A DNA stretch of 64,000 bases from an uncultured Alphaproteobacteria bacterium (GCA_965371625.1 CBDUZE010000002.1:177668-241667); one strand, 5' to 3'. Positions 1 through 64,000 are shown, counted from the stretch's first letter. Numbers and translations: made by a program. Notes: a model not told the origin generated them from the sequence alone.

Positions 1-56
1 GAGCCTCGTCCCGAGAATCGCCCTCGGCTTTGCCATTTTGAAAGAATCATCGAACG

Positions 57-1169
57 ATGACGATCCCGATAACGACACCATACTTCTCGGAAGCGAGCCG
101 CAAACGCATTCTCGAAGGCATCGATGAGATTCTGTCCTCCGGCCGACTCATGATGGGACCGTATACGGAGAAATTCGAGACCGCTTTCAAGGAGTTGGTC
201 GGCGCGCCGTATGCCCTGACCGTCAACACCTGCACCACGGCTCTACAGATCTGTCTACAGTTCGCCGACGTCGCGGAGAGCGAGGTTCTGGTGCCGAGCG
301 GCTCCTTCGTGACCGATATCAGCGTCGTGCGCTGGGCCGGCGGCAGGCCGGTGCTGGTGGACATGAACCCGGATACGCTGTCTTTCGATCTCGACGATCT
401 CGAGCGCAAGGTCACGGCCGACACAAAGGCCATCATTTGGGTCCACCTGACCGGACTGATTTCGGCCGACTACCCGGAGATCGTCGCCTTCGCAAAGGAG
501 CACAAACTGTTTCTCATCGAGGACTGCGCCCACGCCCATGGCGCCACCATCGACGGAAGACACGCGGGGTCCCTGGCCGACGCCGGCTGCTTCAGCTTCT
601 ATCCGACCAAGGTCATCACTTCGGGCACGGGGGGCATGATCACCACCGCCAACGCCGAGCTCGTGCACTACGCCAAGGAGGTCCGTCTGCTTGGACGTGA
701 CGCCGAAACGGGTGATACCGTGAGGGTCGGCAACGACTGGTTCATGGACGAGATCCGCGCCTGTGTGGGCTACCATCAACTGGATGAAATCGAAGAGAAT
801 CTGGCGCACCGGCGCGCTGTCGCGGCCCGTTACGATACGGCGCTCCGCAATCAGCCCGGCATGAGCTTGTTGTCGGTGCCCGAGAACGCGCAATCCGCCT
901 ATTACCAGTACCCCGTATTCTTGAGCTCGTCGATCGCGCGCGAACGACTGATTGCGGCGCTCAGGGAAAACCACGACGTGGTCGCCAAGCAGATCTATCT
1001 CCCGACGCACCAGGAAGCCATCTTCCAGGAGCTGGACGACGGCACGCTGAAGAAGACCGAGGAAACCATGTGTCGGGCGCTGTGCCTGCCGATGTCGGCG
1101 CGGATCACCCACCAGGAGATCGACAAGGTGGCCGACGCCCTGATCGCCGAGGTAAGAGCCCTGCTGTGA
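57..1169 (+). CDS. DegT/DnrJ/EryC1/StrS family PLP-dependent sugar aminotransferase
   Basis: 370-aa ORF. The N-terminus 'TTPYFSEASRKRILEGIDEILSSGRLMMGPYTEKFE' and the overall layout are typical of nucleotide-sugar aminotransferases. It is the first gene of the glycan cluster. The stop overlaps the next start (GTGA). Confidence 0.85.
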   Translation: MTIPITTPYFSEASRKRILEGIDEILSSGRLMMGPYTEKFETAFKELVGAPYALTVNTCTTALQICLQFADVAESEVLVPSGSFVTDISVVRWAGGRPVLVDMNPDTLSFDLDDLERKVTADTKAIIWVHLTGLISADYPEIVAFAKEHKLFLIEDCAHAHGATIDGRHAGSLADAGCFSFYPTKVITSGTGGMITTANAELVHYAKEVRLLGRDAETGDTVRVGNDWFMDEIRACVGYHQLDEIEENLAHRRAVAARYDTALRNQPGMSLLSVPENAQSAYYQYPVFLSSSIARERLIAALRENHDVVAKQIYLPTHQEAIFQELDDGTLKKTEETMCRALCLPMSARITHQEIDKVADALIAEVRALL

Positions 1170-2086
1170 CTGTGAGGCTGCTCGTCACGGGTGCCAATGG
1201 CTTCCTGGGCGCACGACTCATCGAGCGATTGATCGCCCGGGGCGAGGTTACGATCACCGCGACCTTCCGCCGTGGCAAGGATCGCCTGCCCCCGCCGGTG
1301 GACGGCAATCCGGTCTATCTGCGCTGCGACCTCGCCGACGGCGCCGAGGTGGTGCGCCTGTTTGCCGCGCGACCGGTCGACGCGGTGATCCACGCCGCCG
1401 CCCTGCCCGGGCGCGATGTCGACGACCTGCGGGCCGCGCTGCGCGACAACGTGGCGGCCCAGACCAACCTGGTACACCAGGCCTTGGCGCAGCGCTGCCG
1501 CCGCTTCATCTATTGCTCGACGATCAGCGTCTACGAAGGAACGGCAAGCGAGCGCGATGCGTTCTCCGAGGGGGACTCGGTGCACCCGTCGAGCGTCTAC
1601 GGCCACAGCAAGTACGCGGCCGAGCAGGTGCTCGCACTGGCGCTCGGAAACCAAACCTCGATGACCGGCGCCAGCCTCCGCCTGGCAGGAGTCCATGGGC
1701 CGGGTCGCGACAGCGGCGTCGTACACCACATGCTGCGGGCGGCCCTCGATGGCCGGCCGCTGGTTGTCGAGGAGCCCAGGAGCCGCTTTCGGATGCTGTT
1801 CGTGGACGATGCCGTCGAAGCGATGTTGTCGGCGCTCCGAGCCGGCGCATCCGGCACCTCGTCCTGCTACAACGTGGCCGGCAAAGAGATTCTTACGCTC
1901 GAGGAATTGGCGACAAAGGTCCTCGCGGTCAGCGGCTCGTCCAGTGCGATCGAGGTGCGGGACAACGGCCGCAGGCGCAACCAGGTGATGGATATCACGC
2001 GGATCGAAAGCGAGCTCGGCTTCCGTCCCCGACCCCTGGAGCACAACCTCGCGCACTACTGTCGCTATCTGAAGGCGGCGGCGTAG
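1166..2086 (+). CDS. NAD-dependent epimerase/dehydratase (SDR family, nucleotide-sugar modifying)
   Basis: Rossmann motif 'LLVTGANGFLGARLIERL' at the N-terminus. The likely GTG start at 1166 or 1172 overlaps the upstream stop. The track ORF starts earlier (1070) inside the previous gene. Confidence 0.8.
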   Translation: MTVRLLVTGANGFLGARLIERLIARGEVTITATFRRGKDRLPPPVDGNPVYLRCDLADGAEVVRLFAARPVDAVIHAAALPGRDVDDLRAALRDNVAAQTNLVHQALAQRCRRFIYCSTISVYEGTASERDAFSEGDSVHPSSVYGHSKYAAEQVLALALGNQTSMTGASLRLAGVHGPGRDSGVVHHMLRAALDGRPLVVEEPRSRFRMLFVDDAVEAMLSALRAGASGTSSCYNVAGKEILTLEELATKVLAVSGSSSAIEVRDNGRRRNQVMDITRIESELGFRPRPLEHNLAHYCRYLKAAA

Positions 2087-2148
2087 CGCTCCGAGGGTCG
2101 CGCCGCGTCCTCACATCACGGCTCGCGCCCCGCACCAGTCCAGGCTCG

Positions 2149-2847
2149 ATGATCGTCGCCATTCACCAGCCCAACTACCTGCCCTGGCTGGGGTACTTCC
2201 ACAAGATCGCGGTCGCCGATGTGCTGGTGTTCCTCGACGACGTCCAGTTCCCGAAGAACAGCTACACCAACCGGGTGCGCATACTGGCAGACGGCAAGGC
2301 GCGCTGGCTCACGGTGCCCGTTACGGTGCACCTCGGCGAGCCCATAAACCGCGTACGACCGGCGACAGGCGACTGGGCCACGCGCCACCGCGACACCGTG
2401 TTCGGCTGCTACCGCCGGGCTCGAGCGTTCCGCGAGGTGTGGCCGCGCATCGAAGAGATGCTCGTCGGAGCGCCCGAGGCCGACCTCGCCGCCATCAACC
2501 GCTACCTGGTGGAGGCCCTGGCCGCCGAGTTGGGGCTCGCGTGTCGCTTCCTGGCCTCGTCCGAGCTCGGCATCGAGGACCAGACCGGCGACCAACGATT
2601 GGTCGCGTTGGTGGCGGCCGTCGACCCCTCGGGCAGCTATCTCTCGGGCCGGGGCGGCGCCAAGTACCAGGACGAAGGCAGGTTCGCCGAGGCCGGGCTC
2701 GGGTTCCGCTATGCCGAGTTCGCGGATCGGAGCTACGACCAGGGTGGGGAGGGCTTCGTCGCCGGCCTTTCGGCCCTCGACGCGGTGATGCACCTGGGCT
2801 GGGCGGGCGCCGCGGAGCTGATCGCCGGCGCGCGGATGCGGCAGTGA
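2149..2847 (+). CDS. WbqC-like family protein (O-antigen cluster-associated)
   Basis: 'MIVAIHQPNYLPWLGYFHKIAVADVLVFLDDVQFPKNSYTNRVRI' is the hallmark N-terminus of the WbqC family. ATG at 2149. The upstream part of track ORF 1513..2847 is a GC-rich in-frame extension overlapping the epimerase. Confidence 0.75.
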   Translation: MIVAIHQPNYLPWLGYFHKIAVADVLVFLDDVQFPKNSYTNRVRILADGKARWLTVPVTVHLGEPINRVRPATGDWATRHRDTVFGCYRRARAFREVWPRIEEMLVGAPEADLAAINRYLVEALAAELGLACRFLASSELGIEDQTGDQRLVALVAAVDPSGSYLSGRGGAKYQDEGRFAEAGLGFRYAEFADRSYDQGGEGFVAGLSALDAVMHLGWAGAAELIAGARMRQ

Positions 2848-4064
2848 CGCAGGCACCGCTCCGCGTCCTGTGCCTGGACATCGAGGGCGGGCATGGCGGC
2901 TCGTCACGCAGTCTTCACGAGTCGCTGCGACACATGGATCGGAGCCGCGTCGCGCCCGAGGTGTGGTGCCGCCGGGGTGGCCGCATCGAGGCGCTCTACG
3001 CCGAGCTCGGCATCCCCTGCCGCGTCGAACCCGCGCTGCCGAAGGTCAGCTCGCTGCCGCGCATCTCCCGCAACCTGATCGCCTACGCCGGCGCGCTGCC
3101 GGGCTTCGTCGCCGGACGGCCGGCGCTGCAGGCCTTGGCCCGCGAGGTCAACGATCGCTTCGAGGTCGTGCACTTCAACCACGAGGGTTTCTGGCTCCTT
3201 GCGCGCTGGCTTAGACCGCGCGCGCCGGCCCGCCTCGTCATGCACATCCGCACCAATCTGTGGGACACAGCGTTCGCCCGCCGGCAAATCCGCAGCATAT
3301 CGCGCATCGTGGACCGCTTGGTGTTCATCACCGAGAATGAACGCGCGCACTTCCGGTCGCTGGGCGGGCGGGGGCAAGGGACGGTGATCTACAACATCGT
3401 CGCGCCGCCCCAAGAGGGACTCACGCAGCACGCCGATATCCCGCGCGACGAGCGCTTCAAGCTCGCCTGCCTGAGCACCTATACCTGGAACCGGGGGCTC
3501 GACCGGCTGGCCGACGTGGCGGCGGCGCTCGAGGCCGCCGGACGGAGCGATTTCCTGTTCGTGATGGCGGGCGACATGCGGCTCAGCCGCTCGCTCCCCG
3601 GCCGGCTCGGCGCCATAGGCCGGCGCGGTGGTAGCCTCGCGGACTATGTCGCCGAGCGTGGCCTCGCGGACTCGTTCCTGTTCCTGGGTCACGTGGCGCA
3701 GCCCGAGCGCGTGCTGGCGGGTTGTCAGGCGCTGGCCAAGCCCACGCGCGAGGACAATCCCTGGGGACGCGACGTGCTCGAGGCGCTGGCCTCCGGCAAG
3801 CCGGTGCTGTCGGTGGGCTCGTGGGAGATCTTCGTCGAGGACGGCGTGACGGGTTTCCTCAAGCCCAGCTTCGACGCCGGGGAATGGGCGCGTGCGCTGA
3901 TCCGTCTGGCCGACGATCCGGAGCGGCGCCGGGCGATGGCCGAGGCAGGCAAGGCGCGCGTCATGAGCCTTTGCCACGGGCCGTCGCGGGCGGCCGAGCT
4001 GGCCCAGGTATGGCAGTCCGCGGGGCGCGCGTCGGGCCAGAAGACCTCGGGTCGGGTCGGGTGA
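2844..4064 (+). CDS. Glycosyltransferase family 1/4
   Basis: GTG at 2844 overlaps the WbqC stop (GTGA). The C-terminal GT-B motif 'EDNPWGRDVLEALASGKPVLS...FVEDGVTGFL' is the E-x7-E retaining GT4 signature. Confidence 0.8.
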   Translation: MTQAPLRVLCLDIEGGHGGSSRSLHESLRHMDRSRVAPEVWCRRGGRIEALYAELGIPCRVEPALPKVSSLPRISRNLIAYAGALPGFVAGRPALQALAREVNDRFEVVHFNHEGFWLLARWLRPRAPARLVMHIRTNLWDTAFARRQIRSISRIVDRLVFITENERAHFRSLGGRGQGTVIYNIVAPPQEGLTQHADIPRDERFKLACLSTYTWNRGLDRLADVAAALEAAGRSDFLFVMAGDMRLSRSLPGRLGAIGRRGGSLADYVAERGLADSFLFLGHVAQPERVLAGCQALAKPTREDNPWGRDVLEALASGKPVLSVGSWEIFVEDGVTGFLKPSFDAGEWARALIRLADDPERRRAMAEAGKARVMSLCHGPSRAAELAQVWQSAGRASGQKTSGRVG

Positions 4065-4141
4065 GCGTCGTCGCGCCCTCGGACCCGGGGTCCACGCAAG
4101 GACCGGGCGGCAACGCCGGCGCGTTGCCTCGCGGTCGGGCG

Positions 4142-4798
4142 ATGCCGACGCTTCTCGCCCAGCTCAGGCACATGCGTGCCCGCCGCCGGGCGCTGAACCG
4201 GGCCTTCTCGGTCGCCTCCGAGTTCGCCGCACTGGAGGAGTCCTGCATCCCCTCTTACCTCCACCGCAACCCGGTCCTGGCCTATGGCGCATGGTGGCGG
4301 CTGTTCGCGGCGGTGCGCCTGGGGCTGAGCGCATCGCCGCCGGGCCCGGTGCTCGACTTCGGCGCCGCGGCGGGAGAGCTCCATCACCTCCTTCCCCAGG
4401 ACACCGAGTATTGCTTCGTCGAGCACGACGAGAGACTGGCGCGAGCCCTCGACGAGGCCGTCCCCGCGGCCCGCCGGCTCCGTCTCGAGACCCTCCCCGA
4501 AGCCCGGTTCGCAACCGTGTTCGCGCTCGATTCGCTCGAGCATAACCCTTACCGGGTGGAAATCTTGCGGCGCCTCAGAGAGACTCTTGGCCCCCGGGGC
4601 GTTCTTGTCGTATCGGGACCCACCGAGAACGTGCTCTATCGCTTGGGGCGCGGGGCAGCCGGTTTCCGCGGCCACGGCCACGAGGCCGATATTTACGCCA
4701 TAGAGGACGAGATCAGCCGTCTGTTCCAGAGGAGAAAGCTGGTCTCGGGTCCCTTTGGACTGCCCTTGTTTCGCATCTCCGTTTGGGGGAAAAACTAG
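4142..4798 (+). CDS. Class I SAM-dependent methyltransferase
   Basis: Motif I 'VLDFGAAAGEL', post-I 'FVEHD', motif II 'TVFALDSLEH' and motif III 'GPRGVLVV'. ATG at 4142. An alternative GTG at 4061 overlaps the GT stop. Confidence 0.6.
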   Translation: MPTLLAQLRHMRARRRALNRAFSVASEFAALEESCIPSYLHRNPVLAYGAWWRLFAAVRLGLSASPPGPVLDFGAAAGELHHLLPQDTEYCFVEHDERLARALDEAVPAARRLRLETLPEARFATVFALDSLEHNPYRVEILRRLRETLGPRGVLVVSGPTENVLYRLGRGAAGFRGHGHEADIYAIEDEISRLFQRRKLVSGPFGLPLFRISVWGKN

Positions 4799-4799
4799 C

Positions 4800-6044
4800 G
4801 TGAAGCTGAGCCAAGTCCCGTATCGGAGCGCCCTCTTTGTTGCGGTCGTGATTGCCGTGCTCGTACGCCTTTTGGTGTTTGTGTTCGCAATCTACAATCC
4901 AATTCCCGACGAAAAAGGGGCGCCGGTCTCTCCGACCCTGGTCACGTCTTCAGTCGATTTCGGTTTCTATAGCCAGGCTGTTGAGACCTATTTCGGAGGT
5001 AACACCGGAACGATTATTGAATCTTTGCGTTCCTTCTACCAAGATCCCCGGAAGAACGGTACAGGATATATCGCTCCAGCTCCGCTTTTTCCTCTTTTCA
5101 TCCTTGGTTTTCGTTACGAGAAAGGTAACACGCTACCTCTATCCATCTGTTACTTGATACTCTCATGCGTGTTCTGCTGGGCATGGCTGAAGTGGCTGGA
5201 TTCGAGACAGGTCTCGGGTCTCTGGTTAGGCCTTTTTGCCCTCGTTCCAAATCCGATCTGGTACATGCTGGTCGTCTCTTCCGATTTACTATTCGCGGCG
5301 CTGTTTTGCGGATTCTATCTCTACTATTTCAAGGTCAGCTGGTCGACTCGGGATATCCTGTTATGGCTATTCTTCGGGGCGGCTTTGTTGCTGACCCGTC
5401 CGAACGCGACCTCGATCGCGCTGTTCGTGGTTGCCGATATCATCAGGCGACGGTACAGAGGCTCTCGAATGGGGCTTCTGATGATTGGCGGGTTCATTCT
5501 CTTCTCGGCCATCATGGTGGTGTTCTTTTATCCCTACTTCATCGTCTTCGTGAATGCGTCCCAGAAGCTCCCGTACTTTGGTTACGCCCCGGCCGACTAC
5601 GTCTCGGGCATTTACGAGTCCTTGCCAACCTGGTTAGACCGCGTGCTATCCGGCCTCAGTCTGGTCTTCGCGAAGATCTTGTACGCCGTGGGACTGCGGC
5701 CCTCCTACGGCGACACGCCTTTCCATCTCGTGGTGTTGCGATCCGCCCTCGGGATCGTGCTCCTGCCCGGTCTGATCTACATCGCCGTCAAGGGGGATTG
5801 GGCTCACCGGCTGTTGGTGGGCCTGGCGCTCGTGCCGGTTCTGGTCGGCGCGTCGCAGGACCGATATCTTCTGTTCATTCAACCGGTCATCTTCTTCTTC
5901 GGGGTTAGGGCGTACGGAGCGACGTGGGCGCTGCTCAGAGACCGACCGGCGTTTCGGGCCGTTCGGGCGCTCGCGGGGAACCGCGACGGGCGACTGGGGG
6001 CCGAGCGAGCGCCGCCGGAAGACCACCGGCTAAACCGACCTTGA
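4800..6044 (+). CDS. Polytopic membrane protein (about 10-11 TM), Wzy/O-antigen polymerase- or ligase-like
   Basis: GTG at 4800 immediately after the upstream TAG. Very hydrophobic and low-GC (~50%) relative to flanks, as is typical for wzy/wzx genes. No soluble catalytic motifs. Confidence 0.5.
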   Translation: MKLSQVPYRSALFVAVVIAVLVRLLVFVFAIYNPIPDEKGAPVSPTLVTSSVDFGFYSQAVETYFGGNTGTIIESLRSFYQDPRKNGTGYIAPAPLFPLFILGFRYEKGNTLPLSICYLILSCVFCWAWLKWLDSRQVSGLWLGLFALVPNPIWYMLVVSSDLLFAALFCGFYLYYFKVSWSTRDILLWLFFGAALLLTRPNATSIALFVVADIIRRRYRGSRMGLLMIGGFILFSAIMVVFFYPYFIVFVNASQKLPYFGYAPADYVSGIYESLPTWLDRVLSGLSLVFAKILYAVGLRPSYGDTPFHLVVLRSALGIVLLPGLIYIAVKGDWAHRLLVGLALVPVLVGASQDRYLLFIQPVIFFFGVRAYGATWALLRDRPAFRAVRALAGNRDGRLGAERAPPEDHRLNRP

Positions 6045-6170
6045 CGGCGCGTCCGGCTTCGCAGGCGCCAACGCATGGTGTATCGTTTTCATGCCGGCTC
6101 TTGGCCGGTGGGCGGCGGCGAGGCCGCGGGGCGGTGAGCTCGCGCCGGCGATTAAGCGCCGCGGAGAGAT

Positions 6171-6902
6171 ATGAAAGACCAACGCAACGGATCGGCTTCC
6201 AGGGTTCTGGTCTTCGTCCCGACCTTGAACGACACGGAGCTCTTGGCCGAGATCGTGGTCGGCGTGAGGCGCCTGTCGAATCGCTACAGCGTGTTAGTGC
6301 TCGACGACGGCTCCCACGCCGCCCACCTACCGGCGCTCGAGGATCTCGACTGCCTGCTCTTCCGCCTGCCCGACAACCTCGGGCTCGGCGCCTGCACGAA
6401 CATCGCCTTCGACCACGCGCTCAGGCACGACTACGAGGCCGTGATCCGGATCGACGCCGACGGCCAGCACCCGATCGAGCGCATTCCTGAGCTGCTGGCG
6501 CCGCTGGAGAGGGATGAGGCGGACGTGGTGGCGGGCTGCCGGGTCAACCACAACTTGGGCACGGGCGCCTCGGCGCTGGCGCGTAGATTGATCAAGTCCT
6601 ACTTTGTCGGGGTGGCCAAGATACTCACCCGCGGCAGGGCGCCAAGCGACCTCAACACCGGCTTCTTCGCCATGAACCGGCGCGCCGTCGCGACCATCAA
6701 TCAGCACCAGCTCGAGCGCTTTCCCGAACCCCAGCTTTATATTCTGGCCTGCCGCGAGCAGCTGCGGGTGACCGAGGTCCCGATAGAGCAGGTCGAGCGC
6801 AAGTTCGGCTCTTCCACGCTGAACCTGGCCCAGGCGGCGGCGATGTTCTACCGCTTCAACATGTTCGTTCTGGGCGAGCTGTTGCATGGCTCGCGCCGAT
6901 GA
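6171..6902 (+). CDS. Glycosyltransferase family 2 (DPM/DPG-synthase-like)
   Basis: 'VLVFVPTLNDTELLAEIVVG...VLVLDDGSHAA' carries the GT-A DxD-type N-terminus. RBS 'ggagag' before ATG 6171. Confidence 0.8.
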   Translation: MKDQRNGSASRVLVFVPTLNDTELLAEIVVGVRRLSNRYSVLVLDDGSHAAHLPALEDLDCLLFRLPDNLGLGACTNIAFDHALRHDYEAVIRIDADGQHPIERIPELLAPLERDEADVVAGCRVNHNLGTGASALARRLIKSYFVGVAKILTRGRAPSDLNTGFFAMNRRAVATINQHQLERFPEPQLYILACREQLRVTEVPIEQVERKFGSSTLNLAQAAAMFYRFNMFVLGELLHGSRR

Positions 6903-7273
6903 TCAAGCTGGCGATCATCCTGTTCCTGGCGCTGGCCCTGGTAATGCTGGTGCGGCGCGGCCTGATCCAGGTGGACCTCTCGTTTCCCTGGTTCCTGGCG
7001 ATCGTCGTTCTCGGCCTGCTCAGCACCCAGGAGACCTTCGTCGGTTGGATGGCGGCGCGGCTCGGCATCCTCTATGCGCCGATCGCCATCGTCTTCGTCA
7101 CCATCTTCATGCTCCTTGGGCTGGTGACCGCGCTGCTGGTCGGGCTCACCCGGCTCAGGCGCCGTCAGATACAGATCGTGCGCTATCTCGCCGCCCTGGA
7201 GCTCGCGGGTCAGGAAGCCGCGGGCTCGGGGCGCGGCCCGGGCGCTCAGCGGCCCGCCAACAAGGCGCGATAG
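6899..7273 (+). CDS. Small membrane protein, DUF2304-like partner of the GT2
   Basis: 124 aa with 3-4 TM segments ('MIKLAIILFLALALVMLV', 'FLAIVVLGLLS', 'IAIVFVTIFMLLGLVTALLVGL'). Its start is coupled (ATGA) to the GT2 stop. Confidence 0.5.
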   Translation: MIKLAIILFLALALVMLVRRGLIQVDLSFPWFLAIVVLGLLSTQETFVGWMAARLGILYAPIAIVFVTIFMLLGLVTALLVGLTRLRRRQIQIVRYLAALELAGQEAAGSGRGPGAQRPANKAR

Positions 7274-8397
7274 ACCTCGAGCGTCGCCGTCACCACCCGG
7301 TCCTCGGAGAAGCCGGCCTCGACCAGCTCCCGCCCGCGGTCGCCCATCCGCCGGCGCAGGGCCGGATCCTCGATCAGCCGAGCGAGCGCCGCCGCCAGCA
7401 CCTCGACGTCGCCGGGTGGCACCAACAAGCCGTTCTCGCCCTCGCGGGTGATCTCGCGGCAGCCCGGGATGTCGCTGGCGACGATCGGGCGGCCGCAGGC
7501 GGCGGCCTCGATCAGCACCTTGGGCACCCCTTCGCCATAGGTCGAGGGCAGGCAGACGACATGCGCCCCGGCGAACACCCGGGCCATGTCGGTGCGCCGC
7601 CCCCACCATTCCACCCCCCCTTCCCGCGACCATTTCTCGAGCGTCGGCTCCGGCACCGCGCGCGGGTTGCTGGCCTTGCTGTCGCCGATGAGGGCGAAGC
7701 GGGCCTCCACCCCTCGGGCGCGCAGCAGCCGCGCCGCCGCAACGAACTCGGCCACCCCCTTCTCCCAGATCATACGGGCGGGCAGGATGACGAGCGGCGG
7801 GCCGGCGGGCTCGGGGGAGGGCGCGAAGGCGCTCAAGGAAACGCCGGAGCCGCGGATCAGCACCATGCGCTCCGGCTTGACCGCGCCGCTCCGCGCCAGG
7901 GTCTCCATGTCGCCGGCGTTCTGGACGATGACCCGGCCGTTGGGATGGCCGGTGGCGATCCGGTAGGCCATGACCGCGAGCCGGCGCAAGAGCCCCGCGC
8001 CAGCGCCCGTGGAGACGAAGACCTGCCCCAGACCGGTCACCGCCGCCACCACCCCCGGCACGCCGAGCAGCCGCGCCGCCAAGCCACCATAGAGCAGCGG
8101 CTTGATGGTGAGCAGGTGCACGAGCTCGGGGCGCAGCCCGCGCATCAGGCGCCAGAGCGCGATCAGCGTCCTCACCTCCTGCCACGGGTTGGTGCCGCGG
8201 CGCGACAGCGGAATGGGGTGGAAGGCGAAGCCGGCGTCGCTGAGCGCCTGGACCGTGAAGCCTTCGGGCGCCCAGACGTGATCCTCGGGCGCTGCCACGT
8301 GGACCTGATAGCCCGCGGCGCGCGCCGCCCGGGCGATGGGCAGCCGATGCGACATGAAGAAGTAGGACTCGTTGACGATGTAGAGCAGCTTCGCCAT
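7246..8397 (-). CDS. Glycosyltransferase family 1/4
   Basis: Start ATG 'MAKLLYIVNESYFFMSHRLPIA' at 8397. GT-B C-terminal motif 'STYGEGVPKVLIEAAACGRPIVASD...GENGLLV'. The 5' part of the track ORF (to 9069) is a GC-rich extension. Confidence 0.8.
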   Translation of the reverse strand: MAKLLYIVNESYFFMSHRLPIARAARAAGYQVHVAAPEDHVWAPEGFTVQALSDAGFAFHPIPLSRRGTNPWQEVRTLIALWRLMRGLRPELVHLLTIKPLLYGGLAARLLGVPGVVAAVTGLGQVFVSTGAGAGLLRRLAVMAYRIATGHPNGRVIVQNAGDMETLARSGAVKPERMVLIRGSGVSLSAFAPSPEPAGPPLVILPARMIWEKGVAEFVAAARLLRARGVEARFALIGDSKASNPRAVPEPTLEKWSREGGVEWWGRRTDMARVFAGAHVVCLPSTYGEGVPKVLIEAAACGRPIVASDIPGCREITREGENGLLVPPGDVEVLAAALARLIEDPALRRRMGDRGRELVEAGFSEDRVVTATLEVYRALLAGR

Positions 8398-8423
8398 CTC
8401 GCCCCCGCGCGCCGAGCCCCGCC

Positions 8424-9500
8424 TCAACCGAGCAGCAAGCGAGAGAAGCTCGGCGCCACGCGCTCGAGCTCGAAGCGCGCCGGCAGCAGGCTCTGCCGCG
8501 GCCGCGAGACCGCTGCCGGCGCCACCCGGGCCATCGCCTGGACGAAGGCCTCGCCGGCCTCGGCCAGCGTCACCGCCCCTTCGGGCGCCGCCGCGGCGAC
8601 CTCGGCGATGCCGCCGGCTTCCGGCGTGGCGATCACCGGCGTGCCGCAGGCCAGCGCCTCGAGCGCCGCGTTGGGCATGCCTTCCCAGCGCGACGGCAGG
8701 AGGAAGGCGTCGGCGCCCGCGTAGGCCGCCCAGGGCGCCGCCACGAAGCCGGCGAAGGTGAGGCGATCGCGAAGCCCGAGCGCCGCCGCGCGACGCCTCA
8801 GGGGCTCGAGCTCGGGACCGTCGCCGAGGATGGTCAGGCAGGGCTCGCCGGCCAGGCCGGCGAACATCCCGAGCAGGCGATCGAACCCCTTCTGCCGCGA
8901 GAGCTTGCCGGCGGCGACGAAGCGGGGCCCCTCTCCCGCGACCCGCTGGGGCGAGCGGGCAGACTGGCGCAGCGCCGCGACGTCGACCGGATTGGCGAGA
9001 TAGGCGATCGATTGGGGCGCCACCGCGAAGTCCCGCACCAGCTCTTGGCCCATCAACCGCGACTGGCAAACGATGGTGTCGGCGCGGCGATAGAGCAGCC
9101 GGTAACCCAGGCGAAGCACCCCGCCATAGGCCAGATCGGGCAGGCTCTTGGACGGCGTGTTGGGCTCACGAATGACCACGCGGAGAGGCCCGGGCAGCAG
9201 TGGCTTCATGGCCAGGAGCGCCAGGTTGGCGTGGCCCATGGTGGCGCACACCACGTCGGGCGCAAGCCGCCGCAAGGTACGATAAAGCGCCGGCAGGGCG
9301 GCGCGCAGACGGCGGCGGCCGAGATCGTGGAGCGGCACGTCCTCGGGCAGGGCCGCGGCCAACGGGCCGCTGGTGTCGAACACCACGAGCTCGGGCGCGA
9401 TGCGCTCGCCGTCCACGGCGCCCGCCAGGGTCAGGAGCACGCGCTGGGCGCCGCCCCCGCTCAGCGAATGCAGCACGAAGACGACGCGAAGTTTGCTCAT
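8424..9500 (-). CDS. Glycosyltransferase family 4
   Basis: ATG 'MSKLRVVFVLHSLSGGGAQRVLLTLA' at 9500. GT-B C-terminus 'SRWEGMPNAALEALACGTPVIAT'. Confidence 0.8.
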   Translation of the reverse strand: MSKLRVVFVLHSLSGGGAQRVLLTLAGAVDGERIAPELVVFDTSGPLAAALPEDVPLHDLGRRRLRAALPALYRTLRRLAPDVVCATMGHANLALLAMKPLLPGPLRVVIREPNTPSKSLPDLAYGGVLRLGYRLLYRRADTIVCQSRLMGQELVRDFAVAPQSIAYLANPVDVAALRQSARSPQRVAGEGPRFVAAGKLSRQKGFDRLLGMFAGLAGEPCLTILGDGPELEPLRRRAAALGLRDRLTFAGFVAAPWAAYAGADAFLLPSRWEGMPNAALEALACGTPVIATPEAGGIAEVAAAAPEGAVTLAEAGEAFVQAMARVAPAAVSRPRQSLLPARFELERVAPSFSRLLLG

Positions 9501-9526
9501 TCGCGCCGCCAACGACCATGAGCCAT

Positions 9527-10657
9527 TCAGACGCGCCCTTGGGACGGGCCCAATACCGGCTTCGCATTGCCACCGCGTCCGGGTGTCCCCGCTAGCCAGG
9601 ACGCATACACCTCGCGAGAGGTCAGGAAAGTGAAAATGAAAACGACGAGTACCAAGTACCCGGTCCGGTAGCGTATGGCCGAGCCTGGATTCATGATTCC
9701 CAAGGGATAAGTCGAAAACAAAATCCAAAACGTCGTGAAAAGCCCGAGAATGAAATTATAGACAGGAACTTCTGGCAAGCGCTTAAGAAGAAAAAAGAGA
9801 AACATCGCGACCAAAATCGTACTTTCGATGAAGGACGAGATCTGTAAGATGCCCGTTGCCGCTTCGCTTAAGGTGGGACCGAAGAAGCTCTGGAACATGC
9901 CATAAGGCGCCTTCCAGAATACGTCGTATTGCTCCGTCCAATAGGGTTCTCGGGTCATTCGCCCAAAACCTACATTGAAATGACGTATGACTTCAAAGGA
10001 AAGTGCATCGATTTTATCACGAAAGGTATAAAGCGGAACAAGAGAAACAATGCCCACAGCTAGGGCGACGAACGCCTTCTGGCGAACCCGATATGCGATC
10101 TTCGAAACACCGATCAAGAATATGAACGCGATCACATACGGCAGCTTGAATATTGCGAGTGCTGCAAACGCAACTATGTGCAAGACGCTCAACTTCTCTC
10201 GATTGTAGTACATGTCAACAACATAGGAGCAACTAACCCCCACCGCGAAGACAACGATTGCTTCCTTTCCGGGAATCGAAGACCACACAGAAAACGATGG
10301 GAATAGAAGAATAAGTGCTACTCTTTTTCTGAACTTGGGCTCCAACGACATTAAGAACTTGACCAGCCCCACGAAAGCAACCGCCTGAAAGAACATGAAG
10401 ATCAAAAGCTCATTGCCGAAGCTGAGTATCTTAAAGAGACGTCCAAGATTCTGCGCTATGACGATCGCTATACCGCGCGATCCCTGGAGCGGGTCCGCCC
10501 CGAGCTGGACCACGTCAATCGCGGTGAAATCGGCACTGATGATTCGCGCTACGTCGCCGAGGCCGGTCAGGCGCGAGACGACAAAGAAGGCTAACGCGGA
10601 GTACGCGCAGCGATAAATGAACAGGAACACGTAGAAAGTGGGCCAGCCTATTGCCAT
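9527..10657 (-). CDS. Wzy-like O-antigen/EPS polymerase (polytopic membrane protein)
   Basis: ATG 'MAIGWPTFYVFLFIY' at 10657. About 10 TM. Low GC (~45%) embedded in a 68% GC locus. Adjacent to wzz. Confidence 0.55.
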   Translation of the reverse strand: MAIGWPTFYVFLFIYRCAYSALAFFVVSRLTGLGDVARIISADFTAIDVVQLGADPLQGSRGIAIVIAQNLGRLFKILSFGNELLIFMFFQAVAFVGLVKFLMSLEPKFRKRVALILLFPSFSVWSSIPGKEAIVVFAVGVSCSYVVDMYYNREKLSVLHIVAFAALAIFKLPYVIAFIFLIGVSKIAYRVRQKAFVALAVGIVSLVPLYTFRDKIDALSFEVIRHFNVGFGRMTREPYWTEQYDVFWKAPYGMFQSFFGPTLSEAATGILQISSFIESTILVAMFLFFLLKRLPEVPVYNFILGLFTTFWILFSTYPLGIMNPGSAIRYRTGYLVLVVFIFTFLTSREVYASWLAGTPGRGGNAKPVLGPSQGRV

Positions 10658-10727
10658 TGCTCGAATTTCGGACGCCGGCAAGGTTAGAGCTACAGGCCGC
10701 GGACGCAGAGCCCCAGCATTGACGAGA

Positions 10728-11735
10728 TCACCCTTCTCGCCGAAACAGGGCGACCAAAAGGATAAGCACGACGGCCAAGCCGAGCACGATCGCCACCGGA
10801 ATTCCAACCGATGCCGTCACCGAGGGCGAGGTCGGGATGTCGGAAACGAAGGCCGGCTCGATGATGCGGCCGGCGTAAGGCAGGGTGCTCTGAAGCATCA
10901 TGGCGGTATGCTCCTCGTTGGTGAGGAGCCCGATGAGGACGTCGCGCGTCTCCAACATCGAGGCGCTTCGCAGCTGTTCCTGAAGATAGGCTCGCCGTTC
11001 CGCAGTGGTCGCGCGATCCTGCTGGCGCAACAGCTCGTCGGCCTCGGCGTACACCGTGGTCAGGAGCTCGTAGGCAAAGTCGGGATCGGTGTGGGCGAAC
11101 GAGATACGCCGGAACGGCTCGAGCTTGAGCGTCTTGATCTCGATCGACGATTTGAGATACCTGGCCAGCGATTCGACCGTGGGCTCCGACCAGGTGCCGA
11201 GATGAAAGAGCCCCCGGAGGCGTTGTTCCCATTCGAATCTCCTGCCCGTGGGCCGGATCCATTTCCCTTCCTCGGGCGCCCACGATGCTTCGTAGACCTT
11301 CTGGAGGTACCCGTACTTCTGCTGCAGCAAACGAGCCAGGGTAAGCGAGGAGATCACCAGCTCCAGACGGTCGAAGGTCGTCGCCTGCTGCCCGCCGAGG
11401 TCGAGTCCGAAGCTCCTCGCCACACCCTTGAGACGGCTCGTCTGGCCGCCGGACTGCCCGATCGCGCCGCCCTGGGAGGGCGCAACGATCATTGCCGCCT
11501 CGAACTGCGGCACGAAATTGCGCATGTCCCTGAGGCCGTAGAGGGCGCCCAGGAAAACCAGCAGAAGGAGCAGCCATTTGCCGCGCCACACCGACCCGAC
11601 GAGAACCCGCAGATCGATGAGCTCCTCGCTCACGGGTCCGGCGACGGCGGTCGGGGCCGGGACGACGCCGGGGCTGGCGACCCGCGGCGAGCCTTGGGCC
11701 TGGTAGTCGGCGGGCTCCGGAACCTGCTCTGCCAT
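10728..11735 (-). CDS. Wzz/chain-length determinant (PCP-1 polysaccharide co-polymerase)
   Basis: ATG 'MAEQVPEPADYQ' at 11735. N-terminal TM 'WLLLLLVFLGALYGL', a long periplasmic coiled region, and C-terminal TM 'GIPVAIVLGLAVVLILLVALF'. 336 aa, so no kinase domain. Confidence 0.7.
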   Translation of the reverse strand: MAEQVPEPADYQAQGSPRVASPGVVPAPTAVAGPVSEELIDLRVLVGSVWRGKWLLLLLVFLGALYGLRDMRNFVPQFEAAMIVAPSQGGAIGQSGGQTSRLKGVARSFGLDLGGQQATTFDRLELVISSLTLARLLQQKYGYLQKVYEASWAPEEGKWIRPTGRRFEWEQRLRGLFHLGTWSEPTVESLARYLKSSIEIKTLKLEPFRRISFAHTDPDFAYELLTTVYAEADELLRQQDRATTAERRAYLQEQLRSASMLETRDVLIGLLTNEEHTAMMLQSTLPYAGRIIEPAFVSDIPTSPSVTASVGIPVAIVLGLAVVLILLVALFRREG

Positions 11736-12091
11736 GCCTGTGATCGAGGTTACCTTGGCGACGACACGTGCACCCCGCGACAGCCACACCCGCTGCCCCC
11801 GCGGCCGGCCGAAGAAACCAGGGCCCTCGTGGGCAATCGCGGGATTGCACAGGATCGTCGCAACTTGCGGGAACATGCCTAGCATACCTGAAGCGGTTAT
11901 TGAACAGTCGTGCATTCGCCGCCCGCCCGCATCGAGCGCGGGAATGGCCGGACGCGGTGCCTGCGGCCGGGGCAGCGGGGCGCTGGCGCGCGAGGCGCTC
12001 GCTCCCGGTTCTCCGGCGGCTTGATCGAGCGGGCCCGGCGCATCCCGGCACCTTGACCAAGCCGAGAAGCGCCAGCACTCTGCCTTCCGCG

Positions 12092-13252
12092 ATGACCCCC
12101 ACCCCTCGGACCAAGATCTGTCACGTCATCACCGGGCTGCCGACGGGCGGCGCCCAGTCGATGCTCGCCAACCTGATCTCGGGCTGCGACCGGGAGGCCT
12201 TCGAGATGGAAGTGATCTCGCTCACCGAGATGGGCCCGGTGGGGGAGCGCCTGGCCCGAATGGGGATCGCCGTCGCCGCGCTGGCGATGAGCCGCACCCT
12301 CCCCAACCCGGCCGATCTCCTTCGCCTCGGGGTCTGGCTTCGCCGCCGCCGTCCCCATGTGGTGCAGACCTGGATGTACCACGCCGATCTCGTCGGCGGC
12401 CTGGCGACGCGGTTTGGTGATCTGGCACCGGTGCTGTGGAACATTCGCCACAGCACCCTGGACCCCGCGGGCACCAAGAAAATGACCCGGTGGACGGCGC
12501 GGGCCTGCGCGCGACTGTCGCGCCACCTGCCGAGCCGCATCGTCTGTTGCTCCGAGGCCTCGCGAACCACCCACGCGGCGCTCGGCTACGCGGCCGACAA
12601 GATGCTGGTGATCCCCAACGGCGTCGACCTGTCCAGGTTCCGACCCGACCCGGGAGCGGCGGCCTCCTTCCGCCGCGAGATCGGAGTGGCCGGCGCGACG
12701 CCCCTGGTCGGATTGATCGGCCGCTTCCATCCCCAGAAGGACCATCGCGGCTTCGTCGCCGCGGCGGCCCGACTCGGAGCGCGCTTTCCCGAGGCCAGGT
12801 TCGTCCTTTGCGGCGATGGCATCACTTGGGAGAACGGCGAGCTCGTAGGCTGGATCCGGGAGTCCGGGTCGGCCGACAGGTTCCTGCTTCTAGGGCCGCG
12901 CGACGACGTGGCGCGAGTCGCCGCGGCGCTCGACCTCGCGGTCTCGTCCTCGGCCTTCGGCGAGGGCTTCAGCAACGCCGTCGTCGAAGCGATGGCCTGC
13001 GGCGTGCCTTGCGTCGTCACCGACGTGGGCGACTCCGCCTTTATCGTCGCTGACACCGGTTGGGTGGTGCCGCCACGGGACGCTGAAGCGCTCGCCGCCA
13101 CCTGCGCCGAGGCCCTGGAGATGGCGCCCGAGCGCCGCCGGGAGCGGGGCTCGGCGGCGCTCAGGCGCGCGACCCGGCATTTCGACCTCCCCGGGATCGT
13201 CGAGCAATACCAGCGACTCTATCTGGAACAGGCGCGCCAACCGCCCACTTGA
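12092..13252 (+). CDS. Glycosyltransferase family 4
   Basis: ATG 'MTPTPRTKICHVITGLPTGGAQSM' at 12092. GT-B C-terminal 'SSAFGEGFSNAVVEAMACGVPCVVTDVGD'. Confidence 0.8.
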   Translation: MTPTPRTKICHVITGLPTGGAQSMLANLISGCDREAFEMEVISLTEMGPVGERLARMGIAVAALAMSRTLPNPADLLRLGVWLRRRRPHVVQTWMYHADLVGGLATRFGDLAPVLWNIRHSTLDPAGTKKMTRWTARACARLSRHLPSRIVCCSEASRTTHAALGYAADKMLVIPNGVDLSRFRPDPGAAASFRREIGVAGATPLVGLIGRFHPQKDHRGFVAAAARLGARFPEARFVLCGDGITWENGELVGWIRESGSADRFLLLGPRDDVARVAAALDLAVSSSAFGEGFSNAVVEAMACGVPCVVTDVGDSAFIVADTGWVVPPRDAEALAATCAEALEMAPERRRERGSAALRRATRHFDLPGIVEQYQRLYLEQARQPPT

Positions 13253-13311
13253 GCGCCATCCCCCCACCACCGGGCCGCGACCCTATCCGACCCCCAAGAT
13301 AGGCTCTGAGG

Positions 13312-16300
13312 TCAATCGAGGATTTTGCTCCAGTAGCGGGCGACCGACCTGAGGCTGCCCTCCTGGGTCAGGAAGTAAAGGCGGTCCGGCACCGAGACCA
13401 TCTGACCGCCGTCGCGCGTGAGCGGGCGGAAGCTGAACAGACCCTTCGCGCGACTCGAGCGCAGCAGCAACGTGTCGAAGGGTATGGTGATGAAAAAGCC
13501 CTTGTCGAAGCTGCCCTCCCCGAAGTCATCGAACGAGACATCGGTGAAGGTGGTCCAGGCGCCGACGCGCATGCCGCTGCGAAACTCGCGGGAAAGCGTC
13601 AGGGTGACGCCATGGTCGCCGGCCAGGTAACGACCGACCTGGACCATGCCGAGCAGGTTGTACCAGGGCATCTCGTAATAGAGGCTGAGATGGCCGGTGA
13701 TGACGTCGTAGCCCCGGAAGTCGAAAAGCTGGTCGAAGTCGCGCTGACGCACGTAATTGACGTCGAGACCGAGCGCCCACCGCGCCCCGAAGGGCCGGTA
13801 GAGCAGCTCCGCCCCGACGCCGCCGAACATCTCCTCGAAGATCCCCGCGCTGACGCGGGCGTACCACTCGGGCCGCGGCGAGAAGACATAGGACGCATGC
13901 ATATTGATGATGTTGTTCTTGCCTTCCTTCAAGTACCTCTGGATGTCGCTTCTCACCCGGGGAAGCTTGCTATCGGACGGGGTCCGCAACCGGTCGAAGT
14001 TGTCGACCATGTTGACGCCGAACCTGGCGGTGAGGCTCAGGCCCCTCATCACCTCCACGCGGCTCGAAAAGGAGGTGAAGAGCTGATAGAGATAGAACGA
14101 CTCCGGCCCGCCGATGTGCTGGCGCAGCGCCGGCCGGATGTCCCAGCTAAACGCGGGATAGCGGTCCGGGTTGAGCGAGGCGTCATCCGCGATCTCACCA
14201 TCGGCCGGCCCCAGGCTGGCGTTGCTCCAGATCTCCTCCGGGCTCCCATTACTGGCGAGCGCGGCCTCGAGATCCCGGCGCATGATCGTGACCCGACTGA
14301 GCTCCATGCCCCGGGCCATGGTGACGACGCCGATCTCCTCGACCGAGGCCGGGGCGTGGTTGGCGACGACGCGGGCGGCGCGGCCGATGTTGCGGGCGGC
14401 CTCGGAAAACCGGGTAGGGGTAATGTAAACGGTTACCCGTTGCTCGGTCACGTGCACGGCGTCGGTCTCGAGGCCCTCCTTGGCGAGATCCTCGATCAGC
14501 GCCGCGTTATCGATACCCTCCGGGGCCCGCTCCGAAGCCGTCGGGCCCGCCGCCGCGGCTTCCCCTTTCTCGGCGACCTGAAGATCGCCGCTCGCGGGGC
14601 CTGAGTCATCGGGCGAGGAGCGGCGGAGCGTCCAGCGCCGGACCTCCGCTCCGGCGTGCATGCCAACCACCGTGATCTCGTCCATCGGTTCGGGCACCGT
14701 GTTCGACACGATCTCGGCCGCGGTGCGGTAGTCGGCGTCGCCGGACATCCCCGGGGCGGAGATATAGACGGTCGTGGTGCGGTGGGAGATGTCGACCGAT
14801 TCGAGATCGAAGCCCTCGGCCTCGAGGCCGTCGAAAAGGCTGTCGGCGACGGCGCTGCGCTTCATCTCCTCGCGGCGCAAAACGACGCGCTCGCGTTCGA
14901 CCCCGGCGGCCACGGTGATGATCCTGACCTGCTTCACGGGCATCGGCAGCGTTCTCAGCACCAGCCGGGCGGCCCGGCGATCGGCGAGATGGCCGCCGCC
15001 GCTGGGCCCGCGCGAGACGTAAACCTTGGCCTCGGAGTGGGACAGGTCGAGCGATTCGACCTCGAAGCCCTGGGCCTCCAGGCCGTCGAAGAGATAGTCG
15101 ACGATGGCCATCTCCTCGACCTGACCGCGCTCGAAGGTGACGCTCTTGCGCTCGCCCTTGGCGACCTCCGCCACCAGCGTGATCCTCTCGACCGGGCTGG
15201 GAACCGCTTCGGCCACCAACTGCGCCGCCCTGGCCAGGGCCAGGGAATCGTCGTTGAGCGCGCCGCGCTCGAGATAGACCCGGGCCTCGACGTGGGAAAG
15301 CTCGACCGAGGCGACCTCGAAGCCCTCGAGCTCCAGTCCGTCGAACAAGCGGTCCACCGCCGCCTCCCGGTCGCCGGGGGAGGGCGCCGCGCCGAGGGGT
15401 CGGTCCGCCTCGGGCGCCGGTGCCGTGGTGGGTAGCGAAGGCGCCAGCACCTTAGCCAGCGCTTGGTCCGCTTCCGGAACCTCGGGCAGTGGCGCCGGTG
15501 ACTCGGCCTCGGAGCCGGGACGCGGCCCCACCGCCGGGGGCGGCCGATCGAAGGGCTTCGGCAACCCCGGCGCATTGAGGTCGGAACGCACCGCGAAGCG
15601 CAGCATCAGCGAGTTGCCGCGTTCAAGGCCGATCGAGGCGTCGAACCACCGGAACGGCCGATAGTTGAGGGCGAAGTTGATCGGCAGGTCGACGTCGAAC
15701 CGGTTGGCGAGGGGCTCGCTTTTGTAGTCGTTGCCGTCGAACTCGAGCTTGGCGGTGAGGCCCCTGATCGGGGTGCGGTATTCGACCCCAAAGAACGGTG
15801 AGACGCTCCTGCCGGCGAAATAATCGTCGAATGAGGGCCGCCCGCCGCGCCCGCTGTCGGAATCGCGGCGGTTGAAGAGGCCCGAGAAAACCCTCATCGG
15901 ATTGGGCCACAGCCCGCGGCTGCCGGCATTGCCCCAGGCGATGCCGAAACTGAAGTCGAAGTCGTAGTAGCGCTTGCTGGCGACGATGTACTCGCTGGAG
16001 AACAGCCCCGTCCCCAATCCATCCTGGATGCCCACGGCAAGGGCCGGAAAATACTGGCTCTCGCGCACGAGCCTGATCTTGATGTCGGCGCCGCGATCCT
16101 TGAGCGTCTGATCGCCGCTGAACGCGGCACTGGAAGAGAACAGGCGATTGCGGATGTCAGTGTACCGAAAAGTCGCCTCGAGCCAGGGTAGGGCGTGGAG
16201 GTTTATGAAGTAGCGGCGGTACTCATCGACCAGGGAGGCGCCCACGTCGAGCTGCCCGTCGGGGCCGAAACGGGCGGTGCGTGTCTGGAGCAGCCCGACG

Positions 16301-16461
16301 CCGCCGAAATCGCTGCTCGAGACATGGTCTTCCAAGGGCGCGGTGCTCGGCTGGCCGACCGCCGGCGGCCCCGTCAGCAGCGCCAGCAGGCCGGCGCAGG
16401 CCGCGACAGCCTTGGGATTCGCCGCCACGCGCTTGCGTCGCGAGCCACGAGCCCGTTTCAT
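13312..16461 (-). CDS. yjbH: YjbH/GfcD-family outer-membrane polysaccharide protein with four internal ~87-aa repeats
   Basis: ATG 'MKRARGSRRKRVAANPKAVAACAGLLALL' (signal peptide) at 16461. The N-terminal YjbH-type region and the C-terminal region ending '...RYWSKILD' match YjbH architecture. The central segment (aa ~378-745) is made of 4 repeats, 'D.LFDGLE..GF...SV..SH....VY'. Confidence 0.7.
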   Translation of the reverse strand: MKRARGSRRKRVAANPKAVAACAGLLALLTGPPAVGQPSTAPLEDHVSSSDFGGVGLLQTRTARFGPDGQLDVGASLVDEYRRYFINLHALPWLEATFRYTDIRNRLFSSSAAFSGDQTLKDRGADIKIRLVRESQYFPALAVGIQDGLGTGLFSSEYIVASKRYYDFDFSFGIAWGNAGSRGLWPNPMRVFSGLFNRRDSDSGRGGRPSFDDYFAGRSVSPFFGVEYRTPIRGLTAKLEFDGNDYKSEPLANRFDVDLPINFALNYRPFRWFDASIGLERGNSLMLRFAVRSDLNAPGLPKPFDRPPPAVGPRPGSEAESPAPLPEVPEADQALAKVLAPSLPTTAPAPEADRPLGAAPSPGDREAAVDRLFDGLELEGFEVASVELSHVEARVYLERGALNDDSLALARAAQLVAEAVPSPVERITLVAEVAKGERKSVTFERGQVEEMAIVDYLFDGLEAQGFEVESLDLSHSEAKVYVSRGPSGGGHLADRRAARLVLRTLPMPVKQVRIITVAAGVERERVVLRREEMKRSAVADSLFDGLEAEGFDLESVDISHRTTTVYISAPGMSGDADYRTAAEIVSNTVPEPMDEITVVGMHAGAEVRRWTLRRSSPDDSGPASGDLQVAEKGEAAAAGPTASERAPEGIDNAALIEDLAKEGLETDAVHVTEQRVTVYITPTRFSEAARNIGRAARVVANHAPASVEEIGVVTMARGMELSRVTIMRRDLEAALASNGSPEEIWSNASLGPADGEIADDASLNPDRYPAFSWDIRPALRQHIGGPESFYLYQLFTSFSSRVEVMRGLSLTARFGVNMVDNFDRLRTPSDSKLPRVRSDIQRYLKEGKNNIINMHASYVFSPRPEWYARVSAGIFEEMFGGVGAELLYRPFGARWALGLDVNYVRQRDFDQLFDFRGYDVITGHLSLYYEMPWYNLLGMVQVGRYLAGDHGVTLTLSREFRSGMRVGAWTTFTDVSFDDFGEGSFDKGFFITIPFDTLLLRSSRAKGLFSFRPLTRDGGQMVSVPDRLYFLTQEGSLRSVARYWSKILD

Positions 16462-16685
16462 CAATCCGATATGGTCGCGACGCTGGGCCATGTGGCCTCA
16501 AGCAAGGAGCGAGGAGCGCAGGCCTGGGCGGCCATCATAAGCGATGAGCGACGACGGCTTGGGAGCAAAAACGGTACCTCGATTAACCTTGCGCCGGGCG
16601 TCGGCAGTCACGTCACACCGGCTCGACGATGCAACCGGCATCGCCTTCGCCGCAGCACCTGCCATCCGCCGCCCTTCGGAAAGGT

Positions 16686-19631
16686 CTAATTGCTGCTTAA
16701 GACGGCGAGGGATGCCGCCGTTATGGCTACCTGGCTCACCAGCAGGGTCATGTCCTTGGCGAACTGCAACAGGTTGAGCGGCGCCGGGTCCTTCGGCACC
16801 ACGATCGAGCTCCCGGGCGGTATCTGCACGGGCGTGAAGTTCCAGGCGCTGACCGACACCGGCTGCGCCTCGCCGTTGGGATAGACCACGAAGACACGGC
16901 TTTCATCGGCGGAGCGCTGGAAGCTGCCGGCCTGCTGAATATAGTCTTGGGCGGTCTTGCCGGCGGCAAATTGCAACGCCCCCGGGTTGAGCACGTCGCC
17001 GGTCACCGAGACGAAGTTGGGGCGCTTGGGCATGAACAGCCTGTCGCCCGGCTCGAGCACCGTATCGAGATCGGGACGCACTTGCAGCACCGTGGGATCC
17101 GCCTCGATCACGACGCGGCCCAACGCCTCGACCGACTGCACCTGCTGCGACAGCTCCTGGAGCGCCAGTACGCCGCGCGGGTCCGCTCCCGACTGCGCCG
17201 CGACCACGGCAAGGGCCGAGTTGAGTTCGCGGGCGGCGCGATTGAAGCCCACCTGCTGGGCCTTCTTTACCCGTTCGCGGGTAAAAACCGCGCCATAGGG
17301 ATAGGCCTGCGCCGTCAGGCCGCCGGCCCGGGCGACGAGTTCGGAGAGGCGTTCGCCGCGGCGAATGTGATAGAGGCCGGGCCGCAGGAACTCGCCCGAA
17401 AGCAAGACCGGCCCATCGTCGCGGTCGCTGAAGATGGCGTTGACGCGGATGACGTCGCCGGGATTGATCGCGACCTGTTGGGTCTCGGCGGCGCCCATAT
17501 CGACGCGGCGGCGCGAGATCGCGGCCGAAGCCTGCCCCGGGTCGCTGGGAAACTGGGACAACTCCACCTGCGAGAGATCGGCCTCGCGGGTCAGGCCGCC
17601 GGCGACGGCGACCAAAGAGGAGAGCGGCGTGCCCGGCGTGATCGGATAGGCGCCCGGCCGCCGTATCTCGCCGTTCACCGCCACCACGTGCTCGAGCAGG
17701 AACGGCAACATATCGGGGAACTGGTCGTAAAGCGGGGGACACGGCAGGCGGTTGGTGAAGGCCAGTTCGCTCTCGACGTCGATGGCGCGGACGGCGTTGG
17801 AAAAGCGTCCCTTTCGGCTGCCGGAAACGATCGCGGCGACGACCCGCAGGCCCGCGCAGACCTCTGCCACCGGTTCTTTCTTCTCGTCGCTCTCGAGGAC
17901 GATGCCCTTCCGGATGCCGGCTTGACGGCCACCGGTGTCCAAGAGACCCTCCAACAGGTCGCGGCGATCGCCGCCCGCGGCGGTCTCCCGATCCGAGTCC
18001 TCGGAACGCTGGCGACGTGCCTCGGTCTCCGCCTGCCTGCCGACGATCGCTCGTTTGGCGCGCTCGAGCCCGGGAACCGGCCGTCCCAGCAGCACGTCCT
18101 GAACGTCGGTCGACGAGAGATAGCGGACGTCATCGGCGCTCAGCACGATCAGCCTGTCGCCGTCGCGCAGGGAGAAATCCTCCTGGTTGCTCAGGACGCG
18201 CTGCAGGTTGATGGGAAAGAGGCGCCGCGAGCGGGTCGACGGATCGGTGGTCTCGAGCACCGCGAACAGGAGATAGGGGTTGTCCCGCAGCCGGTCCGGA
18301 GACGCGACCAGCGCCCGCACCGTCGGAGAAGATGCCAGCGAGCGCCGCCCCGGGACCCCAACGTGCCCCACGAACTCGACCGACCCGAGCTGCACGTCCA
18401 CGCGGCGCTGAACGATGACGATGTCGCCATCTGATACCGGCACCGAGGGGTCTCGTCGCTCGCTGACCTGTTGACGCCCGGTCTGATCGAACGAGATGTG
18501 ATAGAACACGTTTCCGCGCGGCCGCAGCGCGCCGCCCGCGTACCCGAGCAGGTCGGCGATGGTGATCTCCGAGCGGCCCTCGGCGAACTCATAAATGCCC
18601 GGGCGCTTGGCGTCGCCCCCAATGGCAACCGTCGAGCTGATCGACGGTACGAAGATGCGATCGCCGTCAAAAAGACGCAGGCTTCGCCCCACGTTGCCCG
18701 AGATCAGCAGCTCGTAAAGGTCGATCCAGAATATCTCGTCACCGCGGTGGACCTGTATGAGGCGAAGGCTTCCGGTCTTCTTTACGCCACCGGCGAATCC
18801 GATGGCGTCGATTATCGTCGACAACCCGGTAAGCTGGTGCAGCCCGGGACTGCCAACCTCACCCACGACAATCACCGAAATCAGTCGCACCGAACCCACC
18901 GAGACGAAGACGTCGGTACCGAGCAGCGCCGTCGCCGTGCGCGCCTCGAGCTCGCGACGGAACTCGCCGAAGGTCCTTCCGGCGGCGGCAATGGGCGGCA
19001 TGTTGCCGAGCACCACCCGGCCCTCGCGATCCACCAGGACGGATTGGGTGCCGGTCTCCTGGCCGAGAAAGGTGATGATGAGCTCGTCGCTAATGCCGAG
19101 AATGTAGTCCTCCGAAATCGCCCCCGTGGTCAGCTCCTCGAGCTCGAACTCGCCATCGAAGAGCTCGTAACCGAACTGCAAGAGCGTTTCCTGGGCGCGG
19201 GTGCAGTAGTCCCGCTCGAGCCTGGAGAACTTCTTGAGGGTGCGGACCAGCCGTAGGTTTTCCTCGCTGATCTCACCGCGGCAGAAGTCCTCGACCAGCA
19301 TCAGCTCGATCTCGGTGAAGCTGTTGCGCAGTTCCGGAGCGAAACCCAGGATCGATGATTCCCGGCGCGGCCGTTCTCGCCGCTCGATCCCGGGTCGGCT
19401 GCCGGCGCGGCGCGCGCGCTCGAGCTCGTTGGTGGCGCCACCCAAGATGGAGCCCCTGCCCCGCCCGCCCCCCTGCTGCAGCGTGTCGAGCTGCTGGAGG
19501 AAGTCGAGCAGCCCGCTGCCTGCTTGTTGCGCTTGCACGCGGTGGGCCGCCGCGTATGTCGACAACCCGACGACAAGGGCGCAAAATATGACCGCTGGCC
19601 TCGCCCACCGCTGTCTACCTGTCCGTCTCAT
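16686..19631 (-). CDS. Polysaccharide export protein, Wza/KpsD-like with Poly_export domain plus about 5 SLBB domains (981 aa)
   Basis: ATG 'MRRTGRQRWARPAVIFCALVVGLSTYAAAH' carries a signal peptide with no lipobox Cys. 'YILGISDELIITFLGQE...VLVDREGRVVLGNMPPIAAAGRTFGEFRREL' matches the Poly_export/PES motif. It is followed by repeated SLBB-like 'PGxY.l..g..l.dai..AGG' units and a C-terminal amphipathic helix. The track start at 19637 is a TTG. Confidence 0.75.
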   Translation of the reverse strand: MRRTGRQRWARPAVIFCALVVGLSTYAAAHRVQAQQAGSGLLDFLQQLDTLQQGGGRGRGSILGGATNELERARRAGSRPGIERRERPRRESSILGFAPELRNSFTEIELMLVEDFCRGEISEENLRLVRTLKKFSRLERDYCTRAQETLLQFGYELFDGEFELEELTTGAISEDYILGISDELIITFLGQETGTQSVLVDREGRVVLGNMPPIAAAGRTFGEFRRELEARTATALLGTDVFVSVGSVRLISVIVVGEVGSPGLHQLTGLSTIIDAIGFAGGVKKTGSLRLIQVHRGDEIFWIDLYELLISGNVGRSLRLFDGDRIFVPSISSTVAIGGDAKRPGIYEFAEGRSEITIADLLGYAGGALRPRGNVFYHISFDQTGRQQVSERRDPSVPVSDGDIVIVQRRVDVQLGSVEFVGHVGVPGRRSLASSPTVRALVASPDRLRDNPYLLFAVLETTDPSTRSRRLFPINLQRVLSNQEDFSLRDGDRLIVLSADDVRYLSSTDVQDVLLGRPVPGLERAKRAIVGRQAETEARRQRSEDSDRETAAGGDRRDLLEGLLDTGGRQAGIRKGIVLESDEKKEPVAEVCAGLRVVAAIVSGSRKGRFSNAVRAIDVESELAFTNRLPCPPLYDQFPDMLPFLLEHVVAVNGEIRRPGAYPITPGTPLSSLVAVAGGLTREADLSQVELSQFPSDPGQASAAISRRRVDMGAAETQQVAINPGDVIRVNAIFSDRDDGPVLLSGEFLRPGLYHIRRGERLSELVARAGGLTAQAYPYGAVFTRERVKKAQQVGFNRAARELNSALAVVAAQSGADPRGVLALQELSQQVQSVEALGRVVIEADPTVLQVRPDLDTVLEPGDRLFMPKRPNFVSVTGDVLNPGALQFAAGKTAQDYIQQAGSFQRSADESRVFVVYPNGEAQPVSVSAWNFTPVQIPPGSSIVVPKDPAPLNLLQFAKDMTLLVSQVAITAASLAVLSSN

Positions 19632-20331
19632 GCCCAAGACCCCAAATACTCAGCAGAGGTTCGGCGAGGCCGCGCTCCCGCGACGACGCGTGCTCGCTTG
19701 CGGCACCGCGTTCCTGCTTGCTGGGTGCGCGGACGTTCCGGTGCTGGCCAACGCCGTCGATGCCCTGAGGATTGCGGTCATCGGCGCGCCCGACCCGCCG
19801 ATCGAGCGGGCCGCGATCGCGAAATTACCATATGCCTCGATGAGCGCAAAGATCGGAAAGGGCGCGCGTGGCATGCTCGTTCTGGGGCGCTACGATGGCG
19901 ACGATTTACACTGGGTCGCGGGCGGTTCGGGCATCATCGTCACGCGCCACGGACGCGTGGTCAAGACCGCTGGCCTTCCCGTCAACCTCAAGGACACCCG
20001 CGCCTTCCGCGAGGACCCGGTGGCGACGCGGCTGCATCGGCTGGAAAAGCCGGTGGAATACGTCCGTTACGTCGATATCGAACCGGGTCACCGTTACGAC
20101 CTGCCGATTCGGTCGCGGTTCGAGACCGTTGGACCGCAGCGTATAACCATCGTCGAGATCGAGTTCAAGACCGTGCTCGTGCGCGAGGTCAACGAAGCCG
20201 GGACCATGAACTGGAAATTCGAGAACCTCTACTGGGTCGATATCTTCGACGGCTTCGTATGGAAAAGCCGCCAGCATATCGCGCGCGGGATGCCGCCACT
20301 CGAACTCGAGGTGCTCAAACCGGCGGCATAA
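19630..20331 (+). CDS. yjbF: YjbF/GfcB-family lipoprotein
   Basis: ATG at 19630. Signal peptide with lipobox 'AFLLAGC'. About 233 aa. Located in a yjbEFGH-like cluster. The start overlaps the divergent wza-like start (CATG). Confidence 0.6.
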   Translation: MPKTPNTQQRFGEAALPRRRVLACGTAFLLAGCADVPVLANAVDALRIAVIGAPDPPIERAAIAKLPYASMSAKIGKGARGMLVLGRYDGDDLHWVAGGSGIIVTRHGRVVKTAGLPVNLKDTRAFREDPVATRLHRLEKPVEYVRYVDIEPGHRYDLPIRSRFETVGPQRITIVEIEFKTVLVREVNEAGTMNWKFENLYWVDIFDGFVWKSRQHIARGMPPLELEVLKPAA

Positions 20332-20429
20332 GCGCCTGACCGGGGGCGCCGACCCGCACAGGCCTCGGCCTACGCGGCGCAGGCTCCGGTCCTCAACGTG
20401 ATTCGATCGCTTCGCGGTCCGGATCAGCG

Positions 20430-20705
20430 TCACTGCGCCGGCGCATTGGTGGCGGGGGTGGCCGTCGTGTTGTTGTCGGAGCTCGTGGCGCTAAGGGCGA
20501 TGACGATGGCGATCGCCGCGGCGAAACCGACGCCCGTGGCAACCAGCGCATCACGCAGCCTGTCGTCCTTATCGCTGAGGGCGCTCACGCCCGCGGCCGC
20601 GCCCTTGCCGGTATTGGTGGCCTGGGATTGGGCAAGCGCCGGCCCTGGGGAGGCCCCCAGCACCAAAGCAGCGAGGTACGAGATCAAGGTCTTCTTTGAA
20701 ACCAT
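20430..20705 (-). CDS. yjbE: YjbE-like small secreted Ala/Gly/Thr-rich protein
   Basis: 91 aa, 'MVSKKTLISYLAALVLGASPGPALAQSQATNTGKGAAAGVSALSD'. Signal peptide plus a low-complexity region, the size and composition of YjbE. Confidence 0.6.
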   Translation of the reverse strand: MVSKKTLISYLAALVLGASPGPALAQSQATNTGKGAAAGVSALSDKDDRLRDALVATGVGFAAAIAIVIALSATSSDNNTTATPATNAPAQ

Positions 20706-20887
20706 GTCGAATCACAACGACCCATCCGCCGCTGCGAGCATTCACCCCCTAGCGGACGAGCGGCACCAAATTATCACAGATCGTCTTGCCGGCCAAGCTC
20801 AGGTCAGGTCGGGCCTGGCGCCCCGGCGCCTGGTCGATGCCCCCGGGTTGCGAAGGCCAGGCCGCGAGAGTCGCTGTCGTCGCGCGA

Positions 20888-21157
20888 CTATCTGGTCTGG
20901 GTGGCGGTCGAGGAGGTGGTGGCAGCACCCGGGGAGCGGTTGCCGTCATCGAGGGCGAGGGCGAGAACAGGCAAGAGCAAGGCCTGCCCGCCCAGCCCCA
21001 GGAACTGGAATGGGATCGCCAGCTTCAGCGCTTGCTGCACGCCCGCGACCACCCCGAAGCCGGTCTTGGTGGCCTGGGACCTCGCCTGACCCGCAGACGG
21101 AGCGCCGGCGAGGACGAGCGCGAGAGCAGCGACGATCTGAATCTTCCCCGGAATCAC
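20888..21157 (-). CDS. Second YjbE-like small secreted protein (tandem paralog)
   Basis: GTG start 'VIPGKIQIVAALALVLAGAPSAGQARSQATKTGFGVVAGV'. Shares the 'SQATxTGxGxxAGV' core with the 20430..20705 gene. Confidence 0.5.
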   Translation of the reverse strand: MIPGKIQIVAALALVLAGAPSAGQARSQATKTGFGVVAGVQQALKLAIPFQFLGLGGQALLLPVLALALDDGNRSPGAATTSSTATQTR

Positions 21158-21545
21158 GGTGTTAGCTCTAAGTGCTTCGCCCCTTAGATCGTAATCCGAC
21201 TGCCACCTTGATCGCAAGTGCACTGGCCCGACGGAGGAATGAGCCGCGCCGCGCCGGACCCGCCTCCCGCCTCGCTGGAATGACCGCGGAGACGCTAGGC
21301 GCGGCCATCCCGCGGCAGCGCGCCCGACCGCGAGCGCACCAAGCGCGGCGCCTCGGAGGACCGCGGCGGAGGCTCGATTCGCCGGCGGCCCGGAGCCGCC
21401 CGGGGCCTCGATCGCGAGCCTCGCGGACACCGCGTCGAGCAACTGTTTGCTTGCCCGAAGCTCGAGAGCCGTGTTATCTGGCTCCCCGCACCGCCGCATC
21501 GGTTTGCGCCTCTCCCCGCCCGTCACTCGGCAGCGATCATCCGGT

Positions 21546-22472
21546 ATGAGGTTTCTCGGCTCCCTTATTGCCCTGGTCTTGGCGCTGGTCGTTGCCGGGC
21601 AGCCGTCGGCCCGCGCCGAGCAGTCGAGTCGCTACCACATCGGCTATGAGATCCTGCTGGCGGGGTTTTCGGTCGGCAACATCGAGGTGACGGTCGAGCT
21701 CTCCAAGAGCGAGTACCATGTCATTGCCGATACTCGGAATTCAGGCTTGCTGCGGCTGCTGGCCGGGTTCACATCGCGGGCCGAAAGCAGCGGCCGGACC
21801 AGCCTCGGGGAGGTAAGACCGCTAACCCATCGGGCCGACAACGTGTGGGTTGGCGAGAAGAGATACGTTCGCAACGCCTATGGCGACGATGGCGGCGTGA
21901 GCGTGGAGGTGCTTCCCTCCGCCGCCGCCGACGGGCGCGACCAGGTCCCCAGTCACCACCGGGCGGACACCATCGATCCCTTGAGCGCCGCTGTGCAGGC
22001 CAGCCTTCGGGCCGTCGGGGCGCGGGCCTGTCAGGGCAGCCTGGCCGTGTTCGACGGGCGGCGGCGCTACGACCTGCACTTCCGGCCCGTGGGCGAGGAG
22101 GAAGTATCGGGGCCGTTCTACAGCGGACCCGCCCTTCACTGTCATATCGATCTCGAACGCATCATCGGTTTCTCGCGCGACCCCTGGCTGCCCCGGGCCA
22201 AGTCGTCGGACGCGGCGGAGATCTGGTTCGCGCCCGTCGCGGCCGACTTGCCGCCGCTGCCGACGAGAATGATGACGGACCTCGGGCTGGGCACCGCCGA
22301 GGTCATCCTGGTGTCGCTGACCCCCGCCCCGGCGCCCCCGCGCGACCACGAAGCGCGGCCCTCGGCGCCCACCAAATCGGGAGCCGACAGAGCCGGTCAG
22401 GTCTCGCCGTCCGGGGGCGATGTAAGCGGCGACGCCCTCACCCAACTTCTCGAACCGAGGCGCCGCCCCTGA
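21546..22472 (+). CDS. Secreted DUF3108-like protein
   Basis: ATG 'MRFLGSLIALVLALVVAGQPSARA' signal peptide. 'YHIGYEILLAGFSVGNIEVTVE' start typical of DUF3108. Family assignment from memory only. Confidence 0.4.
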   Translation: MRFLGSLIALVLALVVAGQPSARAEQSSRYHIGYEILLAGFSVGNIEVTVELSKSEYHVIADTRNSGLLRLLAGFTSRAESSGRTSLGEVRPLTHRADNVWVGEKRYVRNAYGDDGGVSVEVLPSAAADGRDQVPSHHRADTIDPLSAAVQASLRAVGARACQGSLAVFDGRRRYDLHFRPVGEEEVSGPFYSGPALHCHIDLERIIGFSRDPWLPRAKSSDAAEIWFAPVAADLPPLPTRMMTDLGLGTAEVILVSLTPAPAPPRDHEARPSAPTKSGADRAGQVSPSGGDVSGDALTQLLEPRRRP

Positions 22473-22497
22473 GCCGAGCGCCGCCGCGGCGGCGGGG

Positions 22498-23997
22498 TCA
22501 GAAGCGAAACGTCCAGGTCGCCTCTATCGAGGCCAGGAAATCGCTCGTGCCCGGCGTGTTCGGTTCGTCGTCCTGGAGCCGCAGCTCGATGCCGAAGGTG
22601 CCCTTGCGCCAGGGAACGTTGAGGCCGATTTCAAACAGGTTGATGTCCTCGTTGTTGAGGCTCAAGGGTCGAGGGCTGGCGCTACCGCGATTGAGCTCGG
22701 CGTGATGGTAGGCCAGCCGGTAGGTCCAGTCGCGCAGGTCGGTCAGCGTGCCCACCACCGAGAACAGACGGGCGTCACCGTCGAGACTGTGGCCGAGGGC
22801 GCGGCGGCGATAGCGATAGCCGCTCTTGTAGATGAAGTGGTTGTAGAAGACGCCGAGACGGGCGTCGCTGAGGGGCAGGCCTCCCTGATAGGAGGTGCTG
22901 TCCGAATACTCGGTGGTCAGGCGCCACAGCCCCCCCTCGCCACCGATGCCGCCCCACAACGTCAGGCCGACAACCAGCCCCGCCAGGTCGGGATAGATGA
23001 GAAATTCCTCGGCCTCGCCGATGAGCTGACCGTACAGGGTGAAATACTGGCCGGCCAAACTCGAGGAGAAGCGCAGGTCGAGGCCCTCGAGCTGATTGCC
23101 GGGATCGTTGAGGGGATCGCCGGTGAAATCGTTGCCGATGAAGGAGTCGACGAAGGTGTCGAACTCGCAGGGCCGGCCGCCACCGCAAATCATCAGCGCG
23201 CGGGTGGCGCCGATCTCCAGGCCGGGCAAGGGATTGAACGCCACCCGGAAGCCGAGCACGAGCGGATTCGAGATCACCCGCCCACCCTCCTCGAGGACGC
23301 CGCCGAAGGCGTTGAACTGCCACGGTCCGATCCAGCTCAGCCACGGGTTCTCGAACGCCGTCGGGTTGCGGCGCATCAGCCCCACCCGGGGGAAGGGGCG
23401 CGCGTTGTTGGAAAGGATCAGGCTGCTCACCTCGCCCGGTCCCCACCACTGATCGAGGGTGCCGCCGTAGACGATCCAATTGGCGATGCTCAGGGCGAAG
23501 TAGCTGTCGTCGAAGGCAAGATCGCCGCCGCCGAAATCGATATCGCTCTGGTAACCGACGCTGAGCCGGGCAGCCATGGTCCTGGTCATCCACTCGGCCC
23601 GGGCCCGGGCATCGATCTCGCGCCGCCCGCTGGGACCGAAGTCGCGCACCAGCGCGGGCTCGCTCGAGAACCTGCCGATGGCTTCCATCCTGAAGCGCTT
23701 GATGGCGGTTTCCCGGGCCATGCGGTTCCGCACCCGCCTGAGGCTGCGGCGGACGTGCGGCGGCAGTCTGGACGCGTCCTCGACAACGAGGCGATTGGAG
23801 ATTTGTGCCCAGGGAATCGGCCACGTCGTGACCAGGCCGTCGATCAGGCCGTACTGGGTGAGCACCTCGATATCGCTTCTCAGCACCGCGTCGCCGACCT
23901 CGGCCCACGGCGACGCCGAGGCGGGCGTCGGAGCGGCCGAGAGGGCCCCCAGCAGGCCCAGCAAGCCGACGATCAAGGCCGCCCGAATTCTCGCCAT
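22498..23997 (-). CDS. wzi: Capsule assembly protein Wzi-like outer-membrane beta-barrel
   Basis: 499 aa, signal peptide 'MARIRAALIVGLLGLLGALSAAP'. 'LTQYGLIDGLVTTWPIPWAQI' Wzi-like N-terminal helical region. Aromatic-rich beta-strand pattern ending in C-terminal Phe ('ATWTFRF'). Adjacent to the wza/yjb genes. Confidence 0.6.
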   Translation of the reverse strand: MARIRAALIVGLLGLLGALSAAPTPASASPWAEVGDAVLRSDIEVLTQYGLIDGLVTTWPIPWAQISNRLVVEDASRLPPHVRRSLRRVRNRMARETAIKRFRMEAIGRFSSEPALVRDFGPSGRREIDARARAEWMTRTMAARLSVGYQSDIDFGGGDLAFDDSYFALSIANWIVYGGTLDQWWGPGEVSSLILSNNARPFPRVGLMRRNPTAFENPWLSWIGPWQFNAFGGVLEEGGRVISNPLVLGFRVAFNPLPGLEIGATRALMICGGGRPCEFDTFVDSFIGNDFTGDPLNDPGNQLEGLDLRFSSSLAGQYFTLYGQLIGEAEEFLIYPDLAGLVVGLTLWGGIGGEGGLWRLTTEYSDSTSYQGGLPLSDARLGVFYNHFIYKSGYRYRRRALGHSLDGDARLFSVVGTLTDLRDWTYRLAYHHAELNRGSASPRPLSLNNEDINLFEIGLNVPWRKGTFGIELRLQDDEPNTPGTSDFLASIEATWTFRF

Positions 23998-24203
23998 TCA
24001 CCCGTCTCCCGAGCCCCTCGAACGCGCCGCCCAACAGCGCCGGGAGCTTCGCGGCAAGCCCCCCGCTCGGGGGGACGCTAGCACGAAAGGAATTGTTCGG
24101 CCATCCGAGGGCACCGGCGTCCTCATCCGGGCGGCGGCGGCGGCCAGGGCGGCACGAGGGTTCGGGCGCCCCGCGATCGGGCGGCCCAAGCGGCCGGCCG
24201 GGC

Positions 24204-25013
24204 TCACCAGCGGCGATGGCGGTTGAGGAAGGCCAGGATCGTGGCCACGTTGCTCGGGTCCTTGAAGACGTCGTGGCCGCCGCCGCCCGCGAGCACGATC
24301 GAGCGCGCGGCCGGCCGGCGCGCCATGAAGCGGCCGCAGTCCCCGCCCTGGCCGCGGGTCCGATTGGGGGCGTACCAGGGGTCGTCGCGGTGGACGATGG
24401 CCAGGATCGGCTCTTCGGGCGGAGCGGCGATGCCGCGGACGATGGGCGCGCCGTTGCAGGTCCACTGGGCGATCACGCGGGCGTTGAACTCGTCGCCGCG
24501 ATAAAGCGCGACGGCGACCCCGCCCTCGCTGGAGCCGATCAGAAACAGGTTGCGGCGGTCGACCCACCCGAGCTCGACCGCGCGCCGCACGGCGAAGGCG
24601 ATCTCGGCCAGTCGGAACTCGTAGACGAACAGGTTGTGGCCACCGGTCTTGCTCTCGGGGTCGCACTGCAGGGGGCGATAGCGGCGGGCGAAGCTGTCGG
24701 GCGCGATGACCGCGAATCCCGCCGCCGCCAGTCGCATCAGGAAGTCGAGGTCGCCCAGGCCGGTGCAGCCATGGAGGTAGATCACCGTCGGCAGCCTCCG
24801 CGTCGCGGCGCCGGCGCTGGCCGGGTCACCGAAGGCGCTCTGGCCCATCTTCGCGTGGTGGATCGGAGTGCCGCCCATCGGCGGCAGGACAAGGGTGGCC
24901 CCGTCCCAGGTGCGCGCCAGATCGGACGGCGAGTCCGACGGCGAGTCCGACCGCCAGACCGCGCCGCAGGCGGCAAGCACGAGCAGCGGGAGGATGGCGA
25001 CGGCCTTCAGCAT
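24204..25013 (-). CDS. Dienelactone-hydrolase-like alpha/beta hydrolase lipoprotein
   Basis: ATG 'MLKAVAILPLLVLAACG' lipobox. 'VIYLHGCTG' and 'LIGSSEGG' nucleophile-elbow-like motifs. Confidence 0.55.
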   Translation of the reverse strand: MLKAVAILPLLVLAACGAVWRSDSPSDSPSDLARTWDGATLVLPPMGGTPIHHAKMGQSAFGDPASAGAATRRLPTVIYLHGCTGLGDLDFLMRLAAAGFAVIAPDSFARRYRPLQCDPESKTGGHNLFVYEFRLAEIAFAVRRAVELGWVDRRNLFLIGSSEGGVAVALYRGDEFNARVIAQWTCNGAPIVRGIAAPPEEPILAIVHRDDPWYAPNRTRGQGGDCGRFMARRPAARSIVLAGGGGHDVFKDPSNVATILAFLNRHRRW

Positions 25014-25035
25014 CGATGCGAGCGAACGCCGGCGC

Positions 25036-25953
25036 TCAGCGGCCGACGGCAAGCTTCGCCGGGTCGCGGCCCTGGCCTCGCGCGCGGCCTGCGATCAGCG
25101 GCGCCACCGCCACCCACCACTCCGGCTGGAGGGCGCGGGTCGCCGCCGCCGCCGCCTGAGCCGCCCGGGCCTCGGGAAAGATGCCGAAACAGGTGGCGCC
25201 ACTGCCCGACATCCGCGCCAGCAGACAGCCGGGCTGGTCCTCGAGCAGCCGCAACACTCGGCCAATCGCCGGGACCATCGCCGCCGCCGGCCGCTCGAGG
25301 TCGTTGCGCCGGCTCGCCAACAGCCCGGCCAACTGCGACGCCGAGGTCGGCGTCTCGGCGAAGCGCCCGGGCCCCGACGGCGCGCCGCGCAAGGCAGCGA
25401 AAACCTCCCCGGTCGGCGCCGGCGGTCCCGGGTTCACCAGCACCACGTCGACGGGCGGCAGCTTCTGAGCCGGCGCCACCTTCTCGCCGACGCCGCTCAC
25501 GAAGACGGTTTGCCCGGCCAGGCAGGCCGGCACGTCCGCCCCCAACGAGAGCCCGAGCGCGCGCAACTGGTCCTCATCGATCGCGAGCCCCCATAATTCG
25601 ACCAACGCCCGCAGCGCCGCCGCCGCGTCGGCCGAGCCCCCGCCCAGCCCCGCCGCCACCGGCAGACGCTTCTCGAGCGACATCCGCGCGCCGGCCTCGA
25701 CCCCGGCGGCGGCGGCCAACGCGCGGGCGGCTCGCATCACCAAGTTGCCGTCGTCGTCCGTGACCAGGGAAGCGAAAGGTCCGCTGACCGCGAGCGACAG
25801 CGCTGCCGCCGGACCCACCTCGAGGGCGTCGCCGACGGCGGCGAAGGCGACCAAGCTGTCGAGCAGGTGGTATCCGTCGGCCCGCTTGCCGACAACGTGG
25901 AGGTAGAGGTTGATCTTGGCGGGCGCGGCGCGGCGGACGACTCGCTCCTCCAC
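25036..25953 (-). CDS. ispE: 4-(cytidine 5'-diphospho)-2-C-methyl-D-erythritol kinase
   Basis: 'APAKINLYLHVVGKRADGYH' and the GHMP kinase motif 'PVAAGLGGGSADAAAAL'. GTG start. Confidence 0.85.
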   Translation of the reverse strand: MEERVVRRAAPAKINLYLHVVGKRADGYHLLDSLVAFAAVGDALEVGPAAALSLAVSGPFASLVTDDDGNLVMRAARALAAAAGVEAGARMSLEKRLPVAAGLGGGSADAAAALRALVELWGLAIDEDQLRALGLSLGADVPACLAGQTVFVSGVGEKVAPAQKLPPVDVVLVNPGPPAPTGEVFAALRGAPSGPGRFAETPTSASQLAGLLASRRNDLERPAAAMVPAIGRVLRLLEDQPGCLLARMSGSGATCFGIFPEARAAQAAAAATRALQPEWWVAVAPLIAGRARGQGRDPAKLAVGR

Positions 25954-25959
25954 GGGCGC

Positions 25960-27720
25960 TCAGCTCCCCTCTTTGGCGGGCTCGCGGGGCGTCAGGCCCA
26001 GCTTCAGCTTGGCCTCGATGGCCGGTACGAGCTCCTCGTCCGGGGTGAAGGAAAGCGCGCGCCGCCATTGGAATCGGGCCTCGTTAACACGATCGACGCG
26101 CCAGTATGCGTCGCCCAGATGGTCGTTGATGGTGGGGTCCTCGGGCCGCAGCTCGACCGCGCGCTCGAGCTGCTCCACGGCCTCGATGTAGCTGCCCATC
26201 CGGTAGTAGACCCAGCCCAGGCTGTCGACGATGTAACCGTCGTTGGGCCGCAGCTCGACCGCCTTCTCGATCATCCCCAGCGCCCGCTCGAAGTTGTCCC
26301 CTTGCTCGACCCAGGAATAGCCCAGGTAGTTGAGCACCAGAGGCTGGTCCGGCTTGAGCTCGAGGGCGTGGAGGAAATCGGCCTCGGCGCGAGTCCACTG
26401 GCGCGAGCGCTCGAGGGCGATGCCCCGCGCGTACAACAGCGACCAGTGGCGCTCCTCGAACTCGGAAATGCGCTCGAACACTCCGTCGTAGGCGTCCGCC
26501 GCCTCTTGGTAACGCTCGCGGCCGCGCAAGATGTCGGCCAAGGTGACCAGCGCCTCGATGCGCCCGGTGCGCTCCTCGGCCATCTCGCGGAGCCGCTCCA
26601 CCGCCTCGTCGGTGCGATCGATTCGATCCAGCGCCGAGGCGACGCGTAGGCGCGCGTTCCAACCATAGGGCGAGTCGCGGCCTATCTCGTCGTAGGTCTC
26701 GATGGCATCGTCCCAGCGGCGCTCGCCTTCGAACAGCTCGCCGAGCAGCGTCCGCGCCACCGCCAGATCGGACTGCATGAAGAGGGCGAGTCGGGAGTAG
26801 TTCTGAGCCGAGTCCTGCGCGTTGTCCTGTGCCAAGGCACTGGCGACGTCGAACAGCGCCTCGGCGACGCCGCTCGAGGGGTCGGCAACGAGAGCCCGCG
26901 GCGGCATCCCCTTGTCGAACCGCGCCAGGGTGTCCGAGATCACCGGATTATCGGGTCTGCGCTCCAGGTACTCGAGGTAAAGCTCCCGCGCCTCCTGCCC
27001 CCGACCGTTCTTTTCGAGGAACGAGCCGAAGGCCTCGATCATGCGTTGGGTGCCGCCGGAGGTCTCCTCGACGGCCTCCCGGAAGGCCGCTTCGGCCGCC
27101 TCGTCGCGCCCGGCGAAGTCGTGAATCAGGGCGCCATGAAAGGCGCGAAACGAGGCGAACGACTCGGTCTCCGTGAGTGCCTCGAGGGCGGCGACCGCGG
27201 CGTCGTACTGCTCGCCCGCGGCCAGCGCCCAGGCGCCGAGGAGTGGCACGAGCAAGGTATTGAAGCCCGAGCTCGGCGCTGCCTTCAGGCGCCCCAGCAC
27301 CGATTCGTAGTCGCCCTTCTTGAAGTCGCCGAGCGCCGCCACCAAGTGCGCGATGCCGGTGCGGGGGGACTGCTCGACGACCTTGATGGCGAGCGGCATC
27401 GCCTCGTCGATGCGGCCGTCGGCGACGAAGAGGAAGAAGGTCCGGCGCAGCAGCGCCACGTTGTCCGGATCCTCGGCCAGCGCCATGGCGTAAAAATCGG
27501 CCGCCGCCTCGATATCCTTGCCCGAGCGGGCGAAGCGTCCCGCCAGATAGCTGCCAAGGGGCGACTCGAGCCGGGCCTCCGGCATCGGCGCCGGTGCCTG
27601 CGGGACTGGCGCGGGTGGCGGGAGCTCCGATTGGGGCACGCAGGTGGCGATCAGGCCGAGAGCCAAGGCCAGCGCCACGGTCATCGCCGCGGTCGTCAAC
27701 GCCGAGTGTCGTCGCACCAA
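25960..27720 (-). CDS. Tetratricopeptide-repeat lipoprotein
   Basis: Signal peptide/lipobox 'ALALGLIATC'. Multiple TPR units ('AADFYAMALAEDPDN', 'YLGYSWVEQGDNFERALGMIEKAVELRPNDGY...'). Directly upstream of ispE, a conserved alphaproteobacterial arrangement. TTG start. Confidence 0.75.
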   Translation of the reverse strand: MVRRHSALTTAAMTVALALALGLIATCVPQSELPPPAPVPQAPAPMPEARLESPLGSYLAGRFARSGKDIEAAADFYAMALAEDPDNVALLRRTFFLFVADGRIDEAMPLAIKVVEQSPRTGIAHLVAALGDFKKGDYESVLGRLKAAPSSGFNTLLVPLLGAWALAAGEQYDAAVAALEALTETESFASFRAFHGALIHDFAGRDEAAEAAFREAVEETSGGTQRMIEAFGSFLEKNGRGQEARELYLEYLERRPDNPVISDTLARFDKGMPPRALVADPSSGVAEALFDVASALAQDNAQDSAQNYSRLALFMQSDLAVARTLLGELFEGERRWDDAIETYDEIGRDSPYGWNARLRVASALDRIDRTDEAVERLREMAEERTGRIEALVTLADILRGRERYQEAADAYDGVFERISEFEERHWSLLYARGIALERSRQWTRAEADFLHALELKPDQPLVLNYLGYSWVEQGDNFERALGMIEKAVELRPNDGYIVDSLGWVYYRMGSYIEAVEQLERAVELRPEDPTINDHLGDAYWRVDRVNEARFQWRRALSFTPDEELVPAIEAKLKLGLTPREPAKEGS

Positions 27721-27843
27721 TCGTATCCCTTGGCTCTTGCCTTCAGGCTCGATTCCCGAGCCCCGTCATAGCCGCCATTATACACAGGTCCGACGCGGTC
27801 ATGGACCCGTTATGCAGCCGCCCGCGAGAGCTCCCGGAGCCGC

Positions 27844-29496
27844 TTACATGTTGGGATAGTTGGGCCCGCCGCCGCCCTCGGGCACCACCCAATCGATGTT
27901 CTGAGTAGGGTCCTTGATGTCGCAGGTCTTGCAGTGAACGCAGTTCGGGGCGTTGATCTGCAGCCGCGGGTTGCCGCCGTCATCGTCCGCGACGATCTCG
28001 TAGACGCCGGCCGGACAGTATCTTTGTTCCGGGGCGTCGTAGCGCGCCAGGTTGACGGCGATGGGCACCGATTCGTCCTTGAGCCGGAGGTGGACCGGCT
28101 GGTCCTCCTCGTGGTTGGTGTTGGAGATGTAGACCGACGACAAGCGGTCGAAGCTCACCACCCCGTCGGGCTTGGGATAGTCGATCTTCTCGCACTCGGC
28201 CGCCGGTTTGAGGCTGAGATGGTCGGGATGGTGGTGAAAGGTCCACGGCGCGCGACCCCTGAGGAGCTTGAGCTCGAGGCCGGTATAGAGGGTTCCGGCG
28301 ATCAGGCCCCAGCGGAACGCAGGGCGCACGTTGCGCGCGACGCGAAGCTCGTCGTGGAGCCACGAGCCTGCGATCAGCTCGGGGTAGCGGGAGAGCTCGC
28401 GGCGCCCCTCGGCGCCCGGGCCAAGCGCCTCGAACACCGCTTCGGCCGCCAGCATGCCCGACTTCATGGCGGTGTGCGTGCCCTTGATCTTGGGTACGTT
28501 GAGAAACCCCGCCGCGCAGCCCACCAGGGCGCCGCCCGGGAACACCAGCTTGGGGACCGACTGCAGACCGCCCTCGTTGATCGCCCGCGCCCCGTAGGCG
28601 ACGCGTTCCCCGCCCTCGAAAGTGGGCCGGATCGCCGGGTGGGTCTTGAAGCGCTGGAACTCATCGAAGGGCGAGAGATGCGGGTTCTGGTAATCGAGGG
28701 CGACGACGAAGCCGACCGCAACCTGATGGTCCTCGAGGTGGTACATGAAGGAGCCGCCATAGGTCTTGCGGTCGAGCGGCCAGCCCGCGGTGTGCATCAC
28801 CAGCCCCTGGCGGTGCTTCTCGGGCGCGACCCGCCACAGCTCCTTGATGCCGATGCCGTAGATCTGGGGATCGGCGTCCTCGCGCAAGGCGAAGCGCTCA
28901 AAGAGGGTCTTCGAGAGCGAGCCCCGGCAGCCCTCGGCGAACAGCGTATGGCGCGCGTGGAGCTCCATGCCGGGCATGAAGGTGTCCTTGTGCGAGCCGT
29001 CGCCGGCGACCCCCATGTCGCCGGTGGCCACTCCCTTGACGCCGCCGTGGGCGTCATAGAGCACCTCGGCGGCGGCGAAGCCGGGATAGACCTCGACCCC
29101 CAGCTCCTCGGCCTGAGTGCCGAGCCAGCGGCACAGGCTGCCCAGGCTGATGACGTAGTTGCCGTGGTTGGCGAACTCGGGCGGGAGCAGGAAGTTGGGC
29201 ACCTTGAAGGCGCCGCCGGGGCCCAGGAACATCATCCGCTCCTCGGTCACCGGGGCGTTGAGCGGCGCCCCGCGGGCCTCCCAGTCGGGGATCAGCTCGT
29301 TGAGCGCACGGGGCTCGAGCACCGCGCCCGAGAGGATATGGGCGCCCACCTCCGAGCCCTTTTCGAGGACGCAGACGGTGACCTCGCGAGCGCTTTCCTG
29401 GGCCAACTGCTTGAGCCGGATCGCCGCGCTCAGGCCCGCCGGACCGGCGCCCACGATCACCACGTCGAACTCCATCGACTCGCGTTCCATCGCCAC
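27844..29496 (-). CDS. Electron-transfer flavoprotein:ubiquinone oxidoreductase
   Basis: FAD fold 'FDVVIVGAGPAGLSAAIRL'. C-terminal 4Fe-4S 'CPAGVYEI...NCVHCKTCDIKDP'. Confidence 0.9.
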   Translation of the reverse strand: MAMERESMEFDVVIVGAGPAGLSAAIRLKQLAQESAREVTVCVLEKGSEVGAHILSGAVLEPRALNELIPDWEARGAPLNAPVTEERMMFLGPGGAFKVPNFLLPPEFANHGNYVISLGSLCRWLGTQAEELGVEVYPGFAAAEVLYDAHGGVKGVATGDMGVAGDGSHKDTFMPGMELHARHTLFAEGCRGSLSKTLFERFALREDADPQIYGIGIKELWRVAPEKHRQGLVMHTAGWPLDRKTYGGSFMYHLEDHQVAVGFVVALDYQNPHLSPFDEFQRFKTHPAIRPTFEGGERVAYGARAINEGGLQSVPKLVFPGGALVGCAAGFLNVPKIKGTHTAMKSGMLAAEAVFEALGPGAEGRRELSRYPELIAGSWLHDELRVARNVRPAFRWGLIAGTLYTGLELKLLRGRAPWTFHHHPDHLSLKPAAECEKIDYPKPDGVVSFDRLSSVYISNTNHEEDQPVHLRLKDESVPIAVNLARYDAPEQRYCPAGVYEIVADDDGGNPRLQINAPNCVHCKTCDIKDPTQNIDWVVPEGGGGPNYPNM

Positions 29497-29812
29497 CCTC
29501 CCGAGCGCTCGCCACCGCCCTCGCCGCCCTCCGGGTTATGCCCCCGAAGCCCGGCGGCGGTCAATCGGGCCTGAGCCATAAACTAGGGCGCGGCACCGCC
29601 TTTGTCAGCGCCCGGGGCCTTGCCGCGGCGCTCAATGCGCGCGCCGCTCGAGAGCGTCGCCCGAACGGTGCGACGATGGCGGCCCGGCGCGGGGACGGCT
29701 ACAATCGCCGTGACCCGAGGGCTCTCCTGGACTGGGCGCCAACCAGGGGCGCTCGGTTTGCTCCGGCGCCAGCCAAAGGTCTCGCCATCGCCATGCCAGA
29801 GGCCCGAGACTG

Positions 29813-30301
29813 ATGACGTGGAAAGGCACCCTCGCCGCCGCGCTCGTGGCCGGGCTCGCCGCGGCCTGCGACGATGCGCCCAAGGACAAGCCCTACATCG
29901 AGTTCGCCGGCGGCGGCTTCATCTTCAACTACCGCATCGCCGAGGCCTATTACGGTTTTGTCGCCAGGGTGGTCCGCGAGCTCCCCGAGGGCACCGTCCT
30001 CGAGGCCGAGCTCGAGAACCCGAGCGGCGGCGCTCCCTTCATCGTCAGACGCCTCTTCCACAAGACGCAGATCACCTACACCTTCGAATCGCCACCGCTC
30101 GAGGGCGTCGAGGCCGGCCGCGACTATGGCGTCGAGCTGCGGCTCCTCGATCCCGGCGAGCAACGGCTGATCGCGCGTTACAGCCGCACCTTTCGCAGCG
30201 AGCTTGGCCAAGAGGCGCTGCCCAAGCACCCGCTCACCGTCGGGCCCGGCCACCAACCCAATCCCGACAGCCGAGCCCCGGCTCCCCTGACCAAGGAATG
30301 A
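29813..30301 (+). CDS. Hypothetical lipoprotein
   Basis: 'MTWKGTLAAALVAGLAAAC' lipobox. 162 aa. No recognisable catalytic motif. Confidence 0.5.
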   Translation: MTWKGTLAAALVAGLAAACDDAPKDKPYIEFAGGGFIFNYRIAEAYYGFVARVVRELPEGTVLEAELENPSGGAPFIVRRLFHKTQITYTFESPPLEGVEAGRDYGVELRLLDPGEQRLIARYSRTFRSELGQEALPKHPLTVGPGHQPNPDSRAPAPLTKE

Positions 30302-30348
30302 TACGGCAGCGCTGGCGAGCCGCCGTTTGGCCATGATACTGTGGCGCC

Positions 30349-31179
30349 ATGGCGGCAACACCCGGGTTGCGCGAGCTCCTCGAATGGTACCTCGAGGCCG
30401 GCGCCGACGAGGCCATCGGCGAGGCCCCGCGCGACCGCTACCGCGAGACGCCGGCGGCGGCCCCGGCGGAGGCGAGGAGGGCCTCGCCTGAACCCTCGCC
30501 ATCACGAGCCGCGGCGCAGCCCCCCGCGGCCAGAGCGGCGCCGCGCCGACCCGCCGGCGACCTCTTGGCAATGGCCTCGCCGCATTCGGCGGCGCAGAGC
30601 GCCGGCGAGCTCGCCGCCGCCTGCGGCACGCTCGACGAGCTGGCCGAGGTGGTGCGGAACTTCGAGGGCCTGGCGCTCAGGGAAACCGCCACCAACCTGG
30701 TCTTCGGCGACGGCAACCCGGAGGCCCAGGTGATGATCGTCGGCGAGGCGCCGGGCGCCGACGAGGATCGCCAGGGGCTGCCCTTCGTCGGCGTCTCGGG
30801 CCAGCTCCTCGACCGCATGCTGGCCGCCATCGGCCTCGACCGCCGCCACGTCTACATCACCAACATGCTGCACTGGCGGCCGCCCGGCAACCGCAAGCCG
30901 ACCACCGCCGAGATCACCGCCTCACTGCCCTTCATCGAGCGTCAGATCGAGCTGGTGGCGCCGCAAATCCTGGTGCCGGTGGGGGGCACCGCGGCAAGCA
31001 CGCTGCTCGGCACCTCGCAAGGCATCACCAAGCTGCGCGGGCGCTGGTGCTTCTATCGGCGGCCGGGCGTCGAGATCCCGGCGCTCCCGACCTATCACCC
31101 GGCCTTCCTTTTGCGCCAGCCGGCCCTAAAGCGAGACTCCTGGCATGATCTGCTGGAGATAAAAACCAAGCTAAGTTAA
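30349..31179 (+). CDS. Uracil-DNA glycosylase, family 4
   Basis: '[30 protein letters not shown]' (GEAPG motif) and 'HPAFLLRQP'. N-terminal Pro/Ala-rich extension. Confidence 0.8.
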
Positions 31180-31184
31180 CCATA

Positions 31185-31290
31185 TTGTTTTGTTATTTGT
31201 TGGGAATTTTAATAAAGTCTTAGCGAATTCTTATCTTTCGCGAGTTCTTTTTAATTGCCATCTACGCGTTAACAAGTTATTAATAATTGT
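31185..31290. promoter_or_regulatory. Strongly AT-rich intergenic block upstream of slt
   Basis: About 100 bp at ~25% GC ('ttgttttgttatttgttgggaattttaataaagtcttagcgaattcttatc...ttaacaagttattaataattgt'). Contains palindromic 'ttaacaagttattaa'. The rest of the window is ~68% GC. Confidence 0.3.
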
Positions 31291-33234
31291 ATGAGCGCTG
31301 ATCGGACCGCGCCGAGTGGCGCGCATTCCCGTTTTACCCTGTGCCCGCCGCTGCTGGCGGGCGCATTGGTGGCTGCCTGGGCGCTCGCCTCGCCGACCAC
31401 CGCCACCAGGCTGGCGGCCGCCGAGCTCGAGACCGCGGCCCTGGTGGGCGACGGGTTGCGCGGCCCAGACAGCTTCGAGACCGTTCCCCTGGCGCCGGCC
31501 AACGCCTCGCTCGCCACCGCCTCGCTCGCCACCGTCGCCGAGCTGCCGCGGGTGCTCGGCGCCAGCGACATCGCCCGCTTCCAGAGAATCTTCGCCTATC
31601 AGCGAGACCAGGACTGGCGCGCCGCCGAGCGCGAGGCCCAGGGGCTCGACGATCGGCTGTTGATGGGGCACGTGCGCTTCGAGCGCTACATGCATCCCAC
31701 CGGCTACCGCTCCAAGTACCCCGAGCTCTACGCCTGGCTCGAGGTCTACGCCGATCACCCGGGCGCGGACCGGGTCTATCGCCTGGCCCTCAAGCGCCGC
31801 CCGAGCGGCTGGAAGCGGCCGAAAAGGCCCGCCGTCAGGCAACCGCGATCCGCGGAGGCGATGCCGGGGCCGAGCGCGGAGGCCACCGCCAAGACCCCCT
31901 CGTCGGTCAAGAAACGCACCAAGGCGCAGGCCAGGATGGCGCGTCGCCTGGCGCGGAAGCTGGAGCGATACTTGGCGCGGGGCAGGATCGCGGCGGCCGA
32001 GAACCTGCTCCGCCACAAGCAGGTTCGCCGGGTGCTCGGTGAGCGCGAGCTCGACGTCGGGCGATCCAAGGTGGCGGCAGCGCTCTATTACACGGGCCAG
32101 GACGCCAAGGCGCTGAAGCTGGCACAAGTCGCGACGCGCTCGCGGGCGCAAGTGCCGCTCGCCGATTGGACCGCCGGCCTCGCCGCCTGGCGCCTCGGCG
32201 AGACCGAGCGCGCCGGCCCTCACTTCGAGGCCCTGGCCCATTCCACCACGGCCTCGGCCTGGAACGTGGCCGCTGGCGCCTATTGGGCGGCGCGGGCGAG
32301 CGCCGAGCACGGTGCCCGGGGCGAGCGTGATCGCCTGCTCGAGATCGCGGCCGCCCACCCCCGCACCTTTTACGGCCTGTTGGCGGGTCGCGTGCTGGCC
32401 TCGGATACCCCCTTCGCCTGGCAGCCGCTGCCGCTCGGGAGCGACGAGCTAACGCGGCTGATGGCCGACCCGGCGGTGCGGCGGGCGTTGGCGCTGGCCG
32501 AGGTCGGCCGCCACGATCTCGCCCAGCAGGAGATCGATCTCGTCCGCCGCGGCGCTGATGAGCCCCTCGCCCGGACGCTCCTGGCGTTGGCCAGCCGCCT
32601 CGGCATGGCGGCGATCGAGATGCGCCTCGGCAGCACCCTGGTCGACGCAAGAAGCCCCTATTTCGACAGCGTCAACTATCCGCTTTCGCCGTGGCGGCCC
32701 GAGACCGGCCTCAAGCTCGATCGTGCCCTGCTCCACGCCTTCATGCGCCAGGAATCGCGCTTCAGCAGCCGCGCCCGGAGCCGCAAGGGGGCGCACGGTC
32801 TGATGCAGTTGATGCCGCGAACCGCGAGCGAGGTGGCCGGCGACCGCTCGCTGGCGGGCCGCAACAGGCAAAAGCTGTTCTCGCCCGAGTTCAACCTCGA
32901 ACTGGGCCAGAGCTACCTCATCAAGCTGATCGATTCCAAGACCGTTCGCGGCAACCTGTTGCTGCTTGCCGCGGCCTATAACGCCGGCCCCGGCAAGCTC
33001 AAGAGCTGGCTCAAGACCGTCAGGCACGGCGACGACCCGTTGTTGTTCATGGAAAGCGTGCCGGTGCGCGAGACCCGCTTGTTCATCGAGCGCGTGATCA
33101 CTAACTTCTGGATCTATCGCCACCGCTTGCGACAGGATTCACCCTCGCTCGACGCCGTCGCGAGCGGCAATTGGCCTTACTACGTGACCCTCGACCGCAG
33201 GCACATCACGGTAGCTCGCAATGACAGTCGCTGA
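31291..33234 (+). CDS. slt: Soluble lytic murein transglycosylase (Slt family)
   Basis: SLT domain 'LLHAFMRQESRFSSRARSRKGAHGLMQLMPRTA...AAYNAGPGKLKSW'. Long N-terminal superhelical region. Confidence 0.8.
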   Translation: MSADRTAPSGAHSRFTLCPPLLAGALVAAWALASPTTATRLAAAELETAALVGDGLRGPDSFETVPLAPANASLATASLATVAELPRVLGASDIARFQRIFAYQRDQDWRAAEREAQGLDDRLLMGHVRFERYMHPTGYRSKYPELYAWLEVYADHPGADRVYRLALKRRPSGWKRPKRPAVRQPRSAEAMPGPSAEATAKTPSSVKKRTKAQARMARRLARKLERYLARGRIAAAENLLRHKQVRRVLGERELDVGRSKVAAALYYTGQDAKALKLAQVATRSRAQVPLADWTAGLAAWRLGETERAGPHFEALAHSTTASAWNVAAGAYWAARASAEHGARGERDRLLEIAAAHPRTFYGLLAGRVLASDTPFAWQPLPLGSDELTRLMADPAVRRALALAEVGRHDLAQQEIDLVRRGADEPLARTLLALASRLGMAAIEMRLGSTLVDARSPYFDSVNYPLSPWRPETGLKLDRALLHAFMRQESRFSSRARSRKGAHGLMQLMPRTASEVAGDRSLAGRNRQKLFSPEFNLELGQSYLIKLIDSKTVRGNLLLLAAAYNAGPGKLKSWLKTVRHGDDPLLFMESVPVRETRLFIERVITNFWIYRHRLRQDSPSLDAVASGNWPYYVTLDRRHITVARNDSR

Positions 33235-33769
33235 CAACGAGCGGTCCTTCCTGCCCGTCAACATCGCCGTTCTCACGGTCTCGGACACCCGGGAGCGCAA
33301 GGACGACACCTCCGGCCAGGTGCTGGTGGATCGCCTGACCGCGGCGGGCCACCGCCTCGCCGATCGGGCCATCGTGCGCGACGACACGGCCGGCATCGTC
33401 GCTCGCTTGCGCACCTGGATCGACGACGATCGGATCGACGTGATCATCGCCACCGGCGGCACCGGGCTGACCGGGCGGGACGTCACGCCCGAGGCCTTCA
33501 AGGAGGTCTGCGAGAAGGAGATCGCCGGCTTCGGCGAGCTCTTCCGCATGCTCAGCTTCGAGAAGATCGGCACCTCGACGATCCAGTCACGGGCCACCGC
33601 CGGGGTCGCCCGCGGCACCTATCTCTTCGCCCTGCCAGGCTCGCCCGGCGCCTGCAAGGACGCCTGGGACGGTATCCTCCTTTCCCAGCTCGATTACCGC
33701 CACCAGCCCTGCAACTTCGTCGAGCTGATGCCCCGGCTGTTGGAGCACCGGCCCCAGAAGATCGCCTGA
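33221..33769 (+). CDS. moaB: Molybdenum cofactor biosynthesis protein B (MoaB/MogA fold)
   Basis: 'IAVLTVSDTRERKDDTSGQVL' and 'DVIIATGGTGLTGRDVTPEA'. Confidence 0.75.
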   Translation: MTVADNERSFLPVNIAVLTVSDTRERKDDTSGQVLVDRLTAAGHRLADRAIVRDDTAGIVARLRTWIDDDRIDVIIATGGTGLTGRDVTPEAFKEVCEKEIAGFGELFRMLSFEKIGTSTIQSRATAGVARGTYLFALPGSPGACKDAWDGILLSQLDYRHQPCNFVELMPRLLEHRPQKIA

Positions 33770-33840
33770 GCCGGACCGCGAAGCGGCGAGGGCCCGGCGC
33801 CCGCGGCGACTCACTTCCCCCCGAGATCGGGAGCGTTTCC

Positions 33841-35376
33841 ATGACCGATCCGTTCATCTTGCGCCCGGGCGAGTTGACGCTCGGCGACCTGCGCCGACTC
33901 GACGATCCCGGACTCGCCGTGGTCCTCGACGAGGGCTGCGGCGCGGCGATCGCGGCGGCCCACGACGCCATCACCCGGGCGATCGCCGAGGAACGGCGCA
34001 TCTACGGCGTCAACACCGGCTTCGGCAGCCTCGCCGACACCCTGATCCCCGAGGACCAGATGCGCGAGCTGCAGCGCCGGCTGGTGTTGTCGAACGCGGT
34101 GGGAAGCGGCCCGTTGCTGCCCGACCGCGTGGTGCGGCGCATCGTGGTGCTCAAGGCCAACGCCCTGGCGCGGGCCCATTCGGGGGTCCGCCCGCGCCTC
34201 GTGGAGGCCCTGCTCGAGCTCTACAACGCCGGCCTCCAGCCTTGCATTCCGGGCAAGGGCTCGGTCGGCGCCTCGGGCGATCTGGCGCCCCTCGCCCACC
34301 TCGCGGCGGCGCTCATCGGGGTCGGCGAGATGCGCGTCGACGGCGAAGTGGCGCCGGCCGCCGAGGCGCTGGCCCGCGCCGGCCTCGAGCCCGTGGAGCT
34401 GGCGCCCAAGGAGGGGCTTTCGATGCTCAACGGCACCGAGGTCTCGACGGCGCTGGCGCTCGACGGCCTGTTCGCGCTCGAGGCGGTGTTCGCCGCCGCC
34501 CTGGTCGCCGGCGCGCTCAGCGTCGAGGCGGCGCTGGGCAGCGAGATCGCCTTCGCCGCCCCGATTCACGAGATCCGCGGTCAAGCGGGCGAGATCGAGG
34601 TCGCCGCGGTCTTGCGCCGGCTCCTGGCGGGAAGCGAGTTGCGCGTCCGCGCCGGCGAGAAGGGCCGCCTGCAGGACCCCTACAGCCTGCGCTGCCAGCC
34701 CCAGGTCATGGGCGCCTGCCTCGACAGCCTGCGCTTCGCCGCCGAGGTGCTGCTCCGCGAGGCCAACGCGGTGGGCGACAACCCGCTGGTCTTCGCCGAG
34801 GGCGGCGAGATCCTCTATGGCGGCAACTTCCACGGCGCCCCGGTGGCCATGGCGGCGGACCTGCTGGCGCTGGTGATCGCCCAGGTGAGCGGGCTCGCCG
34901 AGCGTCGCGTCGCCCTCCTGACCGACGCCAACATGAGCGGCCTGCCGCCCTTCCTGGTGGAGGGCAGCGGCCTCAACTCGGGCTTCATGGCGGCGCAGAT
35001 CGCGGCCGCGGCCCTGGCCAGCGAGACCAAGGCCCTGGCCCATCCCGGCAGCGCCGACAGCATCCCCACCGTGGCCAACTTCGAGGACTACGTCAGCATG
35101 GCCACCTACGCCTCGCGCCGGCTTTCGGAGATGGCCGAGAACGCCGCCACCGTGGTCGGGATCGAGCTCATGGCCGCGGCCCAGGGGTTCGGCTTCCACC
35201 GCCCGCTCACCACCAGCCCGGAGCTCGAGGCGGCGCTCGAGGCGCTCGCGGCGCGCGTCCCCCGCTTCACCGAGGACCGCTTCATGGCGCCCGAGATCGA
35301 GGCCATCAAGGAGCTGGTGCGGAGCGGCCACTTCCTGAGCTACCTGCCGCCCGGGCTCCTGCCCAGCGCCGCCTGA
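33841..35376 (+). CDS. MIO-dependent aromatic-amino-acid/histidine ammonia-lyase
   Basis: 'GSVGASGDLAPLAHLA' is the Ala-Ser-Gly MIO motif. 511 aa. No other hut genes nearby, so substrate (His vs Tyr/Phe) is unresolved. Confidence 0.85.
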   Translation: MTDPFILRPGELTLGDLRRLDDPGLAVVLDEGCGAAIAAAHDAITRAIAEERRIYGVNTGFGSLADTLIPEDQMRELQRRLVLSNAVGSGPLLPDRVVRRIVVLKANALARAHSGVRPRLVEALLELYNAGLQPCIPGKGSVGASGDLAPLAHLAAALIGVGEMRVDGEVAPAAEALARAGLEPVELAPKEGLSMLNGTEVSTALALDGLFALEAVFAAALVAGALSVEAALGSEIAFAAPIHEIRGQAGEIEVAAVLRRLLAGSELRVRAGEKGRLQDPYSLRCQPQVMGACLDSLRFAAEVLLREANAVGDNPLVFAEGGEILYGGNFHGAPVAMAADLLALVIAQVSGLAERRVALLTDANMSGLPPFLVEGSGLNSGFMAAQIAAAALASETKALAHPGSADSIPTVANFEDYVSMATYASRRLSEMAENAATVVGIELMAAAQGFGFHRPLTTSPELEAALEALAARVPRFTEDRFMAPEIEAIKELVRSGHFLSYLPPGLLPSAA

Positions 35377-35987
35377 CCGCGCCCGGCCCCGATCAGGCGC
35401 CAGCGGGCGTAGTCGGCGGCGTTGTCGACGTCGCTCAAGCGCTCGACGAAGGCCACCGAGAAGCGCGGCCCCAGGTTGGCCAGGGTGTCCTCGAGGGCGT
35501 GGACGCTCGACCAGCGCACGGCGCGAAAGAGGTCGGCGGGCGGCGGCGGGCGGCGCCGCGCCCCCACCAGCCAGTAGCCGCCGTCCTCGGCGGGGCCGAA
35601 CACCAGGTCGTGGCGGCCGAGCGCGGCGAAGGCCCGAGCGACGTGGCCGGCGCCCAGGCCCGGGATGTCGCTGCCGACGATGACCACCGGCCCCGGCGGC
35701 AGGATCTTGAGCGGCCGGGCCATGCGCTGGCCGAGGTCGCCCGGGCCCTGGGGCAGGCGGGGCAGACGCCTGGGCCAGAAGGCGCTCGCCGCGGCGAAGC
35801 GGTCGGGCGTGACGGCGAGCCAGCAGCGCCAACGCGGGTCATGCCCCAGGCGCGCCAGCACCGTGGTCGAGGTGGCGCGGTAGAAGCGCCGCGCCGCCAC
35901 CGCGCCGATCTCGCGCGCCAGCCGGCTCTTGACGGCGCCGAGGCGCGGCGCCTTCACCATCACCACCAGGTGGTTGACCAGGCCCAT
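35340..35987 (-). CDS. TIGR04282/DUF2064-family glycosyltransferase-like protein
   Basis: ATG 'MGLVNHLVVMVKAPRLGAVKSRLAREIG' at 35987. 'GSDIPGLG' and 'GPAEDGGYWLVG' motifs. Typically partnered with the upstream TIGR04283 GT2. Confidence 0.65.
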   Translation of the reverse strand: MGLVNHLVVMVKAPRLGAVKSRLAREIGAVAARRFYRATSTTVLARLGHDPRWRCWLAVTPDRFAAASAFWPRRLPRLPQGPGDLGQRMARPLKILPPGPVVIVGSDIPGLGAGHVARAFAALGRHDLVFGPAEDGGYWLVGARRRPPPPADLFRAVRWSSVHALEDTLANLGPRFSVAFVERLSDVDNAADYARWRLIGAGRGQAALGRSPGGR

Positions 35988-35995
35988 CGCCGGGC

Positions 35996-36682
35996 TCAGC
36001 CGTAGAGCCGCACCAGCAGCCGTGGCGGCACGCCGATGAAGTAAAGCCCCAGGCAGGCCAGGTTGCGGAGGCTGCGGCGCAGGTAGCCGGCGCGGCGGTA
36101 GCGCGCGGCCGAGGTGAGGGCGGCGGCCTCGAGCACGACCAGTCGCCTGGCGCCGATGCGGCGCACGATGTCCACGTCCTCCATCAGCGGCAGCGGCCGG
36201 AAGCCGCCGACACGCTTGTAGAGATCGCGATGGATCAGGAGGCCCTGGTCGCCATAAGGAAGCCCCAGCACCCGGCAGCGCCAGGCCACCAGCGCCTCGA
36301 GGCGGCGCGCCGCCACGTCCTCGTCGACGACGACGAAGCGAAAGACGGCGGCGCGCTGCGCGCTCCCGGCCGCGGCCATGAAGCTCCGCGCGGCCGCCTC
36401 CCAGCCCGCCTCGAGCGCGGTATCGGCGTGGAGGAACAACAACCACGGGCTGCTGGCCGCCTCGGCGCCGGCCGCGAGCTGGGAACCCCGCCCCCGCGCC
36501 GCCACGACCAGCCGCGCGCCGCCGCCCGCGGCGACGCTCGGGGTTGCGTCGCTCGAGCCGCCGTCGGCCACCACCACCTCGGCGACGAGGCCCGCGCGGC
36601 GCGCCGCCGCGAGCGCCGCGAGCGCGCGGCGAAGCTCGCCCGCCGCCTGATAGGCCGGGATCACCACGCTCACCTGGGCCAC
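35996..36682 (-). CDS. Glycosyltransferase family 2 (TIGR04283-like)
   Basis: 'VSVVIPAYQAAGELRRALAAL...VVADGGSSD...PYGDQGLLIHRDLY'. 8-bp gap to the DUF2064 gene. Confidence 0.7.
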   Translation of the reverse strand: MAQVSVVIPAYQAAGELRRALAALAAARRAGLVAEVVVADGGSSDATPSVAAGGGARLVVAARGRGSQLAAGAEAASSPWLLFLHADTALEAGWEAAARSFMAAAGSAQRAAVFRFVVVDEDVAARRLEALVAWRCRVLGLPYGDQGLLIHRDLYKRVGGFRPLPLMEDVDIVRRIGARRLVVLEAAALTSAARYRRAGYLRRSLRNLACLGLYFIGVPPRLLVRLYG

Positions 36683-36783
36683 CGCCCGACACCACCCGAT
36701 CGCTTGAACATTCCCCGATCATAGAGCAGATCGCCGGGGCCGCGGAGCAGCGGCTGCTTCTCGGGTCCCGCGCATGATCAAAT

Positions 36784-36807
36784 GTTCTTGTTTTGTTCGC
36801 TTCGTTC
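36784..36807 (+). promoter_or_regulatory. Alphaproteobacterial LexA/SOS box (GTTC-N7-GTTC) upstream of the radical SAM gene
   Basis: 'GTTCttgttttGTTCgcttcGTTC'. The first two half-sites sit at the exact N7 spacing. 16 bp upstream of the 36823 start codon. Confidence 0.5.
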
Positions 36808-36822
36808 TGCTAGCTTCGCCCC

Positions 36823-37914
36823 ATGGTCGATCTCGCGGCAAATCTGGCCGAGCCGGCGGCGCAACACGGGCGCGGCGCGCTCTCCAACGCCAGCGGGCGT
36901 TTCGAGCGCCTGAGCCGGGAACTCATCGACGACGGCTGGGAGCGGCCGGAGCCGGAAGCGCCGCGGCTGCGCACCACGGTGAGCCTCGACGCGAGCCGCA
37001 GCGTCATCGCCCACAACGACTCGCCCGACCTCGGCTTCGATCGCTCGATCAACCCCTACCGGGGCTGCGAGCACGGCTGCATCTACTGCTTCGCCCGGCC
37101 CAGCCACGCTTATCTGGGGCTCTCGCCGGGGCTCGACTTCGAGAGCCGCCTGTTCGTCAAGGCCGACGCCGCGCGGCTCCTCGAGGCCGAGCTCGCCCGG
37201 CCCGGTTATCGGCCGGCCCCGATCGCGCTCGGCACCAACACCGACCCCTACCAGCCGATCGAGCGGGAGTGGCGGGTGACCCGGGGGGTGCTGCAGGTGC
37301 TCGCCGCCCACGGCCATCCCGCGACCATCGTCACCAAGTCGGACCTGGTGACCCGCGACATCGACGTGCTCGCGCCGATGGCGGCCCAGGGGCTGGTCAA
37401 GGTGGCGCTCTCGGTCACCACCCTCGACGGACGACTGGCGCGCCGCATGGAGCCCCGGGCACCAAGGCCCAAGCGGCGGCTCGAGGCGATGCGCGCCTTG
37501 AGCCGGGCCGGGATCCCCACCGGGGTCATGGTGGCGCCGCTGATCCCGGCCCTCAACGATCCCGAGATCGAGGCCATCCTCGAGGCCGCGGCCGAGGCCG
37601 GGGCGCGGGAGGCGGGCTACATCCTGTTGCGCCTGCCCCACGAGATAAAGCATCTGTTCCGCGAGTGGCTCGATCAGCACGCGCCCCACCGCGCGGCGCG
37701 CATCATGCGCCTGGTGCGCGAGATGCGGGGCGGCCGCGACTATGACGCCACCTTCCATGAGCGCATGACCGGGACCGGGCGCTACGCCGAGCTGATCAAG
37801 CGGCGCTTCGACCTGGGGTGCCGGCGCTTCGGCCTCAACCGGGATCCGGCGCGGCTCGAGAGCCGCCGCTTCCGCGCCCCTCAGGCGGCGGAGGACCAGC
37901 TCGCGTTGTTCTAG
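36823..37914 (+). CDS. Radical SAM protein, PA0069 family
   Basis: 'CEHGCIYCFARPSHAY' CxxxCxxC motif. 363 aa. A family commonly found in LexA regulons. Confidence 0.8.
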   Translation: MVDLAANLAEPAAQHGRGALSNASGRFERLSRELIDDGWERPEPEAPRLRTTVSLDASRSVIAHNDSPDLGFDRSINPYRGCEHGCIYCFARPSHAYLGLSPGLDFESRLFVKADAARLLEAELARPGYRPAPIALGTNTDPYQPIEREWRVTRGVLQVLAAHGHPATIVTKSDLVTRDIDVLAPMAAQGLVKVALSVTTLDGRLARRMEPRAPRPKRRLEAMRALSRAGIPTGVMVAPLIPALNDPEIEAILEAAAEAGAREAGYILLRLPHEIKHLFREWLDQHAPHRAARIMRLVREMRGGRDYDATFHERMTGTGRYAELIKRRFDLGCRRFGLNRDPARLESRRFRAPQAAEDQLALF

Positions 37915-39081
37915 GGTGGCGCCCGCTCGAGGTCGCAACCCGCGCCATCTCCCAACTCGCGATCACGGCCTGTTGCACCCATCTCAGGGGCATGCAGGAA
38001 CGGTGCAACTAGGTATCCAAACCCCACCAGACGAACAAATTCGCGGCGCGCCGGAGCCCCCTGATGGGGTGCCGCGCGCTTTTCACAAGCGCCGCCGGCC
38101 AACGCGAGAACGGATTATCGCAACCAATAGTCGGTACACATCAATGACTTCGACAAATCTTGGTCGGGCGAAAACGTGTCGGCGTTGGTGGAAAACCAAG
38201 CTGGGAAAAGCAAGAACTACGGTTGATTAGGCACCCAGAGAGGTATAGTATGCGTTCTTCGATCTAAATGCGGGAAAGTATCTTCTAGGTACTTTATGGT
38301 GATTGCGGCCTCACTCCCATTTTGTACAAATTCGGCTTAAGAATCAACATCTTGCAGCCGTGTTGCGAGCGAGGCAAGGGGATACCTGGAGGCTCAATTG
38401 AGTTAGGTCGCCTATCCAGACCGATTTTGATCGGCACCTTATGGTGAGTCTCTGAGCATAGAAGTCACCGCGGATGCCAGCCTGGTGGCTGTTGTGACCC
38501 AGACGAGACGCTCGGATTGACCGACATGTCCCAATCGATGCTTTTGGGGGTGTGGCACACGAGAGACTGTAGGTATACGAACTGGCGTCCGTTTCGGCAC
38601 TCGGTCATTGGTTCTCTAGCCGGACGCCAGGACATCACTGACCCTGGCCGCTTTTCGCTCCTTCTGGTAACCGCGAGCCGCCCGTCAAACACTGGCGAGG
38701 CATTGCAATCAGGATTGGACCATAGAGGGAAGGTGTGGATCAGAACCCTCCGCGACGCAATCAGGATCGATTGGCATTTGACCGACCTGGTTCCCGGGCT
38801 TTGTTCGATAGCCAGAGACCAAATTGCGCATCGTTTATCACGTCTTGTTTCACGCCTGCTACAGGGTCAACCGCGCGCCCAATTCCCGGACCGCGGCTGT
38901 GGCATCATCATTTCCGGATTACCGGACAGGTCGAGAGGCTTGACGACGCGGCAGAAAATCCCTCCTGGGGCGCGAGCCAATCACTATGGCCATCACTCGC
39001 AGCTTCTTCTCACTTCATAGTGACCACGGTGGAAACAACTGGGTAACGTCGACTTTAGATCGGGAAGCAAAGGAGCACAAG

Positions 39082-39936
39082 ATGTGTACATTTTTGAAAT
39101 TTCTGCTTCTGAGTGTGAGTCTTCTGGTATACGCGGCCTATATCCCCGGGGCGCTCAGTCAAGACCCCAGTTTTGTAATGAAACGTGCGGTAAAGTATTT
39201 CGACGATACCGCCGTGCCGCAAATCATAGGAGGTACGATTGCAGATCCATCGGACTGGCCGGCAACGTTTGTATTTATTAGTCCTCAGGGTGGCGGCTGT
39301 ACGAGCACTGCAATTGGCCCAAAGGTAATCTTGACAGCAGCTCATTGCATTGGCGATAACGCTAAGGGTATTGTGGAACTGAATGGACGCACGGTGGCAG
39401 CTGCATGCTATCATCATCCTGATTACCACAACAACGTGTCGGACACTGATCCGAAATGGTCCGAAAAGGTATCTCCAGACTTTGCACTTTGTATAACTGA
39501 CGACCAGCTTGCAGGGTTAGATTTCGAGAACATCGATAAGGAGGGAACCGAGCTCAAGCTTGGGCAGACTATCCAACTTGTTGGTTTTGGATGCAATGCA
39601 ATCGGCGGAACGGACAACGGGTTTGGCGTTCTATATGAAGGCAATTCCGCCGTCCAGAGCCTGCCCACGCCACCGAGCTACTATACGATAACACTCGGTG
39701 GTGCGGCTGTCTGTTATGGAGATAGTGGCGGTGGAGCGTACGTACTCTTAAATCCACCGGCAAAGGCACGTCGGGTTTTGATGGGTGTGGCCTCTCGCGG
39801 CAACATCTCCACAAGATCCTTGCTCTCGACAACTAGCTTGTCTGGCTTTATTTCTTGGGCTGATTCCTTAGCCGGGCGACACAACACGAAGATATGCGGG
39901 ATAGATACCGGTGTTCCAGGGTGCAGATCGATGTAG
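39082..39936 (+). CDS. Secreted trypsin-like serine protease (S1 family)
   Basis: RBS 'aaggag' then ATG. Signal peptide 'MCTFLKFLLLSVSLLVYAAYIPGALS'. Propeptide then 'IIGG'. Catalytic triad 'LTAAHC', Asp, 'GDSGG'. GC ~48%. Confidence 0.8.
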   Translation: MCTFLKFLLLSVSLLVYAAYIPGALSQDPSFVMKRAVKYFDDTAVPQIIGGTIADPSDWPATFVFISPQGGGCTSTAIGPKVILTAAHCIGDNAKGIVELNGRTVAAACYHHPDYHNNVSDTDPKWSEKVSPDFALCITDDQLAGLDFENIDKEGTELKLGQTIQLVGFGCNAIGGTDNGFGVLYEGNSAVQSLPTPPSYYTITLGGAAVCYGDSGGGAYVLLNPPAKARRVLMGVASRGNISTRSLLSTTSLSGFISWADSLAGRHNTKICGIDTGVPGCRSM

Positions 39937-40010
39937 GACCCGATTTACCTTCACCCTAGAAATCATAAGACCAATTGTGATGTCCCCGGCATAATGAGGA
40001 GTGTATCGGC

Positions 40011-42113
40011 ATGCTGAGATTTGGGAATAGATTGACCATAATAGTAATTACCTTTTGTCTTACAGCGTCCACAAGTTCGCGCGGTGACATGGTTACCTTA
40101 TTCGTTGTTAGCTCCGCGATAACAAAAGACGTCGTCGAATATGTGGCAAGAATCGGCAAGCCCCAACGCATACACGTGAAGAAGGGTCAGAGATTTTCGG
40201 ATATTTTGAGAGCGCGATGCGGTCGCCTCAATAACAACTTCATTAATTTATTGAGAACGTCATCGGCGACAGAATTGGGAAAATTGTTGAATTTGGATTT
40301 TGCGTATGAAAGAGATCAATTTATAGAACTCCCTGCGTGTTTGAGTTTGCCACAATATACGGCCACAGAGAGAATAGTTGAAGAAGATGACAGCCCTTGG
40401 GATTATTTTTCCAATGACTCTGCAGGATTTATGTATTTTGAGACTCCATCGCCAATGGTGAAACGGATTGTGGCTACAGCGGCAGATGCTCCGACCACCT
40501 TTATGGACGCCTTTGGGCACTTGAATCCCGGCTTCACATCCTCGGGTATCATTCACGAAGGAGAAGTGGTTCAAGTACCAAAAACACCGGCTGTTTGGTC
40601 ATCTCTGCAAATTCGGCCCGATATCGCAGCGTTTCTCGAGCCGGTCTCAGATGTCCTTGCTCGGCTCTTGATGGAAGGAGGACAAACCCGAGAAACTGCA
40701 CTTATTGAGAGACCAGAAGAAATCATTCTGTATGCACCTCTAACTAATGCGCAGCTGGTTGAGTTTAAATCTTGTCAGGCATCACAGACCTCAACAAATC
40801 TTGACTATGCCTTTGACCCAATGGAGTTAACGAAAGTTATCACCGTCAACAAAAGGTTCCTCCAAGAAGAGCGGCGGTCGACCCCAGATAGGACGACAAT
40901 AGTGATCCCGGATACTGGTCTCTATACCCATGGGAGGACACCATTTCATAACGGACGCTTGATACTGGTCGATCGGTATAGTCCTAGCGATCCCTACGCG
41001 AGCATTCGTCCTTCATCCAAATACCCGTATCGTCATCACGGCACCTACGTAGCTTCAGTAGCCCTGGGGGGCGCGAGCTTTCTGCAGGCATTCGATGTCA
41101 TGGGAGTGGATATTAAGATTGCGCCTATTAATATAATCGAAGAAAAAGAAAGGATATGCTGGCGTTCAAATGCGGCTGCATACAGTTGCCCTTACCATCG
41201 CGTAAAGACGGAGGCTTTCAACAATGCAATGGCAAGTGCCGAGACTCACAATGCCATTCTCAATCTTAGCGTAGGGCGCCTAACACGATTTATCGGCCTT
41301 GAAAAATATCTGAATAAGGATAGTAGTATATTGTTCGTTGTGGCTGCTGGAAACGCCGGCCAGTCACTTTCGAAAAGAAAGACCTATCCGTCACGGTATG
41401 GCGGGAGCAATAATGATGGGAAGTACAATCTGATATCGGTGGCTGCGCTGGACTTAGACGGCTCGAGAGCTGGTTTTTCAAATTATGGAAGCGAATACGT
41501 TGACATCGCGGCACCAGGTTGTCGTCAGCGCGTGTTTGAATACAATGATGAGTCACGTAGCTTCAGCTTCCAGAGGAAATCGGGCACATCATTTGCAGCG
41601 CCGTTGGTCTCGTTTACTGCAGCATTGATCAAGTCCTTTTGGTTGGGCGCGTCGCCGCGTAAAATCAAACACCGCATTATCACAGCTTCGGATATTTCCG
41701 AAGAACTCTGGGGGAAGGGCGAAGTGGCCGGTGGGCGCATGCTAAATGTTGTGAAAGCGGTTTCTTTGTATCAAGACATAGTAGAAGCTAGAGCTGATGG
41801 AGAATCCAGACTTATTCGGGGTGAGATAGATTCAAATCATCGGATTTTCGAGTTTTGTGATGGGAGACTCACGCTTTACCGAAAGGATAACCCAGGGCGC
41901 CCGCAAATAAAGAAAATTACACCTATTGCAGACCCGACATCTCAGGAGCCGAGAATTCTGGTTTACTGGACCAATGTTGAGGGTGTATTGAGGCCTGAGA
42001 TATGCGCGCAACAAGAAATTACCATAAAGATAACAGAGGATTTTACCGGGCGGGTATACGAGTTACCGACAGATAGTATAATCGACGTTGTTTTTTCGGA
42101 GCGGTTGAACTAG
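40011..42113 (+). CDS. Secreted subtilisin-like serine protease (S8 family) with N- and C-terminal extra domains
   Basis: RBS 'gaggag'. Signal peptide 'MLRFGNRLTIIVITFCLTAS'. Catalytic 'VIPDTGL' (Asp), 'HGTYVASVALGG' (His), 'GTSFAAPLVS' (Ser). GC ~45%. Confidence 0.85.
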   Translation: MLRFGNRLTIIVITFCLTASTSSRGDMVTLFVVSSAITKDVVEYVARIGKPQRIHVKKGQRFSDILRARCGRLNNNFINLLRTSSATELGKLLNLDFAYERDQFIELPACLSLPQYTATERIVEEDDSPWDYFSNDSAGFMYFETPSPMVKRIVATAADAPTTFMDAFGHLNPGFTSSGIIHEGEVVQVPKTPAVWSSLQIRPDIAAFLEPVSDVLARLLMEGGQTRETALIERPEEIILYAPLTNAQLVEFKSCQASQTSTNLDYAFDPMELTKVITVNKRFLQEERRSTPDRTTIVIPDTGLYTHGRTPFHNGRLILVDRYSPSDPYASIRPSSKYPYRHHGTYVASVALGGASFLQAFDVMGVDIKIAPINIIEEKERICWRSNAAAYSCPYHRVKTEAFNNAMASAETHNAILNLSVGRLTRFIGLEKYLNKDSSILFVVAAGNAGQSLSKRKTYPSRYGGSNNDGKYNLISVAALDLDGSRAGFSNYGSEYVDIAAPGCRQRVFEYNDESRSFSFQRKSGTSFAAPLVSFTAALIKSFWLGASPRKIKHRIITASDISEELWGKGEVAGGRMLNVVKAVSLYQDIVEARADGESRLIRGEIDSNHRIFEFCDGRLTLYRKDNPGRPQIKKITPIADPTSQEPRILVYWTNVEGVLRPEICAQQEITIKITEDFTGRVYELPTDSIIDVVFSERLN

Positions 42114-42202
42114 CGACGGCTACCAGAGATTCCTGGCCGGAGCGGTATTTCACTGCGGGGCCAAGTCGTGGAACAATGCTTCATTGGCCCGGCTACCGTG
42201 GC

Positions 42203-43024
42203 CTACCTCCCAACGAAAGTGCCCTTGCGGCGCTCGAGAAAGGCGCGGAGGCCCTCGGCCGCGTCGGCACTGGCGAAGAGCCGGCGCTGGGTGGGGCCGA
42301 AATCGGCGGCCGCCGCCTGGCGCCCATCGGTCAGTGCCTTGAGCGCCGAGGCGCGGGTCGCGGCGACGGCCAGCGGCGCCTGCCGGGCGATGGTAGCGGC
42401 GATCTCGAGGGCCCGGTCGAGCTCCTCGCCGGGCGCCGTCACCTCCTGCACGAAGCCCAGACGCAAGGCCTCGTCGGCGCCGAACTCGTCGCCGGTCAAG
42501 AGATAGCGCATGGCGTTGCCCCAGCCGGCGCGCTCGACCATGCGGATGGTGGCGCCGGCCGCCGCCATGATGCCGCGCGCCACCTCGTGCTGGCGGAAGC
42601 GGGTGTCGGCCGCGGCCACGGTGACGTCGGCGCCGAGCAGGAGCTCGATGCCGAGCGTCAGGCACCAGCCGCACACCGCCACCACCACCGGCTTGACGCG
42701 CAACGGCGGGCGCAGGCCGAAGGGATCGACGGTGCCCTCGGGCAACAGACCCTCGCCGGCGCCCATGCGGGCGACGAAGCGGTCGAGCTGGATGCCGGCG
42801 GTGAAGTTGCCGCCGTGGGCGAAGAGCACCCCGCATCTCAGGCCAGGATCGTCGTCGAGCTCCGAGTAGGCGGCCGAGAGCGCGGCCATCATCTCGGGCG
42901 TGAAGGCATTGAGCTTGGCCGGCCGGTCGATGCCGATCAGCAACAGATGGCCGCGCCGCTCGGTGGCGATCCGGCCCTCTGTGCCGAGCCGTGCCGGCGC
43001 CCCGTTCTCATTATCCTTGGTCAT
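42203..43024 (-). CDS. Enoyl-CoA hydratase/isomerase family protein
   Basis: Crotonase fold 'LLLIGIDRPAKLNAFTPEMMAALSAAYSELDDDPGLRCGVLFAHGGNFTAGIQL'. Confidence 0.8.
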   Translation of the reverse strand: MTKDNENGAPARLGTEGRIATERRGHLLLIGIDRPAKLNAFTPEMMAALSAAYSELDDDPGLRCGVLFAHGGNFTAGIQLDRFVARMGAGEGLLPEGTVDPFGLRPPLRVKPVVVAVCGWCLTLGIELLLGADVTVAAADTRFRQHEVARGIMAAAGATIRMVERAGWGNAMRYLLTGDEFGADEALRLGFVQEVTAPGEELDRALEIAATIARQAPLAVAATRASALKALTDGRQAAAADFGPTQRRLFASADAAEGLRAFLERRKGTFVGR

Positions 43025-43102
43025 CCCTTCGCTCCGCTTTATCCCTGATCGCGGTCCCGTGCAGCGGCCGCAATACCTGCAACGATCATGCTATCGTCGA
43101 TG

Positions 43103-43131
43103 TTGAAAACACAACATTTTTGTTGTATAAA
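43103..43131 (+). promoter_or_regulatory. Putative hicAB promoter (TTGAAA-17-TATAAA) with embedded palindrome ACAACA-ttttt-GTTGT
   Basis: Near-consensus -35/-10 in the only AT-rich stretch upstream of hicA. The inverted repeat at 43111-43126 overlaps the spacer/-10, as expected for an antitoxin operator. Confidence 0.4.
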
Positions 43132-43139
43132 GCCGTGGC

Positions 43140-43322
43140 GTGAATAGCAATCAGTTCAGAAGATGGCTGGCCAAGCAGGGCTGCACGTTTGGCAAGAAAT
43201 CCGGCGGCCACATCACTATATTTCGCGGTGGCAGAGAAAGCCAAATGCCGGTGCACGGCGGCCGCAAGCAGCTCGGCAAAGGGCTTATGGCAAAGGTCAA
43301 GAAGGATCTAGGACTAGAATGA
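43140..43322 (+). CDS. hicA: HicA-family mRNA interferase toxin
   Basis: 60 aa 'MNSNQFRRWLAKQGCTFGKKSGGHITIFRGG...MPVHGGRKQLGKGLMAKVKKDLGL' carries the HicA dsRBD-like motif. GTG start. Confidence 0.75.
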   Translation: MNSNQFRRWLAKQGCTFGKKSGGHITIFRGGRESQMPVHGGRKQLGKGLMAKVKKDLGLE

Positions 43323-43750
43323 GGTACAGCTACCCGGTTGATTTGACGCCCGATGATAACGACACCCTGCTAGTGACGTTTCCCGACCTGCCGCCGGCCA
43401 CCACGTTTGGCGAAGACGAGGCGGACGCCCTGCTCCATGCCCGCGACGCTCTGACCGCAATGTTCGTCCATTTCATGGACGAGCGCCGGGCGATCCCGCG
43501 TCCCTCGAAGCCCAGGAAGGGCCAGCGGGTTGTCGAGGTAGCGCCCCTGGTTGCGGCGAAGCTCGCCCTTTACGAGGCCATGCGCGCCCAAGGGGTGACC
43601 AAGGCGGCGCTCGCCCGGCGGCTCGATTACCACGGCCCACAGGTCGACCGGCTGCTCGATCTCCATCACAAATCGCGCCTCGAGCACCTGACGCGGGCTC
43701 TTGCGACGCTCGGCAAACGGCTGGTGCTCGAGGTTCGCGACGCGGCTTGA
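43319..43750 (+). CDS. hicB: HicB-family antitoxin (RNase H-like N-domain plus C-terminal HTH)
   Basis: ATGA overlap with the hicA stop. 'LLVTFPDLPPATTFGEDEADALLHARDAL'. C-terminal HTH 'VTKAALARRLDYHGPQVDRLL'. Confidence 0.7.
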   Translation: MRYSYPVDLTPDDNDTLLVTFPDLPPATTFGEDEADALLHARDALTAMFVHFMDERRAIPRPSKPRKGQRVVEVAPLVAAKLALYEAMRAQGVTKAALARRLDYHGPQVDRLLDLHHKSRLEHLTRALATLGKRLVLEVRDAA

Positions 43751-43828
43751 GACCGCGCCGGCGTGGGGTTGACGACCGGACGCCCGAGTGAGCCCAGACC
43801 CGCCATTCCGCGTCCGCCCCGACCTCCG

Positions 43829-44412
43829 ATGCCTGACCTGAGCCTCGAGGCCCGGGCGCGGGGCCCGGCCGCCGGCATCGACGAGGCCGGACGCGGGCCC
43901 TGGGCGGGGCCGGTGGTGGCGGCGGCGGTGGTGCTCGATCCGGCGGCTATTCCCGAGGGCCTCGACGATTCGAAGAAGCTCAGCCCGGCCCGCCGCCGGT
44001 ACCTGTTCGAGGCCCTGGTGCCTTGCGCCCGGGTCGGCCTTGGCGCCGCCTCCGTCTCCGAGATCGACCGTCTCAACATCCTCGGCGCCACCATGCTCGC
44101 GATGGCCCGTGCGCTGGCCCGCCTCGGCCTGGTCCCGGCGCTGGCGCTGGTCGACGGCAACCGGGCGCCGGAGCTGCCGTGCCCGGCGCTGACGGTGGTG
44201 GGGGGCGATTCCCGCTCGCTTTCGATCGCCGCGGCCTCGATCGTCGCCAAGGTCACCCGCGACCGGCTGATGGCGCGCCTGGCCGCGGCCCACCCCGGCT
44301 TCGGCTGGGAACGCAACGCCGGCTACGGCACGCCCGAGCACCGCGCCGCGCTCTATCGGCTAGGGGTCACCCCTCACCACCGCACGAGCTTCGCGCCCAT
44401 ACGTAAGATATT

Positions 44413-44431
<19 letters not shown>
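43829..44431 (+). CDS. rnhB: Ribonuclease HII
   Basis: '[22 protein letters not shown]', 'DDSKKLS' and 'VDGN' motifs. Confidence 0.85.
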
Positions 44432-45553
<1,122 letters not shown>

Positions 45554-45585
45554 GGCGAGGGCCCCGGGGCCCGCCAAGGGTGAGG

Positions 45586-46326
45586 ATGAAGCGCATCGCG
45601 CGGGCCGCCCGCCCGGCCCTCGTGGCCCTGGCCGTGGCCCTGGCCGTGGCTCTGACCGTGGCTCTGACCGTGGCCCTCGCGCCGGCCGCGGCGAGCGCTG
45701 CCGGCGAGGTCCACCGCCAGGTGCCGGTCGAGGTGGATCCCGCGCGCAACTACCTCTTCTACCTGCACGGCGCCTGGATCGAGCGCCACGGCCTCGGCCA
45801 ACCCCATCCCATACATGGGCCGTACCGCTTCGAGGACATCGCCGCGGCGTTTGCCGCGCGAGGTTTCGTCGTCATCGCCGCGGCCCGGCTCCGGGAAACC
45901 GTGGCCCCGCGCTACGCCGAGGGGATCGCGGATCAGGTTCGCCACCTGCTCGCGCGCGGGGTGGCGCCCGAGAACATCACCATCGCCGGCCATTCGAAGG
46001 GCGGCATGATAACGCTCGCCGCCGCCACCCTGCTGCGGGCGCCCACCATCAACTTCGTGGTCATGGCCGGCTGTGGCCGCGAAGGGAGCTCGTTTCGCCG
46101 CGGCTACGAGCGCTTCATCGCGCGCCGCGCCGCCGCGCTCCAAGGGCACATTCTCTCGCTCTACGACCGCGCCGACCGCGAGGCCGGGAGCTGCCGGCAA
46201 GCCTTGGAGCGGGCCATCCGGGTCGACGGCCGCGAGACCACCTTCAGCACCGGGCTCGGCCACGGGCTTTTCTACGCCCCCCGCGACCTGTGGATCGACG
46301 CGGTCGTGAGCTGGGTGGGCGGCTAG
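45586..46326 (+). CDS. Secreted alpha/beta hydrolase
   Basis: Signal peptide 'MKRIARAARPALVALAVALAVALTVALTVALAPAAASA'. 'IAGHSKGG' nucleophile elbow. Confidence 0.6.
   Translation: MKRIARAARPALVALAVALAVALTVALTVALAPAAASAAGEVHRQVPVEVDPARNYLFYLHGAWIERHGLGQPHPIHGPYRFEDIAAAFAARGFVVIAAARLRETVAPRYAEGIADQVRHLLARGVAPENITIAGHSKGGMITLAAATLLRAPTINFVVMAGCGREGSSFRRGYERFIARRAAALQGHILSLYDRADREAGSCRQALERAIRVDGRETTFSTGLGHGLFYAPRDLWIDAVVSWVGG
45620..45682 (+). repeat. 12-bp tandem repeat (gtggc[ct]ctg[ga]cc), about 4.5 copies, encoding a (VALA/VALT)n signal-peptide core
   Basis: Direct reading 'gtggccctggcc gtggccctggcc gtggctctgacc gtggctctgacc gtggccctcgcg'. Confidence 0.7.
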
Positions 46327-46395
46327 CCGTCGCCGACCCCGCCCTCCCGCACCGCGCGGTGGCAGGGCACGATGAGCGAGATCGGATTCGTGATC
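46327..46395 (-). pseudogene. Remnant of an O6-methylguanine-DNA methyltransferase (Ogt) C-terminus
   Basis: The minus-strand translation '*LRKRITNPISLIVPCHRAVREGGVGDG*' contains the Ogt active-site 'PCHR' motif. A 28-nt identical core is shared with the ada 3' end at ~54212-54239. It is bounded by stops on both sides. Confidence 0.45.
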
Positions 46396-46477
46396 CGCTT
46401 TCGAAGCTATCGCGCGCGCTACTTCGAGATGGCGCCGTTGTCACGGCCCAAGGCTCTGAGAAAGCACGCCAGCCTAA

Positions 46478-47488
46478 CTACTCGCATTCCCTGATCGACA
46501 ACCCTTCCGGCAGCACCGTATCGCGATCACCGCAGGCTGTGTCGAGCTGATCCTGGACCAACCCCCTTGCCAGCTTGAGGTTGGCGCCGCGCAGGTCGGC
46601 ATTTCCAAGCACCGTAGCGGTGAGAATAGACCTTGCGAGGTTCGCGTCCTTCAAGACAGCGTTCCTCAAGTCGGCTCCTTCAAGGTTTGCTCTCCCCAGA
46701 TTGGACTTCGTCAGATTGGCGTCACGTAACACGGCTTGCTGTAGATTCGCTCGTTCCAGGTTTGCTGATTCCAGATGAGCACCTTGCAGCTGAGCGTTGC
46801 TCAGATCAGCTCTTTTCAGCTTGGCGCGGCGCAAGTCAACGCCGGTCATTATTGCTCCTCGCAGGATCGCCCTTTCCAATTCAGCAAATTCAAGGGTAGC
46901 TTTCGCGAGGTTGGCTTCGCTCAAGTCAGCCTCTTTCAGGTCCGCTCCATTCATTTTGCAGCCCGTGAGTATGGCGCGCACCAGGTTGGCTTTCTGCAGG
47001 TCCACTCGGCTCAAGTTGACTCGCTTGAGATCCGTGCCACTCAAGTCGGCTTTCTCCAGGTCGGCCCCACTCAACTTGGCCCCTCGCATTTTCGCCCCAC
47101 GCATGTTGGCCTTTTCCAATATGGCCCCGCGCAGATCAGCACCCCCGAGCATGGCCCCTGCGAGGTTCGCCTTCGACAGATCCGCCCCGTTCAAGTTCGC
47201 GGAGCTCAGCATGGCGCGACTGAGGTTTGCGCCATGAAGATCGGCCCGTGCCAAGTTGGCCGAATTCAGGATGGCCCGACTCAGATCGGCGCCTTTCAGG
47301 CTGGCGTTCTGGAGATCGGCGCGCGCCAGATCGGCTCCTTTAAGGTCGCAATTCGGGCATTCTCTCGTCGCCCTTAGCACGTCCACGCTCTTCTTATCGA
47401 AGGCGTGGCCATTGACGAACGGTACAAGCACAGTCGCTACGGCGATAGACGCAATCGTCAGCGTCTTCAGTCGTAGTTTTCTGGTCAT
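46478..47488 (-). CDS. Secreted pentapeptide-repeat protein (copy A)
   Basis: ATG 'MTRKLRLKTLTIASIAVATVLVPFVNGHA' signal peptide. Then about 50 A(D/N)LxxA(N/D)L pentapeptide repeats. C-terminal 'CGDRDTVLPEGLSIRECE'. Confidence 0.8.
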   Translation of the reverse strand: MTRKLRLKTLTIASIAVATVLVPFVNGHAFDKKSVDVLRATRECPNCDLKGADLARADLQNASLKGADLSRAILNSANLARADLHGANLSRAMLSSANLNGADLSKANLAGAMLGGADLRGAILEKANMRGAKMRGAKLSGADLEKADLSGTDLKRVNLSRVDLQKANLVRAILTGCKMNGADLKEADLSEANLAKATLEFAELERAILRGAIMTGVDLRRAKLKRADLSNAQLQGAHLESANLERANLQQAVLRDANLTKSNLGRANLEGADLRNAVLKDANLARSILTATVLGNADLRGANLKLARGLVQDQLDTACGDRDTVLPEGLSIRECE

Positions 47489-47697
47489 CACAGGTTCCTT
47501 CTCAAGTTCCAATCTGCTGAAAAGCCCCTCCTTTGTCACTGATTTGGGTGATACGTTTCCTTATCAAACCCTCCATCCGCATCCGACATTTGCGCCAATT
47601 GCCGTGCTCATGCTATCTCCGCTGGGCCAGTGGGCCGCCGAGAGCGAAGAGCATACCGTGGCCGAGTTGCCGCCGCGCGGCATCACTGCTCGGCGCG
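46478..47697. repeat. Segmental duplication copy A (about 1.22 kb, ~93% identical to 49091-50307)
   Basis: Identity starts exactly at the PRP stop codon and extends ~210 bp upstream of the PRP start. Small indels in the 5' flank. Confidence 0.85.
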
Positions 47698-48287
47698 TCC
47701 TTCTCCTCAATTCGCCCATCAATCAATGATAGACATGGCGCCAGAAATGACAATCAGGATGTCCCCTTAATGTTCTACGTGAATCCCCTTAGCCAAGATC
47801 GCCCAGATGGCTTCTCCCGGCTGCCGACGGCGATAGCACAACGGACGTTCGTGCCACAACTCCCACACTAACCAGCACGGTAGGTCACGATCCTCCCTCT
47901 ACCTGGCTGACTGAGTTGGCGATGGGAAACCCCGCCAAACCGTCAACTCAGGCGCCAAGGGCACGCCTCGCCTTGGGGCGGCCTTGTTTCGGTACCGGGA
48001 ACCTTGAGATTGGCGCACCCCGTTCTCGGGACACAATTCATCGGCGCGCCTGAAGGCGTGGAGCGATGCGTCTCCGCCCTCTTGTTGGCTCGTCGAGCCG
48101 GCGCTGAATTTTCGGTTCTTCTCTCTAGAAAAAAGGAGCGACCCGGACGCCGCCCCTTAACTTTGCGCCGTTAAGCTTGCGGTCGGCCGCTGAGCGTTAC
48201 TTCATCTTCGCCGCGCGATTGGCCAATTTAAGAGCCTCTTGAAGCATTTGCTCCGCTCTTTCGGAATTATGGAGACCCATGCTGCGA

Positions 48288-48720
48288 TCAAGCAATACGA
48301 AGTTGATCATCGAGGCTGAAAACCGGTACTTCAACCCACTTCTTTAGGTGCGGCAAGGCCTTATTGCCTTCCTGATGGCACGCCATGCACGCGCTGCGAA
48401 CACCGGCGAATTTTTGCGAGGCCGGTGTCGCGACCATGAAGGTATGGGAGGAGACATCCCTTGGGTGTGGTTTACTGGCGGTCTTGTTTGAGCGATACCC
48501 GATCGTCGCCATATGACAATCGACGCATTTGACGCCAGCCTTCTCCATCGGGCTTCCCGCATACATCTTGGCATTGGGCCGCATGGCATAGCCGTTCTCG
48601 GAATGACAACTTATACACAACTTTTCAGGCTTCATGCGGAGTTAAGCGTTCTCCCATTTGCCGTGGAAGGTGTGACAGGTCACGCAGCTCATACCGGCCG
48701 TATTGAAGTGGGTACTCTTA
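48288..48720 (-). pseudogene. Fragmented multiheme c-type cytochrome (4 CxxCH motifs in two frames)
   Basis: ORF 48288..48635 has 'CISCH', 'CVDCH' and 'CMACH'. It has no signal peptide or TM. Immediately upstream, in another frame, 'PDFTKSTHFNTAGMSCVTCHTFHGKWENA*' carries a fourth CxxCH. This is consistent with a frameshifted and truncated NapC/NrfH-like or larger multiheme gene. GC ~52%. Confidence 0.5.
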
Positions 48721-49090
48721 GTGAAATCCGGCCACTACGAAGTGAGCGTCCTTGAAAGAATCCTGGCCAGATTGAACACGTTGCGCCTCCCGTAGCATCG
48801 TCAGTGTGTCGGTGGGCGAATCTACGCTCCCGGTATCCTAGGCCAACGAAAATCCGCCCAGGAAAACGAGGTATGCACCTGCCAGAAATACCGAACTAGC
48901 CAGTCGAACGAGCCTCTAGAACGGTTCCAGGTCAATTGGAGCCGCTCTCAGGCCGCGCCGGCGCGGACCCTTGGATCCGCTGCCGTGAGCGAAAAGAATC
49001 TGGAGCGATTCCAGGCGACCTGGAATTGCTCTGGAATACTCGGGTCATTTCTTGAATTCTCTGGCCGATGCATGTGGGAAATGCAGCTAT

Positions 49091-50101
49091 CTACTCGCAT
49101 TCCCTGATCGACAACCCCTCCGGCAGCACCGTATCGCGATCACCGCAGGCTGTGTCGAGCTGATCCTGGACCAACCCCCTTGCCAGCTTGAGGTTGGCGC
49201 CGCGCAGGTCGGCATTTCCAAGCACCGTAGCGGTGAGAATAGACCTTGCGAGGTTCGCGTCCTTCAAGACAGCGTTCCTCAAGTCGGCTCCTTCAAGGTT
49301 TGCTCTTCCCAGATTGGACTTCGTCAGATTGGCGTCACGTAACACGGCATGCTGTAGATTCGCTCGTTCCAGGTTTGCTGATTCCAGATTCGACCGGTTC
49401 AAGTGAGCGTTGCTCAGATCAGCTCTTTTCAGCTTGGCGCGGCTCAAGTTAACGTCGGTCATTATTGTTCCTCGCAGGATCGCCCTTTCCAATTCAGCAA
49501 ATTCAAGGATGGCTTTCGCGAGGTTGGCTTCGCTCAAGTCAGCCTCTTTCAGGTCCGCTCCACTCATTTTGCAGCCCGTGAGTATGGCGCCCTTCAGGTT
49601 GGCTTTCTGCAGGTCCACTCGGCTCAAGTTGACTCGCTTGAGGTCCGTGCCACTCAAGTCGGCTTTCTCCAGGTCGGCCCCGCTCAACTTGGCCCCTCGC
49701 ATTTTCGCCCCACGCATGTTGGCCTTTTCCAAAATGGCCCCGCGCAGGTCAGCACCCCCGAGCATGGCCCCTGCGAGGTTCGCCTTCGACAGATCCGCCC
49801 CGTTCAAGTTCGCGGAGCTCAGCATGGCGCGACTGAGGTCCGCTCCATGAAGATCGGCCCACCCCAAGTTGGCCGAATTCAGGATGGCCCGACTCAGATC
49901 GGCACCTTTCAGATTGGCATTCCGGAGATCAGCGCGCGCGAGATCGGCTCCTTTCAGGTCACAACCCGGGCATTCTCTCGACGCCCTTAGCACGTCCATA
50001 CTCTTCTGCTCGAAAGCGTGACCATTGACGAATGGTCCAAGCACAGCCGCTACGGTTATAGACGCAATCGTCAGCGCCTTCAGTCGTAGTTTGCTGGTCA
50101 T
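49091..50101 (-). CDS. Secreted pentapeptide-repeat protein (copy B)
   Basis: 336 aa, a near-identical paralog of 46478..47488 with the same signal peptide and repeat array. Confidence 0.8.
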   Translation of the reverse strand: MTSKLRLKALTIASITVAAVLGPFVNGHAFEQKSMDVLRASRECPGCDLKGADLARADLRNANLKGADLSRAILNSANLGWADLHGADLSRAMLSSANLNGADLSKANLAGAMLGGADLRGAILEKANMRGAKMRGAKLSGADLEKADLSGTDLKRVNLSRVDLQKANLKGAILTGCKMSGADLKEADLSEANLAKAILEFAELERAILRGTIMTDVNLSRAKLKRADLSNAHLNRSNLESANLERANLQHAVLRDANLTKSNLGRANLEGADLRNAVLKDANLARSILTATVLGNADLRGANLKLARGLVQDQLDTACGDRDTVLPEGLSIRECE

Positions 50102-50307
50102 CACAGGCTCCTTCTCAAGTTCTAATCCGCTGAAAAGCCTCTCTTTTGTCACTGATTTGGGTGATACGTTTCCTTATCAAACCCTCCATTCGTATCCGGA
50201 ACTCGTGCCAATTGCTGTGCTCGTGCCATCTCCGCCGGGCGAGTGCACCGCTGAGAGCGGAGAGCATACTGTGGCCGAGTTGCGCCGCGCGGCATCACTG
50301 CTCGGCG
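49091..50307. repeat. Segmental duplication copy B
   Basis: See copy A. Confidence 0.85.
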
Positions 50308-50374
50308 CTTCCCTGTCCGGGCAGCCCCGCGGCCTCGCTTGAGCGGTGCGCGTCCCTCTCGAAAAGGGCTCGCG

Positions 50375-50587
50375 CTAGTCCATCCCGCCGCCGCGGACCC
50401 GCACGCGCCGTCCCGCCAGCTCCGCGATCACGGTGACCACGGCGATGGCCAGAAATATCAGGGCGCCCAGACCCCAGACCCGGATGCTGGGCGGCATGTA
50501 GATCATCGGGATGGTGGCGTAGAGCGTCGCCAGGACGCCCCATACCGCGAAGATGCTGCCGATGAGCAATGCGTCGAAGCTCTTCAT
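50375..50587 (-). CDS. Small 2-TM membrane protein, last gene of the oxidase operon
   Basis: RBS 'aaaggaga' then ATG 'MKSFDALLIGSIFAVWGVLATLYATIPMIYMPPSIRVWGLGALIFLAIAVVTVIAEL'. 23 bp after the subunit I stop. Confidence 0.45.
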   Translation of the reverse strand: MKSFDALLIGSIFAVWGVLATLYATIPMIYMPPSIRVWGLGALIFLAIAVVTVIAELAGRRVRVRGGGMD

Positions 50588-50610
50588 GACCTTTTCTCCT
50601 TTACTGTGGT

Positions 50611-52296
50611 TCAGTGGCCGCCAGCGGCGCTGCCGCCCACGACGATGGGAACGCTTTCCAGAATCTCGAAGCTCACGGCGGTGAAGGCGTACATGGCGCC
50701 GATCAAGACGAACACGCAAAGCGGTCCGACCCAGGCGCCGTGCCGACCGATGGCCGCACCGCCCCAGGAGACGCTCGATAGATCCTCGATGCCTTGGCCC
50801 GCGCGGCCGACCTCTCCGACCAGACTCCGCACGAGGGCGTAGACGTACACCGCCAGCGCGACCGTCATGAACGTGGCGCCGATACCGACGACACCCATCG
50901 CCGTCCCCCAGACGAAGGGAGCATCGCCTTCATAGCTGAGGTCGAAGAGACGCCGCGGGACGCCCTTGTATCCGGCCACGAGACCGGCGCTGCCGAACAG
51001 CAGCAGCCCCAAGGTGGTGACGTAGGGCATCCTGGCGAGAAGCGATGGGCGCCAGATTCGGCCCCCCGCCAGCGCCGGGATCACGTAGATCAGGGCGGCA
51101 ATGAAGGTGAGCGTGACCGTGCCCAACGTCAGGAAGTGGAAGTAGCCCGGTACGAAGAAGGTATCGCTCAACAACAGCGCCAGCTTCTCCTGAATGAGCA
51201 CGAAGGAGAACACGCCGCCCAGGGCGAGATTGATCACCGCCATCCCGATCGCCGCCATCGCCGGATTGCTCCAGGGGAGCATACCCACCCACCCGAACAG
51301 ACCGCGGGCACCTTGGGCCCTGGCGTGCGATTCGAGCGAGGCGACGATGATCAAAAACACCAAAATCGTCGGCACGGCGATGAACAAGGAGAGCAGTGAC
51401 CCGGACATCCGCACGGCGTCGGCCAACCCGGGCTCGAGGAACATGTGGTAGAGCGAGGTGGGCGGCACGAAGATCAGGTACATGGCGAAAACGAATTTCG
51501 AGACGCGCGCTCCGAAAATCGATTTGACCCCGGTGATGACCTCGACCAGCACGTACCAGATCACAACCGTGGCCATGAGCGGCAGGTAGTGCATGTTGTG
51601 GAACAAGACGTGCCAGCTCATGGTGTAGCCGGAGACCTCGGGCCCGAGCCCGAACGCCCACAGCATGGCGGGCAGAAAGGCGTTGACGCCGGCGACGGCA
51701 CTGACCATGAGCAACCCGGCCCAGGCCACGGAGGCGAAGGCAATCGAGGACCAGGTGTCGATCTTGCCCGCGAGCTTGGGGCGCAGCGCCGTCATCAGGC
51801 TCGAGGCGGCGACCACGAAGAGACCGGCACTGAGCAGGATGTAGCCGAGATAGAAGTAGCCCGCCTCGGTCATCTCGAACTCGACCAGCTCCGGATTGCC
51901 GTCGTAGAGCAGGATCGCTCCCAGGTTGGGCGCGATCTCGCTCAACACGAACCCCGCGGTCATCAGGATCAGGCCCAGCCACGCCAGCGGTCGCCAGGCG
52001 ATGCCTTCGCTGCCATCGGTGTAGACGCTGGCCAGGATGAGCACGAAAGCCGCCTGCATGAAGTAGAGCCAGTAAAAGAAAATGGTGGTTCCATGCAGGC
52101 TCAGCATTGTGTACGCCGTCTCCGGCCCGAGCTCGACAAAGCCAGCGCGGTCGAAGGCCGAAAACGCGCCGTAGACGAGTCCCAAAGCCAGGGCGACGAT
52201 GGCCAGGGCGGTGAAACTCAACAGCAGCCTCTTGTCTCCCTGGGGAAGGGCCTTCAGGCCCTCGACCAGTGGATTCTTGATCGCTTTCTCAGTCAT
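50611..52296 (-). CDS. Heme-copper oxidase superfamily subunit I-like protein (divergent)
   Basis: 561 aa, at least 12 TM. His residues are spaced like HCO helices II/VI/VII/X ('LSLHGTT', 'WHVLFHNMHY', 'YHMF', 'YFHF'). Canonical HH and HxH appear as YH and YxH. RBS 'ggagcag'. Confidence 0.7.
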   Translation of the reverse strand: MTEKAIKNPLVEGLKALPQGDKRLLLSFTALAIVALALGLVYGAFSAFDRAGFVELGPETAYTMLSLHGTTIFFYWLYFMQAAFVLILASVYTDGSEGIAWRPLAWLGLILMTAGFVLSEIAPNLGAILLYDGNPELVEFEMTEAGYFYLGYILLSAGLFVVAASSLMTALRPKLAGKIDTWSSIAFASVAWAGLLMVSAVAGVNAFLPAMLWAFGLGPEVSGYTMSWHVLFHNMHYLPLMATVVIWYVLVEVITGVKSIFGARVSKFVFAMYLIFVPPTSLYHMFLEPGLADAVRMSGSLLSLFIAVPTILVFLIIVASLESHARAQGARGLFGWVGMLPWSNPAMAAIGMAVINLALGGVFSFVLIQEKLALLLSDTFFVPGYFHFLTLGTVTLTFIAALIYVIPALAGGRIWRPSLLARMPYVTTLGLLLFGSAGLVAGYKGVPRRLFDLSYEGDAPFVWGTAMGVVGIGATFMTVALAVYVYALVRSLVGEVGRAGQGIEDLSSVSWGGAAIGRHGAWVGPLCVFVLIGAMYAFTAVSFEILESVPIVVGGSAAGGH

Positions 52297-52317
52297 CGTT
52301 CTGCTCCTGCCCTGCCG

Positions 52318-53319
52318 TCACTCGACGATGATCTTGCCCTTCATCATGTCGTGACCGAGGCCGCAGTAGACGGTGCAGTAGACCAGGTACTCGCCGGGCT
52401 CGGTGAAGGTCATGGTCATCTCGGCCATGGTCCGCGCCGGACGACGCATGATGTGCCCGGCAAATCCGACGTTGACGGAGGCGCCGTGGATGGCGTCCAT
52501 CGACATGATGCGGAAGCGGTAGGGAAGGTCCGCCTCGAGCCGAAGCACCTCGGGCTCGTAGGCGTAGCGCATCGCCATCATATAGATGTCGATCGGCCCG
52601 GTGTCGTCTTGGCCCGGTGAGGTGCTGCCGTGCTCCGCTTCGGCTTCGTCGTGCCCCGCTTCGGCCGCGCCATGCTCCGCTTCGGCTTCGTCATGAGCCG
52701 GTGGGACTACGACGGGCTCCGACTCGGCCGCCTGGTGGCGGTCGCCCGTGGTCCCCATCGAGAGCTCCGCGACCCCCGCGATCGCCTGTTGCTGAACCTC
52801 GGTGAACGCCTGGGCCGAGATCTCGCCCACCGTGTAAGCACGGTAGGCCGCGGTCAGCTCCAATAGCCCGATCGGCGTGTGGACACGGCCCATTTGGTGC
52901 TCGTCGGCCATTGCCTCGTCACCGTGACGGGCAGGGGCAAGCGCCGTTTGGTCGTCGTCGCCATGACCGACGTCACCGGGCATGGCGTTTCGCCCGGACT
53001 CGGACTCCATATGACGCCTGGGTTTGACGCTGCCGTCAGGCAGACTGAACTTTTCGACGAACGCTTCGGTGCGGAGGCGGAAATCGGCCGGCGTCATTCC
53101 GCCGGCAGCGCCGCCGTGACCGCCGTGAACCGCTTTGCTTGCGCCGACCGCCTGTGCTTCGGACAGGAATCTGAAGCTGGTCGGCGCGGCATCATAGGCC
53201 GCCCATACGAAGTAGAGGCTGATGACGGCGAACCCGACCGTGGCAACGAAACCCCACCTCGTGGTGAAATGCCTTCTCGGGCTCTCGCCCGCGAGGCCTT
53301 CGTTCTCTTGCTCTGACAT
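52318..53319 (-). CDS. Heme-copper oxidase subunit II-like protein with CuA cupredoxin domain
   Basis: ATG 'MSEQENEGLAG' after RBS 'ggaggg'. One N-terminal TM. His/Glu-rich duplicated linker 'GHDEAEAEHGAAEAGHDEAEAEHG'. The C-terminal 'AGH...YCTVYCGLGHDMM' gives H..CxxxCxxxHxxM, a complete CuA ligand set. Confidence 0.7.
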   Translation of the reverse strand: MSEQENEGLAGESPRRHFTTRWGFVATVGFAVISLYFVWAAYDAAPTSFRFLSEAQAVGASKAVHGGHGGAAGGMTPADFRLRTEAFVEKFSLPDGSVKPRRHMESESGRNAMPGDVGHGDDDQTALAPARHGDEAMADEHQMGRVHTPIGLLELTAAYRAYTVGEISAQAFTEVQQQAIAGVAELSMGTTGDRHQAAESEPVVVPPAHDEAEAEHGAAEAGHDEAEAEHGSTSPGQDDTGPIDIYMMAMRYAYEPEVLRLEADLPYRFRIMSMDAIHGASVNVGFAGHIMRRPARTMAEMTMTFTEPGEYLVYCTVYCGLGHDMMKGKIIVE

Positions 53320-53486
53320 GACCCAGTCCCTCCGTGAAAGACATTGCTGCCACGCTAGCCCTGGCACCGCGACGGACCCCGCTCGCGGGGAGTGGGTGCC
53401 GCCCTGAACCGTGCTGGAGGCTGGGATCGCTTAGCTGCGGTGGCGCGACAAAACGCGGCGCCACGCGTCAACGACGACAGCCGGGG

Positions 53487-53834
53487 CTAGCACTGAGAGG
53501 GATGGTGGGGAGGGCCGCGGGCCCATCGAACGATCTGGGGCCTTGCGACCAAGACGCCGTCGCTGTCGGGCTCGCCGAGCGCCGGGACGACGCCGTCATG
53601 GGCCGTGGCGGTAGCGAGGGTCGCCAGGGCCAGCCCGCACGGCATAACGCAGGGACAGATCTGCGGGCAGTTAGTGCAAAATGCCTCTTGCGAACCGTGG
53701 TGCGAGGTTTCCCGAGCTGCGGCCGCCGCGCCCTCGTGGGGCGCGGACGGCATCGCGGCATGCACGAGTGGACCGCTGGCGACAGTAATCACCAGCAGGA
53801 TCAGCAATAGGCGCTTGAGAAGCGGCGATATCAT
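53487..53834 (-). CDS. Secreted Cys/His-rich small protein
   Basis: ATG 'MISPLLKRLLLILLVITVASGPLVHA'. 'SHHGSQEAFCTNCPQICPCVMPC' metal-binding-like cluster. Sits between the FNR box and the oxidase genes. Confidence 0.35.
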   Translation of the reverse strand: MISPLLKRLLLILLVITVASGPLVHAAMPSAPHEGAAAAARETSHHGSQEAFCTNCPQICPCVMPCGLALATLATATAHDGVVPALGEPDSDGVLVARPQIVRWARGPPHHPSQC

Positions 53835-53964
53835 CTGCAACGTGCCGGGGTCGCCGCCCGGTTCTTGCGTCAGCCGTGGGTACCGGACGGCTCGACCAGC
53901 GCAACAATAGAACCATGATCAAGACCCGAGAATGTGACACGGTGTCCTGCGACAATTTGTCTCA

Positions 53965-53978
53965 ATGATCTCGATCAA
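53965..53978. promoter_or_regulatory. FixK/FNR-type box (aTGAT-ctcg-ATCAA) upstream of the oxidase operon
   Basis: 9/10 match to TTGAT-N4-ATCAA. Located in a locally AT-rich segment ~130 bp upstream of the Cys-rich gene start. Confidence 0.45.
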
Positions 53979-54110
53979 TGGTTGCGGGAAACGCGCGACG
54001 CGCTGCGCTCCCGCCGCAGGTGATTTGGACGTCAGACGACCGCGCGAACGGCTATCGCCGCCGATCCGCCCGCGGTGCCGGGCCGAGGTTCGCGCCGGTC
54101 TTGGGCGGGC

Positions 54111-55229
54111 TCACCCGGCGGCGGCCCGCTTCTGCCGCGCGGCGGCGCGTTCGCTGGCGAGCAATGCCTCCTTGCGCTCGAGGCCCCAGCGATAACCGCC
54201 GAGACCGCCGTCCTCGCGCAGCGCGCGGTGGCAGGGCACGATGAGCGAGACCGGGTTGGTGGCGCAGGCCCGGCCCACGGCGCGCTGGGCCTTGGGTTTG
54301 CCGAGGCGGGCGGCGATCTCGCCGTAGCTCCGGGTCTCGCCCAGGGGGATGCGCTTGAGCTCCTCCCAGACCCGCCACTGGAAGGCGGTGGCGCGCACGT
54401 CGAGCGGGAGGTCGAGGCGCGGCTCGGCGCCCGCCAGGTAGCCGACCAGCGCCGCGCTCCAGCGCCCCAGGCCACGGTCGTCGCGGCGGATCTCGGCGGC
54501 CGGGTATTCCTGGGCGAGCTCGCCCTCGAGCTCGGCATCGTCGTCGCCGAGATAGACCGCGCAGACGCCGCGCTCGGTGGCGCCGACCAAGAGCCGGCCG
54601 AGCGAGGAGGCGACGACGCTGTAGCGGATGCGGGCGCCGCGTCCGCCCTTGGCGTAGGTCGCCGGGGTCATGCCGAGCTGCGTCGGCGCGCGCTCGTAAA
54701 GCCGGCTCGAGGAGCCGTAGCCGGCCTCGTAGAGCGCCCCCGTCACCGGCTCGCCGCGGCGCAGACCGGCCTTGAGCCGGCCCAAACGGCGGGCGTCGGC
54801 GTACTGGCGCGGGGTGATGCCCATGACGCGCTTGAAGGTGCGCTGCAGATGGTAGGGGCTGAGGCCGGCGTGGCTCGAGAGCTCGGCCAGCGTCGGCGGC
54901 CCGCCGTCGCCATTGCCGGCACCCTGGCCAGCGCCCTGGCCATCGATGTACCGGCACACCCGGCGCACCATGTCGAGGTGGGGATCGCCGGCCTCGGCGT
55001 CGCCGGGGCGGCAGCGGCGGCAGGCGCGGTAGCCGGCCTGCTCGGCGGCCTCGGGCACGGCGAAGAAGTGGACGTTCTCGCGCCGCGGCCGGCGGCTCGG
55101 GCACGACGGCCGGCAGTAGATGCCGGTCGAGCTTACGGCGTAAACGAAGCTGCCGTCGAAACCGGCATCGCGGCTCTCGACGGCGTGCCAGTGCTCATTC
55201 ACGGTCATGGTCGTTGTCTCCGGTGGCAT
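54111..55229 (-). CDS. ada: Bifunctional Ada: N-terminal Zn methylphosphotriester domain/AraC-type HTH plus O6-methylguanine-DNA methyltransferase
   Basis: 'YCRPSCPSRRPRR...CRRCRP' Ada N-terminal Cys4 domain. HTH 'LAELSSHAGLSPYHLQRTFK'. C-terminal 'LIVPCHRAL' Ogt active site. The start is possibly at 55208 ('MTVNEHWH'). Confidence 0.85.
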   Translation of the reverse strand: MPPETTTMTVNEHWHAVESRDAGFDGSFVYAVSSTGIYCRPSCPSRRPRRENVHFFAVPEAAEQAGYRACRRCRPGDAEAGDPHLDMVRRVCRYIDGQGAGQGAGNGDGGPPTLAELSSHAGLSPYHLQRTFKRVMGITPRQYADARRLGRLKAGLRRGEPVTGALYEAGYGSSSRLYERAPTQLGMTPATYAKGGRGARIRYSVVASSLGRLLVGATERGVCAVYLGDDDAELEGELAQEYPAAEIRRDDRGLGRWSAALVGYLAGAEPRLDLPLDVRATAFQWRVWEELKRIPLGETRSYGEIAARLGKPKAQRAVGRACATNPVSLIVPCHRALREDGGLGGYRWGLERKEALLASERAAARQKRAAAG

Positions 55230-55271
55230 GATCTCGATCCCCGGTGTTAGAGCACGGGCGCGGGCGCCATT

Positions 55272-56384
55272 CTATCCGAAGCTTGCGCCCGAATCCTCCC
55301 CGGGCGCCGCGCCCCGGGCGTGGCGGATCACCTTCTTCATCAGGGTCGGCAGCGCCAGCGCCTCCAAACGCCCTAAGGGATGCCAGCGGGCGCCGTCGGG
55401 GGGCGCGGCCTCAGCCTCCGCCGCCCACCCCGTCATCACCATGAGCTCGAGGTGAAAGTGGCTGAAGGTGTGGCCCACCGAGCCCTCGACGAGGCGCCAG
55501 TCGGCGGCGAGCGGGGCCAGCGCCCGGGCCTCGGCGGCGTGCCACGCCCGCGCCCGCCACGGCGTCGAGGGCACCTCGGTCATGCCGCCCAACAAGCCGC
55601 GCTCGGGGCGCCGCCGCACCAACAGCTCGCCCGCTCCCGGAAGCGCGCGTTTGAGCGCCACGAAGGCGACGCCGTGGCGCCTCGGCCGCGCCGCCTTGGG
55701 GGCTCGCCTGGGCAGGCGCTCGGGCCGGCCCCGGGCGCGGGCGACGCAGGCCGCGGCCCAGGGACAGCGACCGCACGCGGGCTTGCGCGGCAGACAGATC
55801 GTGGCGCCGAGCTCCATCACCGCCTGGGCGTAGTCGCCGGCGCGCTCCGCGGGCGTGAGCCGCGCCGCCAGCTCCTTGAGCCGGGGCTTCGCCGCCGGCA
55901 GCGGCTCGGCGACGCCAAAGAGGCGCGCCATCACCCGCTCGACGTTGCCGTCCACCACCACCGCTCGGCGCTCGAAGGCGATGGCCGCGATGGCGGCCGC
56001 GGTGTAGGGCCCGATACCGGGCAGCGCGCGAAGCTCCGCCTCGTCCTCGGGAAAGCGCCCGCCCAGGCGCTCGCTGAGCTCTCGGGCGCAGCGCACGAGG
56101 TTGCGCGCGCGGGCGTAGTAGCCGAGCCCCTGCCAGGCATGGAGCACCTCCTCGAGCGGCGCCTTGCTGAGCGCGCCGAGGCTGGGCCAGCGGCCGACGA
56201 AGTCGTGGAAGTAGGGAACCACCGTGGCCGCGGTGGTCTGCTGCAACATGACCTCGCTGAGCCACACCCGGTAGGGGTCGGGGCGGGTCCCCGGCGAGGC
56301 CCGCCAGGGCAGCTTTCGGCGCTGGCGGTCGTACCAGGCCAGCAGCTCGGAAGGCCGCGGATCTCGCCTCGCCGTCTTGGACAT
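55272..56384 (-). CDS. mutY: A/G-specific adenine DNA glycosylase
   Basis: 'VMLQQTTAATVVPYFHDFVGRWPSL...WQGLGYYARARNL' HhH-GPD motif. Four-Cys cluster 'CLPRKPACGRCPWAAAC'. C-terminal NUDIX-like domain. Confidence 0.85.
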   Translation of the reverse strand: MSKTARRDPRPSELLAWYDRQRRKLPWRASPGTRPDPYRVWLSEVMLQQTTAATVVPYFHDFVGRWPSLGALSKAPLEEVLHAWQGLGYYARARNLVRCARELSERLGGRFPEDEAELRALPGIGPYTAAAIAAIAFERRAVVVDGNVERVMARLFGVAEPLPAAKPRLKELAARLTPAERAGDYAQAVMELGATICLPRKPACGRCPWAAACVARARGRPERLPRRAPKAARPRRHGVAFVALKRALPGAGELLVRRRPERGLLGGMTEVPSTPWRARAWHAAEARALAPLAADWRLVEGSVGHTFSHFHLELMVMTGWAAEAEAAPPDGARWHPLGRLEALALPTLMKKVIRHARGAAPGEDSGASFG

Positions 56385-56454
56385 TTCCTGTCACCCGAGG
56401 GGACGATTAGCTATATCATGGACGCGCCGCGATCGGACCTTCTGTGGGCGAGGG

Positions 56455-56958
56455 ATGAGCATGCAGACGAGGCCGCAGGCCAGGGGACCAAGGCGCTTGG
56501 CGGCGGCGCTCTCGAAGGCGACCCGCGCCACCTTCCGCCGCCGCGGCTTCGCCCACGCCGGGGTCTTGAGCCGCTGGCCGGAGATCGTCGGCGACGAGCT
56601 CGCCACCATGAGCTGCCCGGAGAAGCTCAGCTTCCCGCCCGGGCGCGGCGACGGCGGGACCCTGCAGGTGCGCGTGGCGGGCGGCTTCGCCACCGAGCTC
56701 CAACATCTCGAGCCGCTGGTGATCGAGCGCATCAACACCTTCTTCGGCTACGCGGCGGTCGGCCGCCTGGCGCTGAAGCAGGGACCGTTGCCGGCGCGGC
56801 GCCAGGTACGCAGGCCCGGGCGGGCGCTGGGCCGGGCCGAGGAAGAGGCGCTCGGCGCGCGCGTCGCCGGCACCGCGGATCAGGGCCTCAAGTCGGCGCT
56901 GCTCGATCTCGGCCGCCGCATCGCCGCCCGCCTGCCCGCCGCGGAGCGGAGGGGATGA
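56455..56958 (+). CDS. DUF721-family protein
   Basis: ATG 'MSMQTRPQARGPRRLAAALSKATRATFRRRGFAHAGVLSRWPEIVGDELATMSCPEKL'. Conserved mutY-DUF721-dsbA-smc neighbourhood in Alphaproteobacteria. The track ORF begins with a TTG at 56377. Confidence 0.55.
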   Translation: MSMQTRPQARGPRRLAAALSKATRATFRRRGFAHAGVLSRWPEIVGDELATMSCPEKLSFPPGRGDGGTLQVRVAGGFATELQHLEPLVIERINTFFGYAAVGRLALKQGPLPARRQVRRPGRALGRAEEEALGARVAGTADQGLKSALLDLGRRIAARLPAAERRG

Positions 56959-57032
56959 GCGCTGGCGCCGGCGGCCGGGCTCGGGGGAGGGCCGTGACAG
57001 GGGCCGAGATTGGGGCCGGCGCGGCGGCGTCC

Positions 57033-57061
57033 TTGAGCCCCGCCGATCGACAGCCTATACT
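57033..57061 (+). promoter_or_regulatory. Putative sigma70-type promoter (TTGAGC-17-TATACT) for the dsbA-smc transcription unit
   Basis: Exact 17-bp spacer. Followed by RBS 'aggagg' 57075-57080 and GTG at 57086. Confidence 0.4.
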
Positions 57062-57085
57062 AGATCTTGTGGTTAGGAGGATACG

Positions 57086-57709
57086 GTGACACTAAAGAGA
57101 AGGGATTTTCTTGCCTTCGCCCTCGGCGTCGCACCCTTCGCCGGGGCCTTCCCTTGGCGCTCTTCCGCGGCCTGGGCCGAAGCCTACGCCACCGGCGACA
57201 TGGCGCTCGGTTCGCCGGACGCGCCGGTCACGGTGATCGAGTACGCCTCAATGACCTGTCCCCACTGCGCCTACTTCCATGAGGAGAGCTTCCCCGACCT
57301 CAAGTCCAAGTACATCGAGACCGGCAAGGTACGCTTCATCTATCGCGAGTTTCCCCTCGACGGGGCGGCCCTGCGCGCCTCGATGCTGGCCCGTTGCGCC
57401 GGCGAGAAGCGCTTCTTCGCCTTCATAGAGGTGCTGTTCCGCGAGCAAGACCGCTGGCGGCTCTCGCCCGACCCGATCGGGGCGCTGGCCAAGCTCGGCC
57501 GCGTCGGCGGCATCGGAAGGAAGGACTTCGAGGCCTGCATGAACAACAAGGCGCTGGGCGACAGCATCCTCTCGACGCGGCTTGTCGGCAGCCAGAAGTT
57601 CGACGTCCAATCGACGCCCACCTTCATCATCAACGGCAAGAAGCACCCGGGCGCGCTCAGCATCGATCAACTCGCCCGCATCATCGACCCCCTGGTGGGC
57701 CAGGACTAG
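57086..57709 (+). CDS. DsbA-family thiol:disulfide oxidoreductase with Tat-type signal
   Basis: 'RRDFLAF' twin-arginine motif. Active site 'MTCPHCAYFH' (CPHC). C-terminal 'TPTFIINGK'. Confidence 0.8.
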   Translation: MTLKRRDFLAFALGVAPFAGAFPWRSSAAWAEAYATGDMALGSPDAPVTVIEYASMTCPHCAYFHEESFPDLKSKYIETGKVRFIYREFPLDGAALRASMLARCAGEKRFFAFIEVLFREQDRWRLSPDPIGALAKLGRVGGIGRKDFEACMNNKALGDSILSTRLVGSQKFDVQSTPTFIINGKKHPGALSIDQLARIIDPLVGQD

Positions 57710-57736
57710 GGCCAAGACGAACGACGGACCGCGCCG

Positions 57737-60700
57737 GTGCAATTCACCCGTTTGCGCCTCTCGGGCTTCAAGTCCTTCGTCGAGGCCACCGAGCTCCACA
57801 TCGAGCCTGGTTTGACCGGCTTGGTGGGCCCCAACGGCTGCGGCAAATCGAATATCGTCGAGGCGCTGGGCTGGGTCATGGGCGAGACCTCGGCCAAGCG
57901 GATGCGTGGCGAGGGTATGGACGACGTCATCTTCGCCGGTACCGTCGACCGCCCGCCGAGGAACCTGGCCGAGGTCTCGCTCCAGCTCGACAACGCCGAG
58001 CGGCGGGCGCCGGCCCAGTTCAACGAAGCCGAGGTGCTGGAGGTGATCCGCCGCATCGAGCGCGGCAGCGGCTCCGCCTACCGCGTCAACGGCCGCGAGG
58101 TGCGCGCCCGCGACGTCCAGCTGCTGTTCGCCGACGCCACCACCGGCGCCCGTTCGACGGCCCTGGTGAGCCAGGGCCGGGTCGACGCCCTGATCAACGC
58201 CAAGCCGACCGACCGTCGCGCGCTCCTGGAAGAGGCCGCGGGCATCACCGGCCTCCACTCGCGGCGCCACGAGGCCGAGCTCCGTCTGCGCGCGGCGGAC
58301 GTCAACCTGGAGCGCCTCGACGACGTGATGGCGGCCCTCGAGACCCAGCTTCTGGGCCTCAAACGCCAGGCCCGCCAGGCCTCGCGCTATCGCAATATCT
58401 CGGGCCACATCCGGCGCACCGAGGCGACCCTGCTCCATCTCCGCTGGGCCGCGGCCAGGGCCGAGACGCAAGCCGCCCAAGCGCGGCTCAAGGAGGCCGA
58501 GGCGGCGGTCGCCCGGCTCACCGCCGCGGCCGCCCGGGCGTCGAGCGCCGAGGCCGCGTCGGCCGCGCGGCTGCCGGGGCTCAGGGACGAGGAGGCCAGG
58601 TCGGCGGCAGGGCTCCACCGCCTGGCGGTGGCGCGCGAAGGTCTCGAGGCCGAGGAAGAGCGGGTGCGCGCCGACCAACGCCAATTGCAGGCACGCCTCG
58701 ATCAGATCGCCGAGGACACGGCCCGCGAGCAGGAGCTGGCGGCGGACGCGGCGGGAGCGCTGGCACGGCTCGAGGAGGAGACGGTCCGGCTCGAGGCAGC
58801 GCGAGGCGACGAAGAGACCGCCCGTGTCGCGGCCGGGGAGCGGCTCGACAAGGCGCGCGCGGCGCTCGGCGACCACGAGGGCGAGCTTCAAGCACTGACC
58901 GAGAAGGTCGCCGCCTCTGGCGCCCGGCGTCAAAGCCTCGGCCAGCGGATCAGCGATCTCGGCGAGCGCATCGCCGAGCTATATGGGCGTGCCCAGACCG
59001 CGGCGGCGGAGCGCGAGGGGCTCGAGGGAGCGAGCGGCGGCGACGACAGCGGCGCCGATGAGGAGGCCCTTGCGGCGGCCAAGGGGCGCGCCGGGACGGC
59101 CCGCGAGGCCGCTCGAGAAGCCGAGCAGGAGCGCGAGCGCGGCCAGGATCTGGAAGGCGAAGCGCGCGAGCGGCTCAAGGGCGCCGAGGAGGAGGTGGCC
59201 AAGCTCCGCGCCGAACGGGACGCGCTGGTCGCCCTCCTCGCGGTCAACGAGGACGACATGTGGCCGCCCCTGATCGACGCGGTGCGGGTCGAGGGCGGCT
59301 ATGAGCGCGCCCTCGGCGCGGCGCTCGGCGACGACCTTTCGTTTCCCGCCGACGAAGCCGCACCGGTGCACTGGAAGGTGCTCGAGGAAGACGACGAGGC
59401 CCCGGCCCTGCCCTCGGGCGCCGAAGCCCTGAGCCGCTTCGTCACGGCGCCGGCGGCGCTTACGCGACGCCTCGCGCAGATCGGCGTGGTGGCCGACGGC
59501 GAGGGGCCGAAGCTGGCGCTCGGGCTCAAGCAGGGACAGCGCCTGGTGACCCGTTCGGGGGCGCTGTGGCGCTGGGACGGCTACACGGTCTCGGCCGGCG
59601 CGCCGACCGCAACCGCGACCCGTCTCGGCCAGCGCAACCGGCTCGACGAGCTGCGCCAAGCGCTGGGGCCGGCGGAGAAGCGCGCCAACAAGGCCCGGGA
59701 CCAGTTCGACGCCGCCCACCAAGCCGCCCTGGCCGCGGTCGAACAGGATAGGGCGGCGCGCGCCGCCCTGGCGCAAGCCGACGACTCGCTACGCGCCACC
59801 GGCGAGGCCCGGGCCGAGGCGATCCAGCGCGCGGCCGCCGCCGCGAGCCGGCGCGCCGCCCTCGAAGCGACCGCGGAGCGCCTCACCGCCGAGCTCCAAG
59901 ATGCCGAGCGCCAGCGCGCCGAGGCCGCGGCGGCGGTGGCGGCGCTGCCCGGAGAGGACGCCGACCGCCATGCCCTCGCCGAGCTCCGCGAGACGGTCTC
60001 CGGCCTGCGCGACCGCTTGGGCCAAGCGCAAAGCGTGCACGATCGCCAGGGCGCCGAGGCGGCGGCTCGGGCGGCCAGGCTCGAGGCTGTGGTCGCCGAG
60101 GCGGGCTCGTGGCGGCGCCGCGCCGAGGCCGCCGGGCGCCAGCTCGAGGAACTGTCGAAACGCCACGCCGAGGTCGAGGCGGCGCTCGGCGCGCTTGCCA
60201 CCCGCCCGGGGCAAATCGCCGAGAAGCGCGCCGCCCTCTTCGCCCAGATCGGCAGCGCCGAAAAGGAGCGCGACCGGGCGGCGGATGCGTTGGCCGCCGC
60301 CGAGCGCGAGGTCGCGGATCTCGACAAGACCACCCGCGAGGCGCAGCAGGCGTTGACCGAGGGACGTGAGGACGGCATCAGGCGCGAGGCCGCGGCGAGC
60401 CAGGCCGACGCCCATGAGGCCGAGGTGGTGGCGCGCATCCGCGAGGCGCTCGACTGCGAGCCCGAGCGGACCTTGGAGCTGGCCGAGCTCAAGGATCCCG
60501 ACAACCCGCCCGACCTCGAGTGGGCCGAGACCCGGCTGGCGCGGCTCAAGCGCGAGCGCGACAACATGGGCCCGGTGAACCTGCTGGCCGAGCAGGAGGC
60601 CCTGGAAGTGGGCGAGCAGCTCGAGACCTTGCGCACCGAGCGCGCCGACCTCGAGGGTGCGATCGCCCGGCTGCGCCAGGGCATCAGCGCGCTCAACCGC

Positions 60701-61192
60701 GAGGGTCGGGAGCGCCTGCTGGCCGCCTTCGGCAAGGTCGACGAGCACTTCCGCGAGCTTTTCGTGCGCCTTTTCGGGGGCGGCCACGCCGAGCTCGCGC
60801 TCACCGAGTCCGACGACCCGCTCGAGGCCGGCCTGGAGATCATGGCGAGCCCCGCCGGCAAGCGGCTCCAGATGATGTCGCTGATGTCGGGCGGCGAACA
60901 GGCGTTGAGCGCGCTGGCGCTTCTGTTCGCCATGTTCCTCACCAACCCGGCGCCGATCTGCGTCCTCGACGAGGTCGACGCGCCCCTCGACGACAACAAC
61001 GTCTCGCGTTTTTGCGACCTGGTCGACGAGATCGCCCGCGCCACCGCCACCCGTTTCCTCCTGGTCACCCACAACCCCATCACCATGGCCCGCATGGACC
61101 GGCTCTTCGGGGTTACCATGGGCGAGCTCGGGATCTCCCAATTGGTCTCCGTCGACCTCGCCAGCGCGGAAGCCCTGAGGGAGGCAAGCTGA
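57737..61192 (+). CDS. smc: Chromosome segregation protein SMC
   Basis: Walker A 'GLVGPNGCGKSNIVEAL'. Long coiled coils and hinge. C-terminal signature 'LSGGEQALSALALLFA' and Walker B 'ICVLDEVDAPLD'. Confidence 0.9.
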   Translation: MQFTRLRLSGFKSFVEATELHIEPGLTGLVGPNGCGKSNIVEALGWVMGETSAKRMRGEGMDDVIFAGTVDRPPRNLAEVSLQLDNAERRAPAQFNEAEVLEVIRRIERGSGSAYRVNGREVRARDVQLLFADATTGARSTALVSQGRVDALINAKPTDRRALLEEAAGITGLHSRRHEAELRLRAADVNLERLDDVMAALETQLLGLKRQARQASRYRNISGHIRRTEATLLHLRWAAARAETQAAQARLKEAEAAVARLTAAAARASSAEAASAARLPGLRDEEARSAAGLHRLAVAREGLEAEEERVRADQRQLQARLDQIAEDTAREQELAADAAGALARLEEETVRLEAARGDEETARVAAGERLDKARAALGDHEGELQALTEKVAASGARRQSLGQRISDLGERIAELYGRAQTAAAEREGLEGASGGDDSGADEEALAAAKGRAGTAREAAREAEQERERGQDLEGEARERLKGAEEEVAKLRAERDALVALLAVNEDDMWPPLIDAVRVEGGYERALGAALGDDLSFPADEAAPVHWKVLEEDDEAPALPSGAEALSRFVTAPAALTRRLAQIGVVADGEGPKLALGLKQGQRLVTRSGALWRWDGYTVSAGAPTATATRLGQRNRLDELRQALGPAEKRANKARDQFDAAHQAALAAVEQDRAARAALAQADDSLRATGEARAEAIQRAAAAASRRAALEATAERLTAELQDAERQRAEAAAAVAALPGEDADRHALAELRETVSGLRDRLGQAQSVHDRQGAEAAARAARLEAVVAEAGSWRRRAEAAGRQLEELSKRHAEVEAALGALATRPGQIAEKRAALFAQIGSAEKERDRAADALAAAEREVADLDKTTREAQQALTEGREDGIRREAAASQADAHEAEVVARIREALDCEPERTLELAELKDPDNPPDLEWAETRLARLKRERDNMGPVNLLAEQEALEVGEQLETLRTERADLEGAIARLRQGISALNREGRERLLAAFGKVDEHFRELFVRLFGGGHAELALTESDDPLEAGLEIMASPAGKRLQMMSLMSGGEQALSALALLFAMFLTNPAPICVLDEVDAPLDDNNVSRFCDLVDEIARATATRFLLVTHNPITMARMDRLFGVTMGELGISQLVSVDLASAEALREAS

Positions 61193-61251
61193 GCCTCGCT
61201 ATTGTCAAAATTCTCTTCTATTTCAATAACTTAGAGGCGATCCCGCGGACC

Positions 61252-61280
61252 TTGACAGGCCCCGAACGAGCCCCTATCGT
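61252..61280 (+). promoter_or_regulatory. Putative sigma70 promoter (TTGACA-17-TATCGT) for the atpI-atpB-atpE-atpF2-atpF operon
   Basis: Perfect -35 hexamer and 17-nt spacer ~60 bp upstream of atpI. The preceding 61196-61250 is AT-rich. Confidence 0.4.
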
Positions 61281-61340
61281 GCACCCGCTTCTGCGGGGGG
61301 CCGGGGGCAAACCTGGGCTGCGGGGCGCCGGTATAAGGTA

Positions 61341-61682
61341 ATGAGCGAAGACGGCAGCCCTCCATCGCTCGAGGACCTCGACAGTCGCTTGAGGAAGGCC
61401 CGCAAGGCGCGCTGGCCGGAGCGCGACCCGGCCCAGCCAGGGAGCAACATGGGCCTGGGGTTGCGCCTCGCCATCGAGATGGCGGCGGCGGTCGCGGTGG
61501 CGGTAGCTATCGGCTGGTTCTTCGACGGTTGGCTGGGCACGCGTCCGTGGCTCATGATCGTGTTCCTGGCCTTCGGGTTTGCCGCCGGGGTATTGAACGT
61601 TTACCGTGTCGCCTCCCGCCAGGTAGGTTCCCCGGCCGCTCGGACGAGAACAGACGAATCGCGGGAAAGCGAAGAGAGTTAG
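61341..61682 (+). CDS. AtpZ/AtpI-family small membrane protein
   Basis: 113 aa with two TM ('LAIEMAAAVAVAVAIGWFF', 'WLMIVFLAFGFAAGVLNVY'). Immediately upstream of atpB. Confidence 0.6.
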   Translation: MSEDGSPPSLEDLDSRLRKARKARWPERDPAQPGSNMGLGLRLAIEMAAAVAVAVAIGWFFDGWLGTRPWLMIVFLAFGFAAGVLNVYRVASRQVGSPAARTRTDESRESEES

Positions 61683-61700
61683 CGAAGCCTGGGCGAGCGG

Positions 61701-62432
61701 ATGCTGGAAATCGGTGACCCCCTTCATCAGTTCGAGATCGGCCGCCTGATTGCGGTCGAGATCGCCGGTCTCGACGTGTCCTTCACCAAGTCGTCGGCCT
61801 TCATGGTCATCGCGGTGGTGCTGATCACGGGGTTTCTCACCGCCAGCATGCAGGGCCGGGCGATGGTGCCGGGACGCTGGCAGTCGCTGGCCGAACTGAG
61901 CTACGAGTTCATCGCCGGGATGTTGCGCGACAACGTGGGCACCGAGGGGCGACGCTACTTCCCCTTCGTCTTCAGCCTGTTCATGTTCATCCTGTTCTCC
62001 AACGCCCTGGGACTGCTTCCCTACAGCTTCACCGTCACCAGCCACGTCATCATCACCTTCGCCATGGCGCTGGTCGTCTTCATCGGCGTAACGATCATCG
62101 GCTTCGTCAAACACGGGCTTGGCTTTTTCGGCTTCTTCCTGCCCCACGGGGTGCCCTGGTACATCGCCCCGGTGCTGGTTCCGGTCGAGATCCTGTCCTA
62201 CCTGGTGCGGCCCGTGAGCCTGTCGCTGCGGCTCTTCGCCAACATGATGGCCGGCCACACCATGCTCAAGGTGTTCGCAAGCTTCGTCGTCGCGCTCGGC
62301 TTCTTCGGCGTGATTCCCTTCGCCCTGCTCATAGCGCTGACCGGCCTCGAGATCGTGGTCGCGTTCCTCCAGGCCTACGTGTTCACGATCCTCACCTGCG
62401 TTTACCTCAACGACGCGCTTCACATGCACTAG
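61701..62432 (+). CDS. atpB: F0F1 ATP synthase subunit a
   Basis: 'LSLRLFANMMAGH' with the conserved Arg. 5-6 TM. Confidence 0.9.
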   Translation: MLEIGDPLHQFEIGRLIAVEIAGLDVSFTKSSAFMVIAVVLITGFLTASMQGRAMVPGRWQSLAELSYEFIAGMLRDNVGTEGRRYFPFVFSLFMFILFSNALGLLPYSFTVTSHVIITFAMALVVFIGVTIIGFVKHGLGFFGFFLPHGVPWYIAPVLVPVEILSYLVRPVSLSLRLFANMMAGHTMLKVFASFVVALGFFGVIPFALLIALTGLEIVVAFLQAYVFTILTCVYLNDALHMH

Positions 62433-62523
62433 AGGGAAATGCGCCCCGATCCGGTGTTCTCCGGATCTTCCAGTGACGAACAACAACGGCCAGTGCCGAA
62501 CAACAACGGAAGGAAACCAAGCG

Positions 62524-62751
62524 ATGGAAGCAGACGCTGCAAAGCTGATTGGCGCGGGATTGGCGGCGATCGGACTCGGCGGTGTGGGGGTCGGCATCGG
62601 CAACGTCTTCTCGTCGATGATCTCCTCCGTAGCCCGCAACCCCGCGGCGGCCCCCGACGTCCAGCTCTTCATGTGGATCGGCTTCGCGTTGGTCGAGGCG
62701 GTGGCGTTCTATGCCCTCTTGATCTCGCTCTTGATCCTGTTCGTCTTCTAG
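62524..62751 (+). CDS. atpE: F0F1 ATP synthase subunit c
   Basis: ATG 'MEADAAKLIGAGLAAIGLGGVGVGIG...ARNP...FMWIGFALVEAVAFYALLISL'. Glu in helix 2. Confidence 0.85.
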   Translation: MEADAAKLIGAGLAAIGLGGVGVGIGNVFSSMISSVARNPAAAPDVQLFMWIGFALVEAVAFYALLISLLILFVF

Positions 62752-62799
62752 GCCCGGGCCCGGCCCGCTGCGGTTCGAGCCCAACAGACGGGACCCGAG

Positions 62800-63285
62800 A
62801 TGCCCCAGCTGGATCCAACCACCTTCGCACCCCAGCTGATCTGGCTCGCGATCACCTTCGTCGCGCTCTATCTGCTGATGGCGCGGGTGGCGCTGCCGCG
62901 CATCGCCCGGGTGCTCGAGGAACGCCAGGATCGCATCGCCGACGATCTCGAGCAGGCCGAGAAGCTCAGCGAGGAGGCGCGCGCCGCCGAGGCGGCTTAC
63001 GAATCGGCGCTGGCGGAAGCCCGCGAGGAAGCCCACGCGGTGGCTTCCCATGCCCGCGAGCGGGCCGCGGCCGAGGCCGCCGAGCGCGCCGCGGAGGACG
63101 GCCGCGCCCTGGCGGCGCGGGTCGCCGAGGCCGAGGCGCGCATCGCCGAGGCCAAGGGCGAGGCGATGGCCGAGCTGCGCGCCACCGCCAGCGACATCGC
63201 CCGGGCGGCGACGGCCAAACTGATCGGCCTCGAGATCGAGGCCGAGGCCGCGGCACGAGCGGTCGAGGCCGAGGGCAGTGGGTGA
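62800..63285 (+). CDS. atpF2: F0F1 ATP synthase subunit b'
   Basis: Single N-terminal TM 'QLIWLAITFVALYLLMA', then a long Ala/Glu/Arg-rich helix. Confidence 0.75.
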   Translation: MPQLDPTTFAPQLIWLAITFVALYLLMARVALPRIARVLEERQDRIADDLEQAEKLSEEARAAEAAYESALAEAREEAHAVASHARERAAAEAAERAAEDGRALAARVAEAEARIAEAKGEAMAELRATASDIARAATAKLIGLEIEAEAAARAVEAEGSG

Positions 63286-63761
63286 TGGACGCCAGCTTCT
63301 GGGTCGCCGCCGCCTTCGTCTTGTTCGTGGCGTTGATCGCCAAGCGGGGCTACCAGTTCATTACCGAGGGCTTGGATAAGCGGGCCGCGCGCATCAAGAC
63401 CGAGCTCGAGGAGGCGGTGCGCCTGCGCGAGGAGGCGCAAGCCCTGCTCGCCAGCTATCAGCGCAAGCAGCGCGACGCGGTCAGGGAGGCCGAGGAGATC
63501 GTCGAGCGCGCCAGGCGCGAAGCGGCGCGCATCGCCGAGCAGGCGGAGGAGGACCTGGCGGCAGCGCTCGAGCGCCGCACCCGGCTGGCGGAAGCCAAGA
63601 TCTCCCAGGCCGAGGCCCAGGCGCTGGCGGAGGTGCGCAACCAGGCGGTCGACATGGCGCTGGCGGCGACCCGCCGGCTGATGGCCGAGAACCTCGATGA
63701 GAGCCGCGCCGAGGCCCTCATCGACGAGGCCATCGCCGAGCTCGGCGACAAGCTGAACTAA
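63285..63761 (+). CDS. atpF: F0F1 ATP synthase subunit b
   Basis: ATG overlaps the atpF2 stop (ATGA). 'MDASFWVAAAFVLFVALIAKRGYQFI' TM plus coiled helix. The track ORF 62439..63761 is an in-frame GC-rich extension. Confidence 0.75.
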   Translation: MDASFWVAAAFVLFVALIAKRGYQFITEGLDKRAARIKTELEEAVRLREEAQALLASYQRKQRDAVREAEEIVERARREAARIAEQAEEDLAAALERRTRLAEAKISQAEAQALAEVRNQAVDMALAATRRLMAENLDESRAEALIDEAIAELGDKLN

Positions 63762-63764
63762 CCT

Positions 63765-64000
63765 TACTCCGCGGCGTCGCTCACCGGGCTGCCAGCGCAA
63801 GATCGGCTGGCGCGCGGCCCTGGTCTCGTCGAGGCGGCGGCGGGGCGCGAGCCGGGGCGCGCCGGTGAAGCGCTCGACCTCGCCCGCCTTGGCGGCGAGC
63901 GCCAGCGCCCTCAGTGAGGCGATGAAGCGATCCAGGCTCTCCTTGCTCTCGCTCTCGGTGGGCTCGACCAAGAGCGCGCCGTGCACCACCAGCGGGAAGT
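63765..64000 (-). CDS. gcvPB: Glycine dehydrogenase (decarboxylating) subunit 2, 3' end (partial, runs off the window)
   Basis: 'HGALLVEPTESESKESLDRFIASL...RRLDETRAARQPILRW' matches the GcvPB C-terminus. No in-frame stop appears until 62997, far into the antisense of atpF. A TAA in the +1 frame at 63765-63767 is the likely true end, implying a frameshift or sequence error near 63780. Confidence 0.5.

Follow-up and report, generated by a model that had tools for sequence, protein, structure and literature searches.

A conserved heme-copper oxidoreductase family with tyrosines at two canonical histidine-ligand positions, and its putatively FNR-regulated operon in an uncultured alphaproteobacterium

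An operon in a 64,000-nucleotide stretch of DNA from an uncultured alphaproteobacterium (hereafter, the window) encodes a member of a widespread and conserved family of heme-copper oxidoreductases (HCOs), in which three strictly coupled changes, Tyr385, Tyr283 and His236, remodel the catalytic site, with Phe232 alongside. From sequence comparison, we consider it highly probable that the operon encodes a functional, membrane-bound, CuA-containing redox enzyme of this Tyr/Tyr family, which has been mentioned once in the literature and never characterised. The best explanation of the whole, to which we give about an even chance, is that the enzyme would be a terminal reductase for low oxygen or copper stress, with a tyrosinate-ligated heme and perhaps peroxide as its substrate. 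The genes occupy positions 53840-50375 of the minus strand with intact reading frames, and the operon order is FNR box, weakly DUF2946-like gene for a Cys-rich protein, subunit II, subunit I and small two-transmembrane-helix (2-TM) subunit. All elements listed in the initial annotation were recovered where it had placed them:

53965-53978, no strand assigned: FNR/FixK-type box, a one-mismatch match to TTGAT-N4-ATCAA
53487-53840, minus strand: Cys-rich protein, 117 aa, with relatives alike in architecture upstream of subunit II elsewhere
52318-53367, minus strand: subunit II, with a ba3 subunit II match, a CoxB match and the CuA motif
52599-52724, minus strand: tandem 42-nt repeats in the subunit II linker (repeat family D3, four copies)
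50611-52296, minus strand: subunit I, 561 aa, B-type-derived HCO (Pfam COX1, ba3 mapping)
50375-50587, minus strand: 2-TM subunit, 70 aa, directly 3' of subunit I in at least 60 loci

Subunit I is a genuine HCO, despite having four of the six canonical histidines. It matches the Pfam COX1 profile (PF00115) with 130.8 bits (E 8e-38, cutoff 34.8) over profile positions 2-429 of 436, and its best sequence match is subunit I of the Thermus thermophilus ba3 enzyme (E ~1e-28). The ba3 enzyme is also the best Foldseek match (TM-score ~0.71) of the predicted structure (pTM 0.84), an AlphaFold model that holds no cofactors and whose pLDDT is lowest (41-64) near residues 280-300 and 370-383, beside the changed ligands. 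Profile and structure comparisons thus bear out the HCO assignment proposed earlier. Membership in the B family is indicated by ba3 as the top match for both subunits, by the presence of a CuA subunit II, and by the nearest library sequences outside the family, which bear B-type signatures and include eNOR-like sequences.

Residues were mapped by HMMER alignment to ba3, and the columns agree with those of an independent MAFFT alignment to canonical B-type sequences. The ba3 residues H72, H233, Y237, H282, H283, H384, H386 and R449/R450 correspond to H68, H233, Y237, Y283, H284, Y385, H387 and R448/R449 of the window protein, respectively. Tyr283 (codon 51448-51450) occupies the position of the CuB ligand His282, and Tyr385 (codon 51142-51144) that of His384, the proximal ligand of the catalytic heme. 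By virtue of this mapping, the motifs read by eye as 'YHMF' and 'YFHF' were read correctly, and the suspected loss of one CuB histidine and of the proximal histidine of the high-spin heme holds; six intact histidines were not found. The four that are kept serve the low-spin heme (H68, H387) and CuB (H233, H284), and the His233-x3-Tyr237 motif and the Arg448/Arg449 pair are retained as well. Further changes relative to ba3 are Gly232 to Phe and Trp239 to Pro. Strictly coupled to the two tyrosines is one more change, overlooked in the initial annotation: a new histidine, His236 (codon 51589-51591), stands where ba3 has Val236 and may bring the CuB site back to three histidines. In the 'WHVLFHNMHY' cluster that had been called atypical, H233, H236 and Y237 are family-invariant, and H229 is not. 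Family-specific positions are concentrated around the active site and the O2-channel end.

Residues Y283, Y385, H236, H233, Y237 and H284 are invariant in all 121 aligned sequences (120 homologues of 56-93% identity), and the invariance of the first three means that the substitutions are not due to chance or sequencing error. In a library of 1.84 billion proteins, H236, Y283 and Y385 occur in every full-length, undisrupted representative scoring at least 188 bits, the few exceptions being fragments or locally disrupted sequences (P0132, P0144). The sequences that rank next all carry V/Q236, HH and HFH, and no intermediates between the Tyr/Tyr and canonical ligand sets were found in this library. 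In a neighbour-joining tree the family is monophyletic, and a search for orthologous operons, as the initial annotation had proposed, recovered the cassette of subunit II, subunit I and small subunit in ~80 species, nearly all of them uncultured, plus Azospirillum brasilense. A non-catalytic relic, in which an HCO-derived scaffold or pseudo-enzyme would lack the binuclear centre, could account for the loss of two of the six canonical ligands, and the library does hold other HCO-like sequences stripped of most ligands (P0186, P0207). It is nevertheless hardly credible here, as every electron-transfer ligand is invariant: the replacement residues, remaining ligands, Arg pair and complete CuA site persist unchanged across 46-93% identity, the three-gene cassette is kept in all those species, and the window reading frames are undamaged. 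The 'non-catalytic derivative' considered earlier is unlikely for the same reason.

The trait itself is not undescribed, as the initial annotation had thought possible, because a 2019 preprint devotes one sentence to an HCO 'J family' with tyrosine in place of two of the histidines that ligate the active-site metals/heme (Murali, Hemp, Orphan and Bisk, bioRxiv 10.1101/592808). In that preprint, J is defined from subunit I sequences as a monophyletic group, and it appears in the list next to a 'K' family grouping with eNOR. Judging by the Tyr/Tyr trait rather than by phylogeny, the clade described here is most probably the J family.

The path of electron entry, from CuA to the low-spin heme (His68/His387) with its Arg448/Arg449 propionate pair, is intact. 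The window subunit II carries the complete CuA ligand set H294...C331-x3-C335-x3-H339-x2-M342 within a C-terminal cupredoxin domain, as had been claimed, and this motif is kept in all 80 subunit II orthologues. The protein matches the CuA domain of ba3 subunit II (E 1e-11) as well as CoxB. Its probable true start is the ATG at 53319 (333 aa), and the single TM anchor is followed by a 193-aa linker rich in His, Glu and Gly and then by the CuA domain. The N-terminus has a Tat-like motif, TTRRGF[IV] in at least 44 orthologues and degenerate (TTRWGF) in the window. The duplication noticed earlier in the linker is real: HDEAEAEHG occurs at residues 225 and 239, matching the 42-nt DNA repeats. Across orthologues, the subunit II linker is generally rich in His, Met, Glu and Gly.

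The two accessory genes are co-oriented with the oxidase genes, in line with the initial annotation. The Cys-rich protein is secreted or membrane-anchored, and its gene is probably the first in the operon. It carries a hydrophobic segment at the N-terminus (CTNCPQICPCVMPC) and, C-terminally, an RGPP motif; relatives of the same architecture lie upstream of subunit II in loci L009, L071, L005 and L055. A Pfam search with the window protein gave no hit, and two of the relatives match DUF2946 below the Pfam cutoff (E 0.007 in L055 and 0.12 in L071), which suggests a weak likeness to DUF2946. The 2-TM protein is a conserved third gene of the cassette, with the motif Y-x-T-I-P-M-I-Y-M-P, and is called in public assemblies as a gene of 59-70 aa.

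The family might represent true O2 reductases, that is, specialised low-oxygen B-type cytochrome c oxidases in which the tyrosines tune redox potentials while O2 is reduced to water. The H233-N-M-H-Y237 motif, whose covalent cross-link is putative, is invariant in the family and is regarded by Murali et al. as the signature of O2 reductases (10.1101/592808; PMC11214002); the same authors count J in their '11 O2-reductase families' (10.1101/592808). Both points also weigh against our best explanation. The B-type ancestry, the intact CuA site and the upstream FNR boxes would suit a low-oxygen oxidase. Against this stands the replacement of the proximal histidine of the O2-binding heme by tyrosine in all members, since a tyrosinate ligand is strongly unfavourable to ferrous heme (established chemistry, also commented on in 10.1101/592808). 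In addition, ba3 G232 and V236, at the end of the O2 channel, have become Phe and His. Among the analogues of the K-channel residues (ba3 Y237, S261, Y244, Y248, S309, T312 and T315), only Y237, Y248 and S309 (as Thr) are kept, the others having changed (T312 to V, T315 to I, Y244 to V, S261 to F); with most of the channel gone, delivery of cytoplasmic protons by the ba3 route is improbable. Ordinary O2 reduction is probably not the chemistry of the Tyr/Tyr enzymes, and we consider this alternative unlikely.

In the terminal reductase that we favour instead, the catalytic heme would be bound, as in catalase, by a tyrosinate, assigned to Tyr385 by position only. In hemes with a tyrosinate ligand, such as that of catalase, the Fe(III)/Fe(II) potential is very low. 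Such ligation would favour the ferric and ferryl states of the iron and disfavour the ferrous state required for O2 binding. The non-heme metal would be held by His233 and His284 plus the new His236 and/or Tyr283, and Phe232 and His236 would fill the end of the hydrophobic O2 channel. The oxidant reduced would be one that reacts with ferric heme, with peroxide as the best candidate, and the enzyme would be neither a classical O2 nor a classical NO reductase. That the substrate is at the peroxide level rather than O2 or NO is a tentative and somewhat improbable refinement.

Comparison of loci supports the FNR/FixK-type box as a candidate regulatory site of the operon. At 138 nt upstream of the first ORF, the window has the FixK/FNR-like box noted earlier, with one mismatch (ATGATCTCGATCAA, or TTGATcgagATCAT on the minus strand), and perfect boxes occupy the equivalent place in six orthologous loci. 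In L071 and L005 the box precedes the orthologous upstream ORF (at -146 and -98, respectively), in L007, L012 and L020 it stands 50-70 nt ahead of subunit II, and in L078 it falls at the called start of subunit II. The window has two sites with at most one mismatch to TTGAT-N4-ATCAA (0.39 expected per window), and the 1.07 Mb covered by all loci together contain 19 perfect boxes. Neither a -10 element nor a transcription start could be identified. The boxes occur only in the clade of the window, and the surroundings of L002 include a gene for a Crp/FNR regulator. FNR control is typical of bacterial periplasmic cytochrome c peroxidases. The TTGAT-N4-ATCAA box is also common to the NO-responsive regulators Dnr and NnrR, which would suit a reductase of NO or another N-oxide, a further B-derived NOR family beside eNOR, sNOR, bNOR, nNOR and gNOR. 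Moreover, the Tyr/Tyr clade adjoins eNOR-like 'QQ' sequences in the neighbour-joining tree, and B-derived, CuA-containing NOR families exist, gNOR demonstrating that a CuB histidine is replaceable (PMC11214002). However, the described families (cNOR, qNOR, eNOR, sNOR, bNOR, nNOR and gNOR) lack the active-site Tyr and keep the proximal and low-spin histidines (PMC11214002), the reverse of the window subunit I, where Tyr237 is present and the proximal His absent, which weakens the analogy with NOR-type enzymes drawn in the initial annotation. Neither the conserved neighbours of 84 loci nor the window showed any nir, nor or nos genes, and a role as N-oxide reductase appears very improbable.

A different genomic context is found in 21 of the 65 loci with at least 6 kb of flank, which sit in copper-resistance islands (counted by genes for P-type ATPase, multicopper oxidase, CusF, DUF411, DUF2933, ICMT or SHOCT). 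The island genes are often contiguous and co-oriented with the cassette, namely multicopper oxidase, CusF and DUF411 in many beta/gamma loci, and likewise Cu-type P-ATPase (YHS/HMBD), DUF2933 and ICMT; the Azospirillum brasilense cassette adjoins RND efflux genes, ICMT, DUF2933 and LTXXQ. Copper islands are confined to the beta/gamma and Azospirillum clades and do not overlap with the FNR-box loci, which counts against our best explanation, as does the lack of copper, peroxide or N-oxide genes around the window operon. This context, together with linkers that are His- and/or Met-rich in most orthologues and the DUF2946 resemblance of the upstream gene, raises the possibility of a role in copper homeostasis, with a membrane-bound cuprous oxidase whose linker-bound Cu(I) would reduce CuA and pass electrons to the heme site. 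The idea parallels the multicopper oxidases CueO and PcoA. We assign it a small likelihood: the association involves fewer than a third of those loci and neither the window, where no copper, peroxide or N-oxide genes lie near the operon, nor its closest relatives; the linkers are poorly conserved in length and composition; and a c-type cytochrome gene directly 3' of the cassette in L071 suggests an ordinary donor. As it concerns the electron donor, this alternative is compatible with our best explanation.

The favoured terminal reductase would be made under low oxygen in the lineage of the window and under copper stress in others, with cytochrome c, or Cu(I) trapped by the His/Met-rich linker, as its electron donor. 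A bolder version, which we regard as doubtful, is that the family performs a reaction not seen before in the superfamily. A heme-copper scaffold fed by CuA, with a tyrosinate heme resembling that of catalase and a His/Tyr-bound copper, could reduce peroxide or another oxidant of ferric heme, and cytochrome c or periplasmic Cu(I) itself could supply the electrons. If true, respiration would thereby be tied, under low oxygen, to copper and oxidative-stress defence.

Among known systems, catalase-type hemes have tyrosinate as proximal ligand, and the likeness of the Tyr/Tyr enzymes to them, a Tyr at the proximal heme position, is one of mechanism only; the folds are unrelated, and neither the proximal Arg and distal His/Asn geometry of catalase nor other catalase-like helper residues could be verified in the Tyr/Tyr HCO. 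The closest relative in sequence and structure for both subunits is the ba3 enzyme (PDB 1EHK and related), with which the family shares the 12-13 TM fold, CuA subunit II, low-spin heme ligands, His-x3-Tyr motif, CuB ligands His233/His283 and the Arg449/Arg450 pair (ba3 numbering). In contrast to ba3, it has the substitutions His282 to Tyr, His384 to Tyr, Val236 to His, Gly232 to Phe and Trp239 to Pro, the K-channel losses at T312, T315, Y244 and S261, a subunit II with a Tat-like motif and a long His/Met/Glu-rich linker, and a downstream 2-TM protein instead of the one-helix subunit IIa. Like the family, gNOR is a B-related HCO with one CuB His replaced, but it has Asp, not Tyr, at a CuB position, keeps the proximal His and lacks the active-site Tyr and CuA ligands (PMC11214002), whereas the Tyr/Tyr family keeps Tyr237 and the full CuA site. 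The B-type-derived eNOR, sNOR, bNOR and nNOR likewise combine CuA-type subunit II homologues with remodelled active sites, but lack the cross-link Tyr and keep all His ligands, including the proximal one (PMC11214002). The sole stated property of the J family, two Tyr for His, matches Y283 and Y385 exactly, and its place beside the eNOR-clustering 'K' family resembles our neighbour-joining tree. Beyond that sentence, which says nothing of His236, the operon, the small subunit, FNR boxes or copper islands (10.1101/592808), new here are the coupled Val236 to His change, the loss of most K-channel residues, the FNR boxes upstream in the clade of the window and the embedding of about a third of the well-flanked loci in copper-resistance islands.

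The minus-strand operon reading from 53978 to 50375 encodes a heme-copper oxidoreductase (HCO) whose product is very probably a functional member of the Tyr/Tyr family, an HCO clade carrying Y283, Y385 and H236 (numbering of the window protein) at the catalytic site of subunit I. Its elements, in the order of transcription, are as follows.

53965-53978, upstream of the minus-strand operon: FNR-type box
53487-53840, minus: Cys-rich ORF, 117 aa
52318-53367 (probable start 53319), minus: subunit II
50611-52296, minus: subunit I, 561 aa
50375-50587, minus: two-helix protein, 70 aa

The operon lies on a 280-kb contig of an uncultured alphaproteobacterium, and an identical subunit I protein with the same flanking genes is present in an ENA metagenome contig. 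A promoter and terminator consensus scan of positions 50100-54200 gave nothing above the shuffled expectation.

The Pfam COX1 domain spans the entire subunit I (130.8 bits, cutoff 34.8), and the best solved relatives of the protein are the entries for ba3, the B-family oxidase of Thermus thermophilus (E about 1e-28). Residues were mapped from ba3 using the HMMER alignment, in which posterior support is high at the ligand motifs: H72, H233, Y237, H283, H386 and R449/R450 of ba3 correspond to H68, H233, Y237, H284, H387 and R448/R449 of the window protein, and the two histidines H282 and H384 correspond to Y283 and Y385. A separate MAFFT alignment including canonical B-type sequences yielded the same ligand columns, and the AlphaFold2 model (pTM 0.84; confidence low near the changed ligands) superposes best on ba3. 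The initial annotation had read by eye a tyrosine at one CuB histidine and another at the proximal histidine of the catalytic heme; the HMMER mapping, the MAFFT columns and the ba3 superposition together establish that this reading was right, and they support the structural interpretation of the operon as a real finding. Among the K-channel residues of ba3, only Y237, Y248 and S309 (as Thr) are left.

Subunit II has the full CuA ligand set that the initial annotation had proposed (H294/C331/C335/H339/M342) and matches the ba3 CuA domain; the duplicated linker described in that annotation is likewise present, its HDEAEAEHG stretch being encoded in 42-nt DNA repeats. The order of subunit II, subunit I and small protein is kept across 79 loci of GTDB species representatives, and the CuA motif occurs in 80/80 subunit II orthologues drawn from these loci and from separately fetched ones. 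The relay from CuA to the low-spin heme is intact, and the catalytic pocket is remodelled yet strictly conserved. The linker that follows the single transmembrane helix of subunit II is rich in His, Met, Glu and Gly and ranges from 60 to 193 aa, the longest being that of the window. Ahead of this membrane anchor, at least 44 loci have a twin-arginine-like start, H-[FL]-T-T-R-R-G-F-[IV], which as a motif suggests Tat-dependent insertion; the RR pair is lost in the window (degenerate TTRWGF, 53271-53291) and in several marine relatives (TLRPGF). The Cys-rich upstream ORF has relatives in four other loci (L009, L071, L005, L055) with the same layout, comprising a hydrophobic N-terminus, a C-x2-C motif and a C-terminal RGPP; they weakly resemble DUF2946, below the Pfam cutoff. 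In a gammaproteobacterial subclade (L013-L015), the small two-helix subunit is a tandem two-copy fusion of 126-128 aa (e.g. L014:3086-3472), and subunit II is preceded, at a distance of ~1.3-1.4 kb, by a gene for a TlpA-like thioredoxin.

Downstream of the operon, the following genes were considered as further members.

46478-47539 and 49091-50152, minus: two nearly identical pentapeptide-repeat genes, 353 aa each
48288-48635: multiheme cytochrome c fragment, 115 aa, flanked by the pentapeptide-repeat duplication

They were rejected on the basis of lower GC3 and of having no counterpart in the 79 related loci. Both pentapeptide-repeat genes lie within a direct duplication at 46474-50152 (spacing 2613 bp; 300-nt seed 99% identical), a segment with GC of 57-61% and GC3 of 0.62-0.67, both below the neighbours. 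Farther away, a low-GC island at 38000-42200 (47-53% vs ~68% elsewhere) contains a 700-aa Peptidase_S8 (subtilase-family) ORF at 40011-42113, with a DNA methylase (N6_N4_Mtase + RAMA) nearby at 44465-45553; the island is probably horizontally acquired DNA.

A search of 5.8 billion proteins recovered hundreds of subunit I relatives, and in the best 120 of these (56-93% identity) Y283, Y385, H233, H236, Y237 and H284 are invariant. When 1.84 billion cluster representatives were searched with a profile, H236/Y283/Y385 occurred together in every full-length undisrupted representative at or above 188 bits, the few exceptions being fragments or locally disrupted sequences (e.g. P0132, P0144); the next sequences, at or below 187 bits, show either the canonical combination of V/Q236 with HH and HFH or a QQ resembling that of eNOR. 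No partial state with one or two of the three changes was found among these representatives. A relic, an HCO scaffold that has lost its function, is a very unlikely alternative. By neighbour joining, the Tyr/Tyr sequences fall into a single clade adjoining Q-Y and Q-Q groups. The positions distinguishing them from their closest canonical relatives are concentrated at the active site; written as ba3 residue, ba3 number and family residue, they are G232F, V236H, W239P, V279T, H282Y, H298G and H384Y. Residues 232 and 236 of ba3, which are the altered sites in deposited mutant structures (G232V and V236, by their titles), sit at the end of the oxygen channel beside CuB. Given its helix position and the active-site/channel location of ba3 236, we infer that His236 is within reach of the metal. 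Asn234, considered as a catalase-like distal residue, is not put forward as one, being Val, Ile or Met in divergent subclades. Two library representatives of 459-523 aa, P0186 and P0207, are HCO-like with most active-site ligands lost (P0186, for instance, reads N/E-Y at the helix VI positions, V-R in place of HH and, in helix X, H-Q-H), and could represent additional HCO lineages that are degenerate or repurposed.

The FNR-type box of the window, with one mismatch, is located 138 nt ahead of the Cys-rich ORF. Perfect TTGAT-N4-ATCAA boxes precede the orthologous Cys-rich ORF at -146 (L071) and -98 (L005), lie 50-70 nt ahead of subunit II in L007, L012 and L020, and coincide with its called start in L078. 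All loci together (1.07 Mb) contain just 19 perfect boxes; six of them in roughly 75 kb of operon-upstream sequence would, by estimate, be about a five-fold excess. A Crp/FNR-type regulator gene is found 3 kb from the L002 cassette. Judging from these sites, the operon is likely under low-oxygen (or Dnr/NnrR-type) control. A second FNR-like box (TTGATCTCGATCGA, 1 mismatch) is present at 11134-11147 of the window, in or close to an ORF with a Wzz domain (10728-11915, minus).

In 21 of the 65 loci with at least 6 kb of flank, the cassette is found inside copper-homeostasis islands, whose genes are often co-oriented and contiguous with it. They encode copper-type P-ATPases (E1-E2 ATPase; the L077 copy with YHS and HMBD), multicopper oxidase, CusF, DUF411, DUF2933, ICMT-like and SHOCT proteins, a cupredoxin and outer-membrane efflux proteins. 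Among cultured hosts, the cassette (53-54% identity) is found on megaplasmids of Azospirillum brasilense and of Azospirillum sp. TSH58, adjoined by genes for RND efflux, ICMT, DUF2933 and an LTXXQ protein (ORFs called by GC3 and annotated with Pfam); it is also present in one genome labelled Rhodobacter capsulatus SP18. The A. brasilense locus is NZ_CP059450.1, 461682-463325, and the genes for subunit II and the small protein flank it. No copper genes were found near the cassette in the closest relatives of the window (62-71% identity, marine alpha and gamma bins), and a search within this clade revealed unrelated contexts with no conserved neighbours. In L071 the cassette is followed by a c-type cytochrome. 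FNR boxes are found in one clade and copper-resistance islands in another. Three bins labelled Thermoplasmata or Thermoplasmatota archaeon (L048, L057, L059) contain a Tyr/Tyr cassette at 46-51% identity to the query by tblastn, reflecting either inter-domain transfer or a binning error.

From established heme chemistry, a tyrosinate proximal ligand would favour the ferric and ferryl states of the iron, leaving the ferrous state that binds O2 difficult to attain; normal ferrous-oxy chemistry is not expected of such a catalytic heme. By position, Phe232 and His236 would fill the end of the oxygen channel, and most of the K pathway would be gone. Taken together, the filled channel and the lost K pathway make a classical O2 reductase that pumps protons less likely; a modified O2 reductase is a less probable alternative to the reading preferred here. 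An NO reductase is disfavoured because the His-Tyr motif is kept and nir/nor genes are missing from the context. Our preferred reading is a terminal reductase in which the oxidant would react with ferric heme; peroxide would be the best candidate, and peroxide-level chemistry is put forward here as a tentative and rather doubtful assignment. The donor could be cytochrome c or Cu(I) held by the subunit II linker; a dedicated cuprous oxidase is a further alternative. Such a terminal reductase would be made at low oxygen in the window lineage and, in other lineages, together with copper defence.

Six histidines in subunit I are regarded as the defining constant of the heme-copper superfamily. Here a widespread and strongly conserved family has two of them replaced, one being the catalytic heme's proximal ligand, and retains the tyrosine cofactor as well as the CuA entry site. 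It may represent an unrecognised terminal reductase and, with a presumed tyrosinate-ligated heme that should lack normal ferrous-oxy chemistry, it tests which parts of the scaffold serve which reaction. Several members (P0010, P0011, P0046, P0052, P0060, P0066) are publicly annotated as 'cbb3-type cytochrome c oxidase subunit I' or 'ba3-type cytochrome C oxidase subunit I', names that imply ordinary O2 reduction, and under this annotation Tyr/Tyr genes would be miscounted as markers of aerobic respiration in metagenomic surveys.

HCO diversity was surveyed in PNAS in 2024; the paper describes eNOR, sNOR, gNOR, nNOR, bNOR, NOD and an N2O-reductase-like family, all without an active-site tyrosine, and states that gNOR was the first family with an active-site histidine replaced (PMC11214002); set against these descriptions, the Tyr/Tyr family fits none. 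A 2019 preprint by overlapping authors introduced HCO families I, J and K, of which J 'has two tyrosines replacing histidines', a change that should lower the heme potential (10.1101/592808). This single J-family sentence was all that a literature search for a characterised Tyr/Tyr enzyme returned; a Ferrigenium preprint and a WPS-2 paper also matched and proved irrelevant. The suggestion in the initial annotation of a possibly undescribed enzyme must accordingly be narrowed: the operon is not categorically new because the trait had already been noticed. By the two-tyrosine trait as described in the preprint, its sequence would make it a new member of the named, uncharacterised J family. The family is unstudied and chemically surprising. 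With its coupled His236, its copper-island and FNR contexts and a cultured host in Azospirillum, it can be tested directly and is more than the one-line curiosity of the original description.
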